DNA of 64,000 nucleotides from a virus (IMGVR_UViG_3300011115_000717:32001-96000); one strand, 5' to 3'. Shown: positions 1-64,000, counted from the stretch's first letter. The notes: generated from the letters alone by a model not told the origin. Program-made: numbers and translations.

Positions 1-1
1 T

Positions 2-640
2 AATCTTGATAGTGCTACTGGCAACGCATCAATCATGAACGAAAGATTTCGTGAGCACAGATTTTCCAACACCCATCGCAAATCAGCCTTACAAATAGCC
101 CCACCACACGGGACACCAGATACAATCAAACATTATGTTGGTTGCGCTCAATCACATATTGATATTTTAGAGGATATGCGATATGATTGTCCTCTTCTAA
201 TTTTAGAAGACGATGCTGAATTTACACCAGATTTTCATCCTCAAATCGAAGTAAAAGATGATACGGATGCTGTGTATCTTGGAGTTTCTTCTGGTAACCA
301 ACATTATATTACTAAACGTATAGATAAACATTATATGCGTATTGGTAAAATTTTAGCAACACACGCAATTTTATATCTGAATAAAGATTATAGAAAAACT
401 GTTGCTGACATAGCTAAAATTTTTGCTTATAGATTAAAGATTCCATTTGATAATGGATGTGCATTAGTACAAGAAAGATTTAATGTTATTACTCCAAATA
501 AACCTTTTTTTGTTCAAGCTAATGCAAGACAAAGTGCTAATCAATGGGAAGTAGTAACCTCTAAACCATTGGTAGACAAGAATAGCGAGTTTCCTATTCG
601 AGACCAAAATGTTAAATTAGAAATACAGGTGCCAGCATGA
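2..640 (+). CDS. Glycosyltransferase, GT25-like (5' end truncated by window edge)
   Basis: GCAQSH and LILEDDAEF motifs; the frame is open upstream of the ATG at 35 (..NLDSATG.., typical GT25 N-terminus). Confidence 0.65.
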   Translation, partial: NLDSATGNASIMNERFREHRFSNTHRKSALQIAPPHGTPDTIKHYVGCAQSHIDILEDMRYDCPLLILEDDAEFTPDFHPQIEVKDDTDAVYLGVSSGNQHYITKRIDKHYMRIGKILATHAILYLNKDYRKTVADIAKIFAYRLKIPFDNGCALVQERFNVITPNKPFFVQANARQSANQWEVVTSKPLVDKNSEFPIRDQNVKLEIQVPA

Positions 641-1425
641 TATCATGTCAAACTATAGGAACTAATGGTAGATTTGGTAACCAAATGTTTCAATATGCTA
701 CTCTTTATGCTTTAGGTAAAGAATTAAATTATAAGATTGGTGTACCATATAAACAACGTAGTCCAAACGATAAATTAGATTTTTGTTTGTCAGATGCGTT
801 TGACCTGTCGGCATCAGATTCATCTCAAAATTTTATGAGTTCTATGTATATAGAACCTCACTTTAATTATGATGCAAATATCCATAATATTCCAGACAAT
901 TGTGATATTAGAGGCTATTTTCAAACAGAAAAATATTTTAAAAAGTATAAAAAAGATTTAATTAATAAAGAATTTAAATTTAAACAATCTATAGAAACTC
1001 AAGCAAATGAATTATTTGCAGGAAAAAATTCTGAATTAGTTTCTTTGCATATGCGATTAGGTGATTATTTAAATGTACCAGAATGTCACCCCGTATGTTC
1101 TATTGAATATTACAAAGAATCTCTTAAATTAATACCTGCTGATGTACAAATAATATTGTTCAGTGATGATTACGGTGTTGCAAATAATATTATTAAACAT
1201 TTAGGTAGACATGTAATGATGTATGGCAGCAATGATAAATTTTTAGATATGTGTTTAATGACAAAATGTGAATATCATATTATTGCAAACAGTTCATTTA
1301 GTTGGTGGGGATCTTGGTTATCGAATAGTAAAAAAACCATTGCACCAAAACAATGGTTTGGCTCTTCACCAAATATGCCAAAAAATTGGGATAGTATTTA
1401 TTCTGACGGCTGGGATATTGTATGA
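637..1425 (+). CDS. Alpha-1,2-fucosyltransferase, GT11 family
   Basis: GRFGNQMFQYA, GYFQTEKYF, HMRLGDY, IIANSSFSWWGSWL signature motifs. Confidence 0.9.
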   Translation: MISCQTIGTNGRFGNQMFQYATLYALGKELNYKIGVPYKQRSPNDKLDFCLSDAFDLSASDSSQNFMSSMYIEPHFNYDANIHNIPDNCDIRGYFQTEKYFKKYKKDLINKEFKFKQSIETQANELFAGKNSELVSLHMRLGDYLNVPECHPVCSIEYYKESLKLIPADVQIILFSDDYGVANNIIKHLGRHVMMYGSNDKFLDMCLMTKCEYHIIANSSFSWWGSWLSNSKKTIAPKQWFGSSPNMPKNWDSIYSDGWDIV

Positions 1426-2219
1426 AAAATTATTCAGATATTACTTTTATAATACCATTGCGATGTGAATCTAAGTCTCGTTTATTAAATTTAGATATTA
1501 TACTTCATTGGATTAAATCTAAATTTAATTCTCCTGTTATTGTAAAAGAAAATAATACTGACCCTATTGGTCAAAATATTTGTTCTAAGTATGATAATGT
1601 ACAATATATATTTGAAAAATCTGACAATACTATTTTTCATCGTACTAAATTATTAAATGATATGATCCTAGAATGTAAAACAAAATATATTTCTAATTTT
1701 GATTGTGATGTAATATTACCAGTAGAAAATTTAAATTTGGCTTTACAGTTATTAAAACACAAATACGATTTTGTATACCCATATACTTATGGTCATGGAT
1801 TTCAAAAAAGAATACATCATTCAAATTGGGAAAAATTTAAAAAATCTTTAAATTTAGATGATTTAAATACAGATTTATGGATAGCTGGGGTCGGACATTG
1901 TTTTATTGCAAAAACTGATAGTTACATTAAAGCATATGGAGAAAATGAAAATTTTATAGGATGGGGACCAGAAGATTTGGAACGATTTAAAAGATTTAAA
2001 AAATTAAATTTTAATACAACACATCTTCCTAATAGTTATTTTATATATCATATTGAACATCTAAGAACACAAAATTCTTGTAATTTGCATTCTGATTTTG
2101 ACAATAATAATAAATTAGAAAAAAAATTAAATTTAATGGATAAAGAAAATATAATTAACTATTATAAAAATTTAGATTATGTTAAAAATCGAAAATTTAA
2201 TAGTGAAATTTCTGTGTAA
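1422..2219 (+). CDS. GT-A glycosyltransferase (GT2 / GT7 C-terminal-like)
   Basis: TFIIP start, DCD motif, GENENFIGWGPED motif. Confidence 0.75.
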   Translation: MKNYSDITFIIPLRCESKSRLLNLDIILHWIKSKFNSPVIVKENNTDPIGQNICSKYDNVQYIFEKSDNTIFHRTKLLNDMILECKTKYISNFDCDVILPVENLNLALQLLKHKYDFVYPYTYGHGFQKRIHHSNWEKFKKSLNLDDLNTDLWIAGVGHCFIAKTDSYIKAYGENENFIGWGPEDLERFKRFKKLNFNTTHLPNSYFIYHIEHLRTQNSCNLHSDFDNNNKLEKKLNLMDKENIINYYKNLDYVKNRKFNSEISV

Positions 2220-2240
2220 TATTTATTATATTATATAAAA

Positions 2241-3233
2241 ATGAACAGAAAAAAAATTAAATATAAAAAAATAATAATTTGGGGTCACCCATTATATTCT
2301 CATACACATTCTTATATTCATGAAGCATATTATAAAGCTTTTAAATATTTGGGATATGATGTTTACTGGTTTGATGATAAAAATTACCCTATTGATTTTG
2401 ATTACAATAATTGTTTATTTATTGGAGAAGGCTTTGCTGCTGATAATTTACCTTTAAATAATACAAGTTGTTATATGATAATGTATTGTCCATCACCGGC
2501 AAAATATATTGAAGCTGGAGTTGGTCGGTATATTGATATAAGAATGGCTGCAACAGATTTTAAAGATCATATACAAGAATATTCTTTAGATAAATCTTTG
2601 GTAACAAATATAGGTCCCTCGTGTTATTATGAGCCAAAGACAAATAACAATATAATAATTAAAAATAATTATGTAAATTATTCAATTAAAGATTTTGATA
2701 AAATTTATATATCTTGGGCTACAAATTTATTACCTTGTGAAATAAATTTTGATGATATGCATCTACCACGAGAAAATAATATATATTATTGTGGAACTAT
2801 ATCATATTCCGGTGAATGTGAAACTGTCTCAAATTTAAATCCATTTATAGAATCATGTAAAGAATATAAAATAAATTTTATACACAATGATTGTTGGCAT
2901 AACCCATTAACAAGTGCACAAGTTATTGAATTATCAAAAAAATCTATTTTGGGTATTGATATTCGTGGGAAAAAACACATAAAAGAAAATTTAGTAACAT
3001 GTAGAGTATTTAAAAATATAAGTTACGGTCATCTGGGGTTAACAAATTCACTTGCAATATACGAATCAATGGATGGTAATTGTATTTACAATATAGATAC
3101 CAAACAACTCTTTCATGATGGTATAAATAATAAAAACAATTATAAATTAATAAAAAAAGGTATGAATTATGTTAAAAATAATCATACGTACCTTAATAGA
3201 ATAAATTCTTTGTTAGAAGTAGTCAATATATGA
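2241..3233 (+). CDS. Putative GT-B glycosyltransferase-like protein
   Basis: AFKYLGYDVYW near N-terminus, CRVFKNISYG and HTYLNR near C-terminus; lies inside the glycan cluster. Confidence 0.5.
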   Translation: MNRKKIKYKKIIIWGHPLYSHTHSYIHEAYYKAFKYLGYDVYWFDDKNYPIDFDYNNCLFIGEGFAADNLPLNNTSCYMIMYCPSPAKYIEAGVGRYIDIRMAATDFKDHIQEYSLDKSLVTNIGPSCYYEPKTNNNIIIKNNYVNYSIKDFDKIYISWATNLLPCEINFDDMHLPRENNIYYCGTISYSGECETVSNLNPFIESCKEYKINFIHNDCWHNPLTSAQVIELSKKSILGIDIRGKKHIKENLVTCRVFKNISYGHLGLTNSLAIYESMDGNCIYNIDTKQLFHDGINNKNNYKLIKKGMNYVKNNHTYLNRINSLLEVVNI

Positions 3234-4168
3234 ATATATTAGTTATAAATCATTCTGTAGAAAATTGTGGCGTATATCAATACGGTAAACGTGTTGGTCA
3301 CATTCTAAAGAAATCAAAAAAATATAAATTTATTTATTTAGAACAAAATTCTCAAGAAGAACTAGATCAAAATATTGAAATATATAAACCAAAAATTATA
3401 ATATATAATTATTTAGGTGGAACAATGCCTTGGGTAAATCCATATACCGTGGCTAACATAAGATCTAAAAATATTAAACAATTTTTAATTGTACATAATG
3501 GTGGATATGCGCAGTTTTTTGATTATTATTTACACCAAGACCCTTATTACAACTCGTCTGATAATATAAATTTTGCTTTAATGCGGCCTTTATTTGATTA
3601 TAAGCCCAAAACAGCAAAACATAATACCAATATTATTAAAATAGGGTCTTTTGGGTTTGGGTTGAGGTGTAAATATATACATGATATATGTAATATAGTA
3701 AAACAACAAATGTCCAATAAAAATGTTGAAATTAATTTACATTTAACAAATGCTCATTTTTCAAATGGAAATGATATAGATGGTATTAAAACAGATTGTT
3801 TAAATATTTTATCTGGTACTAATATAAAATTAAATGTCACAACTGATTTTCTATCCGATAAACAAATTTTAGATTTTTTATATAATAATAATTTAAATAT
3901 ATTTTTCTATGAAAAGTATAATTTTTATAATGGGATATCATCCACTATTGATTATGCTCTTTCGGTAAAAAAACCACTTGCCATATGTCAAAGTAATATG
4001 TTTAGTCATATATGGGATGTTACCCCATCAATTTGTGTAGAAAATAATTCTCTAGAAAATATTATTAATAATAAATTTACTCCGTTATTAGAAAAAGCTA
4101 CTAGTTGGAACAATAAAAATTTTATTACTCATATGGAATCAATTATAGAAAAAGTTTTAAATGTTTAA
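3230..4168 (+). CDS. Putative glycosyltransferase-like protein
   Basis: NCGVYQYG, IGSFGFG, GISSTIDYALSVKKP GT-B-like motifs; cluster context. Confidence 0.45.
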   Translation: MNILVINHSVENCGVYQYGKRVGHILKKSKKYKFIYLEQNSQEELDQNIEIYKPKIIIYNYLGGTMPWVNPYTVANIRSKNIKQFLIVHNGGYAQFFDYYLHQDPYYNSSDNINFALMRPLFDYKPKTAKHNTNIIKIGSFGFGLRCKYIHDICNIVKQQMSNKNVEINLHLTNAHFSNGNDIDGIKTDCLNILSGTNIKLNVTTDFLSDKQILDFLYNNNLNIFFYEKYNFYNGISSTIDYALSVKKPLAICQSNMFSHIWDVTPSICVENNSLENIINNKFTPLLEKATSWNNKNFITHMESIIEKVLNV

Positions 4169-4775
4169 TTCATTAGCTAAACAAGATCAATTTGTAGTAA
4201 ATTTTTTAAATTTTAAAGAATACGGATTTTATGTTGATATAGGTAGTCATTTTTCACAAAAAAATAATAATAGTTATTTTTTTCAAACTTTAAATTGGAA
4301 AGGTTTGACCGTTGAAATAGATAGTATCTATAACGAAAGTTATCTTACACGTAAAGATAATACACATATAAACCAAGATGCATGTCTAATTAACTATAAG
4401 TTACTTTTTAAACAATGTAATTTTCCAAAAACTATTGATTATCTTTCATTAGATGTAGATGAATTGAGTTTGTCTGTTTTACAAATATTACCTTTTGATG
4501 AATATAGTTTTTCTATTATTACTATAGAACATGATGCTTATTTACATGGTGATACGTATAGATTACCACAACGAAATTTGTTAAAAGACCATGGATATGA
4601 TTTAATTTGCTCAAATGTTTTTGTCGAACAAACTGGTTATAATATTAAAAATTCTCCTTTTGAAGATTGGTATATTAAACCAGAATATTTTGATAAAACT
4701 TTGATAGAAACAATTCGTAGTGAATCAGAGTACCCGTCCCAAATATTAAACAAATTTAAAAATATTAAAAGATAA
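4161..4775 (+). CDS. FkbM-family SAM-dependent methyltransferase
   Basis: SLAKQD, FYVDIGS, WKGLTVE, IDYLSLDVD, ITIEHD, FEDWY. Confidence 0.8.
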   Translation: MFNSLAKQDQFVVNFLNFKEYGFYVDIGSHFSQKNNNSYFFQTLNWKGLTVEIDSIYNESYLTRKDNTHINQDACLINYKLLFKQCNFPKTIDYLSLDVDELSLSVLQILPFDEYSFSIITIEHDAYLHGDTYRLPQRNLLKDHGYDLICSNVFVEQTGYNIKNSPFEDWYIKPEYFDKTLIETIRSESEYPSQILNKFKNIKR

Positions 4776-4781
4776 ATTTTT

Positions 4782-5549
4782 ATGAAACCACAATTGGGTG
4801 TCATGTTAACATGTTATGACGAAATTGAAGCTGTAAAATATGCTGTTGAACAATTTAGAATATATTATCCAGATACAAAAATTTATTTAGTTACTGAAAG
4901 TAAAGAACAACAATATATTAAAATTTTTAAAAATGATAAAAATATTAAAGTTAATTATGTAGAAGATAGTATGAGTTTTTATTATAATACTCCAAATTTA
5001 CCTATAATATACCAAACAGCTGATATCCAACTTAAAATTAAAAAAGCAGTTTTATGTTTTTTAACACGATTAAATGATGCAATAAAATATTGTGATTCTG
5101 ATTATATGCTTTTAATGGACCCAGATGTATTAATACGAGGTCAGCTTACTATTTCCAATGAAAAAAAATTATTAGGATCTCTTGCTAATTCTGGTGTCCC
5201 TAATAATATTAAAAATATTCTATCTAACATAGAAGGTGCTATACCTATAGATCGATGGGGAGCCACTCCAGGTATATTTCATACAGAAACATTCAAAAAA
5301 GCTTATTTAAAATTTTTAAGTATAGAAAATTTATTAACTCAATTAACAATGAATTGGTATGCTATGTATGCTCATGATATTATTATACCAATAATGTTTT
5401 CTTTAATTGGAGAAAGAGAATATTACAATAATGATTTTATTGAATGTAATACTGACCCAAATTGGAAAAATACAGATAAAAAATTAGTGCATCATTTTAA
5501 AAAATATTATAAAAACGCAACATATAAATTTCCTTGGTGGAGAGATTAA
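4782..5549 (+). CDS. Putative GT-A glycosyltransferase
   Basis: N-terminal GVMLTCYDE; LLMDPDV DxD motif. Confidence 0.5.
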   Translation: MKPQLGVMLTCYDEIEAVKYAVEQFRIYYPDTKIYLVTESKEQQYIKIFKNDKNIKVNYVEDSMSFYYNTPNLPIIYQTADIQLKIKKAVLCFLTRLNDAIKYCDSDYMLLMDPDVLIRGQLTISNEKKLLGSLANSGVPNNIKNILSNIEGAIPIDRWGATPGIFHTETFKKAYLKFLSIENLLTQLTMNWYAMYAHDIIIPIMFSLIGEREYYNNDFIECNTDPNWKNTDKKLVHHFKKYYKNATYKFPWWRD

Positions 5550-5550
5550 T

Positions 5551-6177
5551 ATGAATATACATGAATTTTTTGCAGAAAACAATTTAGATGAAAGAATAAG
5601 AAATACATATTTTCCAGATTATACCTATAAAGGAACTGTCATAGAAGTTGGTGCTGCAACGCCTTCATTTCTTTCATTTTCAAAACATTTTGCCTTAAAT
5701 GGTTGGAGGGCTATTTTAATTGAACCCAATCCATATTTTGTTGAACAACATAAAAAATTATCAAATGAAATTTATGAATATGCTTGTTCTTATGAAGATG
5801 CAGATAATGTAGATTTTACTATCTACCATCAAAATATCGGTGATATAACAGACCATTCGTTTTCTTCTTTTTATTTAAAAGAAGAATATCAACTAATGTC
5901 TAATAATATTGCTCAAACTTTAAACACTACTTCTATAAAAGTAAAAACTAGAACTTTAGATACTATTATAAAAGAAACAAATATAACTAATATTGATATT
6001 TTATCTATTGATGTTGAAGGTTGGGAATTAGAGGTACTACGGGGTTTAACCATTATGAAACCTAAAATTATAATTTTAGAAAATTTATTTAATTGGCCAA
6101 GCTACAGAGAATATGTATGTAGTTTAGGTTATACCTTTGTAAAACATGATACCTTTGATGATATCTATAGTTTATGA
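5551..6177 (+). CDS. FkbM-family methyltransferase
   Basis: VIEVGAA, GWRAILIEPNP, IDILSIDVEGWELEVLRGL. Confidence 0.88.
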   Translation: MNIHEFFAENNLDERIRNTYFPDYTYKGTVIEVGAATPSFLSFSKHFALNGWRAILIEPNPYFVEQHKKLSNEIYEYACSYEDADNVDFTIYHQNIGDITDHSFSSFYLKEEYQLMSNNIAQTLNTTSIKVKTRTLDTIIKETNITNIDILSIDVEGWELEVLRGLTIMKPKIIILENLFNWPSYREYVCSLGYTFVKHDTFDDIYSL

Positions 6178-7100
6178 ATAACATAGCATTTATTACAGGA
6201 ATTTTAGGACAAGATGGAACCTATTTACGTAAGATTCTTTTACAAAAAGGATTTACTGTTATTGGGTTTGACAGAAATATAACAGCCAAAAATAATATTG
6301 ATGATGGTGCAATAATTTTAGAAATAAATTTAACAGACCGAACAAATGTTTTAAATTTATTTAAAAAATATTATCCCTCACATGTTTACAATTTAGCAGG
6401 TGTTTCTAATGTATTTGACCCTTGGAAAAATACAAATGAAATGATTCAACATACAATACAAATACCTCAAAATTTTATGGATTGTATAATGACGGTTTCA
6501 CCTAATACAGTATTTTGTCAAGCTTCTTCGTGTTTAGTTTTTGGTAATACAGATACAAAACGACAAAATGAAAAAACTTCTCGTTCTCCTTTATATCCTT
6601 ATGGATTATGCAAAAATTTTATTGATGAATTAATAAAAAGTTATAGAGAAGAAAAGGGAATGCATTTTTGTTCTGCTATTTTATATAATCATGACTCACC
6701 ATATAGAGGAAATAAGTTTTTTATAAAAAAACTAATAAATTTTGCAAAATCATTAAAAAACAATAGAAATCAAAAAATAGATTTTTTTAGTTTAAATGTT
6801 TTAAAAGATTTAGGTTTTGCTGGAGATTATATGGAAGCGTTTTATTTAATGTCTCAAGCAAAGATTAAAGATGATTATATTATTTCGAGTGGAAAACTTA
6901 CAAATTTATTAACTGTAGTTGAACAAGTTTCCCAGTTAGCTGAATTAAATATACTTGATTATATCAATATAAATAATAATGTAAAACACAGTGAAGCATT
7001 ATTATTTGGCGATAATTCTAAAATTACAAATGAATTAAATTGGCAACCCTTGGTACAATATAATGAAATTGTTGATTTGATTTGGAATACTAATCTTTGA
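6174..7100 (+). CDS. GDP-mannose 4,6-dehydratase-like SDR lacking the catalytic Glu (possible 4-ketoreductase)
   Basis: ITGILGQDG, YNLAG, YGLCK (YxxxK), NHDSPYRG, DLGFAGDY; has QASSCLVFG where gmd has QASSSEMFG. Confidence 0.75.
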   Translation: MNNIAFITGILGQDGTYLRKILLQKGFTVIGFDRNITAKNNIDDGAIILEINLTDRTNVLNLFKKYYPSHVYNLAGVSNVFDPWKNTNEMIQHTIQIPQNFMDCIMTVSPNTVFCQASSCLVFGNTDTKRQNEKTSRSPLYPYGLCKNFIDELIKSYREEKGMHFCSAILYNHDSPYRGNKFFIKKLINFAKSLKNNRNQKIDFFSLNVLKDLGFAGDYMEAFYLMSQAKIKDDYIISSGKLTNLLTVVEQVSQLAELNILDYININNNVKHSEALLFGDNSKITNELNWQPLVQYNEIVDLIWNTNL

Positions 7101-7147
7101 GTGTTTATTGTATATTACTATGTATTTTTTTATAAAAAAGGATCGAT

Positions 7148-8374
7148 ATGAATAAAATGTCTTTATTGTCAATGGGAAATTTATATGTTTCAGATTTTTT
7201 AGCAGAAGGTGAAAAACCGCGTGGTGGAAAATATCCGTTAGAAATGGTTTTAGACCCACAACTTAATGCCCCAAGATTATCTACAGTTGCCCCCAGTGGA
7301 GTAATGTATGGTAAATATTGGTATAGATCGGGTATTAATCTATCTATGAAACACGAATTAAAAAATATTGTAGATACAGTTATATCACGATATGATCTTG
7401 TAGAAAATGATATTTGGTTGGATATTGCTTGTAATGATGGTACTTTATTATCATATGTCCCTAAAACTTGTATTAGAGTTGGAATTGATCCAGCTGATGA
7501 TACTTATGTTGCTGAATCAAAACAACATGCAAATGTAATTATTCAAGATTATTTTTCAGTTAATTCATGGAAAAAAACAGTTTTTGGTGATAAAAAAGCA
7601 AAAATTATTACTTCTATTGCAGTATTTTATGATTTGGATGATCCTACATCTTTTGTTAAAGATATTAAAAATGTACTTGATATAAATGGTATGTGGGTAT
7701 TACAATTAAGTTATACTCCCCTCATGATTAAACAAAAGGCATTTGATAATATATGTCATGAACATGTTTACTATTATTCTCTTGAAAATTTAAAAATCTT
7801 ATTTGATTCGTGTGGTATGAAAATTGTTGATGTAGAATTAAATGATGTTAATGGCGGATCATTTAGAGTTTTTGTTATGAACAAAGATGCAAATCAAACT
7901 TCTTATGGAACTGCACCATTACGGGATGTAGCAGATTATCGTGTTGAATCTATGTTGGCTTATGAAAAATCTTTAAATCTATCCAGTAAAAAAACCTGGG
8001 ATGATTTTATGGTAGAAATTTCTAATTTAAAAACACAAGTTGTTGAATTTATTAAACAAGCTAAAAAAGATGGTAAGCGAGTATGGGGATATGGAGCATC
8101 TACCAAAGGAAATACTTTACTTCAGTATTTTGGTTTAGATCATACTATGATTGATGCAATAGCAGAACGAAGTTCCTATAAATGGGGTCTAAAAACTGTT
8201 GGAACTAATATTCCTATTAAATCTGAAGCAGAAATGCGAGAAGAACAACCAGATTATTTACTTGTACTTCCTTGGCATTTTATTTCTGAATTTATTGAGC
8301 GTGAAAAAAATTATTTGGGTAAAGGTGGTAAATTTATTGTTCCGTGCCCAAATTTTCAAATTATTGGTATATAA
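7148..8374 (+). CDS. NDP-hexose C3-methyltransferase-like protein
   Basis: LDIACNDGTLL, FDNICHEHVYYYS, YGASTKGNTLLQY, PDYLLVLPWHF, GGKFIVPCP. Confidence 0.85.
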   Translation: MNKMSLLSMGNLYVSDFLAEGEKPRGGKYPLEMVLDPQLNAPRLSTVAPSGVMYGKYWYRSGINLSMKHELKNIVDTVISRYDLVENDIWLDIACNDGTLLSYVPKTCIRVGIDPADDTYVAESKQHANVIIQDYFSVNSWKKTVFGDKKAKIITSIAVFYDLDDPTSFVKDIKNVLDINGMWVLQLSYTPLMIKQKAFDNICHEHVYYYSLENLKILFDSCGMKIVDVELNDVNGGSFRVFVMNKDANQTSYGTAPLRDVADYRVESMLAYEKSLNLSSKKTWDDFMVEISNLKTQVVEFIKQAKKDGKRVWGYGASTKGNTLLQYFGLDHTMIDAIAERSSYKWGLKTVGTNIPIKSEAEMREEQPDYLLVLPWHFISEFIEREKNYLGKGGKFIVPCPNFQIIGI

Positions 8375-9331
8375 ATGAAAATTGCTTTAGTTGGTCCGGG
8401 TATTATGGAAATCCCCCCTCCCCGTTGGGGGGCAGTAGAAATGGTTATATGGGACTGTGCAACCATTTTACGTAATGCTGGGCATTCGGTTTCCATTATT
8501 AATACACCAAATACACAAAATATTATTGATGAAATAAATAATGATACTTTTGATATTGTACATCTTCATTATGATGTATTTGCTTATATTATGCCTTTTT
8601 TAAAAGCAAAAGTTAAAATTATATCAAGTCATTATCCCTTTATAAATAATATTGCTCAATATAAATCTGATGGATATGATAAAGTTATAGGTCATATTAT
8701 TAATAATAAAGATTTTTATATTTTTGCTTCATCGCAAAAAGATATTAATACATTTATAAGTTATGGTGCTGATATAAATAAAACATTTTTGTGTAAATTG
8801 GGAGTAGAAAGCAATTCATATAATTTTGAAACCACACCAACATATAATAAAACTTTATGTTTTTCTCAGATTGTAGATAGGAAAAGACAACACCTAATTC
8901 AAAGTATTGATTCTATAGATTTTATTGGAAGATATGATAATTCAAACTTTACTAATATGAAAGCATATAAAGGTGAATTTGAAAGAAAAACCTTAAACAA
9001 TGAAATAACAAAATATTCTAATTTTATTTTACTAAGTAAAGAAGAAAATACTACACCATTGGTAGTTAAAGAAGCTCTTATATGTGGACTAGGGGTTGTT
9101 GTAAGTGAAGCTGTTGCTTATGAATTAGATACCAGTTTAGATTTTATTTCAGTTATAGAAGAAAATAAAATACATGACTTGGATTATATTCAATTAGTTC
9201 TAGAACAAAATAAAAAAATATCAATTTTATCCAGAGACAGAATTCGATCTTATGGTATAAATAACTTTGATATATCAAATATTATATTAAATGAATATCT
9301 TGTTAAATTAGAAAGTTTATTCAATGTGTGA
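8375..9331 (+). CDS. GT4-like glycosyltransferase (paralog A)
   Basis: IPPPRWGAVE N-terminus; EENTTPLVVKEALICGL (EX7E-type motif). Confidence 0.75.
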   Translation: MKIALVGPGIMEIPPPRWGAVEMVIWDCATILRNAGHSVSIINTPNTQNIIDEINNDTFDIVHLHYDVFAYIMPFLKAKVKIISSHYPFINNIAQYKSDGYDKVIGHIINNKDFYIFASSQKDINTFISYGADINKTFLCKLGVESNSYNFETTPTYNKTLCFSQIVDRKRQHLIQSIDSIDFIGRYDNSNFTNMKAYKGEFERKTLNNEITKYSNFILLSKEENTTPLVVKEALICGLGVVVSEAVAYELDTSLDFISVIEENKIHDLDYIQLVLEQNKKISILSRDRIRSYGINNFDISNIILNEYLVKLESLFNV

Positions 9332-10127
9332 TTATACTTTTTTTTATGTAGTAGGTGGAAAAGATTTATATTACGAACAATTAAAGCTATCTCTTCAAAG
9401 TTTAAAACGACTCAATAAAAAATATAAAGTTAAAATTTTAGATATTGGAAGAAAAATGACTTCATATGAAAATATAGAAGTTATTTATATAGATAAACAT
9501 ATAACAGAAGCACATGTTTTTTGGCAACACAAATATTATTTGTGTCAAATGTTGGATACAAAATATGGTATATATCTTGACTGTGATACTATTATATGCT
9601 ATGATAAGTTAGAAGAACTTTTTTTACAACTTAATGAATCTATTGGTGTTATTCCTCATTTTTATATTCAAAATTTTAATGATGTTTTAAAATATTTTAA
9701 TAATAATAAAGTTCAAGAATATTATATAAATAACCATCATACACCAAATGATTGTTTTTATACAGGTGGCGTGTTTATGTTTTCTAATAATAAAATATGT
9801 AAATCCTTTTTAAAAGCTGTTTATGATTTACATGACAATATCTATGGCAAAACCGGTGCATATATAAATGGGCTTACTGATGAAACATTTATATCTACAC
9901 TTTTAAGAAAATACTCTCATATTAAATTAAATGGTTCAAACAATCATTGTTCTGCAAACATGATGCCGTTAACTTTGTATAATGATATATTAATTGGAAA
10001 AAATCCTTTTGATGAAACCTATGAGCCTATTTTTGTATTACATGGATCTTCAGAGCGACAAAAACAAGGCCAAGATTATGATGGCTTATTAAAAGAAAAA
10101 ATTACAGAAATGTGGAATATATTATGA
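9324..10127 (+). CDS. GT-A glycosyltransferase, GT8-like
   Basis: YLDCD motif, YTGGVFMF, TDETFIS. Confidence 0.55.
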   Translation: MCDYTFFYVVGGKDLYYEQLKLSLQSLKRLNKKYKVKILDIGRKMTSYENIEVIYIDKHITEAHVFWQHKYYLCQMLDTKYGIYLDCDTIICYDKLEELFLQLNESIGVIPHFYIQNFNDVLKYFNNNKVQEYYINNHHTPNDCFYTGGVFMFSNNKICKSFLKAVYDLHDNIYGKTGAYINGLTDETFISTLLRKYSHIKLNGSNNHCSANMMPLTLYNDILIGKNPFDETYEPIFVLHGSSERQKQGQDYDGLLKEKITEMWNIL

Positions 10128-11098
10128 AAATTGCTTTAGTTGGTCCTGGTATTATGGAAATTCCACCCAAAAATTGGGGTGCAGTTGAATCATTGATTTG
10201 GGATTATTCAGAATATTTAAAAGAAAAAAATATTGAAGTAGATATCATTAATAATCCAGATCTTCATTTAGTAGCAAATCATTTAAATAGAACACATTAT
10301 GATTTTATACATGTACAATATGATGACCACGCAGGTCCTCTAAGCAAATTATTAACCAAACCATTTTGTAGTACTGCGCATTATGGTTACATTAAAGAGC
10401 ATCATTCTAATTATGGTAATTGGGATTATGTCTATCAAGGTTTTTTAAAAAGCCCAGGTATCATATCATTATCTCCAGAAATAACTAAACTCATTAAAGA
10501 ATCAGGTTATAAAGGATTTATACGTACTTTACGAAATGGGTCAAGAACTAAAGATTTTAAATTTTCTGATAATCCAACCAAAGAAGCAGTATGTTTAGGT
10601 AAAATTGAAACCAGAAAAAGACAAGCTGATCTTGCTAATGTGTGCCAAAATAAATGTATGGTGGATTTTATCGGTCCTATTGCTGATAATAGATTTAAAG
10701 AAAATAATACATGTAAATATGGTGGTGTGTGGACTAAAGCTGAGTTGTATGAAAATTTAACTAATTATCGATGTTTGGTATTATTAAGTAATGGGGAAGC
10801 TGCGCCACTGGCAGTAACGGAAGCTTTAGCTGCCGGGTTAAGTATTGTTGTTTCCGAAACCGCTGCAGGTAATCTTGATAGAACTTTACCCTTTATCTAT
10901 GTTATACCTGATGGCTGTTTAAATGATTCTGTAGTACCTATTGTACAAAAAGCTATTTGGAACAACGATAAATATAGAACAGATATTAGACAATATGCTG
11001 TAGAATATTTTGATTGGTCTGTGATCTGTGATGAATATATTAATATAGCCAAGGATTTTATAAATGAAAATTGCGTTTCTGACAATAGCCACATATAA
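10124..11098 (+). CDS. GT4-like glycosyltransferase (paralog B)
   Basis: MKIALVGPGIMEIPP identical to the 8375 gene; EAAPLAVTEALAAGL. Confidence 0.78.
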   Translation: MKIALVGPGIMEIPPKNWGAVESLIWDYSEYLKEKNIEVDIINNPDLHLVANHLNRTHYDFIHVQYDDHAGPLSKLLTKPFCSTAHYGYIKEHHSNYGNWDYVYQGFLKSPGIISLSPEITKLIKESGYKGFIRTLRNGSRTKDFKFSDNPTKEAVCLGKIETRKRQADLANVCQNKCMVDFIGPIADNRFKENNTCKYGGVWTKAELYENLTNYRCLVLLSNGEAAPLAVTEALAAGLSIVVSETAAGNLDRTLPFIYVIPDGCLNDSVVPIVQKAIWNNDKYRTDIRQYAVEYFDWSVICDEYINIAKDFINENCVSDNSHI

Positions 11099-11771
11099 AT
11101 ATGCTGCGTATGCTTTTAATTTGATTGAGAGTTTAAATAAATATGCATTTACTGATACCACAAATGATATATCTTTAATAGTTTGTAGTGATCATAACAT
11201 TGTGTTTGACAATAATAAAAGGGTAAAAGGATATGTTCAACATATTACACATATACCATTTCCGTTAATTTCTTTAATGAGGTATCATTATTACTCAAAT
11301 CTAGAATTAATATTACAAGAATATGATTATGTATATCATATTGATTGTGATATGCAGTTAAATGATGTAGTATCAAATGAAATTTTAAGTAATACTGTAT
11401 GTGTTGAACATCCTGGGTTTCTTGGTGATATATCACACGAACAACTTCCCTTTGATAGAACAAACAACAGCAATGCATATGTTTCATTTACTTCTGGAAA
11501 AAAATATTACCAAAATTGTTTTCAAGGCGGTAAAACTTCTTTATTTTTAAAAATGTGCACAGAATTAAAACATAAAATTGAAGAAGATCTTCGTAACAAT
11601 TATATTGCTTTGTGGCACGATGAAAGTTATATGAATAGATATATGGTAGATAATCCACCAGATTTAGTATTACCATTTGTATATGCATATCCAGAATTAT
11701 ATGATCTAGGACCTATTAAAAAAATTATTCATTTGCATAAAAATCATTTAGAAATTAGAAAAACAAATTAA
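11064..11771 (+). CDS. Glycosyltransferase family 6 (ABO-type fold)
   Basis: KIAFLTIATYKY, IDCDM, EHPGF, YYQNCFQGG, ALWHDESYMNRY. Confidence 0.88.
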   Translation: MKIAFLTIATYKYAAYAFNLIESLNKYAFTDTTNDISLIVCSDHNIVFDNNKRVKGYVQHITHIPFPLISLMRYHYYSNLELILQEYDYVYHIDCDMQLNDVVSNEILSNTVCVEHPGFLGDISHEQLPFDRTNNSNAYVSFTSGKKYYQNCFQGGKTSLFLKMCTELKHKIEEDLRNNYIALWHDESYMNRYMVDNPPDLVLPFVYAYPELYDLGPIKKIIHLHKNHLEIRKTN

Positions 11772-11779
11772 TAAATTAT

Positions 11780-12760
11780 ATGAAACAAAAAATTGCAATT
11801 ATAAGTGGTGTCAACGGTCAAGATGGTTCTTATTTATCAGAACATCTTTTAAGTTTGGATTATCTAGTTATAGGACTCAAACGAAGAACAAGTACTATTA
11901 CCACTGAAAGAATTGATAATATCTATAATAATCCAAACTTTAAATTGGAATATTATGATTTAAACGATGCATCTGCTTGTTACAAATATATAAATCAATA
12001 CCAACCCAACGAAATTTATAACCTTGCAGCTCAGTCTCATGTAAAGGTTTCTTTTGATATCCCAACTAACACAGTAGATGGAATTGTTCATGGTACATTA
12101 AATTGGCTTGAAGCAATAAGAAATACCAATACTTCTATTAAATTTTATCAAGCATCTTCTTCTGAAATGTTTGGTGATAGTCCAATTACAGAAGATACAG
12201 GATATAATGAAGATTCACCTTTAGTCCCTGTCTCTCCATATGCGGCTGCAAAAGTATGTGCACATAACTTGGTGAATATTTACAGAAGATCATACGGATT
12301 ACACGCCTGTTCGGGTATTTTGTTTAACCATGAATCCCCAAGGCGTGGTGAGACATTTGTTACCAGAAAGATTACTCTTGCTGCAGCCAAGATAAAACTT
12401 GGTTTACAAAACAAACTATATTTGGGTAATCTAACAGCAAAAAGAGATTGGGGATTTGCTGGTGATTATGTAAAAGCCATGCATCTTATGTTACAACATC
12501 ATATTCCAGCTGATTATATAATTGCAACGGGAAAAACACATTCTATTCAAGAATTTGTAAAAGAAGTATTTGATTATGCTTCGTTAGACTATAATGAATA
12601 TGTTGTGGTTGATTCAAAACTTTTTAGACCAATTGAAGTCCCTTATTTGCTTGGAAATTCAAGTAAAGCTCAAACCGATTTAGGGTGGAAACCTGTGATT
12701 GATATGAAACAATTAGCGCACATGATGTATGATGCAGATTTAAAATTATTACAGACTTGA
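11780..12760 (+). CDS. gmd: GDP-mannose 4,6-dehydratase
   Basis: GVNGQDGSYL, YNLAAQSHVKVSF, YQASSSEMFG, PYAAAK, NHESPRRGETFVTRKI, RDWGFAGDY. Confidence 0.95.
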   Translation: MKQKIAIISGVNGQDGSYLSEHLLSLDYLVIGLKRRTSTITTERIDNIYNNPNFKLEYYDLNDASACYKYINQYQPNEIYNLAAQSHVKVSFDIPTNTVDGIVHGTLNWLEAIRNTNTSIKFYQASSSEMFGDSPITEDTGYNEDSPLVPVSPYAAAKVCAHNLVNIYRRSYGLHACSGILFNHESPRRGETFVTRKITLAAAKIKLGLQNKLYLGNLTAKRDWGFAGDYVKAMHLMLQHHIPADYIIATGKTHSIQEFVKEVFDYASLDYNEYVVVDSKLFRPIEVPYLLGNSSKAQTDLGWKPVIDMKQLAHMMYDADLKLLQT

Positions 12761-12784
12761 CATTTACACCATTTGTGGTATAAT
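12757..12784 (+). promoter_or_regulatory. Sigma70-type promoter TTGACA-N16-TATAAT with extended -10 TG
   Basis: Consensus hexamers ending 6 nt before the gp55 ATG. Confidence 0.8.
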
Positions 12785-12790
12785 TGACTA

Positions 12791-13369
12791 ATGGCAAAGG
12801 ACAAAATAAAAAAATCAAAGAAACCAAAAAGCAAAGATGGAGATTACGTTGATAACTCTGTCTTGTATCAAGAGTTAGTTGAATATAAAAAGAAAAAGAA
12901 TGATGCAGAAAACTCTGGTAAAAAGAAACCAAAGTTACCTGATTATGTTGGTGACGCAATTTTAAAAATTGCAAACCGATTATCTTTTCGCCCAAACTTT
13001 GCCAATTATACCTACCGGGAAGAAATGGTATCGGATGCAGTTTTAAACTGTGTTACCTATATTGATAATTTTGATCCAGATATTTCTAAATCCCCATTCG
13101 GATATTTGACCCAGATATGCTGGTTCTCGTTTGTTCGTATAATCAACAAAGAGAAAAAAGAAAAGTATATTCAATTTAAAGTTGCTCAAAACCAAAATAA
13201 CCCAGAGTTTCATAGATGGTTTAATGAAACTTTTTCTGGAGTCGAAAATGGGTTTAAGGATGCATTTGGTATTGGTGAACCAGAAGTAGAAAAAATGGAT
13301 AAACTGCTTGAAGGTAAAAGAAAAGGTCGAAAGAAGAAGACCCAAGATGGAGGTTCCTTGAATGTGTAA
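12791..13369 (+). CDS. gp55: T4-like late-transcription sigma factor
   Basis: YVDN, KIANRLSFRPNFANYTYREEMVSDA, NFDPDISKSPFGYLTQICWFSFVRII; directly upstream of gp47. Confidence 0.92.
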   Translation: MAKDKIKKSKKPKSKDGDYVDNSVLYQELVEYKKKKNDAENSGKKKPKLPDYVGDAILKIANRLSFRPNFANYTYREEMVSDAVLNCVTYIDNFDPDISKSPFGYLTQICWFSFVRIINKEKKEKYIQFKVAQNQNNPEFHRWFNETFSGVENGFKDAFGIGEPEVEKMDKLLEGKRKGRKKKTQDGGSLNV

Positions 13370-14420
13370 AGCGATTATCTTGAATGATAGTCACTTTGGA
13401 TTCAAAGGTGATTCCACTGTTGTAAACGAATACTTTATTCGGTTCTTTGAGGAACAACTGTTTCCTTATATCGAAGAACATAAAATTCAATATGTATTTC
13501 ATTTGGGCGATTTGTTTGATCGCCGAAAGTATATTAATTTTAGAACTCTAAATCAAGTTCGAGAAAGAGTATTTGATGTCTTTGAAAAGTTGGGTACAGA
13601 GAACCACATTATCTGTGGAAATCATGATACCTTTTTCAGAAATAATAATTCATTAAATTCATTAACTGAAATGTTGTCCAAGTATAAAAACTGGACGGTA
13701 TATTCGGAACCAACAGACTTACAGTTTGGTCCAAACAAAGAATATTCAGTAGCATTGCTTCCGTGGATCAATTCTGAGAATGAAGATCGATCAGGTACTT
13801 TTATCAAAGAAAGCAATTCTACGATCTTATTGGGTCACCTTGAGTTAGCTGGCTTTCAAAGTATTCGTGGTGTCTTTATTGATGCGGGTTACGATCCCAC
13901 ATACTTTAGTCGTTATGAGTATGTGTTAACCGGACATTATCATGTATCTTCTCGTAGAGATAATATTCATTATCTTGGTACACAATATCAAATGGCTTTC
14001 TCAGATGTATGGGAGAAAAAAGGATTCCATGTATTTGATTTTGCAACCCGAGAACTTGAGTTCATTGAGAACCCAATGAAACTTTTTTATACCATAGACT
14101 ATAACGAAGATGAGAAACTAAAATTAGACTATGAAACATACAAAGATTCATATGTTAAAATCTTTGTAAAGAAGAAGACTAAACCACTTCCTTTTGAAAA
14201 GTTTATAGATAAATTTTATGAAGCCGGAGTTGCTGACTTATCTATCTCAGAAGAAGTTCCACAAACAACAGAAGCTCTTGATATTGATATAGAAAAAGAT
14301 ACTCTACAGTTGTTGTATGAAGAGATCAACAACATAGAAGAGAAACTTGACAAAAACTTCTTACATGATATTATCACTACAACATATCAAACTGCACTCG
14401 TAGGTGACATAGATGATTGA
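13362..14420 (+). CDS. gp47: Recombination endonuclease subunit (Mre11/SbcD-like)
   Basis: DSHFG, LGDLFDRRK, GNHD, GHLE, GHYH phosphoesterase motifs. Confidence 0.95.
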   Translation: MCKAIILNDSHFGFKGDSTVVNEYFIRFFEEQLFPYIEEHKIQYVFHLGDLFDRRKYINFRTLNQVRERVFDVFEKLGTENHIICGNHDTFFRNNNSLNSLTEMLSKYKNWTVYSEPTDLQFGPNKEYSVALLPWINSENEDRSGTFIKESNSTILLGHLELAGFQSIRGVFIDAGYDPTYFSRYEYVLTGHYHVSSRRDNIHYLGTQYQMAFSDVWEKKGFHVFDFATRELEFIENPMKLFYTIDYNEDEKLKLDYETYKDSYVKIFVKKKTKPLPFEKFIDKFYEAGVADLSISEEVPQTTEALDIDIEKDTLQLLYEEINNIEEKLDKNFLHDIITTTYQTALVGDIDD

Positions 14421-16134
14421 ATTCAAAAAAATACGTATTAAAAACTTTGGATCATTTGGTAACTCGTTTTCCGAGATTGAGTTGGATAACTATAAGTTAA
14501 CTCTTGTAACAGGTACCAATGGACACGGTAAGTCATTTGCGTTTTTAGATTCAATAACCTTTGCACTCTTTGGTAAGCCATTTCGTCCTGTAAATATTCC
14601 TCAACTAATCAATAGTATCAATAATAAAAATTGTGTTGTTGAGATTGACTTTTTCAAGGGTAAGACCAAATATATGGTCAGACGGGGATTAGCCCCTAAA
14701 ATTTTTGAAATCTATAAGGATGACATTTTATTAGACCAAAATGCCAAATCTAAAGATTATCAGGAGATGTTAGAGCAAAATATTTTAAGTTTTGGTTATG
14801 CTGCTTTTAAGCAGGTAGTTATTCTGGGGAAAAGCTCTTTTACGCCCTTCATGCAATTAACCCCCGCAGAGCGCAGAAAGATCATAGAAGGGCTCCTGGA
14901 CCTCGATATCCTTGCTGAAATGGCAACGGTGGTGAAGGGCAAACTCTCAGATCTTAAAGGACACATTCAAACTACTCAAAGTTTGATGACCATTACGAAT
15001 GAAAAATTAAAGTCCCAAAAAGAGATACAAAAGCAGGTTAAACAAAATTACGATGATTTGATAGATCGAAATAATAATAAAATTGCAGAACTTCATGCAA
15101 AAGATAGTGTTCTGGTAGCCGCATATAATACAGCAACCAGTACTTTAAATGATTTAAAGACTAAAAGTACGGAATTAGACAAAAAGATCTTTAAATTTAA
15201 GAATTTTGTTTCTATAGAAAGTAAATTGTCTGTACAATATGAGACGTTATGTGCAGAAATATTAACAACTGAATCACAACAGTCATGTAGTTGCTGTGGT
15301 CAAGATTTGACCGAAGCAGTTAAATGTGAAATTTTGAGTTCTAAGTATAGTAGACGAGACGAGTATAAAACGGCACTGGAAGAGGTTTCTGTAAAACTCA
15401 AAGAACTTACCGAATTGGAGGAAACAAAAGAGGAATTACAGACAGTGTTGAAGAAGGCAGTAATGGACCAGACCATGGCTACTAGGGAAAAGCAAATTCT
15501 CCAAAACCGTATTGAAGAATTAACGGAAGAAAATGCTGATCTTGAAACGAAGCATCTGGACAACAACGAAATTTATGATACAATCAAAACTACCGAGCAA
15601 GAGATTAAGAGTCAAACGAAAATTTATCAAACGGCAATCAAAGAGCAGATTCATTATGATGTTGTGTATGATCTTCTGCGTGATGGCGGCTTAAAAAGTA
15701 AGATCATTCGACACTATGTTCCGGTCATCAATAATTTTGTTAATAAATATCTAGAGAAACTGAATCTATATGTTGATTTTAATTTGAACCAAGAATTCAA
15801 AGAAACAATCAAATCAAGATATAGAGATGAGTTTTCCTATCTGTCCTTCTCAGAAGGAGAGAAGCAAAGAATTGATTTAGCAATTTTGATGACTTGGCGA
15901 GAGATAGCAAAGATGAAGAATAGTTTAAACTGCAACCTATTGATATTTGATGAAATACTTGATTCATCATTAGATGCAACGGGAACTGAAAACTTCTTAA
16001 AGATACTGACCAAAATGAAAAACAAATGCTCAGTTTTTATCATCTCACACAAGAGTGATCAACTCATTGATAAATTTGATCAAGGAATACAGATAGAGAA
16101 GAAAAATAATTTCTCTAGAATAAAAACAACGTAA
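14413..16134 (+). CDS. gp46: Recombination ATPase subunit (Rad50/SbcC-like)
   Basis: GTNGHGKS Walker A, coiled coil with CxxC hook, SFSEGEKQRID signature, LLIFDE Walker B. Confidence 0.95.
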   Translation: MIEFKKIRIKNFGSFGNSFSEIELDNYKLTLVTGTNGHGKSFAFLDSITFALFGKPFRPVNIPQLINSINNKNCVVEIDFFKGKTKYMVRRGLAPKIFEIYKDDILLDQNAKSKDYQEMLEQNILSFGYAAFKQVVILGKSSFTPFMQLTPAERRKIIEGLLDLDILAEMATVVKGKLSDLKGHIQTTQSLMTITNEKLKSQKEIQKQVKQNYDDLIDRNNNKIAELHAKDSVLVAAYNTATSTLNDLKTKSTELDKKIFKFKNFVSIESKLSVQYETLCAEILTTESQQSCSCCGQDLTEAVKCEILSSKYSRRDEYKTALEEVSVKLKELTELEETKEELQTVLKKAVMDQTMATREKQILQNRIEELTEENADLETKHLDNNEIYDTIKTTEQEIKSQTKIYQTAIKEQIHYDVVYDLLRDGGLKSKIIRHYVPVINNFVNKYLEKLNLYVDFNLNQEFKETIKSRYRDEFSYLSFSEGEKQRIDLAILMTWREIAKMKNSLNCNLLIFDEILDSSLDATGTENFLKILTKMKNKCSVFIISHKSDQLIDKFDQGIQIEKKNNFSRIKTT

Positions 16135-16139
16135 CCGTC

Positions 16140-16328
16140 ATGAACCCAGAAAATTTTGAAAAATTTAATAACCGTCCGAATCAGAAGATGTTTAAGTCAC
16201 AAAACGGAAAGAAGCGCAATCAGCGTGAACGCCGTAATAATCGGTATCAAGTAAAAAATATAATAAATGACTTGATTGTTAATGTGGATCCAGTGTATAA
16301 TAAGCCTAATCATAATGACGAAAACTAA
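16140..16328 (+). CDS. Small basic hypothetical protein
   Basis: 62-aa Arg/Asn-rich ORF filling the gp46-gp45 gap. Confidence 0.5.
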   Translation: MNPENFEKFNNRPNQKMFKSQNGKKRNQRERRNNRYQVKNIINDLIVNVDPVYNKPNHNDEN

Positions 16329-16977
16329 ATTAAAACTATCGCGTACCACACTCAGTATTTTAAAAAATCTAGCCGGAATCAATTCTAACTTATTGATTAA
16401 GCCGGGTAATGTAATCAAGACGGTTTCACCAAGCAAGACTTTGTTTGTTGAAGCCCAAGTCGAAGAAGACTTTCCGGTTGAGGTTGCTATCTGGGATCTT
16501 GGACAGTTCCTTGGAGTAGTTAGCCTGTTTCAAGATCCAGAGTTTGAGTTTGATGACAATTGTGTAACAGTTCAATCAAATAACTCTGCAGTAAAGTATT
16601 TCTATTCTGCTCCTGCCCTACTAACTGTTCCTACAAAGAACTTGATCATGCCTGCAGTATTGTATGAGTTTCCACTCACACAGGCTACTTTTTCTGAACT
16701 AAGCAAGGCATCTGCAGTGCTACAAGTCAGTGATCTTGAAATGCGTGGAGAAGATGGTGTAGTCTCTCTTACCGTATCTAAGAAGAATGATCCTAGTTCC
16801 AACTCATATACAGTAAATGTAGGCAAAACCGACGGTGATTTTTCTTATACTCTTGATATGTCAAATCTAAAGTTACTTCAGGGTGATTACACTGTATCTC
16901 TAACCGATACTGTTGTAAGTCGTTTTGCCCATGATACTATGAGTCTGAATTATTATATCGCCGTCGAAAAGAACTGA
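16315..16977 (+). CDS. gp45: Sliding clamp
   Basis: KLSRTTLSILKNLAGINSNL, AIWDLGQFL, LKLLQGDYTV, YYIAVE; synteny; start taken at MTKTKLKL. Confidence 0.92.
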   Translation: MTKTKLKLSRTTLSILKNLAGINSNLLIKPGNVIKTVSPSKTLFVEAQVEEDFPVEVAIWDLGQFLGVVSLFQDPEFEFDDNCVTVQSNNSAVKYFYSAPALLTVPTKNLIMPAVLYEFPLTQATFSELSKASAVLQVSDLEMRGEDGVVSLTVSKKNDPSSNSYTVNVGKTDGDFSYTLDMSNLKLLQGDYTVSLTDTVVSRFAHDTMSLNYYIAVEKN

Positions 16978-16984
16978 GGTAACT

Positions 16985-17938
16985 GTGAGTAATGTTTCCG
17001 ATATTTCGGATTTGATTTGGGTCGAAAAGTATCGTCCAAAATCAATAAATGATTGTATTCTTCCCCATAGCCTGAAAAGCACATTTGAAGGCATTGTAAA
17101 AAACAAGAAGATGCCCAATTTGATGCTATGTGGTAAACCCGGTACAGGGAAAACCACAGTAGCACGGGCTTTGTGTAATGAATTGGATATTGACTATATT
17201 ATCATCAACTGCTCCGAGCAGAATGGTATTGATACCCTACGAACAACAATTCGTTCGTATGCATCAACCAAAGCATTGAATGGTAACAAAAAGGTTATTA
17301 TTCTTGATGAGTTTGACTATGCAAATCCTCAGTCTATGCAGCCAGCACTACGCGGTGCAATGGAAGAGTTTGCAGTCAATTGTAATTTTATTTTGACATG
17401 TAATTACAAAAGTAGAATTATTGATCCGATTCACAGTCGCTGTACTGTTATTGATTTTGTATTCCCACCCAATGACCGATCTGTAATTGCATTAAAAATG
17501 CTTGGTAGATGTCAGCATATACTAAAGTCTGAAAAGATCAAGGGTGAACCAGAAGTTTTGGCGAGTCTCATTGTCAAACATTTTCCCGATTTTAGACGGG
17601 TTATCAATGAGATGCAAAGATATTCGGCACATGGTGAGATTGATATCGGTATTCTTACCAATACAGAAGACAGCGATATTAAAGAATTGATTGCGTTCAT
17701 GCGCAAGAAAGACTTTGGTTCTTGTCGTAAGTGGGTTGCTACGAGTTCAGAAACAGGCTCTCCTGATTTTTATAGAAAGATCTATGATATCCTGTATAAC
17801 TGTCTCAAAAAGCCTTCTATCCCATCAATGATTCTGATTATCTCGGATTATCAATACAAATCTGCATTTGTGGCTGATCAAGAAATCAATAACATGGCAA
17901 TGATTTGTCAGTTAATGATGGAATGTGAGTTTGAATAA
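16985..17938 (+). CDS. gp44: Clamp loader large subunit
   Basis: WVEKYRP, GKPGTGKTT, IILDEFD, HSRC, FPDFRR. Confidence 0.95.
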   Translation: MSNVSDISDLIWVEKYRPKSINDCILPHSLKSTFEGIVKNKKMPNLMLCGKPGTGKTTVARALCNELDIDYIIINCSEQNGIDTLRTTIRSYASTKALNGNKKVIILDEFDYANPQSMQPALRGAMEEFAVNCNFILTCNYKSRIIDPIHSRCTVIDFVFPPNDRSVIALKMLGRCQHILKSEKIKGEPEVLASLIVKHFPDFRRVINEMQRYSAHGEIDIGILTNTEDSDIKELIAFMRKKDFGSCRKWVATSSETGSPDFYRKIYDILYNCLKKPSIPSMILIISDYQYKSAFVADQEINNMAMICQLMMECEFE

Positions 17939-18318
17939 TGCAATTAAAAGACTTTCTGAATAGTATCAATTCATCTAAAGAAAACCTATTAGATGCAGAT
18001 GTCAAATCAGAAAAATTGTATTTACCGTTTATTGTAAATAAATGTCTATCATATTTTCCAGATACATTATTTACAGTAAATCAGATTAATCAGGTACCTC
18101 ATATTGATAAAAAAATGCAATATGATTATTTGTTATACTCTGTTCGAGCCAAGAAGCGATTTGCTCCTTGGATTAAAAAGGTAGAAGATTCTAAAATTGA
18201 GTTATTAAAACAAGCCTATCATATTTCTGAAAAGAAAGCCTTAGAGATAGCAGATTTGATTAATGAAGATCAATTAGCTGAAATCCTACAATCGCAGTAT
18301 ACTGGCGGACATAAATAA
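17938..18318 (+). CDS. gp62: Clamp loader small subunit
   Basis: YLPFIVNKCLSYFPDT, QYDYLLYSVRAKKRFAPW; follows gp44. Confidence 0.9.
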   Translation: MQLKDFLNSINSSKENLLDADVKSEKLYLPFIVNKCLSYFPDTLFTVNQINQVPHIDKKMQYDYLLYSVRAKKRFAPWIKKVEDSKIELLKQAYHISEKKALEIADLINEDQLAEILQSQYTGGHK

Positions 18319-18339
18319 CTCTGTTACTGAGGAGTTATT

Positions 18340-18762
18340 ATGTCGATTAATAATGATATATTTAAAGGGGTAGGTGTCCCTGTCAAACTTTTAAAACCAG
18401 ATAATTATTTGGTAATCAAAGAAACACTTGAACGTATTGGGGTTAGCCCCAAAAATAAAAAGGTTCTTTATCAATCATGTCACATTCTTCATAAAAATGA
18501 TAATTATATAATTGCGCATTTTAAAGAATTATTTAAATTAGATAATTTAAAATCAGAAGTATCAGAAGAAGATATATCCCGTCGTAATGCTATTATTAAT
18601 TTATTAGAAGAATGGGATCTGATTGAAGTTCTTGATGAAAGTTTGATGGAAAATATCATGCCAATTAATGGACTAAAAATTCTTCAGTATAGTGAAAGAG
18701 ATACCTGGGATCTTATCCCAAAATTTAATACAGGAACCCTTAGAAAATTTTTCTCGGAGTGA
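18340..18762 (+). CDS. regA: Translational repressor RegA
   Basis: IKETLERIGV, LYQSCHILHK, HFKELFKLD, RRNAIINLLEEWDL. Confidence 0.95.
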   Translation: MSINNDIFKGVGVPVKLLKPDNYLVIKETLERIGVSPKNKKVLYQSCHILHKNDNYIIAHFKELFKLDNLKSEVSEEDISRRNAIINLLEEWDLIEVLDESLMENIMPINGLKILQYSERDTWDLIPKFNTGTLRKFFSE

Positions 18763-18765
18763 ACA

Positions 18766-20046
18766 ATGCATAAAATTACACTGTGTATGATCGTAAAAAA
18801 CGAATCGCATATTATTAAAGAATGTTTGGAGTCAGTTGCAAAGTACATTGATTATTACGTAATCTGTGATACGGGATCAACCGATGCAACCAAGACTATT
18901 ATTAAAGAGTATTTTGATTCAGTCAATATTCCCGGTGAAATCCATGACCACGAATGGGTTGATTTCGGATTTAATAGAACAAAAGCATTTGACCAATGTC
19001 GTGGAAAGACAAAATGGGTCTTGATGATTGATGCTGATGATTATATTGAAGGTAATATGCCTACAAACTTTGATGATACTATTGATGGTTATTCCGTTAA
19101 TATCATGAGAGGTAATTTTCAGTGGAAGCGTGTTCAGATTTTTAATCTTGATAACAAGCACTGGAAATACGAAGAACCAATTCACGAGTATCCAATTGCT
19201 GAACTGCCAATGAATGTACATCACTTGAATGGTGAATATGCATTCCAAGTTCGTACAGCAGGATATCGTACAATTTCTTGTGCAACTCAACAAGAAAAAT
19301 ATTGGAAAGATTATCTTCTATTAGAAGCAGCCTTACTTAAAGATCCAACCTCTTTACGTAAACAATTCTACCTAGCACAATCTGCATTTGATTGCCAGAA
19401 GTTTGATTTAGCTGAACAAGCTTATCAGAAGCGTGTTGATATGGGTGGGTGGAATGAAGAAGTTTTCTTTTCTCAACTTCGTGTAGCCTTTTGCAGAGAA
19501 CTGCAAGGTAAACCTGTTGAAGAAGTTGCAGATGCTTTTCTGAAGTCATGGGAAATTCGACCATCAAGAGCAGAACCTCTTTATCATCTATCTTGTGTCT
19601 ATCGCAAACACGGAAGACCAGCCCCAGCGTTTATGGCTGCTGTTCAAGCGTTATCGATTCCAAAACCAGAAAATGATATTTTGTTTGTAGATTCAGATCC
19701 ATATATTTGGGGAATTTTAGATGAAATTACTTCTACTGCACACAGTGTAGGTAAATTCCATTTAGGGTTACAGGCTGCAGATAGACTATTAAATGAAAGT
19801 TTGATTCCACCGGATCAAATTGAAAGAGTTCAAAAGAATCGGCAAGCATACTACAATAAAGTTATTGAGATTCAGGCACACATTGCTGAACAAAATAAAG
19901 CTAAAGTAGAAGCACAAGCTAAAGTAGATACTAAAGTAATTCCATCTACTACATTAAGTTTGACAAAACCAACTGTAAGTATGTCACCTCCAACAAAAGT
20001 ATATGGGCAGGAACATAAATTCAAGAAAAAGAAAGTAAAAAAATAG
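18766..20046 (+). CDS. GT2 glycosyltransferase with TPR repeats
   Basis: LCMIVKNESHII, DTGSTD, IDADD, IHE; C-terminal helical TPR-like motifs (FYLAQS, PSRAEPLYHL). Confidence 0.88.
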   Translation: MHKITLCMIVKNESHIIKECLESVAKYIDYYVICDTGSTDATKTIIKEYFDSVNIPGEIHDHEWVDFGFNRTKAFDQCRGKTKWVLMIDADDYIEGNMPTNFDDTIDGYSVNIMRGNFQWKRVQIFNLDNKHWKYEEPIHEYPIAELPMNVHHLNGEYAFQVRTAGYRTISCATQQEKYWKDYLLLEAALLKDPTSLRKQFYLAQSAFDCQKFDLAEQAYQKRVDMGGWNEEVFFSQLRVAFCRELQGKPVEEVADAFLKSWEIRPSRAEPLYHLSCVYRKHGRPAPAFMAAVQALSIPKPENDILFVDSDPYIWGILDEITSTAHSVGKFHLGLQAADRLLNESLIPPDQIERVQKNRQAYYNKVIEIQAHIAEQNKAKVEAQAKVDTKVIPSTTLSLTKPTVSMSPPTKVYGQEHKFKKKKVKK

Positions 20047-20090
20047 TATCTAGTACGATCTAAATATTATACTAAGCCATACATTTATGT

Positions 20091-22277
20091 ATGGCTAGTT
20101 CTTTTAATACCATGAATGATATATCTAAATCTATTAAACTAATTAAAGAGTGCCAATATTTAACTATTGGTTCTGATTATTTTATAGTAGATCATGTCTC
20201 CAATCCAACTACAATTAAAATAGGACATGGATTCGGTGAGATCAAATTAAAAGATACCAAAAATAATGAATTTATTTTAAATGGTAATTTAAATAAAATT
20301 GGACAATTATTTAAACCAAATAATCTCTTTGAGGTTGTTGGTGGTTCGTCCTATATTTTAAAAACTAATATTGATACTTTTCAATTAAATAGCGAATGGA
20401 AAGAATTTCCTACAGCCACTTTGGTTGAACAATTCATTGATGTTGGTGTTGGTGTTTCAAGTAAAATATTTGTTGAAAAGTCTTCAAATAAAGTTGTTAA
20501 ATTTGTTGGTAATTTAAATAAAATAAACAGTTTATTTGAAGAAATTCTTATTGCTCCTGTTACACCACATCCTGTTTTAATCGTAGAACAACAAAGATCC
20601 GTAAGAACTAAAACAATTCCCGGACCAATTGGTCCAGTTGGTTTAGCTGGCGTTCAGGGTGAGATGGGTCCAACTGGTATTATTGGTACACCAGGTACCA
20701 AAGGAGATACTGGAGAAAAAGGAGACAAAGGTGACCAAGGAGACAAAGGCGATCAAGGAGAAATTGGACCCGTTGGTGAAATTGGTCCACCTGGTATACA
20801 GGGCATACAAGGAATACAAGGTCCACCTGGACAAGATGGTAGTGTCGGTCCTCAAGGTGATGTTGGACCTCAAGGATTGGTTGGTCCGCAAGGTATCCAA
20901 GGTAAACCAGGATCGAATGGACAGAATGGCAAAGATGGAATCCAGGGCGCGATTGGACCTCAAGGTCCGATGGGCGAAAAAGGAGATCGCGGCGAGAAAG
21001 GCGAAAAGGGAGATCGAGGCCAAAATGGTCTACAAGGAATCCCAGGAGTTGCCGGTACAGTTGGACAAAAAGGCGATAAAGGTGACAAAGGAGAGATAGG
21101 TCCTATAGGAATATCTCCTGTCATAACAGCCGAATATCCTGTTATATTAAAAGAAGGAAAAATTTCTTTTGATGCTCAAAAAATAACAGCACTACTTGAT
21201 CAATTTAAAAATCAAGATATACAAAAAGCAATTGATAGTTTTGCAAAAACTGCTACACCAGGTGGTGGTGGTTTAGGTATTTTATTCCTAGGATCCAGAG
21301 TTTTAAAATCAGTTAATGATATTAATTTTACTGGTAGCGGTGTTACAGTTATACAACGTGGTAAAGGTGTAGAAGTAAATATTCCTGGTGGATCTGGTGG
21401 AGGTGGTGCAGTAAATAAAATTATTGCTGGTAGTGGAATTTTAGTTTCTCCTTCTGGTGGTACTGGTGATGTAACTATAACAAATCTGATATCTGTAAAG
21501 GCTACTGAAGGAACTATTCAAGTTGCTAATGGTAGTGATTTATTTGGAGACTCGGGATTTAGATATAATTATTCGACAGATGGTTCGTTACAGACACCAA
21601 AATCTTTTAAATTGGGAACCCTAGATCCAGATAGTTTTTTACAGTTTCATGATGGATCACAACAATTTACAGCTGCCAACACCTTTACATATGGAACAAC
21701 TGCATCACCTGGATTTACTCATGGTGATCGGTGGATGTCTTCCGATACCGGTATTGAATATGTTTATGTCAATGATGGTAATACTCCGCAGTGGGTTCAG
21801 CCTACTAATACAAGTGGTGGGCAAGCATATTCTCCAGTATATGGTTCATTCTATGACACCACAACTCAAGGTGCTACTTTAGGTAATACTGGATATGCAA
21901 TGACGTTTAATTCAACAGATTACTCAAATGGGGTATCTATTGTAAGTAATAGTCGTATAACATTAGATTATACTGGAATATATAATGTTCAATTTTCTGC
22001 ACAGTTGAATAAATCAACTGCTTCAAAGTCCCATATTGATATTTGGCTAAGAAAAAATGGAACAGATATATCAAATACAAATACTTCAATGTCTTTAGCC
22101 GGATCAGATGCTAAAACAGTAGCGGCATGGAACTTTTTTGTAGGAGTGACTGCAGGAGATTATCTTCAACTTATGTGGGCTACAGATGATACAAATAGTA
22201 ATATTTTATATCAGACCGCAACTTCTGTGCACCCAGCCACACCTTCCATCATTTTAACCGTAAATAAAACAAATTAA
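20091..22277 (+). CDS. Collagen-like fibre protein
   Basis: 55 uninterrupted Gly-X-Y triplets; C-terminal beta domain resembling BclA/C1q heads (YGSFYDTTTQ..GIYNVQFSAQL); TCTAAATA upstream. Confidence 0.85.
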   Translation: MASSFNTMNDISKSIKLIKECQYLTIGSDYFIVDHVSNPTTIKIGHGFGEIKLKDTKNNEFILNGNLNKIGQLFKPNNLFEVVGGSSYILKTNIDTFQLNSEWKEFPTATLVEQFIDVGVGVSSKIFVEKSSNKVVKFVGNLNKINSLFEEILIAPVTPHPVLIVEQQRSVRTKTIPGPIGPVGLAGVQGEMGPTGIIGTPGTKGDTGEKGDKGDQGDKGDQGEIGPVGEIGPPGIQGIQGIQGPPGQDGSVGPQGDVGPQGLVGPQGIQGKPGSNGQNGKDGIQGAIGPQGPMGEKGDRGEKGEKGDRGQNGLQGIPGVAGTVGQKGDKGDKGEIGPIGISPVITAEYPVILKEGKISFDAQKITALLDQFKNQDIQKAIDSFAKTATPGGGGLGILFLGSRVLKSVNDINFTGSGVTVIQRGKGVEVNIPGGSGGGGAVNKIIAGSGILVSPSGGTGDVTITNLISVKATEGTIQVANGSDLFGDSGFRYNYSTDGSLQTPKSFKLGTLDPDSFLQFHDGSQQFTAANTFTYGTTASPGFTHGDRWMSSDTGIEYVYVNDGNTPQWVQPTNTSGGQAYSPVYGSFYDTTTQGATLGNTGYAMTFNSTDYSNGVSIVSNSRITLDYTGIYNVQFSAQLNKSTASKSHIDIWLRKNGTDISNTNTSMSLAGSDAKTVAAWNFFVGVTAGDYLQLMWATDDTNSNILYQTATSVHPATPSIILTVNKTN
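20622..21116 (+). repeat. Collagen Gly-X-Y repeat (55 triplets)
   Basis: Counted from the translation, GPI...GIS. Confidence 0.9.
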
Positions 22278-22296
22278 TAAAGATAAATATTAACAC

Positions 22297-23928
22297 ATGG
22301 CACTAGATTTCCCTACATCACCAGCACTGAATGAAATTTACACATATGGTGGTCGTTCCTGGAAGTGGAACGGAACTGCATGGGATGTTTATAGTACCGT
22401 AAGTGGTGATGTTGTAACAAAACTTAATGGTTTGACTGGTGGTGTAACTCTTGCTGCTGGGTCAAATATTACTCTAACTCCAGTTGGTAATACCATTACT
22501 ATTGCGTCTTCTGGTGGTGGTGGTACTGGTAGTGGTGCGACTGGTGCAACTGGAGCAACGGGTCCACAAGGAAACACAGGTCCAGTTGGAGATTATGTAA
22601 GCACATTCAATGGACTCACAGGTGCTGTAACTGGTGTAACTCTTGGTGGTGCAGCCTTTACAGGACTCGTATCTTCTACAGTTGGATTCTCTGGTCCTGG
22701 AACAAATCTCATAGGTAACGCATCTGGATTGACTGCTGGTAGTGCTTCTAAAGTTCAAATTTCTGAAGCAGCAACAAGTACCGTGCATTATCTGGCTCTT
22801 GCAACTGGTACTGGTAACACTGGAATTTATATTGATACATCTGCTCCAAGATGGACATATACTCCGAGTACAGGATTACTGACTACCCCAACAGGAATTT
22901 TAACAGCACCGACTATAAATTCTAGTGGCACTGTTTATACAAATAATATTAACACTTATGTTTATGGTAATCCAATTACTATTTCTAGTGATGGTGGAAT
23001 TAATATAAATGAAACAAGTGGTACGGGTCTTGATGTGAATACCATTGGGACTATTCGTATGGGTGATATTTCTGGATTTGATAATGGTTATATTTTTGCT
23101 ATAAATGAGAGTGCTGGAGAAGTAGACTTTAGTGGTATGAGCATAATAAATGCTGGAGGAGTAGTTACAACATTCAATGGACTATATGGTGCAGTTACTG
23201 GTGTCAGTAAATTGAATGGTCTTTCAGGTGGCGTAACTCTCGCAGCCGGTACAAATATCACACTGACTCCCGTAGGAAATACAATTACCATTGCGTCTTC
23301 TGGTGGCGGTGGTGGAAGTTCTGTATATGGAGTTACTGCAAGTCTTGACTTCTCTGAAAATATTAATGGAATTCGATTGACGATTGGAGGAACTGGTAGC
23401 AATGGAACTGATCTTTCAGTAATAAATAAAGCAATTTCAATAGTTCCAACAATTTCTACATCGGGTGCAACATATTCATGTGTTTTTGTTTCTGCAACAC
23501 CTTCATATTCCACCGCCACATCGCAGTGGGCTGCAAAATTAATTTTGAAACCACCATTTGGAACAGGTGTTACATCTGCCAGTACTATTATTGCTGCCCC
23601 AATAACACAAATTTCTTTATATGTTACAGGATTAACTGGAAATACATATACAGATAATTGGACAAATATTTCAGGATCTGATTTGTATCATCAAGACGCA
23701 ACCTATGTAACTAAAACTCTCACAGGAATTACATGGGTTTCAGATAGTATGTTCTTAAACTGCAAAGTTTTAGGACTCACATCAGCAGATCACACTCCAG
23801 AGGATGCAATTCTAGAGGGTGTTAATTTCGAGATAAATAATATACTGGGAGGCACAGGGTTCGACATAATCGGACATGCTCCCGAAGGCACATACGGTAA
23901 GTACACAATTAAATGTTTAGGTCAATAA
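22297..23928 (+). CDS. Tail fibre / virion appendage-like protein
   Basis: N-terminal FPTSP..YGGRSWKWNGTAW; Gly/Thr rich; duplicated module KLNGL(T/S)GGVTLAAG(S/T)NITLTPVGNTITIASSGGGG. Confidence 0.65.
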   Translation: MALDFPTSPALNEIYTYGGRSWKWNGTAWDVYSTVSGDVVTKLNGLTGGVTLAAGSNITLTPVGNTITIASSGGGGTGSGATGATGATGPQGNTGPVGDYVSTFNGLTGAVTGVTLGGAAFTGLVSSTVGFSGPGTNLIGNASGLTAGSASKVQISEAATSTVHYLALATGTGNTGIYIDTSAPRWTYTPSTGLLTTPTGILTAPTINSSGTVYTNNINTYVYGNPITISSDGGININETSGTGLDVNTIGTIRMGDISGFDNGYIFAINESAGEVDFSGMSIINAGGVVTTFNGLYGAVTGVSKLNGLSGGVTLAAGTNITLTPVGNTITIASSGGGGGSSVYGVTASLDFSENINGIRLTIGGTGSNGTDLSVINKAISIVPTISTSGATYSCVFVSATPSYSTATSQWAAKLILKPPFGTGVTSASTIIAAPITQISLYVTGLTGNTYTDNWTNISGSDLYHQDATYVTKTLTGITWVSDSMFLNCKVLGLTSADHTPEDAILEGVNFEINNILGGTGFDIIGHAPEGTYGKYTIKCLGQ

Positions 23929-23938
23929 GGAGACTCTA

Positions 23939-25435
23939 ATGGGCGTTAATATCAAGGGCGGTAATAATTCAGCGGGTTTAGCAAATGTGAGTTCCACATA
24001 CGAACTACAGGTGGTGACTCCTATAACTGAAGTCGATGCAGGTTTCGTACAGTTGAGTACGGAAATTGACGCGGGAGATGTCACAGGAACGCGTTCCGTG
24101 GTTGCACTTGAAGCCTCTGACGACTATCGCCTCCGTGTGGGTATTGACCAGACTGTGTTCAATGCTTCCTTTGAAGGCACAACACTCCTGACTACTACCT
24201 GGAGTCAGTTGCTAACTACAGCAACCACTGCCCAAGCCAACGGATTTATGTCGCTTAACTCTACTCCAAGCACAGCCAGTGGTGCAGCAGCGTATGTGCG
24301 TACTCATCGACACTTTCCTACATTCGGAACTTATCCCACCTACTGTGATATGTGGATTCGTGAAGCCAATACAGCGGCTACAAACTCCATCAGCGAATGG
24401 GGATTTCTGTATCTCACTGCACAGGCTACACAACAACCCATTGACGGTATTTATTTCCGCCGCATTTCAGGCGGACAGTTGTACGCAGTAGTCACGAACA
24501 ACTCCACAGATATTGCGTCAGCCGCCATCACCACCACCAATGTGCCGCCCCGTGATGGTGTGGGTGCATTTGACGCAACAGAATCCAATCACTATATGCT
24601 TACCTACCACAATGATGTGGCTCGGTTCTGGATCAACGATGTCATCGTTGCAGAATTGGCTTGCCCTGCTGCTCAGGCACAGTTGACTTCTTCGTCCAAT
24701 AATCCTGTTGGTTTCCGTGTTCTTAATACGGGTGTTGCATCAGTTGGACGGCAACTTACTGTTGGATTTGTAAATGTAGGATTGGGTGATCAAAATGTCA
24801 ATAAGCCGTGGTCTCATGCTCTCTGTGGTATGGGTAATGGTGCGTATCAGTTTGCAAACGGTAACACACCTGGTCCAACCGTGAAACGAACCGCTGGTAC
24901 AAGCGGACACCCTGCAAGCGGAACTGTTCGTATTGCAGGTACATGGACTGCAACATCAGCACCCGCACTAAACGAACTTGGTGGATTGTGGACAACTCCT
25001 GCTATGTCAACACTAGCATCAGATGCTGACTATCCTGTGTTTGCATTTCAGAATCCAACAGGTACGGCTGTACTGCCAGGTAAGACTCTGTATGTTACAG
25101 GTGTTCGTGTGGGTGAGGCGTTCGTCTCGGCTGCGGCTTCCACCAATGCCATGTTCCTGTCCTACATTATTGCGGTTGGAAACAGCGCATCGGGTACTGG
25201 CACAGCAGATGCAGCAACAACGGTTTCGGGTAAGTCTGTTACTATTGGTGGTCACGGATTCATTGCAACCGAAGTAGTAGGTAACTATAAACCAGGATTT
25301 GAAATGCGTTTTGATTCTCCACTAATGGTTCCTGCGGGTCAGTATTTTACATTCATTGTTCGTCCGTTTGGTACAGTAGCATCAAATACTCTTGTGATTA
25401 CATGCAGTCTTGCAGTGAACGGATACTTTGAATAA
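23939..25435 (+). CDS. Putative virion structural beta-rich protein (paralog 1)
   Basis: GGAG RBS; colinear with 25741-27243 (LEASDDYRLR, FGTYPTY, PGKTLYVTG, AVNGYFE). Confidence 0.6.
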   Translation: MGVNIKGGNNSAGLANVSSTYELQVVTPITEVDAGFVQLSTEIDAGDVTGTRSVVALEASDDYRLRVGIDQTVFNASFEGTTLLTTTWSQLLTTATTAQANGFMSLNSTPSTASGAAAYVRTHRHFPTFGTYPTYCDMWIREANTAATNSISEWGFLYLTAQATQQPIDGIYFRRISGGQLYAVVTNNSTDIASAAITTTNVPPRDGVGAFDATESNHYMLTYHNDVARFWINDVIVAELACPAAQAQLTSSSNNPVGFRVLNTGVASVGRQLTVGFVNVGLGDQNVNKPWSHALCGMGNGAYQFANGNTPGPTVKRTAGTSGHPASGTVRIAGTWTATSAPALNELGGLWTTPAMSTLASDADYPVFAFQNPTGTAVLPGKTLYVTGVRVGEAFVSAAASTNAMFLSYIIAVGNSASGTGTADAATTVSGKSVTIGGHGFIATEVVGNYKPGFEMRFDSPLMVPAGQYFTFIVRPFGTVASNTLVITCSLAVNGYFE

Positions 25436-25716
25436 TGGCACTTCTTCAAATAATACAATCTCAAAATGGTGTTCCTGCCAATTATTGGAAAATTACATCT
25501 GTAGTTTTCAATTTGAGTGGATCGTGCACCATAAGAGTTGATGGGTATTTTGATGAGACTGCTCGGAGAGATAATTATGATGCTATGAAGTATTTTTCCT
25601 ACACAGTGGATTCTGCAAATATGGCAACTGTATTTCCAACAGGATTCAATCTTATGGCTGCGTATGATTATGTGAAAACACAAGTAGAGTTTTCGTTTGG
25701 TTCTGTTGATGTGTGA
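25435..25716 (+). CDS. Small hypothetical protein (possible fibre assembly chaperone)
   Basis: Translationally coupled (TAATG) to the upstream gene; position typical of a fibre chaperone. Confidence 0.5.
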   Translation: MALLQIIQSQNGVPANYWKITSVVFNLSGSCTIRVDGYFDETARRDNYDAMKYFSYTVDSANMATVFPTGFNLMAAYDYVKTQVEFSFGSVDV

Positions 25717-25740
25717 TTATTTAATTGAGAAAGAATATAA

Positions 25741-27243
25741 ATGGGTATTAAACTTCAAGGTGGAAACGATTCAACTAATCTGACAAGTGTGGATGCTCTG
25801 AATCAACTCAGAGTAACTACACCATTAACAGGAGTGTGTGCAGGATTTGTACAAGCCAGTGTTGAGAATGATGTGGGTGATGTGCTTGGATCTCGTGAAG
25901 TACTTGTACTTGAAGCCTCCGATGACTATCGTCTTCGCAGTGGTCTAGATCAGACGGTATTTAATACTACCTTTGAAGGTACCGTTCTACACACTTCGAT
26001 ATGGTTTCAATCTTTGTCTGTTATGACTACGGGAGTAGTCAATGGTTTTTTAACATTGAATGCTGGACTTAATACTGCTGCTGCTTCTGTTGCATATGTT
26101 CGTACCTACAGACAGTTTCCAGTCTTTGGAACTTATCCCACCTATGTTGATATGTGGGTTCGTGAATCTTTACCCGATACTACCAATTGTATTAGTGAAT
26201 GGGGTCTGATCTATACAGTCGCATCTGCTACACAACAATTAACTGATGCTATATGTTTTCGCCGTACTTCAAGTGGTCAGTTACGAGTGGCTATTGTAAA
26301 TAATAATATTGATGTAGAAGAAGAGGCTGTCAATGTGACAGGAGTTCCTTCTCGACATGGTGTTGGTATGTATGATCCATCACAATCTAATCATTATTTG
26401 ATAACAGTCATGAATGATATAGTTCGGTTTTGGATTAATGATACACTCGTTGCAGAAATAAAATGCCCTTCTGCACAGGCAAATTTTTCATCTGCTTCTG
26501 CTCTGCCTGTTGGGTTTCGTGTCCTAAATCTTGCTGCTACATCCACATCACGACAAATTTCAATAGGTTATGTGAATGTAGGCTTGGGAGATCAGAATAC
26601 CAACAAACCGTGGAGTCATGTATTAAGTGGTATGGGTCAAGGCTCATATCAAGTACAACAGGGATCCGCAACAATTCTAGGAACAGTTACTCGCTCTGGT
26701 GCAGGATTAGCAGGACATCCAAATAGTGCAACTGTTCGTGCTGCTGGCACATTTACACAAAGTTCAGGTCCATCAACAGGTAGTCTTGGTGGACTGTGGA
26801 CATCACCCGCAATGTCTACACTCACAACAGAATTTGAGTATCCAATATTTTCTTATATAAATCCTGTGGGTACTGCTGCTATTCCAGGTAAGACTCTATA
26901 TGTTACTGGAATTCGTATTGGTGAGACCAGTGCAACTGTGGCAGCAGCAGCGGGTGGTATGTTTCTATCTTACATTGTTATGCCTGAGTCATCAGGATCA
27001 AGTATGGCAACTACAGACTCAGTAACAAACACATCGGGTAAATCTATAGTTATGGGTGGACAAGGATTTGCTTCAACTGATGTGGCGGGAACCATGAAGC
27101 CAGGATTCGATATGTCTTTTCCTTCTCCTCTTGTTATTCCTGCTGGTAAATATTTAATTATTGGAGTCCGTTTATCAGGAACTACAGCATTAAATACTCT
27201 TGTAGTAACGGGAAGCGTTGCAGTCAATGGATACTTTGAATAA
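25741..27243 (+). CDS. Putative virion structural beta-rich protein (paralog 2)
   Basis: Full-length similarity to 23939-25435. Confidence 0.6.
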   Translation: MGIKLQGGNDSTNLTSVDALNQLRVTTPLTGVCAGFVQASVENDVGDVLGSREVLVLEASDDYRLRSGLDQTVFNTTFEGTVLHTSIWFQSLSVMTTGVVNGFLTLNAGLNTAAASVAYVRTYRQFPVFGTYPTYVDMWVRESLPDTTNCISEWGLIYTVASATQQLTDAICFRRTSSGQLRVAIVNNNIDVEEEAVNVTGVPSRHGVGMYDPSQSNHYLITVMNDIVRFWINDTLVAEIKCPSAQANFSSASALPVGFRVLNLAATSTSRQISIGYVNVGLGDQNTNKPWSHVLSGMGQGSYQVQQGSATILGTVTRSGAGLAGHPNSATVRAAGTFTQSSGPSTGSLGGLWTSPAMSTLTTEFEYPIFSYINPVGTAAIPGKTLYVTGIRIGETSATVAAAAGGMFLSYIVMPESSGSSMATTDSVTNTSGKSIVMGGQGFASTDVAGTMKPGFDMSFPSPLVIPAGKYLIIGVRLSGTTALNTLVVTGSVAVNGYFE

Positions 27244-27244
27244 C

Positions 27245-27272
27245 TTGACTTTAATTTTCTTTATGCTATAAT
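27245..27272 (+). promoter_or_regulatory. Sigma70-type promoter TTGACT-N16-TATAAT (extended -10)
   Basis: Ends 6 nt before the dUTPase ATG. Confidence 0.75.
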
Positions 27273-27278
27273 AGTCAC

Positions 27279-27797
27279 ATGTTCTTAGACTACTTTAAAG
27301 TTTCTCCAAATATTCCAGATCCAAACTTTCAGACCAAAATGTCTGCCTGCTTTGATCTAGCCGCATATATTCCATCTACTGAAAAAGTAAAAATTTATGA
27401 TGGAAAAAAGGAAAATTCCTTTCTTCCAGATCATGATGGAGAAAAAGGTCAAGATTACATCACCCTAATGCCTTCTGAAAGGGCTCTAATTCGCACAGGC
27501 TTGACTTTTAACGTGCCCCAAGGATATTCTGTCCGAATACACCCTAGATCAGGAATGGCTCTTAAATACGGTCTTACGCTTGCAAATTGCGAAGGCGTAG
27601 TCGATGAAGATTACACCTATGAGACCAAAATTATCATGATCAATACTAGCACAGATCCTGTCAGAATCTATAATAGAGATAGAATTGCACAGGCTGAACT
27701 CGTAAAGTATGAACAGCCAACGCTAATGGAAATTTATACAGAACCGAGTCTCAAGTCAGACCGTATCGGTGGGTTCGGTAGTACTGGAATCAGTTGA
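27279..27797 (+). CDS. dut: Trimeric dUTPase
   Basis: ACFDL, PRSGMALK, GVVDEDY, RIAQ, RIGGFGSTG motifs I-V. Confidence 0.95.
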   Translation: MFLDYFKVSPNIPDPNFQTKMSACFDLAAYIPSTEKVKIYDGKKENSFLPDHDGEKGQDYITLMPSERALIRTGLTFNVPQGYSVRIHPRSGMALKYGLTLANCEGVVDEDYTYETKIIMINTSTDPVRIYNRDRIAQAELVKYEQPTLMEIYTEPSLKSDRIGGFGSTGIS

Positions 27798-28025
27798 TTT
27801 CTTTTTAGAAAATTTAATTGATTTAAATTCTTTCCAGACTAACCAAACTACGAATACGACAACTGGAAAATACCAGAATGCCCATTCGGATGCTTTGTCT
27901 GGAGTATTGAAAAAAGAATTTTCAGAGACTGTGTGAATATGTTCACCAGTCTTTGTCTTTAATGTGACAAATTCAGGACTAGTACATGAGGCGAGAAAGA
28001 GAATGATTGGAAGTAAATATTTCAT
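27756..28025 (-). CDS. Lipoprotein with C-terminal TM helix (unimolecular-spanin-like)
   Basis: MKYLLPIILFLASC lipobox; WAFWYFPVVVFVVWLVW TM followed by a Lys-rich tail. Confidence 0.55.
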   Translation of the reverse strand: MKYLLPIILFLASCTSPEFVTLKTKTGEHIHTVSENSFFNTPDKASEWAFWYFPVVVFVVWLVWKEFKSIKFSKKKSTDSSTTEPTDTV

Positions 28026-28453
28026 TTGTTGCTCCCTGCTGCTGAACCAAAGTAGAACCCAACAACGGCAAGTAGAACTTGACGATTTTCTTCTGCTAAG
28101 AAATATCCTGGAATTTCAATAAAGTATTTACGAGTTGTTTCTGGAATGAATCCAAAGATAGCATCTGGTTGTTTCTGTGAAATTTCTACAAAGGTAGGAA
28201 TACCAAAGAACGGTAAGACGAATGGAGCAGCCACAACTGCAAATAGGCAAGCAAGTACAATAAGACGACGAACATTCTTACCTACATCTATTGGAACTCG
28301 TTGAACAGCCTTATCTTGATTTTCAGTAGTTTGAGTATTTGCTTTGAGCATTTGCTCAAACATCTCTTTTTGATCCTGAGCCCGTTGAGCCCAGTACTTG
28401 AAAAGAAACCCAGTAGCAGTTCCACCAATTAATGATATGAGTTGTTCAGACAT
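28022..28453 (-). CDS. Putative holin (3-TM type)
   Basis: Three hydrophobic segments, RRLI motif, C-terminal VVGFYFGS. Confidence 0.55.
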   Translation of the reverse strand: MSEQLISLIGGTATGFLFKYWAQRAQDQKEMFEQMLKANTQTTENQDKAVQRVPIDVGKNVRRLIVLACLFAVVAAPFVLPFFGIPTFVEISQKQPDAIFGFIPETTRKYFIEIPGYFLAEENRQVLLAVVGFYFGSAAGSNK

Positions 28454-28461
28454 AATATACC

Positions 28462-29088
28462 TCAGTTCTTTTGATGTGAAAGTTGAATCTCAATCGACTC
28501 TTTGATAGCCTTAAAATGTTTCATTAAAATTTCTTCTTCTAGTTGTGGCTCAAAGTCTTCATGCCATTGAAGTAAAATAAATCCAATATTAATACCTTTA
28601 TTTTTTAAAGGAAGACATGCATAATCTGATACATTTTCATCTTCAAAGAACCCTTTGGTGTAACTTTCAGGTAATGACCGAAGAGGATAAATTAAATTTT
28701 TATTATCTAAAACATGGACCAATAAGGGAATAAACATAGAACATAAACTTGCTTTTAATTTTATTACCTGTGAGTTGTATCCTTTATGAGAGGATTCATG
28801 TGTTACAGAAAATTTACGCATGGAAATTCCATCCATAAAATAATCTCCATTATGAAACTGTAAAATGCTTGCTCTCATGCACTTTGTGGTAACTCTAAGT
28901 TCTGTTAATAATTCGTGTATTTCTGTATGAATTTCAATAAAATTATCTGTTTTTATTCTAGACTTTACAAATTTCATAATTCCATATACACCCCCGATCA
29001 CACCTACCATAATAAGAGAAATAATGTCTATAAATTTGGTATAATCGATGAGAGATAACAGCATATATTGAAACTCCATTGGGCGCAT
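28462..29088 (-). CDS. Single-TM protein with GAF-like domain (T4 holin T-like architecture)
   Basis: N-terminal TM, then RASILQFHNG...YACLPLKNKGINIGFILLQW GAF-like pattern; TATAAATA directly upstream. Confidence 0.45.
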   Translation of the reverse strand: MRPMEFQYMLLSLIDYTKFIDIISLIMVGVIGGVYGIMKFVKSRIKTDNFIEIHTEIHELLTELRVTTKCMRASILQFHNGDYFMDGISMRKFSVTHESSHKGYNSQVIKLKASLCSMFIPLLVHVLDNKNLIYPLRSLPESYTKGFFEDENVSDYACLPLKNKGINIGFILLQWHEDFEPQLEEEILMKHFKAIKESIEIQLSHQKN

Positions 29089-29091
29089 TAA

Positions 29092-29099
29092 TATTTATA
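29092..29099 (-). promoter_or_regulatory. T4-type late promoter TATAAATA
   Basis: Exact gp55 consensus at the head of the reverse membrane-protein operon. Confidence 0.7.
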
Positions 29100-29102
29100 T
29101 TC

Positions 29103-29130
29103 TTGACTATGGGGTGTAATGTGGTATAAT
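29103..29130 (+). promoter_or_regulatory. Sigma70-type promoter TTGACT-N16-TATAAT (extended -10)
   Basis: Ends 7 nt before ATG 29138; heads the DNA polymerase operon. Confidence 0.78.
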
Positions 29131-29137
29131 ATACACC

Positions 29138-29458
29138 ATGAATAAAGATGAATTGTTCCACCTACACGAAGACATTTGCCGTCGTGCCTTAGTTATAATG
29201 CGGGCAAAATCCGCCGATTACTCCTCTGGATCAGACCCTTTTGCTAACTTTAAGCGAGGAGAGATACTGGGGTTTGCGAGTGCCGAAGAGGGGTTAATGT
29301 TGCGAGTAGTCGATAAAATCTCACGTATTTCCACTTTTCTTAAGAAGGGTGAACTAAAAGTGGGAAATGAGAGTGTTCAAGACAGTATTCTTGATGTTAT
29401 TAATTATATGATTTTACTTCAGGGGTTGTTGACAGATAAAGAAACCAAATCATTATGA
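29138..29458 (+). CDS. DUF1599 / nucleotide-modification-associated domain protein
   Basis: KSADY, DPFANF, RVVDKISRI, ESVQDSILDVINY. Confidence 0.7.
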   Translation: MNKDELFHLHEDICRRALVIMRAKSADYSSGSDPFANFKRGEILGFASAEEGLMLRVVDKISRISTFLKKGELKVGNESVQDSILDVINYMILLQGLLTDKETKSL

Positions 29459-31962
29459 AATTTTATACAGCATGTGCTCTTAAAGGGAACAAGGTTCTTG
29501 TTCGTGGATATCGTAATGGTGCCCGTTTTACGGACACTGTTTCATTTAAGCCCTCGCTGTACGTTCGTACCGACAAACCAACCAAGTATACCACTTTGAC
29601 AGGTGTCAAGGTTGGTCGTATTGAGTTTGAGACATTATACGAATGTCGTAAATTTCTTGACCAATACAGAGAACTAGATGATTGCCCGATTTATGGAAAC
29701 ACTGATTTCATTACTCAATATATCATGGAGACTTATGCGTCTGAGGTGGAATACGATCTTTCCAAGATCAAAGTAGCCTACTTGGACCTTGAATGTGAGA
29801 CGGAAGGTGGATTCCCTAATCTTGATGCGCCTAATGAACGCATCAACTTGGTGACGATTCGTATCTCTGGTGTTAATTATGTTATCACCATGAAGCCCGT
29901 CAAACTTCCGGACTGTAAAGTTATTTTAGTTGCTTCTGAAAAAGAATTGATTAAAAAGATTTTTGATATTTTGAAACACTGCGACCCAGATATTTTGACT
30001 GGGTGGAATATCAAACTGTTTGACATGCCTTATATCATTGGTCGTGCAAAACTATTCTTTGATGAAAAAGAAATTCAAGGATGGATGCCATTTGGGCTGA
30101 TGAAAATGCGTATTACTAATATTGGTGGTAAAGATTATACACTATATGAGTTTCCAGGATATACTATTCTCGATTACATGGATTTGTATAAGAAGTTTTC
30201 CGGAACTAACCAAGAGAGTTATGCCCTAAATAATATAGCAAAGGTAGAACTAGATGAACAAAAACTGGACTATACCGAGTATGGGTCATTGCGTGAGTTT
30301 TATACGCAAAACTTTCAAAAGTTTGCTGAGTACAATATCCAAGACGTGGTCTTGGTTGAGCGACTTGAGGATAAATTAAAGTTAATTGATCTTGCTGTTT
30401 CGATTGCATATGAAGCCAAGATCACCTTTGATACAGTCTTCTTTGCTACACGTATTTGGGAAACCATTTGTTGTGACTATCTTGCCAAACAAAACATTGT
30501 TCCACCACTAAAGACTAAGTACGCCAAGGACGAGCAGTTCATTGGTGCATATGTCAAGGATGTTATTCCGGGTCTGTATAAAAATGTTGTGAGTTTCGAT
30601 GCAACATCTCTATATCCATCTATTATCATTGGTTGGAACATTTCACCCGAGACATGTATTGTCAAGAATTCATCATTGAATGCGGATGACTTTTTGCGTA
30701 GCAAGCGCAAAGAGATTCCAGACATGATTCAAGATGCTGTTGATCAGAATGCATGTTTGGCATGTAATGGTTCAGTCTTCTCAAATACTGTTAAGGGATT
30801 CATTCCTACTTTGATTGAGATTACTTTTAATCAGCGTCAGGAAGCCAAGAAGAAGATGATCAAGTTGGAGAAGGAATACGAGATCTCGAAAGATAAGAAT
30901 CTTATTCCATTGATTGCTGCGCTTAAGATTCGCCAATCTGTGAAGAAGATTTTGGCTAACAGTCTTTATGGTTGTCTCGGTAATCCTGCCTTCACATACT
31001 CATCACCAGAACTTGCAACAGCAGTGACTGTTACGGGTCAGGTTATCATTCGCTCTGCTGAAGAACAAATGAATGCTTATATCAATAAGGTGATGAAAAA
31101 TAAAATTACAAAGGATTATGTCATTGCCGTTGATACGGATTCTGTTTATCTAAATCTTGAAGATATTATTTTTAGAGTCTCAGAAGGTAGTCCTATTAAA
31201 GATGTCACTTCCTTCATCGATAATATTTGTGAAAACAATATTCAAAAAGAATTAAGTGGGAGTATGAGCCTACTTACAACTAAATTGAATTGTCTCTCTA
31301 ATAAAATTGTATTTAAGCGCGAAGCAATTGCATCAGTTGGACTGTTTGTTGCCAAAAAGAAATATGCATTGCTGTTAAATGATCTTGAAGGTATTCGTTT
31401 TAGTGAACCTAAGCTAAAGATCATGGGTCTTGAATCTGTTCGCAGTAGTACCCCGGGTATCGTTAGAGCAAAACTCAAAGAGTGTATCATGATTATTATG
31501 ACACAGAATGAGGACAAGTTACGTAAGTATGTGAATACATTTTACGATGAATTTATCAAGTTACCTATTGAGGATATTGCATCACCAAGAGGAGTTAAAG
31601 GTATTTCAAAGTACACGAGTAATGCTGATATATATAAAGGTGGTACACCAATAGCAACAAAGGCAGCACTGTTACATAATGCATATGTCAAAAAAATGCA
31701 TATCGATAAAACAGTTCCGTCTATCAAAGAAAATGATAAAATTAAATTTGTCTTTGTAAAGGTCCCAAACCCATATGGAACCAATGGCAAAGATGGTGTG
31801 ATGGGATTCATCAATAAATGCCCACCAGAATTTGAATTGAAAAAATATATTGATTTAGAGAAACAGTTTGAAAAAACCTTTTATGAACCTCTTGACAATA
31901 TTTTACAAGTTATTAAATGGTCGATCAGTAACAAAATTACACTTGAATCTTTTTTTGGATAA
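29455..31962 (+). CDS. gp43: Family B DNA polymerase
   Basis: Exo DLECE, GWNIKLFD, YNIQDV; pol SFDATSLYPS, KKILANSLYG, DTDS, KKKYA; C-terminal LESFF clamp-binding motif. Confidence 0.97.
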   Translation: MKFYTACALKGNKVLVRGYRNGARFTDTVSFKPSLYVRTDKPTKYTTLTGVKVGRIEFETLYECRKFLDQYRELDDCPIYGNTDFITQYIMETYASEVEYDLSKIKVAYLDLECETEGGFPNLDAPNERINLVTIRISGVNYVITMKPVKLPDCKVILVASEKELIKKIFDILKHCDPDILTGWNIKLFDMPYIIGRAKLFFDEKEIQGWMPFGLMKMRITNIGGKDYTLYEFPGYTILDYMDLYKKFSGTNQESYALNNIAKVELDEQKLDYTEYGSLREFYTQNFQKFAEYNIQDVVLVERLEDKLKLIDLAVSIAYEAKITFDTVFFATRIWETICCDYLAKQNIVPPLKTKYAKDEQFIGAYVKDVIPGLYKNVVSFDATSLYPSIIIGWNISPETCIVKNSSLNADDFLRSKRKEIPDMIQDAVDQNACLACNGSVFSNTVKGFIPTLIEITFNQRQEAKKKMIKLEKEYEISKDKNLIPLIAALKIRQSVKKILANSLYGCLGNPAFTYSSPELATAVTVTGQVIIRSAEEQMNAYINKVMKNKITKDYVIAVDTDSVYLNLEDIIFRVSEGSPIKDVTSFIDNICENNIQKELSGSMSLLTTKLNCLSNKIVFKREAIASVGLFVAKKKYALLLNDLEGIRFSEPKLKIMGLESVRSSTPGIVRAKLKECIMIIMTQNEDKLRKYVNTFYDEFIKLPIEDIASPRGVKGISKYTSNADIYKGGTPIATKAALLHNAYVKKMHIDKTVPSIKENDKIKFVFVKVPNPYGTNGKDGVMGFINKCPPEFELKKYIDLEKQFEKTFYEPLDNILQVIKWSISNKITLESFFG

Positions 31963-31986
31963 TACATCAGAACGGAATGTTAAGAA

Positions 31987-32289
31987 ATGGTAAAGACCTT
32001 TAAATCTAGATATGGGGATGAACGAATCCTTAGAAAACGTAAAGACGGAAACTATACTCTCGAAGGTCACACCTTATTTTCTAGGAGTGGCGATGGTTTA
32101 TTTGACTTTGAAGGTGGTCCATGCATTATGGTTGGTGATAGACTACTTGACATTGTCAATGACGTAGATGACGTAATTATAGAATCAGTTACTATTGATG
32201 GCACTATAGTTGAAGAAAACTATATGCGTGTTATCATTACAACAAAACCTATTAAAAGAGGTAAGAATAAAAGTGACAAAAAAACCTAA
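31987..32289 (+). CDS. Hypothetical protein (paralog of 53701-53991)
   Basis: SRY.ER..RK, LEG.TLF.R, DFEGGP shared with the distant gene. Confidence 0.65.
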   Translation: MVKTFKSRYGDERILRKRKDGNYTLEGHTLFSRSGDGLFDFEGGPCIMVGDRLLDIVNDVDDVIIESVTIDGTIVEENYMRVIITTKPIKRGKNKSDKKT

Positions 32290-32656
32290 AGTTACTATTA
32301 CTAAAACTATTCCGTGGCAATATGAATACAATATTTTAAAAGTTCCATATCAGGAATTTTTAGAATCTATTGAAGAGATGCCATTCGCAATGTTATTATA
32401 TGAACATAGGTCTCATTGTGAATATAGAGGTCACAAATTAAAAAATCATCCAAACTTTGGTGATGACAATAATCGTGATTTATATAATAGAATTCATGCT
32501 ATTGAAAATGCACTTAAAGCACATTACTACAGACTTGGTGATGCTATAGAGGCATCACAGTATTGGGAAAACGAAAACTACAAACACACAAACAAGAAGA
32601 AAGAAGAGAATGTCAAAGTATCTAACAAATCTACTAAGCAAACTAAACAATCCTGA
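32273..32656 (+). CDS. Hypothetical protein
   Basis: ORF in operon; GTG start after AAGAGGT. Confidence 0.5.
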   Translation: MTKKPKVTITKTIPWQYEYNILKVPYQEFLESIEEMPFAMLLYEHRSHCEYRGHKLKNHPNFGDDNNRDLYNRIHAIENALKAHYYRLGDAIEASQYWENENYKHTNKKKEENVKVSNKSTKQTKQS

Positions 32657-33632
32657 TGCAGCCATCGTAGCCGATGGTATTGATGGTGCAGATGTCACAG
32701 GATTCATTGATACTGGGTCATATGTATTGAACGCTTTGTTATCGGGATCTATATATGGTGGACTACCTGCCAACAAGATCTCTTGTCTTGCGGGAGATCC
32801 CGCTACCGGAAAGACTTTCTATGCAATTGGAATCGCTACTCAATTCCTTAAAGACCACAAAGACGGTGTGGTCATATACTTTGACACGGAGCAAGCAATC
32901 ACTTCAGACATGTTTGCACAACGGGGAATCGATTCCAAAAGAATTGCAGTTGTTCCTGTTGCAACAATCGAAGAGTTCAAGAACCAGGCTCTCAAGATCG
33001 TCAATGACGTACTTGAAACACCTGAAGAAGACCGCAAGCCAATCTTTATGGTTCTTGATTCTTTGGGAATGTTATCGACAAACAAAGAAATGAATGATTC
33101 GGCTGAAGGTAAGGATGTGCGTGATATGACCAAGGCACAACTTACTAAGGCTACGTTCCGTGTTCTTACGCTCAAACTTGGTAAGGCAAAGATACCGCTT
33201 CTTCTGACCAACCATACATATCAAGTTATTGGTTCATATGTTCCTACCAAGGACCTTGGTGGTGGTACAGGTATTAAGTATGCTGCCAGTAACATTATTA
33301 TGTTATCAAAGAGCAAGGACAAGACTGATGAAGGTATCGTTGGTAACTTTATTAAGTGCACCAACTACAAGAATCGTTTTGTAAAAGAGAATATGCATGT
33401 ACAAACCAGATTGAACTATACTTCTGGGTTAAGTCGATATTATGGTTTGACAGACCTTGCAATTGAGTATAATATATTCAAGAAGGTCTCAACACGAATA
33501 GAACTCCCAGATGGTAGTAAAGCATTTGAGAAAAATATTGATGAAGATCCTGAAAAGTATTTTACAAAAGAAATTTTAGACAAACTAGACATTGAAATTC
33601 AAAAAGGGTTTAAGTATGGACAAGGCACTTAA
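32610..33632 (+). CDS. uvsX: RecA-like recombinase
   Basis: IDTGSYVLNALLSGS, AGDPATGKT, FDTE, VLDSLGML, TNHTY, GGGTGIKYAAS. Confidence 0.95.
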   Translation: MSKYLTNLLSKLNNPDAAIVADGIDGADVTGFIDTGSYVLNALLSGSIYGGLPANKISCLAGDPATGKTFYAIGIATQFLKDHKDGVVIYFDTEQAITSDMFAQRGIDSKRIAVVPVATIEEFKNQALKIVNDVLETPEEDRKPIFMVLDSLGMLSTNKEMNDSAEGKDVRDMTKAQLTKATFRVLTLKLGKAKIPLLLTNHTYQVIGSYVPTKDLGGGTGIKYAASNIIMLSKSKDKTDEGIVGNFIKCTNYKNRFVKENMHVQTRLNYTSGLSRYYGLTDLAIEYNIFKKVSTRIELPDGSKAFEKNIDEDPEKYFTKEILDKLDIEIQKGFKYGQGT

Positions 33633-33981
33633 AGACGTTTATATTATATTAGATGATGCATCTGAATATATGACATTAGATACAGTACCAATTAAAATTA
33701 TAGTTGATCCGTATCTTGATGTAGAATTTAGATTTCAAAAAATCAATATAAAAATGGAAGAAGAAAATTTAAATATTAATTTTAATGTTGAACTTTTGAA
33801 AAATCCAAATAATGTTGATGTTGAATTAAATAACCAAGAGTTCATTGACTTCTTGGGTAGAATCCTGTATGATATGCTTGTTAACCGAGACGATATTATA
33901 ACGAAGACTCAGGCGGAACCTGAGCAAATTGATCTCGAAGATGATGTGCACAGTGACTCCTATGGAAAAAATTATTCTTAA
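33616..33981 (+). CDS. Hypothetical protein in the gp40 position
   Basis: Acidic ORF between uvsX and gp41; assignment is positional only. Confidence 0.5.
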   Translation: MDKALKDVYIILDDASEYMTLDTVPIKIIVDPYLDVEFRFQKINIKMEEENLNINFNVELLKNPNNVDVELNNQEFIDFLGRILYDMLVNRDDIITKTQAEPEQIDLEDDVHSDSYGKNYS

Positions 33982-35365
33982 GAATCTTGCCAAGAACGAA
34001 GAATTTGCACGTAAAGTACTCCCCTTTATTAAGGAGGAGTATTTTACTTCTAGAGCAGAAAGAGTCTTGTACATTAATATCGAAAATTTTGTTACTAAGT
34101 ATACTTCACTTCCAACTAAAGATGCTTTGATTCTTATGATCGAAAAGTATAAAGGAATCAGTGAAGAAGAATACAAAGGTTCACTTCGGTTAATTACAGA
34201 AATTTTTGATAGCAATGATCGTGAAGATCAAGAGTGGTTACTTGACCATACAGAGAAATTCTGTAAGGAGAAGGCTATTCATCTTGCAATCATGAACTCT
34301 ATCAATATTCTTGATGGTAAAGATACCGAGTACACAGAATCTGCTATTCCAGAAATTCTTAGTAATGCTTTGGCTATTAGTTTTGATACCCGAGTTGGTC
34401 ACGACTTTATTGAAGATTCTGATATTCGTTATCAATTTTATAACAAGACCGAAAAGCGTATTCCGTTTGACCTTGAATATTTTAATACAATCACAGGCGG
34501 TGGGACTCCAACCAAAACTCTGAATATTGTAATGGCAGGTACAGGGTGCGGTAAGAGTCTTTTTCTGTGTCATCATGCTGCATCATGTTTGATGCAAAAT
34601 CTGAATGTTTTGTATATTACACTTGAGATGGCGGAAGAACGTATTGCTGAACGTATTGATGCCAATCTTCTTGATACTCCCGTACAAGATCTTGCAAGTA
34701 TGCCAATTGCGTCATACAAGAAGAAGATGGAGCAACTCAAGAAGCAATCAACCGGTAGACTTATTATCAAAGAATATCCTACAGGTGGAGCTAATTCAAA
34801 TCATTTTAGAATTCTTTTACAAGAACTTCGTACAAAGAAGAAGTTTAAGCCAGATATCATTTTTATTGATTATCTGAATATCTGTTCGTCATCGAGAATG
34901 AAGCAGGGTGGTAACACAAACAGTTACCATTACATCAAGGCTATTGCTGAAGAACTCCGTGGGCTCGCAGTCGAGTTTGATCTTCCGATCTTTAGTGCTA
35001 CTCAAGTCAATCGATCTGGGTTTTCAAGCACGGACGTTGGTTTGGAAGATACATCAGAATCGTTTGGTCTTCCCGCGACTGCAGATTTCTTCGTTGCTTT
35101 GATTCGTACCGATGAACTTGATGACTCTAAGCAACTAATGGTCAAGCAACTCAAGAATCGTTATAACACAACTGCTGTTAACAGAAAGTTTGTTATTGGT
35201 GTAGAATTCAACAAGATGAAACTACATGATGTTGACGAAGGTACGCAGCCCGTAATGGTTAGTTCTAACCAAAGCAGCAACAAGGATAAGCGTAACAACG
35301 AAGATTCTTATTACAAGAGTATCTCAGAGTCATCAAAGCAACTTAGTTCCGGATGGCAGATGTAA
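33962..35365 (+). CDS. gp41: Replicative DnaB-like helicase
   Basis: AGTGCGKSL, YITLEMAEE, IIKEYPT, FIDYLNI, SATQVNRSG, SESFGLPATAD, KQLKNRY. Confidence 0.96.
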   Translation: MEKIILKNLAKNEEFARKVLPFIKEEYFTSRAERVLYINIENFVTKYTSLPTKDALILMIEKYKGISEEEYKGSLRLITEIFDSNDREDQEWLLDHTEKFCKEKAIHLAIMNSINILDGKDTEYTESAIPEILSNALAISFDTRVGHDFIEDSDIRYQFYNKTEKRIPFDLEYFNTITGGGTPTKTLNIVMAGTGCGKSLFLCHHAASCLMQNLNVLYITLEMAEERIAERIDANLLDTPVQDLASMPIASYKKKMEQLKKQSTGRLIIKEYPTGGANSNHFRILLQELRTKKKFKPDIIFIDYLNICSSSRMKQGGNTNSYHYIKAIAEELRGLAVEFDLPIFSATQVNRSGFSSTDVGLEDTSESFGLPATADFFVALIRTDELDDSKQLMVKQLKNRYNTTAVNRKFVIGVEFNKMKLHDVDEGTQPVMVSSNQSSNKDKRNNEDSYYKSISESSKQLSSGWQM

Positions 35366-36351
35366 TGCAGACTGTTGTCGATAAAAAATATATTAATATG
35401 GTTTCTCCTTCTCTTGAAAAATTCAAGTGGAAGAAAGATAACATGGCAGCGTGTCGGTGTTTTAAGTGTGGTGATTCACAGAAAAATAAAACAAAGACTC
35501 GTGGATATTTTTATGTCAACAAGGATCAGTATTATTACAAATGCCATAACTGTGGATTCTGCTGTACTGTAAAGACAGTTCTAGAAAACTTGTCCCCACA
35601 ATTGGCAAAAGAATATTCATTAGAAACATATAAAATGAATATTGGTCGTAATATGTTTATGACAGTGGAGTCTCCGGTAAAGGAACGCATTGTACCAGAC
35701 TATATTGGAAAATGTATTACAGATCTTCCTAAAGATCATTACGCTAGAGAATACGTAATGAAGAGACAAATCCCAGAAGACAAATTACATCTCTTATATT
35801 TTACAGAAGATTTTTCTAAGATTGCAGAGAAGTTTTTTAAAACTTCATTTAGAGAACCAAGACTTGTAATTCCGTTTTTTGATGATAAGGATAGAGTTGT
35901 TGGTGTTCAGGGTCGTTCATTCGAAGTCAATGCAAAGATTCGATACATTACATACAAGAGCCCACACATTGAGCGTTTATGGTATGGGCTGAACAACATT
36001 AATGCTTTGAAGCCAGTTTACGTAGTGGAAGGCCCGATTGATTCATTGTTTCTATCGAATGCCATTGCCATGGTAGGATCTAGTTATCCAGACCCACTAC
36101 CCACAAAAATTGAAAATAGTAAATTAATTTTTGTATTTGATAACGAACCTAGAAATATTGTCTTACACCACATGATGGAAAGGGCAATAAACGAGGGTCA
36201 TAAAATTGTAATTTGGCCTTCTATGCCTGAAAAAGATATTAATGAAATTTGTCTTAAATATGGTGTAGAGAAGATGAAACAAATGCTAGATAGTAGTACC
36301 TATTCGACAAATGCTGCCAGACTAAAATTTGGTGCGTGGAAAAGATCTTAA
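35353..36351 (+). CDS. gp61: DNA primase
   Basis: Zn finger CFKCGDS..CHNCG, RLVIPF, QGR, TOPRIM VVEGPIDSLF, FDNEPRN, KDINE. Confidence 0.95.
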   Translation: MADVMQTVVDKKYINMVSPSLEKFKWKKDNMAACRCFKCGDSQKNKTKTRGYFYVNKDQYYYKCHNCGFCCTVKTVLENLSPQLAKEYSLETYKMNIGRNMFMTVESPVKERIVPDYIGKCITDLPKDHYAREYVMKRQIPEDKLHLLYFTEDFSKIAEKFFKTSFREPRLVIPFFDDKDRVVGVQGRSFEVNAKIRYITYKSPHIERLWYGLNNINALKPVYVVEGPIDSLFLSNAIAMVGSSYPDPLPTKIENSKLIFVFDNEPRNIVLHHMMERAINEGHKIVIWPSMPEKDINEICLKYGVEKMKQMLDSSTYSTNAARLKFGAWKRS

Positions 36352-36352
36352 T

Positions 36353-36556
36353 ATGATAAAAGACAACTCAGACAATAATGATGGAATAGAAAAGAAAGTT
36401 TGCCAAGCTTTTTTACAGTTTAATAATTATTTTAGTTTATATGTAAAAGAAGTAGATTTAGATTTATGGAATAGAGCAGTTGAGTTTGCCAAAGACAGCG
36501 TTGATGTCCCCGGTGTATCTTTAAAATTTATTGATAACGATAATACAGACGAGTAA
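36353..36556 (+). CDS. Small hypothetical protein
   Basis: Fills the primase-thyX gap. Confidence 0.5.
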   Translation: MIKDNSDNNDGIEKKVCQAFLQFNNYFSLYVKEVDLDLWNRAVEFAKDSVDVPGVSLKFIDNDNTDE

Positions 36557-36564
36557 TAAAAATT

Positions 36565-37284
36565 ATGAAACAAAGAATAACTGTCCTTGATAAAGGACAC
36601 GTAGATCTTATTGATGTGATGGGTTCTGATTTAACAGTCGCCAATGCAGCCCGAGTTTCTTTTAATAAAGAAAGTGAATGGGATACAGATCTTAATTGGC
36701 TTGATAAAACAATAGAGAAGACCTTATCCGCAAAAGATAAAAAATTAATTGCCTATCTTGCAAAACATAAACATTGGACACCTTTTGCTCACCCACAAAT
36801 AACAGTAAGAATTAAGGCTCCTATTTTTATTCGCACTCAACTTTTTAAACACAAAGTTGGATTTGTAGAAAATGAAGTAAGCCGTAGATATGTAACTGAT
36901 ACTCCAGAATTTTATATTCCAAGATGGAGATCAGCACCAACGTCCGGTGCAAAACAAGGGAGTACCGATTTTATTTTAGATTCTGTAGTTGAAGATAAAC
37001 TGAATACAGAGTATAATATGGTAATCGAAGGAGCTTTGAAAACATATGAAAATCTTTTGGAACAGGGTGTCGCCCCAGAACAGGCGCGATCCGTCTTACC
37101 ACAAGGCGCGTATACGGAGTGGTGGTGGACTGGATCACTTGCGGGTTTTGCTCGGGTCTACAACCAACGAAGTGAGGCACACTCTCAATGGGAAGTACGT
37201 GAGTATTCCAATGCGATTGCCGCATCGATTTCCCCGTTCTTCCCTGTATCTTGGGAACATCTGACTAGTAAGGACAACACATGA
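36565..37284 (+). CDS. thyX: Flavin-dependent thymidylate synthase
   Basis: ANAARVSF, HWTPFAH, APIFIRTQLFKHKVGFVENEVSRRY, APEQARSVLPQ, HSQWEVR. Confidence 0.93.
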   Translation: MKQRITVLDKGHVDLIDVMGSDLTVANAARVSFNKESEWDTDLNWLDKTIEKTLSAKDKKLIAYLAKHKHWTPFAHPQITVRIKAPIFIRTQLFKHKVGFVENEVSRRYVTDTPEFYIPRWRSAPTSGAKQGSTDFILDSVVEDKLNTEYNMVIEGALKTYENLLEQGVAPEQARSVLPQGAYTEWWWTGSLAGFARVYNQRSEAHSQWEVREYSNAIAASISPFFPVSWEHLTSKDNT

Positions 37285-39167
37285 CAAATTTATCACCATT
37301 TCAAGAATTTATTTTTATCTCTCGTTATTCACGTTGGATCAACTCACAAAATCGCAGAGAGACGTGGACAGACTGCGTAGATCGTTGGTGGGATTACTTT
37401 ACCACTAAAGTTCCATCGTTACTCGAACGTCCCGATGTACGTGAAGCAATTCTAGCACTCGAAGTACTACCTTCCATGCGTAGTCTCATGACTGCAGGGA
37501 AAGCACTAGATCATGATAACACATGTCTTTATAATTGCTCGTACCTTCCTATTGATTCTATTGATTCATTTGCGGAACTGTTTGTTATTCTCATGAATGG
37601 TACAGGTACCGGGTATTCTGTTGAAAGACAATACACAGATAAACTTCCAACTGTTGCCAACAAGATTGTAAAGAATTTTGATAAGGTAATCGTTGTTGAA
37701 GATTCAAAGGAAGGTTGGGGAGATGCAATTAAAACATTATTCAGCGATCTCTATGCTGGTAAGCATCCTAAATGGGACTTGTCAAAAATTAGAGCATCTG
37801 GTGCACGACTTAAAACTTTTGGTGGTCGTGCTTCTGGTCCTGCTCCATTAGACAATTTATTCAAATTTATAGTAAAGGTCTTCTACAACGCACAGGGACG
37901 CAAACTTTCGGCTCTTGAGTGCCATGACACATGCTGTGCCATCGCTAATGCCGTAATCGTGGGTGGAGTCCGTAGATCAGCCATGATCTCTCTCAGTGAT
38001 CTGGGAGACCGGGAAATTGCCCTGTGCAAGAGTGGCGCATGGTGGGAGCAAGCCGGGTTCCGGTCTTACGCCAATAACTCAGCCGTGTATCGCGGAAGAC
38101 CCCCCATGGGACAGTTTCTTGAGGAGTGGACCTCTCTGTACAACTCCCACAGCGGAGAACGCGGTATGATCAATCGTAGGGCACTTCAAGAGCAAGCAGC
38201 GAAGTGTGGGAGAGACCCGGATTGTGAATATGGTACCAATCCGTGTGCAGAAATTATTCTGAAACCTTTTGAATTTTGCAATCTTTCAACTGTGGTAGTT
38301 CGTACCGATGATACCGCAGCCAGCCTCAAGAAGAAGATTGAAATTGCCACTATTATTGGGACTGTGCAGTCTACTTTTGTGAAATTTCCTTATCTTCGTC
38401 CTGAGTGGAAGAAGAACTGTGAAGAGGAAAGATTGCTTGGTGTTTCCATGACAGGAATTTTTGATAATAAACTTACCAGTGGTCTTGAAGGTAAGCCAAA
38501 ATTAGTTCGACTTCTTGAGAATCTTCGTGACCATGCAACGACAACGAATCTCAAATGGGCAGAGAAGTTGGGTATTAATCCTAGCAAGTCCATTACTTGC
38601 GTCAAGCCAGAAGGCACTACTTCTTGCTTGGTGGATTCTGCTTCAGGTTTACATCCACGCTATGCGGATTACTATTTCCGCAGAATCCGATTGGACAAGA
38701 AAGATCCTTTGTATAACTTGATGAAGGATCAGGGAGTCCCGTGCGAGGATGATGTGATAAATCCAACTTCTACTGCCGTATTTACTTTTGCAATGAAGGC
38801 TCCTCGTGGTACTGTTACTACAGAAGATCTTCGTGCACTTGACCATCTTGATCTGTGGAAAACATATCAAGAACATTACTGTCATCACAAGCCTTCTGTT
38901 ACCGTCAACTATAAGGACAGTGAATTCCTTGAAGTAGGCAATTGGTTATGGGAGAACTTTGATATGGCAACAGGTATTGCATTCTTACCGGGTGGTGACA
39001 ATCATACATACGCTCAGGCACCATTTGAGCAAATTGATTCTGCAACCTATGCAGCCCACCCAAAGGTCAAGGTTAATTTTAATGATCTCATGAAATATGA
39101 GATGGAAGATAATACAGAATCTGCTAAAGAATTTGCTTGCAGTGCAGGTGGTTGTCAGGTAGTATAA
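37281..39167 (+). CDS. nrdJ: Class II (B12-dependent) ribonucleotide reductase, monomeric RTPR type
   Basis: PSMR, YNCSY, GGVRRSA, GTNPCAEI, RLLGVS, CVKPEGT, C-terminal CSAGGC redox pair; no beta-subunit gene adjacent. Confidence 0.9.
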   Translation: MTNLSPFQEFIFISRYSRWINSQNRRETWTDCVDRWWDYFTTKVPSLLERPDVREAILALEVLPSMRSLMTAGKALDHDNTCLYNCSYLPIDSIDSFAELFVILMNGTGTGYSVERQYTDKLPTVANKIVKNFDKVIVVEDSKEGWGDAIKTLFSDLYAGKHPKWDLSKIRASGARLKTFGGRASGPAPLDNLFKFIVKVFYNAQGRKLSALECHDTCCAIANAVIVGGVRRSAMISLSDLGDREIALCKSGAWWEQAGFRSYANNSAVYRGRPPMGQFLEEWTSLYNSHSGERGMINRRALQEQAAKCGRDPDCEYGTNPCAEIILKPFEFCNLSTVVVRTDDTAASLKKKIEIATIIGTVQSTFVKFPYLRPEWKKNCEEERLLGVSMTGIFDNKLTSGLEGKPKLVRLLENLRDHATTTNLKWAEKLGINPSKSITCVKPEGTTSCLVDSASGLHPRYADYYFRRIRLDKKDPLYNLMKDQGVPCEDDVINPTSTAVFTFAMKAPRGTVTTEDLRALDHLDLWKTYQEHYCHHKPSVTVNYKDSEFLEVGNWLWENFDMATGIAFLPGGDNHTYAQAPFEQIDSATYAAHPKVKVNFNDLMKYEMEDNTESAKEFACSAGGCQVV

Positions 39168-39174
39168 ATCATGT

Positions 39175-39248
39175 TCCTTGGTAGCTCAGTTGGTAGAAGC
39201 GCGAAACTGTTAATTTCGATGTCGCTGGTTCGAATCCAGCCCGAGGAG
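39175..39248 (+). tRNA. tRNA-Asn(GTT), CCA not encoded
   Basis: TCCTTGG/CCGAGGA acceptor stem, CGAAA-CTGTTAA-TTTCG anticodon arm, GCTGG-TTCGAAT-CCAGC T-arm. Confidence 0.93.
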
Positions 39249-39256
39249 TTTAAATT

Positions 39257-39589
39257 ATGTTTGGATTGATTCTATTATCATTGATCGGTATCAGTATAGC
39301 AAATTGGATCTATGCTGATATATGCTATTCTAAAGCATATGATGATAAGCCTTGGGTAGTTTATGGATTATGTATGTTGGCTGCATTCATTAGTACCAAT
39401 GGTTGGTATTTTTTAATACGTAACATTAAAACCCCTAAAGATCTTTTGATTACAAATATTATATGGGATGTTGGTGCTACAATATTATGTGTTGTATTCC
39501 CGATCATGTTATATAACGTAAAATTTGATATGAAAACAATAATAGGATGTATGATTGCAATCATTGGATTACTTATTGCAAAAATATAA
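39257..39589 (+). CDS. Small 4-TM membrane protein (SMR/DMT-like)
   Basis: 110 aa with four hydrophobic segments. Confidence 0.55.
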   Translation: MFGLILLSLIGISIANWIYADICYSKAYDDKPWVVYGLCMLAAFISTNGWYFLIRNIKTPKDLLITNIIWDVGATILCVVFPIMLYNVKFDMKTIIGCMIAIIGLLIAKI

Positions 39590-39592
39590 ATC

Positions 39593-40027
39593 ATGGCAAA
39601 GAAACAAGTAAAAAAATTATGTATCACCTGTAAAAAAGATAAAGCACAGAAACACTTTAGAAAAAAAAGAGGTGCTTGTAGATCATGTGAAGCATATACT
39701 GCTAGACTTAGACGATACGACAACCCAATTCGTTCTCTACTCATAGGCGCAAGAACTAGATCAAAGCGTAAAAATATAAAATTTGATATTGAGGAATCTG
39801 ATATTATTATTCCCGAGGTATGTCCTGTTTTAGGAATACCGCTTATTCTTTTTGGTCCGCCTAATTCGCCACATCTACCATCTATAGATCGAATTGATAA
39901 TAGTAAAGGCTATGAGAAAAACAATATTGCTATTATTTCTTTTAAAGCTAATACTTTAAAATCGAATGCTAGTTTAAACGAATTAAAACAATTAGTCAAA
40001 TATTGCGAAGACCACACAAATAAATAA
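39593..40027 (+). CDS. HNH-fold endonuclease-like protein
   Basis: N-terminal CxxC..CxxC; CPVLGIPL, PSIDRIDNSKGY..NIAIISFKAN. Confidence 0.7.
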   Translation: MAKKQVKKLCITCKKDKAQKHFRKKRGACRSCEAYTARLRRYDNPIRSLLIGARTRSKRKNIKFDIEESDIIIPEVCPVLGIPLILFGPPNSPHLPSIDRIDNSKGYEKNNIAIISFKANTLKSNASLNELKQLVKYCEDHTNK

Positions 40028-40050
40028 ATTAACATCCTATAAATAATAGG

Positions 40051-40611
40051 ATGTTTCATACAATTGTTGGTATCGATTATTCAATGAACTCTCCATGTAT
40101 CTGTATGTTTGATACAAGGAGATCTTTTTGTTTTGAAAATTGTCAATTTTATTTTTTAACTGATGTTAAAAAATATGCAAATACATTTTTAAATAATATT
40201 CATGGTGAACCTTTTTGTGACTACAATTGTGACACAGAAAGATTTGATACAATATCATCATGGGCTTTAAATCTTTGCATAGGTGCAGCTGAAGTTTCCT
40301 TAGAAGGTTATGCATACAACTCAACAGGAAGAATCTTTAATCTAGCCGAAAATGTTGGTATACTAAAACACAAACTATACAAGAATGCTATTCCTCTTAG
40401 TGTTATAGAACCAAGTCGGGTAAAGAAAATCGCAACCGGTAAAGGTAACGCAGACAAACAAATGATGTTTGATTGTTTTGAAGCCGAAACTAGAGTTGAT
40501 TTGAAATCTGTATTGTCACAAAAAACACTATCTAATCCTGTTACGGATATTATAGATAGTTTTTATATTGCCAAAATTTTGGCAGCAACCAAACTCAATC
40601 AAGAATCTTGA
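40051..40611 (+). CDS. RuvC-like (RNase H fold) nuclease/resolvase
   Basis: VGIDYS, LEGYAY, LAENVGILK, VKKIATGKGNADK, DIIDSF; TATAAATA at 40038-40045. Confidence 0.75.
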   Translation: MFHTIVGIDYSMNSPCICMFDTRRSFCFENCQFYFLTDVKKYANTFLNNIHGEPFCDYNCDTERFDTISSWALNLCIGAAEVSLEGYAYNSTGRIFNLAENVGILKHKLYKNAIPLSVIEPSRVKKIATGKGNADKQMMFDCFEAETRVDLKSVLSQKTLSNPVTDIIDSFYIAKILAATKLNQES

Positions 40612-40978
40612 CTGTGAATGATTCGACTAAAGGTGCTGGTAGGGATTTCTGGATCTCATAGTTTCCCCAATTCTCCTTCAATACTCCATCTTTTACCAGT
40701 TTGGCAAGTGTTGCATCTAGCTTTTTGTCTTTATTGCTAAATGATATATGTTTTTTGCCATTATCTAATGCTAGTTTGATTGCCATAGCAACGCTTTCCC
40801 CATAGGGATAATCGTCAAACTTTTTATTTTTAACATCTGGTAGGATATAGTGAAGAAATCCAGCTATGTCTGCTTTTGGAACGATAGCAGAATGTCTCAT
40901 AGCACATGATGAAGATCCCATGTTAAAAACACTGTGATCTTCCATAACATATTTTTCTATGATAAATCTGTTTCTCAT
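40595..40978 (-). CDS. Hypothetical protein
   Basis: 127-aa ORF with CATAAATA upstream. Confidence 0.55.
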   Translation of the reverse strand: MRNRFIIEKYVMEDHSVFNMGSSSCAMRHSAIVPKADIAGFLHYILPDVKNKKFDDYPYGESVAMAIKLALDNGKKHISFSNKDKKLDATLAKLVKDGVLKENWGNYEIQKSLPAPLVESFTVKILD

Positions 40979-40999
40979 TACGTAAATATTTATGTTTTA

Positions 41000-41287
41000 T
41001 TAATTACCCCTACGCTCAGTAGCCGCATCTAGATTGCGTCTAAAGCGTTTGGGCATTCCGGGCTTCATCTTAGCCATTAATTCGTTCCAAGCTCCCCCAG
41101 TGGCTTTATTGGCACTTATAGTGGCATCCACAGCCATCGCCACACTCTCACCAACATAATTTCTTACTATTTTCTTCTTCTTGCATTTTGGGCAAGGATT
41201 GCTCAATGGAACTGTATTATCTTTCATAGATAATGTTTCATCAAAAGTATGTTTGCACGATTCACAGACAAAAGCATAGATTGGCAT
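41000..41287 (-). CDS. FmdB-family zinc-ribbon protein
   Basis: MPIYAFVCESCKHTF...CPKCKK. Confidence 0.8.
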   Translation of the reverse strand: MPIYAFVCESCKHTFDETLSMKDNTVPLSNPCPKCKKKKIVRNYVGESVAMAVDATISANKATGGAWNELMAKMKPGMPKRFRRNLDAATERRGN

Positions 41288-41781
41288 TATTTGGTTCTCA
41301 TAAAAAATTTGATAGCATCTTCAAACATAAAATTACGTGTAGGTTCTTTCGGTGTGTTTTCCAAAATCATATTTGCTTCTTTTGGTAACTTACTACCTTT
41401 ATAAAGATTACACTCTCTGCAACATGCTACCATGTTCACCCAAGTACTTCCTCCACCTTTATGGCGTGGAACAATATGATCTACAGTAGCAGATTTATTT
41501 GTGAGTTCAATATGGCAGTATTGACATACATATTTATCACGTTTGAGAATATTCTTTTTACTCGGGAAACACTTTTTATTTGGTGTCTTCACATAGTACT
41601 TTAAAATCAAAACTCTTGGAATTTTGATGGTTTCTCTTGCAGAAACAAATTTTAAGATTGATGTATGATTTTCTTCGTAATAGACTTTGTTCTTTCTCAT
41701 CAAAGACAAAGCTCTGCGCATCGAAATAATATTCAATGGGGATTGATCGTAATTCAGAAGAAGTACGGAAGTTTCAAGCAT
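41287..41781 (-). CDS. HNH endonuclease (McrA-like)
   Basis: VLLLNYD.SPL start, RDKYVCQYC, TVDHIVPRHKGG, WVNMVACCRECN; likely start MLETSV. Confidence 0.85.
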   Translation of the reverse strand: MLETSVLLLNYDQSPLNIISMRRALSLMRKNKVYYEENHTSILKFVSARETIKIPRVLILKYYVKTPNKKCFPSKKNILKRDKYVCQYCHIELTNKSATVDHIVPRHKGGGSTWVNMVACCRECNLYKGSKLPKEANMILENTPKEPTRNFMFEDAIKFFMRTK

Positions 41782-41926
41782 CTTGGTTGTCAATGGTAAA
41801 AAACATGACACTATGCTTTTCTTGTGTTTGACAACAATATTTTTTATTTTTATACCCATAACTACCTAAAATACGTTCACTGACTGGGTTTGAGATAATC
41901 CACGGTACTTTGGGGGAATTGATCAT
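41774..41926 (-). CDS. Possible 50-aa ORF MINSPKVPW...DNQDA (not in ORF track)
   Basis: Follows TATAAATA at 41941-41934; its stop overlaps the HNH start. Confidence 0.35.
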   Translation of the reverse strand: MINSPKVPWIISNPVSERILGSYGYKNKKYCCQTQEKHSVMFFTIDNQDA

Positions 41927-41961
41927 TCATTATTATTTATAGAATCCTAAATAATTTAAGT

Positions 41962-42171
41962 ATGAATCCTGTCATTTTAGCCCATTTGAATAATCTATGT
42001 CTTAAAGCTACCCAAAATACAGCAGGTACTAATACCTACTACAAACCCGTTTCTCCCTTTTGTACCAACAAAGTACAGAAAATAAACGAAGAAACTAAGC
42101 TCAATACCTCTGAATCATTCCCGGAATCAATATTTAAAATTTATGAAAAATTTCAACCAACTCGTAAATGA
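41962..42171 (+). CDS. Small hypothetical late protein
   Basis: CCTAAATA 8 nt upstream. Confidence 0.45.
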   Translation: MNPVILAHLNNLCLKATQNTAGTNTYYKPVSPFCTNKVQKINEETKLNTSESFPESIFKIYEKFQPTRK

Positions 42172-45100
42172 ATCCTCTGGATTAAAGCTAACAAGAGATT
42201 ATAGCAGGTTTCTGTTGGAACAACAAGCTTTTGTTGCCAAGAAAACATGTGCTATACTTTTTGGTGAAGAAACCGATTATGATGGATCAGATGACAAATC
42301 AAATGATCCTCCATTTACTTCACACCTAAGTGGACAATTCTATGTTCATATTAACCTCGATGGTCGTAGAAAAATTAAAACTGCCAATACTGCACAAGAA
42401 GCAGCCTTGTTAACCAAAGATTATCCTGGTTCTGTGATTTATAATTTTAAGGGAGATGAAGTCGATCCGAACCAAGTTAAAATGACAGAATCTGTTGAAA
42501 GATTTAATATTTTTGAGGATGAGGCATATGATTACACAAAAAGTGAATCAAAGAAAAGAGCACCAGAAGATGAAAGCGGAATTTTGAATTCCATTGCTAA
42601 TGCATGGAGATCAAAAGAAAAAGGTGCAGCCGTTGCTATGGCAAACAATAATAGTTTCATAGCCCGTAATTTACAGAATCTACAAAATGCATTAACAGGA
42701 ATTGGGGCTTTTGGTGCGGATCGTACACCAGAACAAACCATGCAAGAAAGAGATGATGAAGTTAAAAAATTACGTGATAAATTAGATGCATATGAAATGG
42801 AACAACGTGGTAAAGGTTTTAGAAACGTAGAAGATATCCCATTATCAGATGAAGAGACAAAAGATGTTCAGACTTTTATAAAACAAAGACAAGAGCAACA
42901 AGATCGTGTAGGTCCAATGATGCCCGGTGTAACAGAGAGAGTTGTTGGATTACCAAGAGAACAACTCAAAGCTTATAAAGATTTTTATAAAACTGCAACA
43001 GCATATCAAGGCAAAGCTTTACAAGATTATTATGATCAGAATCCAGACAAATATTCTGCCCATGAACCATATATGGATACCAAAACAGCTGTAGCTTTAA
43101 AACCTATATCTAGAAGCGAAGATGAAGGCTCATCTATGCCCGGGCGGTTAAAAGGTACATCATTCGATTCTGCTGCGAAAGTAGTTGCTGGCTTACCAGA
43201 AACTGCAGCTATGTTGGCTGCGGGTATTGTTGCACCAGAATTGGTTGGTGGCTTAGTTGGTGGAGCAGGAAGAATAGTTCCAGCGATTGCTAGAGTATCA
43301 TCTGGTGCTGCAGCAAAGGCTGCAACAGCCCAAGCTATTAATACTGCAGTAGGGCTCGCTGGAGTAGATAAATTAGCAAATGCAAAAGATGTTGTTCAAG
43401 GTGCAGAAGGTGCCGTAATGGCTGCTGCTATTGGTGATCCACTTTTTAAATCAACATCACCAAATCCAGCAGCACATAAAAATGCTATAGATTTATGGAA
43501 TGCAAAATTAAAAGCTGAACGCACTAGCACTCTTGCTGGACAAAAAGGTGCATATGAAACAAGTGCAATGATTCGTAGAGAAGTACCAACTGGAGCAAAA
43601 GAAGGCGCAAAACGTACTGGCCCAAGAGGAGAATATCCAAAAGTAGCTGAGACACCACCAACAACTGAGTGGCCCGGTGTCAACACAAACCCAAGAACTA
43701 TTGAAACCGGTGGTAAAGCTTCTGAGACCGCTGGGCAAGTCGCTAACGAAGAAATTCCATTGCTGTTAAGAAATTTAGAAACAAGAGCGTGGCGTGACTA
43801 TGAAACATTTGATCCAGCAGTTGTCCGTCAGGCTGCTAGAGATAGAGTAGCAGGTAGATTAGGAAGTGGACAACCTGAAGTTCCTGGAACACGCCCTAGT
43901 GTCCCAAGTGAAAATCCACCAGCTGCCAGAGAAACAGTACCATTGAGATTAACTGATACTGGGACATACAAAGAGCGAGAAAAAGAACGCAATAAAGCAG
44001 AAAATAAAGAAAAAGAAAGAATCGAAACAGAAATGCGAAAGGGGCGAGTTAATCCTGAACAGACTTCTTCTCGTCCAAGTTTTGCTGATACAGTAGATGC
44101 ACTCAAAGGAACAGTACAAAAAGCGGGAACAGAGTTGGTAAATTGGATGAAACCAAAACCAGGAACTTCTGTTCAACGCAGATCACTGACACCTTCATCA
44201 GAACTAGCCTTATACCCAAAAAGAACAGCCAGTGAAGTTTTAGCTGACACAAAGTATGCAACTGAAAAACCACTTGGTGTGCTACGTCAAGCAGCAAAAG
44301 ATATTTCTACTGGAGTGAAAGAAACCGGAATAGGAAAAACTACAGCACAAGTAGCCGCTGTGGCAACACAAGCTGCCCCTGCTGTTATGCCGGACTTAGC
44401 AACACCACCTGCTATTCGGGCAGCAGCACCTGATGTCTGGAAACCATCAAGTAACATGGATCTAATGACTTCGCCCGAGCCAATAAAGGCACCAAGAGCA
44501 ACGGCAAATCCTGAACCAATTAGTGTTACACCTCAAGGGGAAGTAATTAGAGTTACACCAGAACCAAAACCTGTTGATCGCACTGCCATTGACAATTTAT
44601 TAGTAAAACTTATTCCTACAGCGGCTAATAGACCAGCTCCAGCACGTGATTCATGGAAACCAGCACCAAGTATAGCGCCAATGACGGTATCGGGTGATGG
44701 TGCACCTCCACCACAAACTAGATCCCCTGAAATATTTCAAAAACCAGAGAACTTTAGAGTTACACCAGAACCAACACCAGTTAATCGTGCTGCCATTGAT
44801 TCTTTTGTAAAGTCTTTACTACCTTCTGCGGCTAATAGAACTACATCTACTCAACCCACTAACAATGTACCGCCACCAACAACAGCACCGTCAACACCAA
44901 GTGATACACCATCAGTTGCGACACCATCTAAGGTAAATGTTACAACGACAGCACCAACAACAGTTCCAGCACCAGCATCTTCAACAACCACATCTACAAG
45001 TACTGCACAAGCACCGGTAACAGCGCCAACAGTAGCTCCAGCAAAGGCGACAGTAGATACTCCAGACACAGCTCCAGTAACTAATCCAGTAAATAATATT

Positions 45101-45328
45101 GCTCAAACTCTTATAGCAGCAGCTATTGGTGGGGGTTCCAAATTCCTTCCAGGTAAAAAGGGTGGTGGTGGTGGCGGCGGTGGCGGGGCTGGTGGTGGTA
45201 TGGGAGGCGGTCCAGGATCTCAAGAAGAACTTAAACGCCAACAACAAGACATGGAATCCAAAGCTAAAAATTGGGATCTCTTGGTAAAGAATATTTGGGG
45301 AAAGAATGTAGAAACCTTGACTAAATAA
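42143..45328 (+). CDS. Large low-complexity protein, putative head-internal protein
   Basis: MKNFNQLVNE leader, Ala-rich hydrophobic middle, Pro/Thr-rich tail, poly-Gly. Confidence 0.7.
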   Translation: MKNFNQLVNESSGLKLTRDYSRFLLEQQAFVAKKTCAILFGEETDYDGSDDKSNDPPFTSHLSGQFYVHINLDGRRKIKTANTAQEAALLTKDYPGSVIYNFKGDEVDPNQVKMTESVERFNIFEDEAYDYTKSESKKRAPEDESGILNSIANAWRSKEKGAAVAMANNNSFIARNLQNLQNALTGIGAFGADRTPEQTMQERDDEVKKLRDKLDAYEMEQRGKGFRNVEDIPLSDEETKDVQTFIKQRQEQQDRVGPMMPGVTERVVGLPREQLKAYKDFYKTATAYQGKALQDYYDQNPDKYSAHEPYMDTKTAVALKPISRSEDEGSSMPGRLKGTSFDSAAKVVAGLPETAAMLAAGIVAPELVGGLVGGAGRIVPAIARVSSGAAAKAATAQAINTAVGLAGVDKLANAKDVVQGAEGAVMAAAIGDPLFKSTSPNPAAHKNAIDLWNAKLKAERTSTLAGQKGAYETSAMIRREVPTGAKEGAKRTGPRGEYPKVAETPPTTEWPGVNTNPRTIETGGKASETAGQVANEEIPLLLRNLETRAWRDYETFDPAVVRQAARDRVAGRLGSGQPEVPGTRPSVPSENPPAARETVPLRLTDTGTYKEREKERNKAENKEKERIETEMRKGRVNPEQTSSRPSFADTVDALKGTVQKAGTELVNWMKPKPGTSVQRRSLTPSSELALYPKRTASEVLADTKYATEKPLGVLRQAAKDISTGVKETGIGKTTAQVAAVATQAAPAVMPDLATPPAIRAAAPDVWKPSSNMDLMTSPEPIKAPRATANPEPISVTPQGEVIRVTPEPKPVDRTAIDNLLVKLIPTAANRPAPARDSWKPAPSIAPMTVSGDGAPPPQTRSPEIFQKPENFRVTPEPTPVNRAAIDSFVKSLLPSAANRTTSTQPTNNVPPPTTAPSTPSDTPSVATPSKVNVTTTAPTTVPAPASSTTTSTSTAQAPVTAPTVAPAKATVDTPDTAPVTNPVNNIAQTLIAAAIGGGSKFLPGKKGGGGGGGGGAGGGMGGGPGSQEELKRQQQDMESKAKNWDLLVKNIWGKNVETLTK

Positions 45329-45368
45329 GTTGTAATGTTACGTGTGTTTTGCTATAATAGAGATACAA

Positions 45369-46043
45369 GTGTTACCTGTTAAAAAATTTATACATAATCG
45401 TTTAGACATTAATGGTAGTCTTCAGGAAGAAACAACTCGCACTGGTCGCTCTTACAGCACACCAGAAGGAGTTTTTCCATCTGTGACTACTGTTGTTGGT
45501 TTTGAAAAACAAAAGTTTTTTGCTAAATGGCGAGCAAATAATGCAACTGAAAGTTTGCGTGTAACTACACGGGGAACAGATTTTCATGGTATTATTGAAG
45601 ACTACATGAATAATAAAGAGATTGACTTTGATAAAATGATGCCAAATATGGTAGATATTTTTATTAAAATTCAACCTTTGTTACACAGAATTGATAATAT
45701 TAGATTACTCGAAGCTCCTCTATGGTCATCTTTACTGGGTTTAGCCGGAAGAACAGATTGTATTGCTGATTTTGATGGTGAGTTATCTATTATCGATTTT
45801 AAAGCAAGCACCAAAACAAAAAGATCACAAGACATTGAAAATTACTTTCTACAAGCAACAGCCTATGCTATGATGCTACAAGAAAGAACCTCAATTAAAG
45901 TAAATAAATTTTCTATTTTAATTGCCTGTGAAAATGGAAGTAGTCAAGTCTTTGAAGGCAAACCGATTACTTATGTTAAAAAATTAAAAGAAATTATAGA
46001 TCGATATAAGGAACATCAATATGTACAGAACCAGAATAGTTGA
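45369..46043 (+). CDS. PD-(D/E)XK (Cas4/RecB-like) exonuclease
   Basis: FPSVTTV, RGTDFH, LAGRTDCIA, IIDFKAS, YFLQATAYA; TTGTAA-N17-TATAAT upstream. Confidence 0.85.
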   Translation: MLPVKKFIHNRLDINGSLQEETTRTGRSYSTPEGVFPSVTTVVGFEKQKFFAKWRANNATESLRVTTRGTDFHGIIEDYMNNKEIDFDKMMPNMVDIFIKIQPLLHRIDNIRLLEAPLWSSLLGLAGRTDCIADFDGELSIIDFKASTKTKRSQDIENYFLQATAYAMMLQERTSIKVNKFSILIACENGSSQVFEGKPITYVKKLKEIIDRYKEHQYVQNQNS

Positions 46044-46653
46044 GATAGAAGAACGAGTAAACAAAAAGAATACCAAACTTTGGTTCATGATGAATGAAAA
46101 TTCTCGTGCACCTTTACACAGACAACAATTCGTTACTGAAAATGGTGGACTATTCTACCAAAATGACAGAGGCGATTGGATGTGGAAAAATGACTTTATT
46201 GTGAAGAACGGTTACTGGTTACGTAAACGTGAAACTGGTAAAGAAGTATTTTTTGAAAATATGAGTGAATTTTGCCGGTTACATGACTTGTCTATAGTTA
46301 AGATATGTGAAGTCATGAATGGCAAGCGTAAGAGTTATAAGGACTGGGAAGCAGTAGAAGTTCGTCCTGTAAAAGACGGTCCTGGGGGCAAAAAGAACGT
46401 TGGAGAAAATCCAGAAAACCGCCCTAAATTTGAAACAGTTACACAAACGGCTATCTTTAAAAACTGGAAAACCAATGAAATTGTATTGGTGACTAACATA
46501 CCTCAATTTGCTGCTCGTATCAAGGGTCAGGAGAAAGAACTGTATCAAGTAGCCCGAGGACAGAAAAAATTCTATAAAGAATGGACTTTGGCTACATCTA
46601 CTACTCCCCCTGCCTGTATGCTTCCTAAAAAAGCTCCCAAGAAGGAATCCTAA
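46021..46653 (+). CDS. Protein with two NUMOD1/IENR1-like HTH repeats
   Basis: FENMSEFCRLHDL..NGKRKSYKDW and VTNIPQFAARI..RGQKKFYKEW. Confidence 0.55.
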   Translation: MYRTRIVEIEERVNKKNTKLWFMMNENSRAPLHRQQFVTENGGLFYQNDRGDWMWKNDFIVKNGYWLRKRETGKEVFFENMSEFCRLHDLSIVKICEVMNGKRKSYKDWEAVEVRPVKDGPGGKKNVGENPENRPKFETVTQTAIFKNWKTNEIVLVTNIPQFAARIKGQEKELYQVARGQKKFYKEWTLATSTTPPACMLPKKAPKKES

Positions 46654-46665
46654 ATATTATGACAA

Positions 46666-49053
46666 ATGGATTTCAAACATCAATTATTAAAATATATCGC
46701 TGAAGCCAATGCACCCGCTACTCCTAAAATAGGAGAGAGTATTCGCAAAGAAACTGCAACAGGTAGCGCAGGGTCTGCTAGAGAAAAAGATAGAAACCGT
46801 AAAAAAGTTGCACGGGCAAATGCACCAAAAAGAGACCAACTTCCTCAAGTAGAAATCCTTAAGCAGATTATTGCTGTAAAAACCACTGATGGTAAAACAG
46901 AACTAATTTATAAAGATTCGTTTAATAATAGTTACCATGAAGTTCTGAATCCAGAAAAAGATTTATCAATAGAAGATGCCAAGGGACTTACTAAAGATCC
47001 GGCATTCACCCAAACACAAGCATCACAACAATTATTTGGTGACCTTACTAAAAAGGCAGAATCCAAAGAATACTTTGGATCCAAAGAAAGAAAACGTGCA
47101 GCAGCCGAAACTGGTGGTAAAGCTGAAGGCGAAGAGGGTGTTGAAGATTTAGGTCCAGAAGTAGAGAAGAAAAAATTCATTAAACCCAAGAAAATGGGTA
47201 TGCAAGATTTGTTAGCAAGTATGGCTACCATGGATGGCACTCAACTTGGGTCAATTCCATTTGATTTGCGTCAAGAATTCTTTATGCAGAATCGTGATCC
47301 GATGGCAGCAAAGGATTTTGATGCCTTGACATACGACTCTGTTGCAACTAAATTTGGTATAAGTGAGGTTGACATTCCATATAATGAGCAAGTTAAAAAT
47401 GCTCTTATTATGATCTCTCGTTTGAAAGCTGGAGCATCTGATTCTGAATTAACCTTTGTAACTAATCTTAAGGGTGGAGCATTCACACAATTCGGAAGAG
47501 AAGCATTCGAGCAAGCAAAGAAAATTCTTTCTAAGGTTGGTGATGAGTGCATTCAAATGATGGTATCTGCATCGGAAGCTGGTCTTGCTGGTATTTCTGC
47601 CGAAGGTAAGACAGACTTTAAATGCGGTAATGTTAAATTTGCAGTAAATTCCCAAGGTGAAATTTCTTTATCCAGTGGTGATATGACCCAACTAGGAAAA
47701 GGAATAAAGAAAACTATTCAACGTAGTATTATTCAAACTATGCAGGACCCAAGTCTTGCTGGAAAAGATCCAATATATAATACAGCGATTAATCAAGTCA
47801 ATGATATTATGGCTAGTTCTGGGACAGGTTTGATGAGCGATGAATCATTTGCACAAGCAACCAAAGATCCATCTGTTCTAGCATTCATGCAGTCAGAACC
47901 AGTTATCAGTCCTACTGGTGAAAATCTTGGACCAATGGCTTTTCCAAATGGACAATTAAATCCTGCTATTTCCTTCAAGCAATTTGAAGATAATATGACA
48001 CGAACCGTTGATAAGTTTATTGCACAAGAAAAAAGCAAGAAAGCACCTTTCATGCAATCTTTGATTCGCAATACAGTTGCTAATCATTTACGTGGTGATG
48101 GTGCAGTTGATCCAGAATCAGCTCCTTCTCATTTAGTAACAAACAATGGCATCTTTCCGATGAGTGATGATTACTTTGCAGATATTGCCGCAAATAGTGA
48201 TATCACAATAGAGAGAACCAATAAGTCCTATTATAACAAGGCTAGCCGTATCGATAAATATAGTGTTGTTGTTGAGGATGCTGCCATGGTAGATCCATAT
48301 CAACAGATTCGAGATATGGTTTCTGGTATGTTGGTTCCTACTGGAAATTCACCGATTGAAGTCTTATCTAACACTTTAAATAAAAATTATAATTTTGATA
48401 TGAATGTTAGTTTGTTACCAGGTATCAAACCAAATGAAATTCATGGTGTAGAATATAATCTTTTAAGTGTTCAAGGTAAACGATATAAAATTCCTGTACT
48501 AAGAGACCAGGAACTAGTTGCAGCTAGCTTCGAAGAAAGCTATGTTGCAGCTAACAGTATTTTGCTTGAGAGTTTAACCAATGATGATGTTATTCGTGCA
48601 TTATATGAAACAAATCTAATCACATATGATGATGCAGAATGTATTGTTTATTCTCGTTATAATGATATGACAGTAGCACAACCAGTTTTGATTCCTATTT
48701 TACAAAGACTTGCCGAAAGTATTCACAGAGATCCCTCTCTTATTCAAATTTGTAAAACCAATTTGATCGAAGCAAAAGAACGTGTTAGAGATTATAAGCG
48801 TGAATATAAACTGTTCCATAGTAAACCATCACAGATTAAAAATAGAACTGCCCGTACAACTGCTCGTCGAAGAGCAATTAAAAAAGGTAAAGTTCGTATC
48901 GGTGATAATAAAGATATAGATCATAAGAAGCCATTACGTAATGGTGGAAGTAATAAAGAGAGCAATCTACGTGTTAGAGATCGAAGCGCAAATCGTTCCG
49001 ATAATGGTAAATATAAAGGACAGGCTCCAGATAAGCCACGCACCGACAAATGA
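46666..49053 (+). CDS. Large late protein with C-terminal HNH domain
   Basis: MDFKHQLLKYIAE leader; RDYKREY...DIDHKKPLRNGGSN..NLRV...NRS. Confidence 0.75.
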   Translation: MDFKHQLLKYIAEANAPATPKIGESIRKETATGSAGSAREKDRNRKKVARANAPKRDQLPQVEILKQIIAVKTTDGKTELIYKDSFNNSYHEVLNPEKDLSIEDAKGLTKDPAFTQTQASQQLFGDLTKKAESKEYFGSKERKRAAAETGGKAEGEEGVEDLGPEVEKKKFIKPKKMGMQDLLASMATMDGTQLGSIPFDLRQEFFMQNRDPMAAKDFDALTYDSVATKFGISEVDIPYNEQVKNALIMISRLKAGASDSELTFVTNLKGGAFTQFGREAFEQAKKILSKVGDECIQMMVSASEAGLAGISAEGKTDFKCGNVKFAVNSQGEISLSSGDMTQLGKGIKKTIQRSIIQTMQDPSLAGKDPIYNTAINQVNDIMASSGTGLMSDESFAQATKDPSVLAFMQSEPVISPTGENLGPMAFPNGQLNPAISFKQFEDNMTRTVDKFIAQEKSKKAPFMQSLIRNTVANHLRGDGAVDPESAPSHLVTNNGIFPMSDDYFADIAANSDITIERTNKSYYNKASRIDKYSVVVEDAAMVDPYQQIRDMVSGMLVPTGNSPIEVLSNTLNKNYNFDMNVSLLPGIKPNEIHGVEYNLLSVQGKRYKIPVLRDQELVAASFEESYVAANSILLESLTNDDVIRALYETNLITYDDAECIVYSRYNDMTVAQPVLIPILQRLAESIHRDPSLIQICKTNLIEAKERVRDYKREYKLFHSKPSQIKNRTARTTARRRAIKKGKVRIGDNKDIDHKKPLRNGGSNKESNLRVRDRSANRSDNGKYKGQAPDKPRTDK

Positions 49054-50081
49054 ATTTTAAACGTGCTTTAAAAGAATTAGTTTTAGAGAAAGTCTTTAGT
49101 TCCTCTGATACGAGCAAAACCAAAGACCGTTATGACGTAAATGGTAAAAAACTTGGAAAATGTGGTGAAGGTAAACCAGGTTCACAATTTAATGTTTGCA
49201 TCGATAAACAAAAAGCCGAAACGCTTGGTAAAAAAGGTATTGCTAAGTTTGTAAAAAGAAAACAACTAGCCACAAATAAATCTAATACCAACAAGAAATC
49301 TAAACTCGAAGAATCATTCATACCGGATGTTTTTGTTGTAGAAAATTTTGGTGGAACTAAAATTAGTTATCCAACTGTAACATCAGCAGATGCAGAAGCA
49401 TATGATATTTTTATTACAAAAAACGGACAGTTGTTTGAGATAAATGATATTAATGATAATGATGGCATCATCACAATGGACATCAAATATCATAATGGAA
49501 TCAATGAAGGTTACGATGATCGCATTGAATTTAAAATCAATGAAGAATTTGGTCTAGTTGGAGAAGGTCGATCTGGTTTTATTAATGAATACGGTGAATT
49601 AGAAGAAGCTTCCCAGATGGCTGGTAAAAAAGTTAAGCTTAATAAAATTATGCGTGGTGATGTAAAGAAATACAAAGTTTACACCAAGAATGATAAAGGT
49701 AATGTTGTTAAAGTAAACTTTGGTGACCCAAATATGGAGATTAAACGAGATGATCCTGCACGACGAAAGAATTTTCGTGCCAGACATAATTGTGAAGATC
49801 CAGGACCAAAATGGAAAGCCAAATATTGGGCTTGTAAAACTTGGAGTACAAAATCAGTATCATCTATGTTAAAAGAAGAAACAGACCCAACCATTACCAG
49901 AGAGTATAAAAATAAAAAGGGTAAATGGAATAAAGTGGCTGAAAACTTTATGAATAGCATATCTACCAATAGCCTATTGACAGAGTCAATAGCCATTAAA
50001 CAGATAGAAAATACACTAGATGTTAACAAAATTGGGGTAAATCAGTCAATCGCGTACCTGAAGCAGTTTTTCTGCAAATAA
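49050..50081 (+). CDS. Multi-module basic late protein of T4-like phages
   Basis: KKYKVYTKN..VVKVNFGDPNMEIKRDDPARRKNFRARHNC..KYWAC module that I recall from T4-like phage proteins. Confidence 0.65.
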   Translation: MNFKRALKELVLEKVFSSSDTSKTKDRYDVNGKKLGKCGEGKPGSQFNVCIDKQKAETLGKKGIAKFVKRKQLATNKSNTNKKSKLEESFIPDVFVVENFGGTKISYPTVTSADAEAYDIFITKNGQLFEINDINDNDGIITMDIKYHNGINEGYDDRIEFKINEEFGLVGEGRSGFINEYGELEEASQMAGKKVKLNKIMRGDVKKYKVYTKNDKGNVVKVNFGDPNMEIKRDDPARRKNFRARHNCEDPGPKWKAKYWACKTWSTKSVSSMLKEETDPTITREYKNKKGKWNKVAENFMNSISTNSLLTESIAIKQIENTLDVNKIGVNQSIAYLKQFFCK

Positions 50082-50097
50082 ATAGAATAGGAATCAA

Positions 50098-50622
50098 ATG
50101 AAATTTAAAGATCTTCGCAAAAAAATACAAAAACTCGTAGAATACTCAGGTGAAAGTTCAGAAGGCGGAAGCATTCAGGGAGGCGATCCACGCGGTGGAC
50201 GTGTCTCTGCATTGTCTGACTTCGGTACTCACCGTATTGAGCACGAAGCGATGCTTGACCGCATCAATGCATTCTTACATGCATATAGCGGTAAAGAGTT
50301 CCTAGACCCAGATGGTGCCATTAATATCATCAAAACCAAACTTAATATCATTGGGTTTGATTTTAAACCAATGAAACTTGTTCCTGGTATGAATATTCTG
50401 AAGCTTTATCAATATGGTTCTCCTGGCATGGGTGTCTTTGGTGTGTCCAAAGATCTCAAATGGGATGGAACAAAAGATAGTTTCAGTGCCACATCCGGTA
50501 TCGATCCAGATTTTGACTACAACCTAGTAATCAACGTCACCAAAACCCCAAGCTATCTTATCAAATTTGATATGAAAGTTGTACATGGAGGCGAAGAAGT
50601 TGACTGTGGTTGCGAACATTAA
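50098..50622 (+). CDS. Hypothetical late protein
   Basis: AATAAATA and AGGA upstream; MKFKDL..LVE leader. Confidence 0.65.
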   Translation: MKFKDLRKKIQKLVEYSGESSEGGSIQGGDPRGGRVSALSDFGTHRIEHEAMLDRINAFLHAYSGKEFLDPDGAINIIKTKLNIIGFDFKPMKLVPGMNILKLYQYGSPGMGVFGVSKDLKWDGTKDSFSATSGIDPDFDYNLVINVTKTPSYLIKFDMKVVHGGEEVDCGCEH

Positions 50623-51031
50623 AGTTAAAATCAAAGTGATCAATGACGAAGATGATGATGCTTTCTTAATTTTTGCCAAGAAACATTATTTTAATCCACA
50701 TTGTACATCAAACAGTGAATTCTTTGAAGATCTCAAAAGAATAAAATATGTAAAACGATTGTTATTTCGTTTTCACAAAGCACGTAGTTTGAAGTCTATC
50801 AAGGAACGTCTTATCATTAACCACTTAATAGTTTTAAGAAATGTATTTGGTGATCAACCAGCTGCTGAAATGTTATTCTTAAAGCATGAAGTTAAATTTC
50901 ATAGTTATTTAAAAAGTTTTTTAGTTTTCTTAAATTTTAAACTTACGCCTATTGTAAATGTAGATTATCCACAGTTATCATGTGATCCAAGAATTGATAG
51001 AAAATTATCACTAATCACGGAAAAACAATGA
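50579..51031 (+). CDS. Conserved T4-like phage hypothetical protein
   Basis: FAKKHYFNPHC..EFFEDLKRIKYVKRLL..ERLIINHLIVLRNVFG; true start probably near 50636. Confidence 0.75.
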   Translation: MYMEAKKLTVVANIKVKIKVINDEDDDAFLIFAKKHYFNPHCTSNSEFFEDLKRIKYVKRLLFRFHKARSLKSIKERLIINHLIVLRNVFGDQPAAEMLFLKHEVKFHSYLKSFLVFLNFKLTPIVNVDYPQLSCDPRIDRKLSLITEKQ

Positions 51032-51831
51032 ATCCATTAAATCTTATAATCCAACCATCAACAGTATACCATTTTGCTGAACTATTGAATAAACCATTTA
51101 ATCAATATTCCGCATATACATCTGGTCTTATTGATAATAATGGTCAGATTACTAAAAAGAATGGTAGTATGGACGGTCTAGAGTACATTGCTATTCGTAT
51201 GAAGTCTTTTCTAAAAGATCTTATGCCTGGTTCTACTAAATTCTTTTTACAGAGTTTATCGGGAACATTGAAGTTGTTTAACGAAGAGTTAAATCAAATG
51301 GGTATCGATAGAGATTCTGCAAATATGGTTTTAGAATGCTATCTTTTAGGCACCACAGAAGGTAAAGTTAGTTACCTTGATTATCTATTAGAAGAAGCTC
51401 AAGTAAGATATATCACAGAAGAGATGAGTGCAGGTGCTGCAGGTGGTATGGCATCTCCAGCACATACTAATTTACAAGGTGGTATTGGTGGAATTGATCG
51501 CCCCATGGGATTGATGTTTAATCGTAAGCGTCGAAGAAAAAGAAAATCTGCTAGAATTGTTGAAGCAAATATGGAATCCCCACAACAAAAGGCCAACCCT
51601 TATCTTCCGATTCAGGTTGACCCTTTGTATTATGATGAACTAACGAGATCTCTTGCACCAGGTGGTGAACTTGACTTTGATCAAATTACTACACCAGAAT
51701 TACAAAAATACTTAAAACGTCTTGGTGAGAGATCAAAGAACAAAACTGTATATGTGGTTGGAAATAACACACAACCACCTATGCAACTGAATCTTAATCG
51801 CTCAAGAAAGTCTTCGAAGAAACCTTCGTAG
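51028..51831 (+). CDS. Hypothetical protein (T4-like conserved N-terminus)
   Basis: KPF..YSAY..GLIDNNG motif; coupled to the upstream gene. Confidence 0.6.
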   Translation: MNPLNLIIQPSTVYHFAELLNKPFNQYSAYTSGLIDNNGQITKKNGSMDGLEYIAIRMKSFLKDLMPGSTKFFLQSLSGTLKLFNEELNQMGIDRDSANMVLECYLLGTTEGKVSYLDYLLEEAQVRYITEEMSAGAAGGMASPAHTNLQGGIGGIDRPMGLMFNRKRRRKRKSARIVEANMESPQQKANPYLPIQVDPLYYDELTRSLAPGGELDFDQITTPELQKYLKRLGERSKNKTVYVVGNNTQPPMQLNLNRSRKSSKKPS

Positions 51832-52042
51832 ACTCTTGATATAACGGATGCCCAGATAGATAAGATTTAGTCATTAAAGAGCTCTTCTCTTTTTCTATAA
51901 TATCTTTGTGACAATCATTATATCCTTGTTGATATTCTTCCTGAAGACTCTTGAGTTCATTAGGAAGTGTTCTGATGCCACGACCAGTCATACGGTCATC
52001 CCAACCTTCACGATATAACTTTCCTGGAACATAATCAATCAT
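51794..52042 (-). CDS. Hypothetical protein
   Basis: Coupled member of a reverse operon; YREGW..YQQGY repeat. Confidence 0.55.
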   Translation of the reverse strand: MIDYVPGKLYREGWDDRMTGRGIRTLPNELKSLQEEYQQGYNDCHKDIIEKEKSSLMTKSYLSGHPLYQESTKVSSKTFLSD

Positions 52043-52404
52043 TTGTTGTTTCTTTCTGCCATTGAAGCAAGAATCTTATCAATAGTACCAACGTACTCTG
52101 GATAATTGTTCATCTTAAAAAAGCCACGCATCTCTAATAGATGCTCATAATCCTTTTCAAAGATAACTACAAGACCACCGGAACCTGCTCCAGAATTTTG
52201 TAATTTATCTTGAAAATCATCAACCATTTTATGCCACTCTTGTTTTGAGATATTGGTCTTGTGTCTCTTCATGAACTCATCAAACTGATCATTAGTATCC
52301 ATATCTGTATCCTTTAAATATTGTTTAATTCGATTAATGTGCTTATACTTTTTATTATTATTAAACTCATCCCATGGTGACATATCATGATTGGGCTTTG
52401 ACAT
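52039..52404 (-). CDS. Hypothetical protein
   Basis: Overlapping operon member. Confidence 0.55.
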   Translation of the reverse strand: MSKPNHDMSPWDEFNNNKKYKHINRIKQYLKDTDMDTNDQFDEFMKRHKTNISKQEWHKMVDDFQDKLQNSGAGSGGLVVIFEKDYEHLLEMRGFFKMNNYPEYVGTIDKILASMAERNNK

Positions 52405-52714
52405 TTTTATCTTTCTGTGTAAGATCGAAGAAATTCTCGTAAATCACAGTACCATCAGATGTGGTAGCAGAAAGATATCTGATATGCTGATTGAGAGCTT
52501 CTTTGAGAGTTAAGGGGTGATTAACACCAAAAGAAAAGTTCTTGATCCATGCTGGGCAACCACCCAATGTTATACGAACTTCTGTTCCATCAAGTGAGTT
52601 ACCATAAAAATCAAAACTAGAATTATCACCATCATAATAGGTAAAGAAACATTCAATGTTTTGATATTTGACTTTTAACGAATCCAAATCAATGGATTTA
52701 AACGATTTCTTCAT
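52385..52714 (-). CDS. Hypothetical protein
   Basis: Overlapping operon member. Confidence 0.55.
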   Translation of the reverse strand: MKKSFKSIDLDSLKVKYQNIECFFTYYDGDNSSFDFYGNSLDGTEVRITLGGCPAWIKNFSFGVNHPLTLKEALNQHIRYLSATTSDGTVIYENFFDLTQKDKNVKAQS

Positions 52715-52875
52715 AGTCTAGCTTTCTGTACGACAAATGGAAGCTTTCCTTCACCAAGAAGAACCTTCAATGTTGACTTTTTAGCATCCATCATGCTTAC
52801 TATACGATTGCGACGTAAACGTTCTTTACGATTTTTGTGCTTTTTACTAGTAAGCCTTTGTTTCGAATTAGGCAT
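52711..52875 (-). CDS. 54-aa highly basic protein (not in ORF track)
   Basis: MPNSKQRLTSKKHKNRKERLRRNRIVSMMDAKKSTLKVLLGEGKLPFVVQKARL; AAGGA RBS; ATGA overlap with the next gene. Confidence 0.7.
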   Translation of the reverse strand: MPNSKQRLTSKKHKNRKERLRRNRIVSMMDAKKSTLKVLLGEGKLPFVVQKARL

Positions 52876-52920
52876 ATAAATCCTTTATATAAAACTTTTA
52901 AAAACTAACAACTCTGTCTA

Positions 52921-53253
52921 TTATTTATCTTGTGCAGCAAGCTTACATTCCAAATCAACAAGACGATCTAATAGTTCAGATAATGTATCACTGTCAAAAG
53001 TTTGTAATTTTTCTTCGAGTGATACAATTTTATTTTCAAGATTTTGAATTTTAGTAGTAAATTCTTTGCATTTATCGTGAAAATATTGTATAGCGTGTTT
53101 ATTATAATGATCTGGGTCAAGACCTTGTTTGTAATAATTATATTTGTCAGAAGTTTTGGCGACATATGAATTTGTCATTATCTTCTTTACGATTTCTTTG
53201 GCTTCTGTGTCTTCTATTACCAAATCATTAATTGTAAGGTCAGTCTCGTTCAT
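52921..53253 (-). CDS. Hypothetical coiled-coil protein
   Basis: Consensus promoter ends 7 nt upstream. Confidence 0.6.
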   Translation of the reverse strand: MNETDLTINDLVIEDTEAKEIVKKIMTNSYVAKTSDKYNYYKQGLDPDHYNKHAIQYFHDKCKEFTTKIQNLENKIVSLEEKLQTFDSDTLSELLDRLVDLECKLAAQDK

Positions 53254-53260
53254 ATGTTAT

Positions 53261-53288
53261 ATTATACACGATATATTATAGGTGTCAA
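53261..53288 (-). promoter_or_regulatory. Sigma70-type promoter TTGACA-N16-TATAAT
   Basis: Exact hexamers on the minus strand. Confidence 0.8.
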
Positions 53289-53292
53289 TAAC

Positions 53293-53316
53293 AAAGCCCT
53301 GCTTTCACAGGGCTTT
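53293..53316 (-). terminator. Hairpin terminator ending the tRNA-Tyr/tmRNA transcript
   Basis: AAAGCCCTG-TGAAAG-CAGGGCTTT followed by GTTATT. Confidence 0.75.
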
Positions 53317-53613
53317 GGGTCGATTCAGATGCGGGAGACCAAACCCCACTGCTTTAAGCAGCCATTGCTAATTGGTTAGCAATCATGGTTTGCAACTGTT
53401 TATTTGCGTTTCTTGTTACCCGAAACGGACATCTCCTTCATCACTACTACTTGCCAATCGATACCTTAACGGGCCCTTAAGAAATGCCCCACTGCGGCGA
53501 GGACTTGGTTCGGCTTATCAGAAGTCGCAGAACATTCTGAATACACCTAATGGACCCGAGGGGAGTCGAACCCCTGTGTTGTGCAACTCTCGTTCCGATA
53601 TCAACAATGTCAA
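53317..53613 (-). ncRNA. ssrA: Circularly permuted (two-piece) tmRNA
   Basis: Acceptor piece (T-arm AGGGG-TTCGACT-CCCCT then CGGGTCC-A, ending 53551) lies before the coding piece starting GGGCCCG at 53476; 7-bp stem with G3-U70; pk1; tag ORF ending LAMAA*. Confidence 0.88.
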
Positions 53614-53696
53614 TGCAAGAGGAGGGATTCGAACCTTCGTAGAAATAAATCATCACATTTACAGTGTGACCTCGTTGACCGCTTGAGTACTCTTGC
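53614..53696 (-). tRNA. tRNA-Tyr(GTA), long variable arm, CCA not encoded
   Basis: GCAAGAG/CTCTTGC acceptor stem, TCACA-CTGTAAA-TGTGA anticodon arm, GTTCGAATC T-loop. Confidence 0.92.
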
Positions 53697-53700
53697 TTAA

Positions 53701-53991
53701 TTATTTAACAGTAATTTTAACTATGGCGTAATTCTTTTTATCTGATTCAACAAACATCAAAGAATCAATAATTCTATTGTCGGGAATAGATGCTTCTCTT
53801 GCTGACATACCAACTTCAAGATATGGTCCACCTTCAAAGTCAACCATAGTATTATCCGTAGTTCCTCGTGTAAACAAGGTTTCACCTTCAAGAAGGTAAG
53901 TGTAGCTATTCACCTTTCGAATTATTCTTTCGACGTGATAACGGCTTATGCTTCTTGCTATTACTGGATTTTCTTTTTGTGGCTTTAACAT
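53701..53991 (-). CDS. Hypothetical protein (paralog of 31987-32289)
   Basis: SRYHVERIIRK, LEGETLFTR, DFEGGP; start uncertain (53991-54033). Confidence 0.65.
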   Translation of the reverse strand: MLKPQKENPVIARSISRYHVERIIRKVNSYTYLLEGETLFTRGTTDNTMVDFEGGPYLEVGMSAREASIPDNRIIDSLMFVESDKKNYAIVKITVK

Positions 53992-54085
53992 CTTTTTTAA
54001 AAATTTCATCCCAATTTTTACACCAGGATGCATAATTCACATGTCGATATGAATCGCCTTTACCTGCACCATGGGTTCCTTCCAT
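53906..54085 (-). CDS. 59-aa small phage protein (GKG..R.V..W..NWD.IF type; not in ORF track)
   Basis: MEGTHGAGKGDSYRHVNYASWCKNWDEIFKK...; starts 7 nt after a consensus promoter. Confidence 0.7.
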   Translation of the reverse strand: MEGTHGAGKGDSYRHVNYASWCKNWDEIFKKDVKATKRKSSNSKKHKPLSRRKNNSKGE

Positions 54086-54092
54086 GATGTAT

Positions 54093-54120
54093 ATTATATA
54101 CTATAACTCTTAAAAGTCAA
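54093..54120 (-). promoter_or_regulatory. Sigma70-type promoter TTGACT-N16-TATAAT heading the tRNA-Tyr/tmRNA operon
   Basis: Hexamers read on the minus strand. Confidence 0.75.
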
Positions 54121-54123
54121 GAG

Positions 54124-54354
54124 TTAATTTAATTCGTATACAGCCATAGTACCAGTATTAGTAAAGGACTTTACATATACTGGAAAAATTGAATTTCCGA
54201 CACCAAGAGCCAAAACAATTGTTGTGGTTGCCCCAGTAGCATCAATACAAGTAAAAGTAATTGATCCAGCCACAGTACATGTAACTAAAACACCTTTATT
54301 TGCGGGACTGCTTACACCTGACGATAATGCTTTAATACGGCGATATGTTCTCAT
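54124..54354 (-). CDS. Small beta-rich protein (possible virion decoration)
   Basis: AAGGA RBS; composition; downstream of a late-promoter gene. Confidence 0.5.
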   Translation of the reverse strand: MRTYRRIKALSSGVSSPANKGVLVTCTVAGSITFTCIDATGATTTIVLALGVGNSIFPVYVKSFTNTGTMAVYELN

Positions 54355-54366
54355 TTGTTATGTTCC

Positions 54367-54756
54367 TTAAAAGAAGACGTGAATTTTACAATTAGTGCCA
54401 ACTGTATGATCTGGATATGCTGGGTCAGCGGCTACAAGTAACATAGGATAAAACGTAGTAGTTATAACACCTGCATTAGATAGTAATATCGAATTATCTT
54501 CTAATATACCTATACCAGCATTTAACCCCGCAGCAGATAAATTATATGAAGGATCAAAAGTACTAATAGCTTTATGTGCTACATTTGATTCAGTCCCTGT
54601 TGGACTTAAAACTGTTAAATTTAATGTAGCTTGGTTTCCACTACCATCAATACCAGGAACAACTAAAAAACCCTTCATATTGGGTTGTGTTATTCTAGTA
54701 AGTGTTGAAAAACTATATGTCTCTACTCTACGAAAGTATGATTCTTCTTCGTTCAT
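54367..54756 (-). CDS. Hypothetical late protein
   Basis: GCTAAATA 8 nt upstream. Confidence 0.5.
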   Translation of the reverse strand: MNEEESYFRRVETYSFSTLTRITQPNMKGFLVVPGIDGSGNQATLNLTVLSPTGTESNVAHKAISTFDPSYNLSAAGLNAGIGILEDNSILLSNAGVITTTFYPMLLVAADPAYPDHTVGTNCKIHVFF

Positions 54757-54764
54757 TGCACTAA

Positions 54765-54783
54765 TATTTAGCGATTATAAATA
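54765..54783. promoter_or_regulatory. Back-to-back divergent late promoters (GCTAAATA minus / TATAAATA plus)
   Basis: Both boxes lie in a 32-nt gap between divergent ATGs. Confidence 0.65.
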
Positions 54784-54788
54784 ACTTC

Positions 54789-55121
54789 ATGGATCCATTC
54801 ATTAAACAATACCAAGATCAAATTAACGAACTCAATGAACAAAATTTAGAGCTTGCAGAAGCTCTTGAAATTTATGATCAAATTTTAGAGTACATGGACC
54901 CCGTGTCTGATGCGATGTTAATCAACGAGGCGAATGACGAGAAACATAAATTTAAAGCCAAATCTAAGAAAAATGCTAAGATGGAAGAGGCTTTAAAGGA
55001 TAAGAAAAAAAATCCTGTTGATTCAGACAAACTCGAAAAGGCATCTAAGAAGAGTGGCAAAGTTGGTCGCAGAGCCAAACTCGCTCAGATGCTGAAGAAC
55101 TTCTCTAAGAACAAAAAGTAA
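54789..55121 (+). CDS. Late protein with acidic coiled-coil leader and basic C-terminus
   Basis: LINE boundary, then a Lys-rich KLEKASKKSGKVGRRAKLAQMLK module. Confidence 0.65.
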   Translation: MDPFIKQYQDQINELNEQNLELAEALEIYDQILEYMDPVSDAMLINEANDEKHKFKAKSKKNAKMEEALKDKKKNPVDSDKLEKASKKSGKVGRRAKLAQMLKNFSKNKK

Positions 55122-55129
55122 TATAACAA

Positions 55130-55151
55130 CAAGGCCCCGTAAGGGGCCTTG
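55130..55151. terminator. Hairpin between convergent genes
   Basis: CAAGGCCCC-GTAA-GGGGCCTTG, 9-bp stem with GNRA loop. Confidence 0.75.
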
Positions 55152-55156
55152 AGTGT

Positions 55157-55396
55157 TTAAGAGACGTTGGCGATTGCTCGGTTTATAGCCGAAGAAATTC
55201 GACACAACTCTTCTTTAGAGCCAGTAATAAAAACAACGTTCTTTCCTTCACCTTCAATAACCAAGTCAAACATGGTTTTATTGTCGTATGAAGGTTTCAC
55301 TGAAACAATAAAAAGTTCTTCTGTGGTGTGAATTGCACTGCAAGTAGTAATAGTATTAGCCATTGGGAATTTTCCTAGAGTCAAGAAACATAACAA
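55157..55396 (-). CDS. Hypothetical protein
   Basis: ORF; start probably MANTITT at 55363. Confidence 0.45.
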   Translation of the reverse strand: MLCFLTLGKFPMANTITTCSAIHTTEELFIVSVKPSYDNKTMFDLVIEGEGKNVVFITGSKEELCRISSAINRAIANVS

Positions 55397-55431
55397 AGTA
55401 AAACCGAACGATAAACGAAAGTTTGTTAAAT

Positions 55432-55680
55432 TTATTTTTTATTGTTTTTATCATTGTGTGTAAGCCATGCTTGTGACTCCCAAAATTTTTCAAGAGGCAG
55501 TTGTTTGTCATTTGGGCTATTGTGCCATATGCACCGCATTATACCCCCTACATCACATAATACCATGGCACACCAATCATCACAGTATCCATATTTGTTG
55601 ATTTGTACCTGTAAATTATGTTTAGAAACTTCCGTTTTAAAAGTTTCATACATTGGCGGAATTGTCTTTTTTCTTGCCAT
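55432..55680 (-). CDS. Hypothetical protein
   Basis: TTGACA-N16-TATAAT (55715-55688) ends 7 nt upstream. Confidence 0.65.
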   Translation of the reverse strand: MARKKTIPPMYETFKTEVSKHNLQVQINKYGYCDDWCAMVLCDVGGIMRCIWHNSPNDKQLPLEKFWESQAWLTHNDKNNKK

Positions 55681-55746
55681 AATGCATATTATAACAGAAT
55701 TCTTCTATGTGTCAATACACTAAATAATCATAAAGAGGACCACTTC

Positions 55747-58284
55747 ATGGACCATATGGCGAAATATTATAAGAATCTATCTGAGAACCTTTTAAACCAA
55801 AGAGATAATTTGGTTAGATTGTTAAATGAGAAAAGTGCTAGAACCAAAAAACAGTCCACAGAAACTGACGATCAGTTTAGGGAGCGTGTGTGGAATGATC
55901 CTGGCTCGGGGTTAAGTAAATTTGACGTAGATCCAAGATATGGTACCTATGATGCTCCCACAAATCCATCTGAGCCAGGTCCCAATGACCTAATAGATCC
56001 ACCATCAGAGAACTACTCACCATACGCAAGAGCATCTGGTCAACGTGGTTTATTTAGACCAAGAACGAGTACTTCAACTCAAAGTCCAGCACCAATTCAA
56101 AGTGCACCTGTTCAAAATTATAATAGTCCAGTTATCCCACCACTATTAAACCAACCAGATTTGTTGACTCCAAATGGTCCAGAACCAATTCAACCACAAC
56201 AACCACCACCTAATTACGTTACCAAACCTGATCCAAATGAAGTTCCTGGTTTGATTGGACTAGGTGAACCAGGTTCACCTGGTGTAGCTCCACTCCCACA
56301 AGATCCTAGAGATCTTCCAACATCACCACCACCACCACCAGAAGACCGTAGTGCAGACTCTAGAGAAAATAATAGAGGCAAAGCACCTATTGCTCCAAAT
56401 ACGGAACAAGGTGATTATGAATCTGCAAGACGAGCTTATTACACAAAAAGAAATCAACAAACAAGAGATGAAGCAGCAGAAAATCTTGCACGAATGGGTG
56501 CACTTAACCCAAGCTCAAGTGCATCAACAAATGCAGCTAGAGCTGTAAGTCAATTACGTTCTCAGAGAGCACTGAAGCAAGGTAATGATAAATTTAATCA
56601 AGCTGACATTGACAGAATGGTAAAGAGTGATTCAAAAGAACGCTTTATGAGTCAAGCAGATAAAGATGCACGAAAAGCCAGAGATGCATCAGCTGTTGCT
56701 GGATTAGAAAAAGCCGGACACGAGAAGATGGGGCATACTCAAAACGCAAGAGGCGAATGGGTTGATGCACAAGGAAAGCCTGCTTCGCTTGCCACAACAA
56801 TTGACAGATTGGGACCAGATACAATAATTCAAGGAACGAGTATGACTCGTGGTGAATTTGAAAGACAAACTGGTCGTAAGTATAATGCATTAAACAAAGA
56901 AGACAGCACCCTGGTAAGTAGACTTGCAGGAGCTGGAAGATATGGTTCAGAAGCAGCAAGACAGGGAGCTCTTAGTTCTGATGCAATGAATCAAAAATAT
57001 GGTGAAATAAATACCGATTGGGCAAAAAGAATTGGACAAAGTACACGAGACGTTGATGCAGCACAAATTGAGTTAGATCGTTTTAAAAATGATTCAAAAT
57101 ATCGTGAAAGCCAAAGAAATTTGGATTCAAAAGGTAATCCAATTAGGACTCCAGAACTTGAAGCTCAAATTGCTGCTGAAACAGAACGAGATGTTCAAGG
57201 TATTAAACAGAAACGTGCTACAGCTGGCACAAATGCTAGGGTCAATCAAGCAGCAGAAGTCAATGCAGCTTTAAGAGCACAAGAACGTCTAGATGCAACA
57301 CCAGCAGAAGTAGCTAAAAGAGCAGCTGCTGCAAAACGACAAGAAGCATTGGATGACAAAAATGCAAGAATTCAAAGTGGCAATGAACCAGGATTATCTG
57401 ATACAGCAGCTGGACCAGCGGCTCCAGGTTTTCAAGAACTTGCTGCTGATAAACAAAGAGAGACTATATACAAAGAAAAAGAACTGGCTAAAGAAATGGA
57501 ACAGCTTGGGTTGGATTCAAATGGCAACCCTAAACCAACAACAGGTGGTCAGGTTACAAAAGCTGCAGCCAATATGACAACTGCTCCAGCTGCAGAACCT
57601 ATTGCTTCGAGACAACAACCAATTGCTTCAGTACAGCAATCTGTAAGTACTGGTGGAATGAATCAACCGATGGATATTAATGATTTTCCAGAGGAAGAAA
57701 AACCACAGACAACACTACCACCTGTGAGTGGTGGTCAAGTTACAAATGCTGCCGCAAACATGACAACACAACCAGCAAAACCAACTCCAGCTGGAGCGAA
57801 TAGTGCTGTTGGTCAACCACAGTTACAAACAAGACAGGCAGCACCACCACCGGCATCAGCTCCGACATCTGTTGGACCACCAAGTTCTACAGGAACTCGG
57901 AATACAACTCCAGCAACGCAACCTACTACAAGCCCTGTAAGTGGTAATCCTAACCCAGTGAAACCAACTGTCGCCCCTGCACGTAATGCAACAATCCCAC
58001 AACCTACTGCAACACCAGCTCGACCACCCGTTCCGGCTGCACCACCAGTAGCAGTTGGGTCATCAGTAACAGCAAAAGCAGCAACAATGACTACCAAACC
58101 ACAATTGGCTAGTGCTGGTGCTCCAATTGATCCACAACAAACAGGTGGACCAACTGCACAAAATCGAGGAATTCCAATTCCATCAGCCAATCCAATGGCT
58201 GATGCACAAGCAGGACCTCTGGGTGCCCCACTGAAGAAGAAACTAGTAACCACTACTGGTAGAACCCCTAACATGAGAGCTTAA
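55747..58284 (+). CDS. Large Pro/Ala/Gln-rich disordered late protein
   Basis: ACTAAATA and GAGGA before ATG 55747; YYKN leader; three G(G/S)xVTxxAAxMTT repeats. Confidence 0.72.
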   Translation: MDHMAKYYKNLSENLLNQRDNLVRLLNEKSARTKKQSTETDDQFRERVWNDPGSGLSKFDVDPRYGTYDAPTNPSEPGPNDLIDPPSENYSPYARASGQRGLFRPRTSTSTQSPAPIQSAPVQNYNSPVIPPLLNQPDLLTPNGPEPIQPQQPPPNYVTKPDPNEVPGLIGLGEPGSPGVAPLPQDPRDLPTSPPPPPEDRSADSRENNRGKAPIAPNTEQGDYESARRAYYTKRNQQTRDEAAENLARMGALNPSSSASTNAARAVSQLRSQRALKQGNDKFNQADIDRMVKSDSKERFMSQADKDARKARDASAVAGLEKAGHEKMGHTQNARGEWVDAQGKPASLATTIDRLGPDTIIQGTSMTRGEFERQTGRKYNALNKEDSTLVSRLAGAGRYGSEAARQGALSSDAMNQKYGEINTDWAKRIGQSTRDVDAAQIELDRFKNDSKYRESQRNLDSKGNPIRTPELEAQIAAETERDVQGIKQKRATAGTNARVNQAAEVNAALRAQERLDATPAEVAKRAAAAKRQEALDDKNARIQSGNEPGLSDTAAGPAAPGFQELAADKQRETIYKEKELAKEMEQLGLDSNGNPKPTTGGQVTKAAANMTTAPAAEPIASRQQPIASVQQSVSTGGMNQPMDINDFPEEEKPQTTLPPVSGGQVTNAAANMTTQPAKPTPAGANSAVGQPQLQTRQAAPPPASAPTSVGPPSSTGTRNTTPATQPTTSPVSGNPNPVKPTVAPARNATIPQPTATPARPPVPAAPPVAVGSSVTAKAATMTTKPQLASAGAPIDPQQTGGPTAQNRGIPIPSANPMADAQAGPLGAPLKKKLVTTTGRTPNMRA

Positions 58285-58814
58285 TGAGTAAATATTTAAA
58301 ATACTTTACAGAAACTAATGATCCAGGAAAAGAACCGAGTGTCTATCCAGGGGTAGATACGATTGACAGTGGTATTCCTGGTATGGGTGGATCCAATGTT
58401 TTTACGGATATCGTTGTTCGTAATCCAGCAGGAAAAGGTATTTCACCAACATCAACGACAGTAAAAAAACCTAGCTTTGGATTGGGTTTTGATCTCAGCC
58501 CATCTCTTGCTGTACAGGTTATGAATGTTATGCGTGCCCATGGTGATAAAGAAGCTAAAACTCGACTTGGGTTGAATGGTGATACTAATGATACAGAAAA
58601 CCAATCTGATGAATTTGCTACCTGGCAAGATGTAAATCAGGCTATTGGAAACTACGTCAGAACGAGAGTAAATACTGATCTAAAACCCTATAAATTAGGG
58701 GCAGTTCCACTAAATCCAGTATCTGAATATGATGGTTTAAACACAACAAAAATGGGACTTATTGCTACCAAAAAAACAAAAGCAAAAGTAAAAATTAATC
58801 CTGCTAAATACTAA
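58284..58814 (+). CDS. Hypothetical late protein
   Basis: TAATG coupling; MSKYLKYFTE leader. Confidence 0.6.
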   Translation: MSKYLKYFTETNDPGKEPSVYPGVDTIDSGIPGMGGSNVFTDIVVRNPAGKGISPTSTTVKKPSFGLGFDLSPSLAVQVMNVMRAHGDKEAKTRLGLNGDTNDTENQSDEFATWQDVNQAIGNYVRTRVNTDLKPYKLGAVPLNPVSEYDGLNTTKMGLIATKKTKAKVKINPAKY

Positions 58815-58852
58815 TACTAAAGTACTATAGACTTTACACAAAGGAAAAAATA

Positions 58853-59440
58853 ATGAATTATCTGACACAATATTACAAAAATCGTTGTGACCAACTACAA
58901 GAACAAATTTCACAAATCAATAATGGACTTCGTAATTTATCGGAGTACGCTGTTGCACAAGATATAGGCGTAGCCAAGCCAGGTCAATCCACCGGATCAG
59001 TTTATGGTGGTGGTGGACCTTCCGCTGACGTTATTTCAGACTTCATGAGTCGCTGGGGTCAACCCGGTTATGATGGAGAAGGTCTGGGTCGTTTACTCGG
59101 TAGCATGGTCCAAGGTAACGATCAAACAGGCGAAGCACAAACCTCTGGTGGTAATGGTGTAGGTGCTGCTGCCCAAAGAATTATGGCTGGCAAGAACCCT
59201 GCTAGTATGTCACAAGCTGGTGGCGGAAACGATGTTGATAAGTTCTTTGGTCAAATTGCTTCACAGGGTCAAGGTGGAAATGGTTCCGCATTCAGTGGTG
59301 CAGCTCTTGGTCAAATTCTTGCTGCTCAAGGTGGAGCCGCAGGTCAGGCATATGCAAATCAATTTGCAGCAGGTCAAGCTGGTAAGGGAATTCCACAAAC
59401 CGCTGGATTCCGCCCTGGTGATAAACGCAGACGCGTCTGA
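58853..59440 (+). CDS. Gly/Gln/Ala-rich late protein
   Basis: GCTAAATA and AAGGA upstream; YYKN leader shared with 55747. Confidence 0.7.
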   Translation: MNYLTQYYKNRCDQLQEQISQINNGLRNLSEYAVAQDIGVAKPGQSTGSVYGGGGPSADVISDFMSRWGQPGYDGEGLGRLLGSMVQGNDQTGEAQTSGGNGVGAAAQRIMAGKNPASMSQAGGGNDVDKFFGQIASQGQGGNGSAFSGAALGQILAAQGGAAGQAYANQFAAGQAGKGIPQTAGFRPGDKRRRV

Positions 59441-59626
59441 TCACAAAAACAATTTAGTTTTACTTTTGAAGAGCTCATCAAAAATCTTGGTGAGCTCTTC
59501 TCTTTTTTTGCAACATTGGTTATACTCTTTTAACGTTTCTTTTCCATCAGTTTCAAGCCTACCAAGTTTATACATGACAGAACCAAATTCATAAATTTGT
59601 TCTTCAAGTTCTTTGTTTGACATCAT
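59441..59626 (-). CDS. Small hypothetical protein
   Basis: TGGATT-N16-TATAAT ends 6 nt before ATG 59626. Confidence 0.6.
   Translation of the reverse strand: MMSNKELEEQIYEFGSVMYKLGRLETDGKETLKEYNQCCKKREELTKIFDELFKSKTKLFL
59468..59509 (+). terminator. Intrinsic terminator embedded in the antisense ORF
   Basis: 14-bp stem GAAGAGCTCATCAA/TTGGTGAGCTCTTC followed by TCTTTTTTT. Confidence 0.7.
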
Positions 59627-59677
59627 ATGTGTATTATACCCCAGAATTACCTTTAATCCAACAGAATAAATAGATAT

Positions 59678-61999
59678 ATGAGTGACCATGTTAATAAGAA
59701 TTTTATATCCAGTATAACTGGTAAGCATCTATTGACTGAATCAGATAAACGTTTAATTCTTAAAAAAGAAAAAGAAGCTGCTGAAATTTTACGTCTTCAA
59801 CAAGTAAAACTTCAAGAGGAATCAAATAAACAAAGATTCATAGCAGCTCATTATGAAAAATTAAGAAATCCTTATATTCCATCATTAAATAAAAATTTTG
59901 CAAAATCTTTAAATGCATCTTTAGGAAGGCATTTTTCTAGATTACCTAAGCATCTACATGAACAAGTATCTGATCCTTCAGAGTGGATTCCACACACTAC
60001 TCCTGTTGGGATATTTTATGTAAATAAAACTACTGGTGAATGGATGAATTCTTTTGGTCATGTAGCACACAGTTTAGAAGATTTATTACATGCTACTGGT
60101 GAAGACATGCACTCTGATGTATCTCAAAGATCTACATCATCAGATATTATTCCAGATACAATATTACCAGAACCAACTTCTGCTTTAGATTATGCTGTAT
60201 GGGCAACCACATTTGTAAATAGCCCAACATGGCAAACAGATACTAATTTTGCTGTAGTTCCGATGATTGCATTGAGTGGAAATAATAACAATGGTTTTAG
60301 ATTAGCAAATGAACAAAATGCATCTAGTGTTGATTTGGCTTCATTAGTTGGTCAAATAACATTAGTTCCAGATACTCGTAGAGTTGTAAGTGTTTATTAT
60401 CTGTGGGATGAAATGAGTTCATGGACGATTGATAAACACAATTATTATAAACAAACTGCAGATGGATTTACTTATTCTAATGGTCGATTTTTAAACCCAT
60501 GGACTGATGTTCAATATGAAGATGTAAAACAAGCAGTTGTTTCTGTGTTAAATTATGCAAATACACAGAATGTTAATATTAATTATTTTTGTGATGACCA
60601 TGAAACTACCGATCCTTTATATGGATTACAGGGATACAATACTGGATATGGTTTAGTTAAACCAACTGATTTTGATGTTTCTGGTAACCCAATTCGTAAT
60701 TTTCCATCAAGTGGTGGATGGACTTTAGATGCCAGAATTATTCCAGCTTACATGCATGATCCAAGATTTAATGATTTTATAAACCCACAAAATAATAAAT
60801 CCGTTGCCGAAGCTTTCTTAGATTACTATAAAACATTTACTGTTCAACCTGGTTTGTCTGCAACAGCCGAACAAGTATTACAATTATGGTATGGTATAAC
60901 ACATCCAGGAGATTTTGAAATTGCTGGTCTTGACTATTATAGACAGTTTAGTTTTTTTGGTCCCAGTGGTCCAAAATCCCAAGCTGTAAAAACTGACGAA
61001 ATCTATATTCGTGCTGCCATAGATGGTGCATTACATGAATTGGTAAATGGATATTATTCTACACGAGCGTTTACAGAAGCATTTGCTTCAATTCCTCGTT
61101 TTCAAAATAGTATTTATTCAAATTATGAAAATTATCCAATTGATGAAATCGAAGGGGAATATGCAAGAGACTCCAATGACAATGTATTTTTAAATCCTAC
61201 ATTTACAGCATGTAGTGGAGGCAAAGGTTTTTATGGTAATAATGGTAATATAATATGGAACTCTGGTGATAAAAATTATATATCTGGTTACATATCAAAC
61301 CCAACAACAGACAGAGAACGATATAGTTGGTGTGGACACAATCAACTGACATATACTGGACCTGGTACTCTTGTTCGATATGCTAATGATAATAGTGATC
61401 CATTATGGGGTTCAAAAGTAGCACACAAACAATTTATAGATGATGTAAAATGGGTGCGACATATGTTTAGAACAGATCCATCTTTTTGGCAAACACATAC
61501 ACCGTGGTTTGGTCCAGGGATGGGTTATAGTACAAACAACAGTGGTAGATATTGGTATGAATTTTTCTATCATACAGTTCTCCATGGAGTTTTGTATACC
61601 ATATTATTCCAGTATCCATATAGTGCATTTTATACACTAAGACTTCAAGCTGCATTAGATGCATGGCGTGTAATAAGCAATGATTCAAAAGCTAGAGCAT
61701 GTTCTAATAGTACAGGTGATATAAATTCTGTTGTAGATAGACTTGTATTGGCTGATGCCGTTCAAGGTATTGTGAAAAGTGGTGGAAAATTATTAAAATC
61801 AAATAAGTATCTTTGGAGGTTGACTGCATCACATGCTCATGTTCGTACTAATAATACAATTGTATTCCAACGAGTAGGATCAGATTCTGATATTCCTGCA
61901 CAAGTAATAGTTGACTGTAGCGATCAAATGAATGGATATGGTATGTGGATAAAACGTAATATTTCCACTCCACCACAATACGTCATTGTACCAGAATAA
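59678..61999 (+). CDS. Large hypothetical late protein with aromatic-rich globular domain
   Basis: 773-aa ORF; AATAAATA 5 nt upstream. Confidence 0.7.
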   Translation: MSDHVNKNFISSITGKHLLTESDKRLILKKEKEAAEILRLQQVKLQEESNKQRFIAAHYEKLRNPYIPSLNKNFAKSLNASLGRHFSRLPKHLHEQVSDPSEWIPHTTPVGIFYVNKTTGEWMNSFGHVAHSLEDLLHATGEDMHSDVSQRSTSSDIIPDTILPEPTSALDYAVWATTFVNSPTWQTDTNFAVVPMIALSGNNNNGFRLANEQNASSVDLASLVGQITLVPDTRRVVSVYYLWDEMSSWTIDKHNYYKQTADGFTYSNGRFLNPWTDVQYEDVKQAVVSVLNYANTQNVNINYFCDDHETTDPLYGLQGYNTGYGLVKPTDFDVSGNPIRNFPSSGGWTLDARIIPAYMHDPRFNDFINPQNNKSVAEAFLDYYKTFTVQPGLSATAEQVLQLWYGITHPGDFEIAGLDYYRQFSFFGPSGPKSQAVKTDEIYIRAAIDGALHELVNGYYSTRAFTEAFASIPRFQNSIYSNYENYPIDEIEGEYARDSNDNVFLNPTFTACSGGKGFYGNNGNIIWNSGDKNYISGYISNPTTDRERYSWCGHNQLTYTGPGTLVRYANDNSDPLWGSKVAHKQFIDDVKWVRHMFRTDPSFWQTHTPWFGPGMGYSTNNSGRYWYEFFYHTVLHGVLYTILFQYPYSAFYTLRLQAALDAWRVISNDSKARACSNSTGDINSVVDRLVLADAVQGIVKSGGKLLKSNKYLWRLTASHAHVRTNNTIVFQRVGSDSDIPAQVIVDCSDQMNGYGMWIKRNISTPPQYVIVPE

Positions 62000-62031
62000 A
62001 GTATAACGATAAATAAGAAGGAATCAAAATT

Positions 62032-62289
62032 ATGCTAAAATTTTCTCAGTTTATCAATGAATATGTTCAACCACCAAAGAAGAAAGATACTGCTTCTCAA
62101 CTTGGTTTAGCGATTGAACCAGAAGAAGAAGAAGAATATTCAAATATTGTAAATTCTAATATTGATGATCCTAATACACCAGAAGTAGAAGCACAAACTG
62201 GAGATTTAAGTTGGCAAGATACCAATAAGTCTGTTAGTAATTATGTCGGTAAACAAGTTGCTGATATGAAACGAAAGGCTGGACTATGA
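62032..62289 (+). CDS. Small acidic protein with T4 internal-protein-like leader
   Basis: MLKFSQFINE; GATAAATA and AAGGA upstream. Confidence 0.65.
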   Translation: MLKFSQFINEYVQPPKKKDTASQLGLAIEPEEEEEYSNIVNSNIDDPNTPEVEAQTGDLSWQDTNKSVSNYVGKQVADMKRKAGL

Positions 62290-62807
62290 ACAACGACATT
62301 TACAGTGAATTGGGTTTAGATGCACATTCTTTGTATGAAGGATTAAAAAGAACCTTGCGTCGTTTAAAATCAAACAAAGATGAAGGTGCTCTTGATGCAG
62401 CTGAAAGAGAAGTAAAGCGTCAAGGTCATAGATCCGGAAGAATAAAACATAACAAAGATACTCGTAAAGAATATGAATTTGATAAAGGAATTAAAACATC
62501 TTTACCAAGACATGAACTTAAACGAGAAGAAGAAAGTCTACGGGCTCTTAAATTCAATAGACAAGGAATTGCTCTAGCGGCATATCCAAATATTCCAGGT
62601 GATAGATTTGATCATTTCAATATGTCAGCGAAGTTAGATAGAACTGAATTATCTAAAATGGGTAAAGCTGCTGAAAGCAGAACTACAGCAGCAGCACGAG
62701 CAGAAGATATTTACAACGAACAACCTGTAGTGAAAGCCCAAGATGACAAAGCAAAAAACAATTGGCTTAAAACTATATTAAAGATGAAAGATTTAGGTCT
62801 TGCCTAA
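62286..62807 (+). CDS. Basic hypothetical late protein
   Basis: ATGA coupling to the upstream gene. Confidence 0.6.
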   Translation: MNNDIYSELGLDAHSLYEGLKRTLRRLKSNKDEGALDAAEREVKRQGHRSGRIKHNKDTRKEYEFDKGIKTSLPRHELKREEESLRALKFNRQGIALAAYPNIPGDRFDHFNMSAKLDRTELSKMGKAAESRTTAAARAEDIYNEQPVVKAQDDKAKNNWLKTILKMKDLGLA

Positions 62808-62809
62808 AT

Positions 62810-62977
62810 TTATTCTTCTGTTGCTTTTAATTCTGATACCACATAGCCGACGATTGCGCCAACTGTAGAACCTATAAGAGCACCCATTGTGTTTAGTGTG
62901 TATAGATAACCTAACAGATTAAGTAAGCACAAGAAACCAAACACTAATAAAATTTTTAAAGAGAAAAGACTTTTCAT
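62810..62977 (-). CDS. 55-aa two-TM membrane protein (not in ORF track)
   Basis: MKSLFSLKILLVFGFLCLLNLLGYLYTLNTMGALIGSTVGAIVGYVVSELKATEE; TAATG coupling. Confidence 0.6.
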   Translation of the reverse strand: MKSLFSLKILLVFGFLCLLNLLGYLYTLNTMGALIGSTVGAIVGYVVSELKATEE

Positions 62978-63396
62978 TATTTTGTTTCTTTCATTTTAAT
63001 AAATTCTTCATCACACAGAGTAACTATAGGAATTTGTTTGGAACGAAGTGTTCCATGTTTTCCTGTTATCTGACATACATCATATGATTTATCTTCGTAT
63101 TCCTGAATTATAGCATTAGCCTTGCCCCACAGATCAGCATCTTCTGTGAGAAAACTACAATAGAATCGAAGACCACCAAACTTTTCTTTGATTTGATCAA
63201 TAGTGATACCAATCATATAGTCTTCTTCATTGGGTGGATGATTGGCATATGACTCAACAAGCAGAGGAGTCAATTTAGAACATAGTTCATCAACAAGATT
63301 CACCCAACCATCAGGAAGATCAGAGTATGCTGCTTCTGACATATTAGCAAACACAAGTGGATGCTTCTCTGCAAGTTTTTTAATATTATCACTCAT
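62977..63396 (-). CDS. Conserved phage hypothetical protein
   Basis: DGWVNLV, QIKEKFGGLRFY, CQITGKHG..TLC motifs. Confidence 0.7.
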   Translation of the reverse strand: MSDNIKKLAEKHPLVFANMSEAAYSDLPDGWVNLVDELCSKLTPLLVESYANHPPNEEDYMIGITIDQIKEKFGGLRFYCSFLTEDADLWGKANAIIQEYEDKSYDVCQITGKHGTLRSKQIPIVTLCDEEFIKMKETK

Positions 63397-63574
63397 CAAT
63401 GCCTTTACCCCATCCTGTTCCATGTTTATAATGATTAATGATATCTTCTGTATACTTGCCAGTGGCTTTTAATACTCGAATTTCTTCAGCAGCATCACGA
63501 CAAATATCGTAAACCTCTTGATTTACTGTGCGCCATTTATCCGCCATATTTCTTAGTCGTGTTTCTATATCCAT
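63389..63574 (-). CDS. Small hypothetical protein
   Basis: MDIETRLR...DAAEEIRVLK. Confidence 0.6.
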   Translation of the reverse strand: MDIETRLRNMADKWRTVNQEVYDICRDAAEEIRVLKATGKYTEDIINHYKHGTGWGKGIDE

Positions 63575-63575
63575 T

Positions 63576-63683
63576 TTAATTATCCGTTGGTAGTAGCATA
63601 AGACATAGTATGTATACAGTAAATCCAACAGCAACCAATACATCTATACTTAAAATAATTATTCCGATTGTTGTGTTACTCAT
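63576..63683 (-). CDS. Possible 35-aa single-TM protein
   Basis: MSNTTIGIIILSIDVLVAVGFTVYILCLMLLPTDN fills the gap after tRNA-Glu. Confidence 0.4.
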   Translation of the reverse strand: MSNTTIGIIILSIDVLVAVGFTVYILCLMLLPTDN

Positions 63684-63687
63684 TCAG

Positions 63688-63762
63688 TGATCCTTACGGG
63701 ATTTGAACCCGTGTTATAGCCTTGAAAGGGCTGTGTCCTTGACCGGGCTAGACGAAAGGACC
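63688..63762 (-). tRNA. tRNA-Glu(TTC), CCA not encoded
   Basis: GGTCCTT/AAGGATC acceptor stem, AGCC-CTTTCAA-GGCT anticodon arm, ACGGG-TTCAAAT-CCCGT T-arm. Confidence 0.92.
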
Positions 63763-63764
63763 AA

Positions 63765-63998
63765 TTAGCTATTCATTTGTCTATTATATTGTTTTTGATA
63801 CTGTTTATTTATTCTCATCATATCATCAACTTGATTACGTGTCAACTTAGTTATATCTTGATTAAATATTTGTTTTACATCATCAGGCATAATAGCAAAA
63901 TGTGGAGGATCAGGAAAATCTTTAGGATTAGCAGGAGTTTGAAACTCTCGTCTATCTTTAAAGTCTTTCCAAACTTTTCCTTTTCGTACAGATCTATA
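63765..63998 (-). CDS. 3' end of an ORF truncated by the window edge
   Basis: Open frame ...YRSVRKGKVWKDF...RQMNS* ending just before tRNA-Glu. Confidence 0.45.
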   Translation of the reverse strand, partial: YRSVRKGKVWKDFKDRREFQTPANPKDFPDPPHFAIMPDDVKQIFNQDITKLTRNQVDDMMRINKQYQKQYNRQMNS

Positions 63999-64000
63999 TC

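What the first reader, a model, noticed from the sequence alone, without database searches (positions are those of the whole stretch)
53317..53613. Phage-encoded circularly permuted (two-piece) tmRNA fused behind tRNA-Tyr
Seen, minus strand, in order: tRNA-Tyr; a ~60-nt piece ending in a T-arm (AGGGG-TTCGACT-CCCCT) and CGGGTCC-A at 53551; a 74-nt spacer; then GGGCCCG-TTAAGGTATCGA at 53476. GGGCCCG pairs with CGGGTCC over 7 bp, with G3-U70 and discriminator A (the AlaRS identity elements). TTG-GCAA pairs with TTGC-A-CAA as helix 2. A pseudoknot follows (CGTTTC/GAAACG plus GTAAC/GTTGC), then an ORF ending LAMAA-TAA with the stop in a hairpin loop, then a terminator. Established: 3'-piece-first ssrA genes occur in Alphaproteobacteria, some cyanobacteria and some betaproteobacteria; the phage tmRNAs I know are one-piece. 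Inference: a compact phage trans-translation module, possibly an independent permutation, that relies on host SmpB, RNase P and CCA-adding enzyme. Processing of the tRNA-Tyr 3' end could create the 5' end of the acceptor piece. No smpB is in this window.
Basis: partly seen in the sequence, partly recalled or inferred. Interest (0 to 1): 0.92.

Follow-up and report, generated by a model that had tools for sequence, protein, structure and literature searches.

The report
Two-piece tmRNA gene in freshwater phage
This uncultured freshwater T4-like phage carries a real "back-to-front" (two-piece) gene for tmRNA, the RNA that frees stalled ribosomes, placed directly behind a tRNA-Tyr gene; such genes are already known from many aquatic phages, so this is a well-supported new example, not a new kind of thing.

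Summary
On the minus strand, tRNA-Tyr (53696-53614) is followed 2 nt later by a circularly permuted tmRNA gene. ARAGORN calls it tmRNA*, and Rfam tmRNA_permuted (RF04321) scores 73.2 bits against a cut-off of 47.

At least 29 related IMG/VR viral contigs carry the same gene. Across 23 distinct copies, 96.5% of proposed pairs hold, against 36-45% in slid controls. Sixteen pairs show compensatory double changes. The acceptor stem pairs 7/7 in every copy, with six different stem sequences, invariant G3:U70 and invariant discriminator A. The spacer between the two pieces varies from 13 to 167 nt.

Two corrections:
- The tag is most likely the 8-residue ANQLAMAA, with resume codon GCT at 53380, not ARAGORN's 17-mer.
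- Phage two-piece tmRNAs are already known. Examples are S-CRM01, S-SSM7, S-CAM3, HTVC008M, phiCbK and Melnitz, and a 2022 survey counted 53 unique ones. This scan has also noted them often on other DNA.

This family passes none of the alpha, beta or cyano lineage models, so its origin is open. No SmpB or CCA-adding enzyme was found in the partial records. Processing into two RNAs is inferred, not shown.

The parts
53700..53707 (-). TAAATAAT box, T4-late-promoter-like, 4 nt upstream of tRNA-Tyr. It is the likely start of the tRNA-Tyr/tmRNA transcription unit (inference).
   Evidence: A similar TATAAAT box precedes tRNA-Asn, and a TAAATAAA box precedes the acceptor piece in relatives where tRNA-Tyr is not adjacent.
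53614..53696 (-). tRNA-Tyr (anticodon GTA), class II with a long variable arm. CCA is not encoded.
   Evidence: ARAGORN. Rfam tRNA 51.9 bits. Two compensatory changes in the anticodon stem versus relatives.
53551..53611 (-). Acceptor piece, corresponding to the 3' part of a standard tmRNA. Outer P2 strand GACAT 53611-53607. P2a strand TTGC-A-CAA 53586-53579. T-arm 53575-53559. 3' acceptor strand CGGGTCC 53558-53552. Discriminator A 53551. It is followed by TTA, not CCA.
   Evidence: RF04321 alignment. Helices 1-4. Register-corrected acceptor stem.
53477..53550 (-). Intervening spacer of 74 nt, predicted to be removed. It folds into two hairpins: TCAGAA...TTCTGA, and CCTCG-CCGCAG-TGGGG at 53502-53487. 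It holds no conserved ORF.
   Evidence: Length is 13-167 nt in relatives while the flanking mature parts are conserved. Hairpin flagged. Precursor fold. ORF check.
53392..53476 (-). 5' part of the coding piece. 5' acceptor strand GGGCCCG 53476-53470, with G3 pairing U70. P2a strand TTGGCAA 53457-53451. Outer P2 strand ATGTC 53432-53428. Pseudoknot PK1 53427-53392, with stem 1 CGTTTC/GAAACG and stem 2 GTAAC/GTTGC.
   Evidence: helix 1 has 2 pairs with double changes, helix 2 has 6, PK1 stem 1 has 3, and PK1 stem 2 shows a one-sided U:G to C:G change.
53354..53380 (-). Tag reading frame GCT AAC CAA TTA GCA ATG GCT GCT TAA, encoding ANQLAMAA plus stop. The resume codon GCT (53380-53378) lies 11 nt after PK1.
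   Evidence: Family alignment. ARAGORN-residue tags in 15 of the 16 calls it makes on the wider family. ARAGORN's 17-residue reading for the window starts at 53407, inside PK1.
53287..53362 (-). 3' part of the coding piece. Hairpin GCTGC/GCAGT (53362-53348) holds the stop codon in its loop. It is followed by GGGG, then the conserved TCCCGCATCTGAA element with a weak helix TTTGGTC/GACC-C-AAA. The intrinsic terminator AAAGCCCTG/CAGGGCTTT (53316-53293) plus a T-rich tail ends the gene.
   Evidence: The P5 hairpin is invariant. The 3' helix is 7-9 bp and compensatory in relatives, but only 4-5 contiguous bp in the window subgroup. The terminator shows compensatory differences between subgroups.

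Best explanation
The locus is a functional, circularly permuted ssrA gene of an uncultured freshwater T4-like myophage. It is transcribed together with tRNA-Tyr as one unit, from a TAAATAAT box to the terminator at about 53290.

Proposed maturation (inferred):
- The precursor folds so that CGGGTCC (53558-53552) pairs with GGGCCCG (53476-53470) across a 74-nt spacer.
- Host RNase P cuts 5' of G53476.
- A 3' tRNA-processing nuclease trims to A53551.
- Host CCA-adding enzyme adds CCA. None of the phage's tRNAs encode it either.
- 3' processing of tRNA-Tyr, 2 nt upstream, leaves the 5' end of the acceptor piece near 53611.

The result would be two RNAs, an acceptor piece of about 61 nt plus CCA and a coding piece of about 185 nt. 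They are held together by the acceptor stem and helix P2.

Proposed function (inferred): the RNA is charged by AlaRS through G3:U70 and A73. With host SmpB it enters stalled ribosomes, and translation resumes at GCT (53380) to add ANQLAMAA.

What is shown: gene identity, the structure and purifying selection on it. What is inferred: processing, charging, SmpB dependence and tagging.
For: - Two independent detectors agree: ARAGORN tmRNA* and RF04321 at 73.2 bits against a cut-off of 47.
- 29 further viral contigs carry homologues, scoring 63-85 bits where tested.
- On 23 distinct copies, 96.5% of cells pair, against 36-45% when slid. Sixteen pairs have double changes, against 1-5. The covariation score is 0.288, against at most 0.069. 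No shuffle in 500 reaches these values.
- The acceptor stem pairs 7/7 in all 23 copies with six distinct sequences. G3:U70 and A73 are invariant.
- Mature parts are near-invariant, while the spacer changes in length (13-167 nt) and in sequence. This is the expected signature of a discarded spacer.
- The tag frame shows synonymous or conservative changes (GCT/GCC, TTA/TTG/ATG) and a fixed 10-11 nt distance from PK1.
- The gene sits between phage genes in a T4-like genome: DNA polymerase phrog_262, tail fibre and RNR.
- The sequence recurs in freshwater, lake and river metagenomes from at least 10 studies.
- RNA-library contigs lie within the gene, and one bridges the spacer. This is compatible with a precursor.
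- The same kind of gene occurs in isolated phages.
Against: - There is no direct evidence of transcript ends, cleavage, alanylation or tagging. The RNA-library data are contigs only and may include DNA.
- No SmpB or CCA-adding enzyme was found in this record or five related ones. All are only 26-60% complete. The host is unknown.
- The RNA fails all lineage-specific Rfam models. The best is beta_tmRNA at 44.4 bits against a cut-off of 84.
- The co-fold energy gain of the two pieces is not significant against shuffles: -13.9 versus -8.1 +/- 3.7 kcal/mol.
- The 3'-domain helix is weak in the window's own subgroup.
Confidence: 0.85

Rival explanations
1. The RNA is a tRNA-like decoy. Only the alanine-accepting, SmpB-binding domain matters, for example to titrate host SmpB or block host trans-translation, as proposed for the TLD-only RNA of mycobacteriophage DS6A. 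The tag is not translated.
For: Phage TLD-only tmRNA fragments exist and can inhibit tmRNA (PMC4131195; PMC11915505). No phage SmpB was found.
Against: PK1, the 10-11 nt spacing to GCY-AAC, the tag frame, the stop codon and its hairpin are conserved across the family. Changes are compensatory in PK1 stem 1 and synonymous or conservative in the codons. That conservation is unexplained if only the TLD mattered.
Confidence: 0.05
2. The two pieces arise by separate transcription rather than by processing of one precursor. The spacer hairpin would act as a terminator for a tRNA-Tyr/acceptor-piece transcript, and an internal promoter would drive the coding piece.
For: The spacer hairpin CCTCGCCGCAGTGGGG followed by CATTTCTTAA was flagged as terminator-like.
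Against: The T-run is weak and is not kept in relatives, where the hairpin is followed by CATTTCCCGAAG or the hairpin is absent. No promoter-like site was found in the spacer. One spacer is only 13 nt. An RNA-library contig of 266 nt bridges the whole spacer. RNase P cleavage at G1 needs an upstream leader in any case.
Confidence: 0.04
3. The tag is ARAGORN's 17-residue ANKQLQTMIANQLAMAA, resuming at GCA 53407, rather than the 8-residue ANQLAMAA.
For: ARAGORN's call for the window and its seven closest relatives. The longer frame is open in that subgroup.
Against: The GCA lies inside PK1, at the last base of stem 1. It reads GTA in all seven close relatives. A 1-nt indel between PK1 and GCY-AAC breaks the long frame in many family members. 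ARAGORN itself-residue tags in 15 of its 16 calls on the wider family.
Confidence: 0.08
4. The gene is a decaying passenger, a host ssrA fragment picked up by the phage and no longer functional.
For: Fragments of host ssrA occur in prophages because ssrA is an integration site (PMC9004378).
Against: The gene is complete and lies among lytic T4-like genes. It is conserved with compensatory changes in at least 29 contigs from many studies. There is no BLAST-level bacterial counterpart in 401 Pseudomonadota genomes sampled.
Confidence: 0.02

Closest known systems
Permuted tmRNAs of T4-like cyanophages (S-CAM3, S-SSM7, S-CRM01)
   Same: Carried by T4-like aquatic myophages, inside or beside tRNA clusters. 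They have a canonical GGGG-UUCGAnU-CCCC T-arm, no encoded CCA and a short acceptor piece. S-CRM01 also has a tRNA (Leu) directly upstream of the acceptor piece.
   Different: Those pass the cyano_tmRNA model at 74-127 bits. Their spacers are only 4-6 nt and their tags are 19-31 residues. Ours fails cyano_tmRNA, has a 74-nt structured spacer and an 8-residue tag. DNA polymerase is only about 41% identical, and no psbA is present in the held 59% of the genome.
Alpha-type two-piece tmRNAs of pelagimyophages (HTVC008M, Mosig) and OM43 phage Melnitz (Buchholz et al. 2022, PMC9004378)
   Same: Two-piece tmRNA in aquatic T4-like phages, placed behind a promoter. The proposed role is maintaining translation during infection.
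   Different: HTVC008M passes alpha_tmRNA (83.8 bits), has the reduced alpha-type T-loop and encodes CCA. Melnitz and Mosig carry a glutamine riboswitch, and no such hit occurs here. Only the outlier relative L168 just passes alpha_tmRNA, at 55 bits against a cut-off of 50.
Caulobacter phage phiCbK permuted tmRNA
   Same: It passes only the generic RF04321 model (71.4 bits). Its best lineage model is beta_tmRNA, far below cut-off, as with ours.
   Different: Siphophage of an alphaproteobacterium. It encodes CCA, has a GTGCGAA T-loop and a long GC-rich spacer.
Bacterial two-piece tmRNA (Caulobacter paradigm, Keiler et al. 2000; three lineages, Sharkady and Williams 2004; both cited from PMC9004378 and PMC11915505)
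   Same: Same gene topology (acceptor part, spacer, coding part). Same logic of maturation by tRNA-processing enzymes into two base-paired RNAs.
   Different: Those are chromosomal and encoded alongside smpB. The consensus encodes CCA (RF04321 consensus). No bacterial counterpart of this phage family was found in the genomes sampled.
One-piece phage tmRNAs (mycobacteriophage Bxz1 group, Bacillus phage G)
   Same: Phage-borne ssrA without phage smpB (PMC4131195).
   Different: Standard gene order and four pseudoknots. Viral contigs sharing our T-arm/acceptor 24-mer but carrying standard tmRNAs also exist.

Membership tests
tmRNA, permuted (two-piece) gene form (Rfam RF04321) | Covariance-model score at or above the curated cut-off | tested here: met
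   73.2 bits against 47, full-length model match 1-213. Relatives score 63-85 bits.
tmRNA, permuted (two-piece) gene form (Rfam RF04321) | Permuted order: T-arm and 3' acceptor strand lie upstream of the 5' acceptor strand, PK1 and the tag | tested here: met
   The order is kept in all 23 aligned relatives.
tmRNA, permuted (two-piece) gene form (Rfam RF04321) | Acceptor stem formed across the spacer, with AlaRS identity (G3:U70, discriminator A73) | tested here: met
   7/7 pairs in 23 of 23 copies, six distinct stems, G3:U70 and A73 invariant. Helix 4.
tmRNA, permuted (two-piece) gene form (Rfam RF04321) | T-arm and helix P2 joining the two pieces | tested here: met
   T-arm 100% paired, with 3 pairs showing double changes. 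P2a 94% paired, with 6. Outer P2 100% paired, with 2.
tmRNA, permuted (two-piece) gene form (Rfam RF04321) | Pseudoknot PK1 just upstream of a resume codon, and a short ORF ending in hydrophobic ...AA with its stop in a hairpin loop | tested here: met
   PK1 stem 1 has 3 pairs with double changes. Stem 2 is 100% paired. The resume codon GCY lies 10-11 nt downstream. The tag is A-N-x-[LM]-A-M-A-A, and the stop sits in the P5 loop.
tmRNA, permuted (two-piece) gene form (Rfam RF04321) | Precursor is cleaved into two RNAs, and the 3' end carries CCA | tested here: inconclusive
   Only contigs of RNA libraries were available, and they cannot show ends. CCA is not encoded.
tmRNA, permuted (two-piece) gene form (Rfam RF04321) | Alanylation, SmpB binding and trans-translation activity | not testable with these tools
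   Needs biochemistry. No smpB was found in six partial phage records.
Alphaproteobacterial two-piece lineage (RF01849) | Score at or above 50 bits; reduced T-loop; encoded CCA | tested here: not met
   The best clan model for the window was beta at 44.4 bits, so alpha scored lower. The T-loop is canonical and CCA is absent. Only relative L168 passes, at 55 bits.
Betaproteobacterial two-piece lineage (RF01850) | Score at or above 84 bits | tested here: not met
   44.4 bits. The same model gives 40-72 bits to ordinary alpha-type tmRNAs, so this is a generic cross-hit.
Cyanobacterial two-piece lineage (RF01851) | Score at or above 70 bits | tested here: not met
   Below 44.4 bits for the window. 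Cyanophage copies score 74-127 bits.

The most novel reading that the evidence does not exclude
This freshwater phage family may be a separate lineage of permuted tmRNA that is maintained, and perhaps arose, in phages rather than being captured from alpha, beta or cyanobacterial hosts. Its long spacer, with a sequence-conserved hairpin (CCUCG-N6-CGGGG after CAAGU), may have a role of its own, such as a processing signal or a small RNA.
Probability: 0.15. Interest if true: 0.55.

Novelty: new member of a known kind. Interest (0 to 1): 0.3.

Why it matters
The finding adds a well-supported, widespread freshwater family to the known phage-encoded two-piece tmRNAs. The family has an unusually clean comparative record, with six covarying acceptor stems and spacers of 13 to 167 nt. 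It also corrects the automatic tag call.

It could serve as a compact model for three questions:
- How tRNA-processing enzymes mature a tRNA/tmRNA co-transcript.
- Why large lytic phages bring their own ribosome-rescue RNA.
- How permuted tmRNA genes originate.

It does not change current understanding, because phage two-piece tmRNAs are documented in isolates and in a published survey.

Tried and rejected
- **blastn against isolated phages.** A 4-kb query around the gene found only a 79% match of tRNA-Tyr to Edwardsiella phage pEt-SU. There is no close cultured relative.
- **Bacterial scan with the T-arm/acceptor 24-mer.** It returned only standard one-piece tmRNAs, mostly Clostridia, and tRNA-Ala genes. 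The motif is shared AlaRS-identity sequence and says nothing about ancestry.
- **Beta ancestry, rejected.** It was suggested by beta_tmRNA being the best lineage model and by the AMAA tag end. The beta model gives 40-72 bits to alpha-type tmRNAs.
- **Class-level search from handle G003.** It sampled small-genome bacteria, not true Gammaproteobacteria, and was uninformative. No genuine beta-type example (84 bits or more) was recovered in 151 Pseudomonadota either, so no direct comparison with the beta lineage was possible.
- **BLAST of the coding piece against 401 Pseudomonadota genomes.** Only chance matches of 22-30 nt.
- **Co-folding of the two pieces.** It recovers the intermolecular acceptor helix, but the energy gain is not significant. 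A predicted pairing of the acceptor-piece loop GUUGAUAUCGGA with the 3' tail is not kept in relatives.
- **Laying four metatranscriptome runs.** It gave contigs only, so RNA ends, strand and level cannot be read. Parts without cover mean nothing.
- **SmpB, CCA-adding enzyme and psbA.** None was found, but the records are 26-60% complete.
- **The 3'-domain pseudoknot.** It is not above shuffles in the window's own subgroup.
- **Coding spacer, as earlier scan notes describe in other phages.** No conserved ORF was found in the spacers.
- **Mechanical ORFs over the locus.** ORFs 53477-53656 (minus strand) and 53372-53686 (plus strand) cross the spacer. The spacer differs by 35 nt between close relatives, so they cannot be conserved genes.
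- **Papers and supplements.** The tmRNA database paper's supplements gave no phage breakdown. PMC516066 is not held.

Full report
**What is there**

The minus strand of 53287-53710 reads in this order:
- a TAAATAAT box;
- tRNA-Tyr(GTA) at 53696-53614;
- two bases (TT);
- a 61-nt segment, 53611-53551, that ends in a T-arm (AGGGG/TTCGACT/CCCCT), the strand CGGGTCC and an A;
- a 74-nt spacer, 53550-53477;
- GGGCCCG (53476-53470), followed by a P2 strand, a pseudoknot, a short ORF ending ...LAMAA-TAA with the stop in a hairpin loop, and a terminator hairpin (53316-53293).

ARAGORN reports a permuted tmRNA (tmRNA*) at 53263-53643. Rfam's tmRNA_permuted model RF04321 matches 53611-53354 over its full length at 73.2 bits, against a cut-off of 47, with E 3.8e-12 for the whole window.

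**Context**

The window is part of a 107,928-bp IMG/VR virus record that CheckV estimates to be 59% complete. GC content is about 35%. It encodes a T4-type family B DNA polymerase (phrog_262, E 2.5e-256), tail fibre proteins and ribonucleotide reductase. The polymerase is only about 41% identical to those of cyanomyophages and uncultured marine viruses.

The gene sits among small phage ORFs of unknown function. None of the phage's three tRNA genes encodes CCA. The sequence recurs in lake, river, freshwater and viral metagenomes from at least ten studies, so this is a freshwater phage. The host is unknown. No psbA was found in the held part.

**Relatives and covariation**

Pattern scans of IMG/VR found 7 close relatives and 22 more distant ones. 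Most are called tmRNA* by ARAGORN. All those tested score 63-85 bits with RF04321.

In the close group the mature parts are almost invariant. The spacer is replaced (74 against 39 nt, unrelated sequence) and the terminator differs by compensatory changes.

I wrote the structure from the window row of an alignment of 23 distinct copies (A2) and counted pairs:

| Measure | Proposed structure | Controls |
|---|---|---|
| Cells forming standard pairs | 96.5% | 36-45% when the 3' partners are slid by 1-3 columns |
| Pairs with changes on both sides | 16 of 40 | 1-5 |
| Covariation score | 0.288 | at most 0.069 |
| Shuffles reaching the observed values | 0 of 500 | |

Double changes occur in the outer P2 helix (GACAT/ATGTC against GGTAT/ATACC), P2a, the T-arm, the acceptor stem and PK1 stem 1 (CGTTTC/GAAACG against CGACAC/GTGTCG).

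MAFFT had shifted the 5' acceptor strand by one column in six rows, because of a 1-nt linker indel. With anchor-based extraction, all 23 copies pair 7/7, with the next-best register at 5 or fewer. There are six distinct stem sequences. G3:U70 and discriminator A are invariant, TTA or TTC follows instead of CCA, and spacer lengths are 13, 39, 71-74, 95-98 and 167 nt.

This is the signature of a selected tRNA-like domain whose two strands are brought together across a dispensable spacer.

**The tag**

ARAGORN reads ANKQLQTMIANQLAMAA for the window, but that frame starts at GCA 53407, inside PK1. The GCA is GTA in all seven close relatives. A 1-nt indel between PK1 and the conserved GCY-AAC breaks the long frame in many relatives. 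ARAGORN itself-residue tags (ANELAMAA, ANEMAMAA, ANQLAMAA, ANYMAMAA, AAPMAMAA) in 15 of its 16 calls on the wider family.

The conserved GCT at 53380-53378 lies 11 nt after PK1, the spacing usual for tmRNA resume codons (established knowledge of E. coli tmRNA). Variation in the 8-codon frame is synonymous or conservative (GCT/GCC; TTA/TTG/ATG). I therefore read the tag as ANQLAMAA.

**How it most likely works**

- Shown: the gene's identity, its structure and selection on the TLD, P2, PK1 and the tag.
- Inferred: the steps below.

tRNA-Tyr and the tmRNA precursor are made as one transcript. RNase P cuts 5' of G53476. A 3' tRNA nuclease trims to A53551 and the CCA-adding enzyme completes the end, as is known for T4 tRNAs that lack encoded CCA. 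Maturation of the tRNA-Tyr 3' end, 2 nt upstream, leaves the 5' end of the acceptor piece.

The two RNAs stay paired through the acceptor stem and P2. They are charged by AlaRS and, with host SmpB, rescue stalled ribosomes while adding ANQLAMAA.

No SmpB or CCA-adding enzyme gene was found in this record or in five related ones, but all are 26-60% complete.

RNA-library evidence is weak. In four freshwater metatranscriptome runs, only assembled contigs could be laid. One 266-nt contig lies wholly inside the gene and bridges the spacer. One 211-nt contig covers the coding piece plus 10 nt of spacer. One 4.5-kb contig belongs to a short-spacer relative. Contigs cannot show ends, so processing remains untested.

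**The tRNA-Tyr fusion**

It is real here and in the close group plus L152, with a 2-nt gap. L163, L167 and L169 have a 12-nt gap containing TAAATAAA. Other relatives have 0.6-2.3 kb of inserted ORFs between the two genes (DUF6065, a 2OG-Fe(II) oxygenase and unknowns), with the TAAATAAA box directly before the acceptor piece.

Coupling to tRNA-Tyr processing is therefore one solution, not a family trait. S-CRM01 has an analogous tRNA-Leu directly upstream of its permuted tmRNA.

**Comparison with what is known**

Buchholz et al. 2022 (PMC9004378) describe the two-piece tmRNA of OM43 phage Melnitz. They count 53 unique ARAGORN-permuted tmRNAs among 18,146 phage genomes, 50 of them from aquatic phages. 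Their list includes phiCbK-like Caulobacter phages, HTVC008M, Mosig, S-CRM01, S-SSM7, S-CAM1 and S-CAM3.

I confirmed RF04321 hits of 71-92 bits in S-SSM7, S-CAM3, HTVC008M, S-CRM01 and phiCbK. The cyanophage copies pass cyano_tmRNA and HTVC008M passes alpha_tmRNA. phiCbK passes no lineage model. This scan's own notes also list many phage permuted tmRNAs on other DNA.

**Lineage**

The window passes none of the three lineage-specific models. The best is beta_tmRNA at 44.4 bits against a cut-off of 84. That is not a sign of beta ancestry. The same model gives 40-72 bits to ordinary alpha-type tmRNAs, including 48.3 bits for a Caulobacterales MAG that scores 132.5 with RF04321.

The family shares a canonical T-loop and the lack of encoded CCA with the cyanophage type. 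Its spacer, however, is long and structured rather than 4-6 nt. The outlier relative L168 has an alpha-like T-arm and a 13-nt spacer. It just passes alpha_tmRNA, at 55 bits against 50, yet carries a tag region identical to the window's. That suggests modular exchange.

No BLAST-level bacterial counterpart was found in 401 Pseudomonadota genomes. Whether this is an independent permutation or a diverged capture cannot be decided with what I could run.

**Verdict**

This is a real, selected, permuted tmRNA gene and a new member of a known kind. It has a corrected tag, a broad freshwater family and an open lineage question. Interest is modest.

Noticed in passing
window 53261-53288 (-): A perfect sigma-70 consensus promoter (TTGACA, 16 nt, TATAAT; 12 of 12) sits immediately after the tmRNA terminator. 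It faces the next minus-strand ORF (52921-53253). It looks like an early-type promoter that uses host RNA polymerase.
   Followed up: no
window 53487-53502 (-); A2 columns about 147-168: The 'discarded' spacer contains a sequence-conserved element, CAAGU followed by hairpin CCUCG-N6-CGGGG. It is present in most family members, but absent from the 39-nt and 13-nt spacers. There is no covariation, no Rfam match and no conserved ORF. Its role is unexplained; it could be a processing signal or a relic of an ancestral terminator.
   Followed up: partly
L168:1655-1927 (-): A divergent relative has a 13-nt spacer and an alpha-like T-arm (GCGGT-GGCAGTA-ACCGC). Its PK1 stem 2 and tag region are identical to the window's, and it just passes Rfam alpha_tmRNA. 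This looks like a mosaic of tmRNA modules.
   Followed up: partly
L157, L158, L171, directly upstream of the acceptor piece (e.g. L158 about 5400-5470): In place of tRNA-Tyr, a T-arm-like sequence (GAGGTGCAAGTCCTCC followed by an acceptor-like strand) abuts the tmRNA. ARAGORN calls no tRNA there. It may be a degenerate or unusual tRNA-like element.
   Followed up: no
L154, L155, L170 (spacer of 167 nt, e.g. L154 about 5325-5490): A long, GC-rich, apparently structured spacer variant, unrelated in sequence to the others. It has no Rfam hit and no conserved ORF.
   Followed up: partly
L002, L009, L010 (viral contigs of 128-184 kb): Standard one-piece phage tmRNAs share the same T-arm/acceptor 24-mer. 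They carry unusually long 30-residue tags, such as ANDNSYAMTVAEADALLNSFEFEAAEALAA.
   Followed up: no
window 39160-39174 and 53700-53707: Both tRNA-Asn and tRNA-Tyr are preceded within a few bases by TATAAAT/TAAATAAT boxes that resemble T4 late promoters. This suggests late-type transcription of the phage's tRNA genes.
   Followed up: no
L148:506-992 (-), Caulobacter phage phiCbK: A GOLLD RNA (165 bits, above cut-off) lies about 0.5 kb from phiCbK's permuted tmRNA, among tRNA genes.
   Followed up: no
L010:5368-5405 (-): An abiF RNA motif hit (42.4 bits, cut-off 37) on a 128-kb viral contig that carries a one-piece tmRNA.
   Followed up: no
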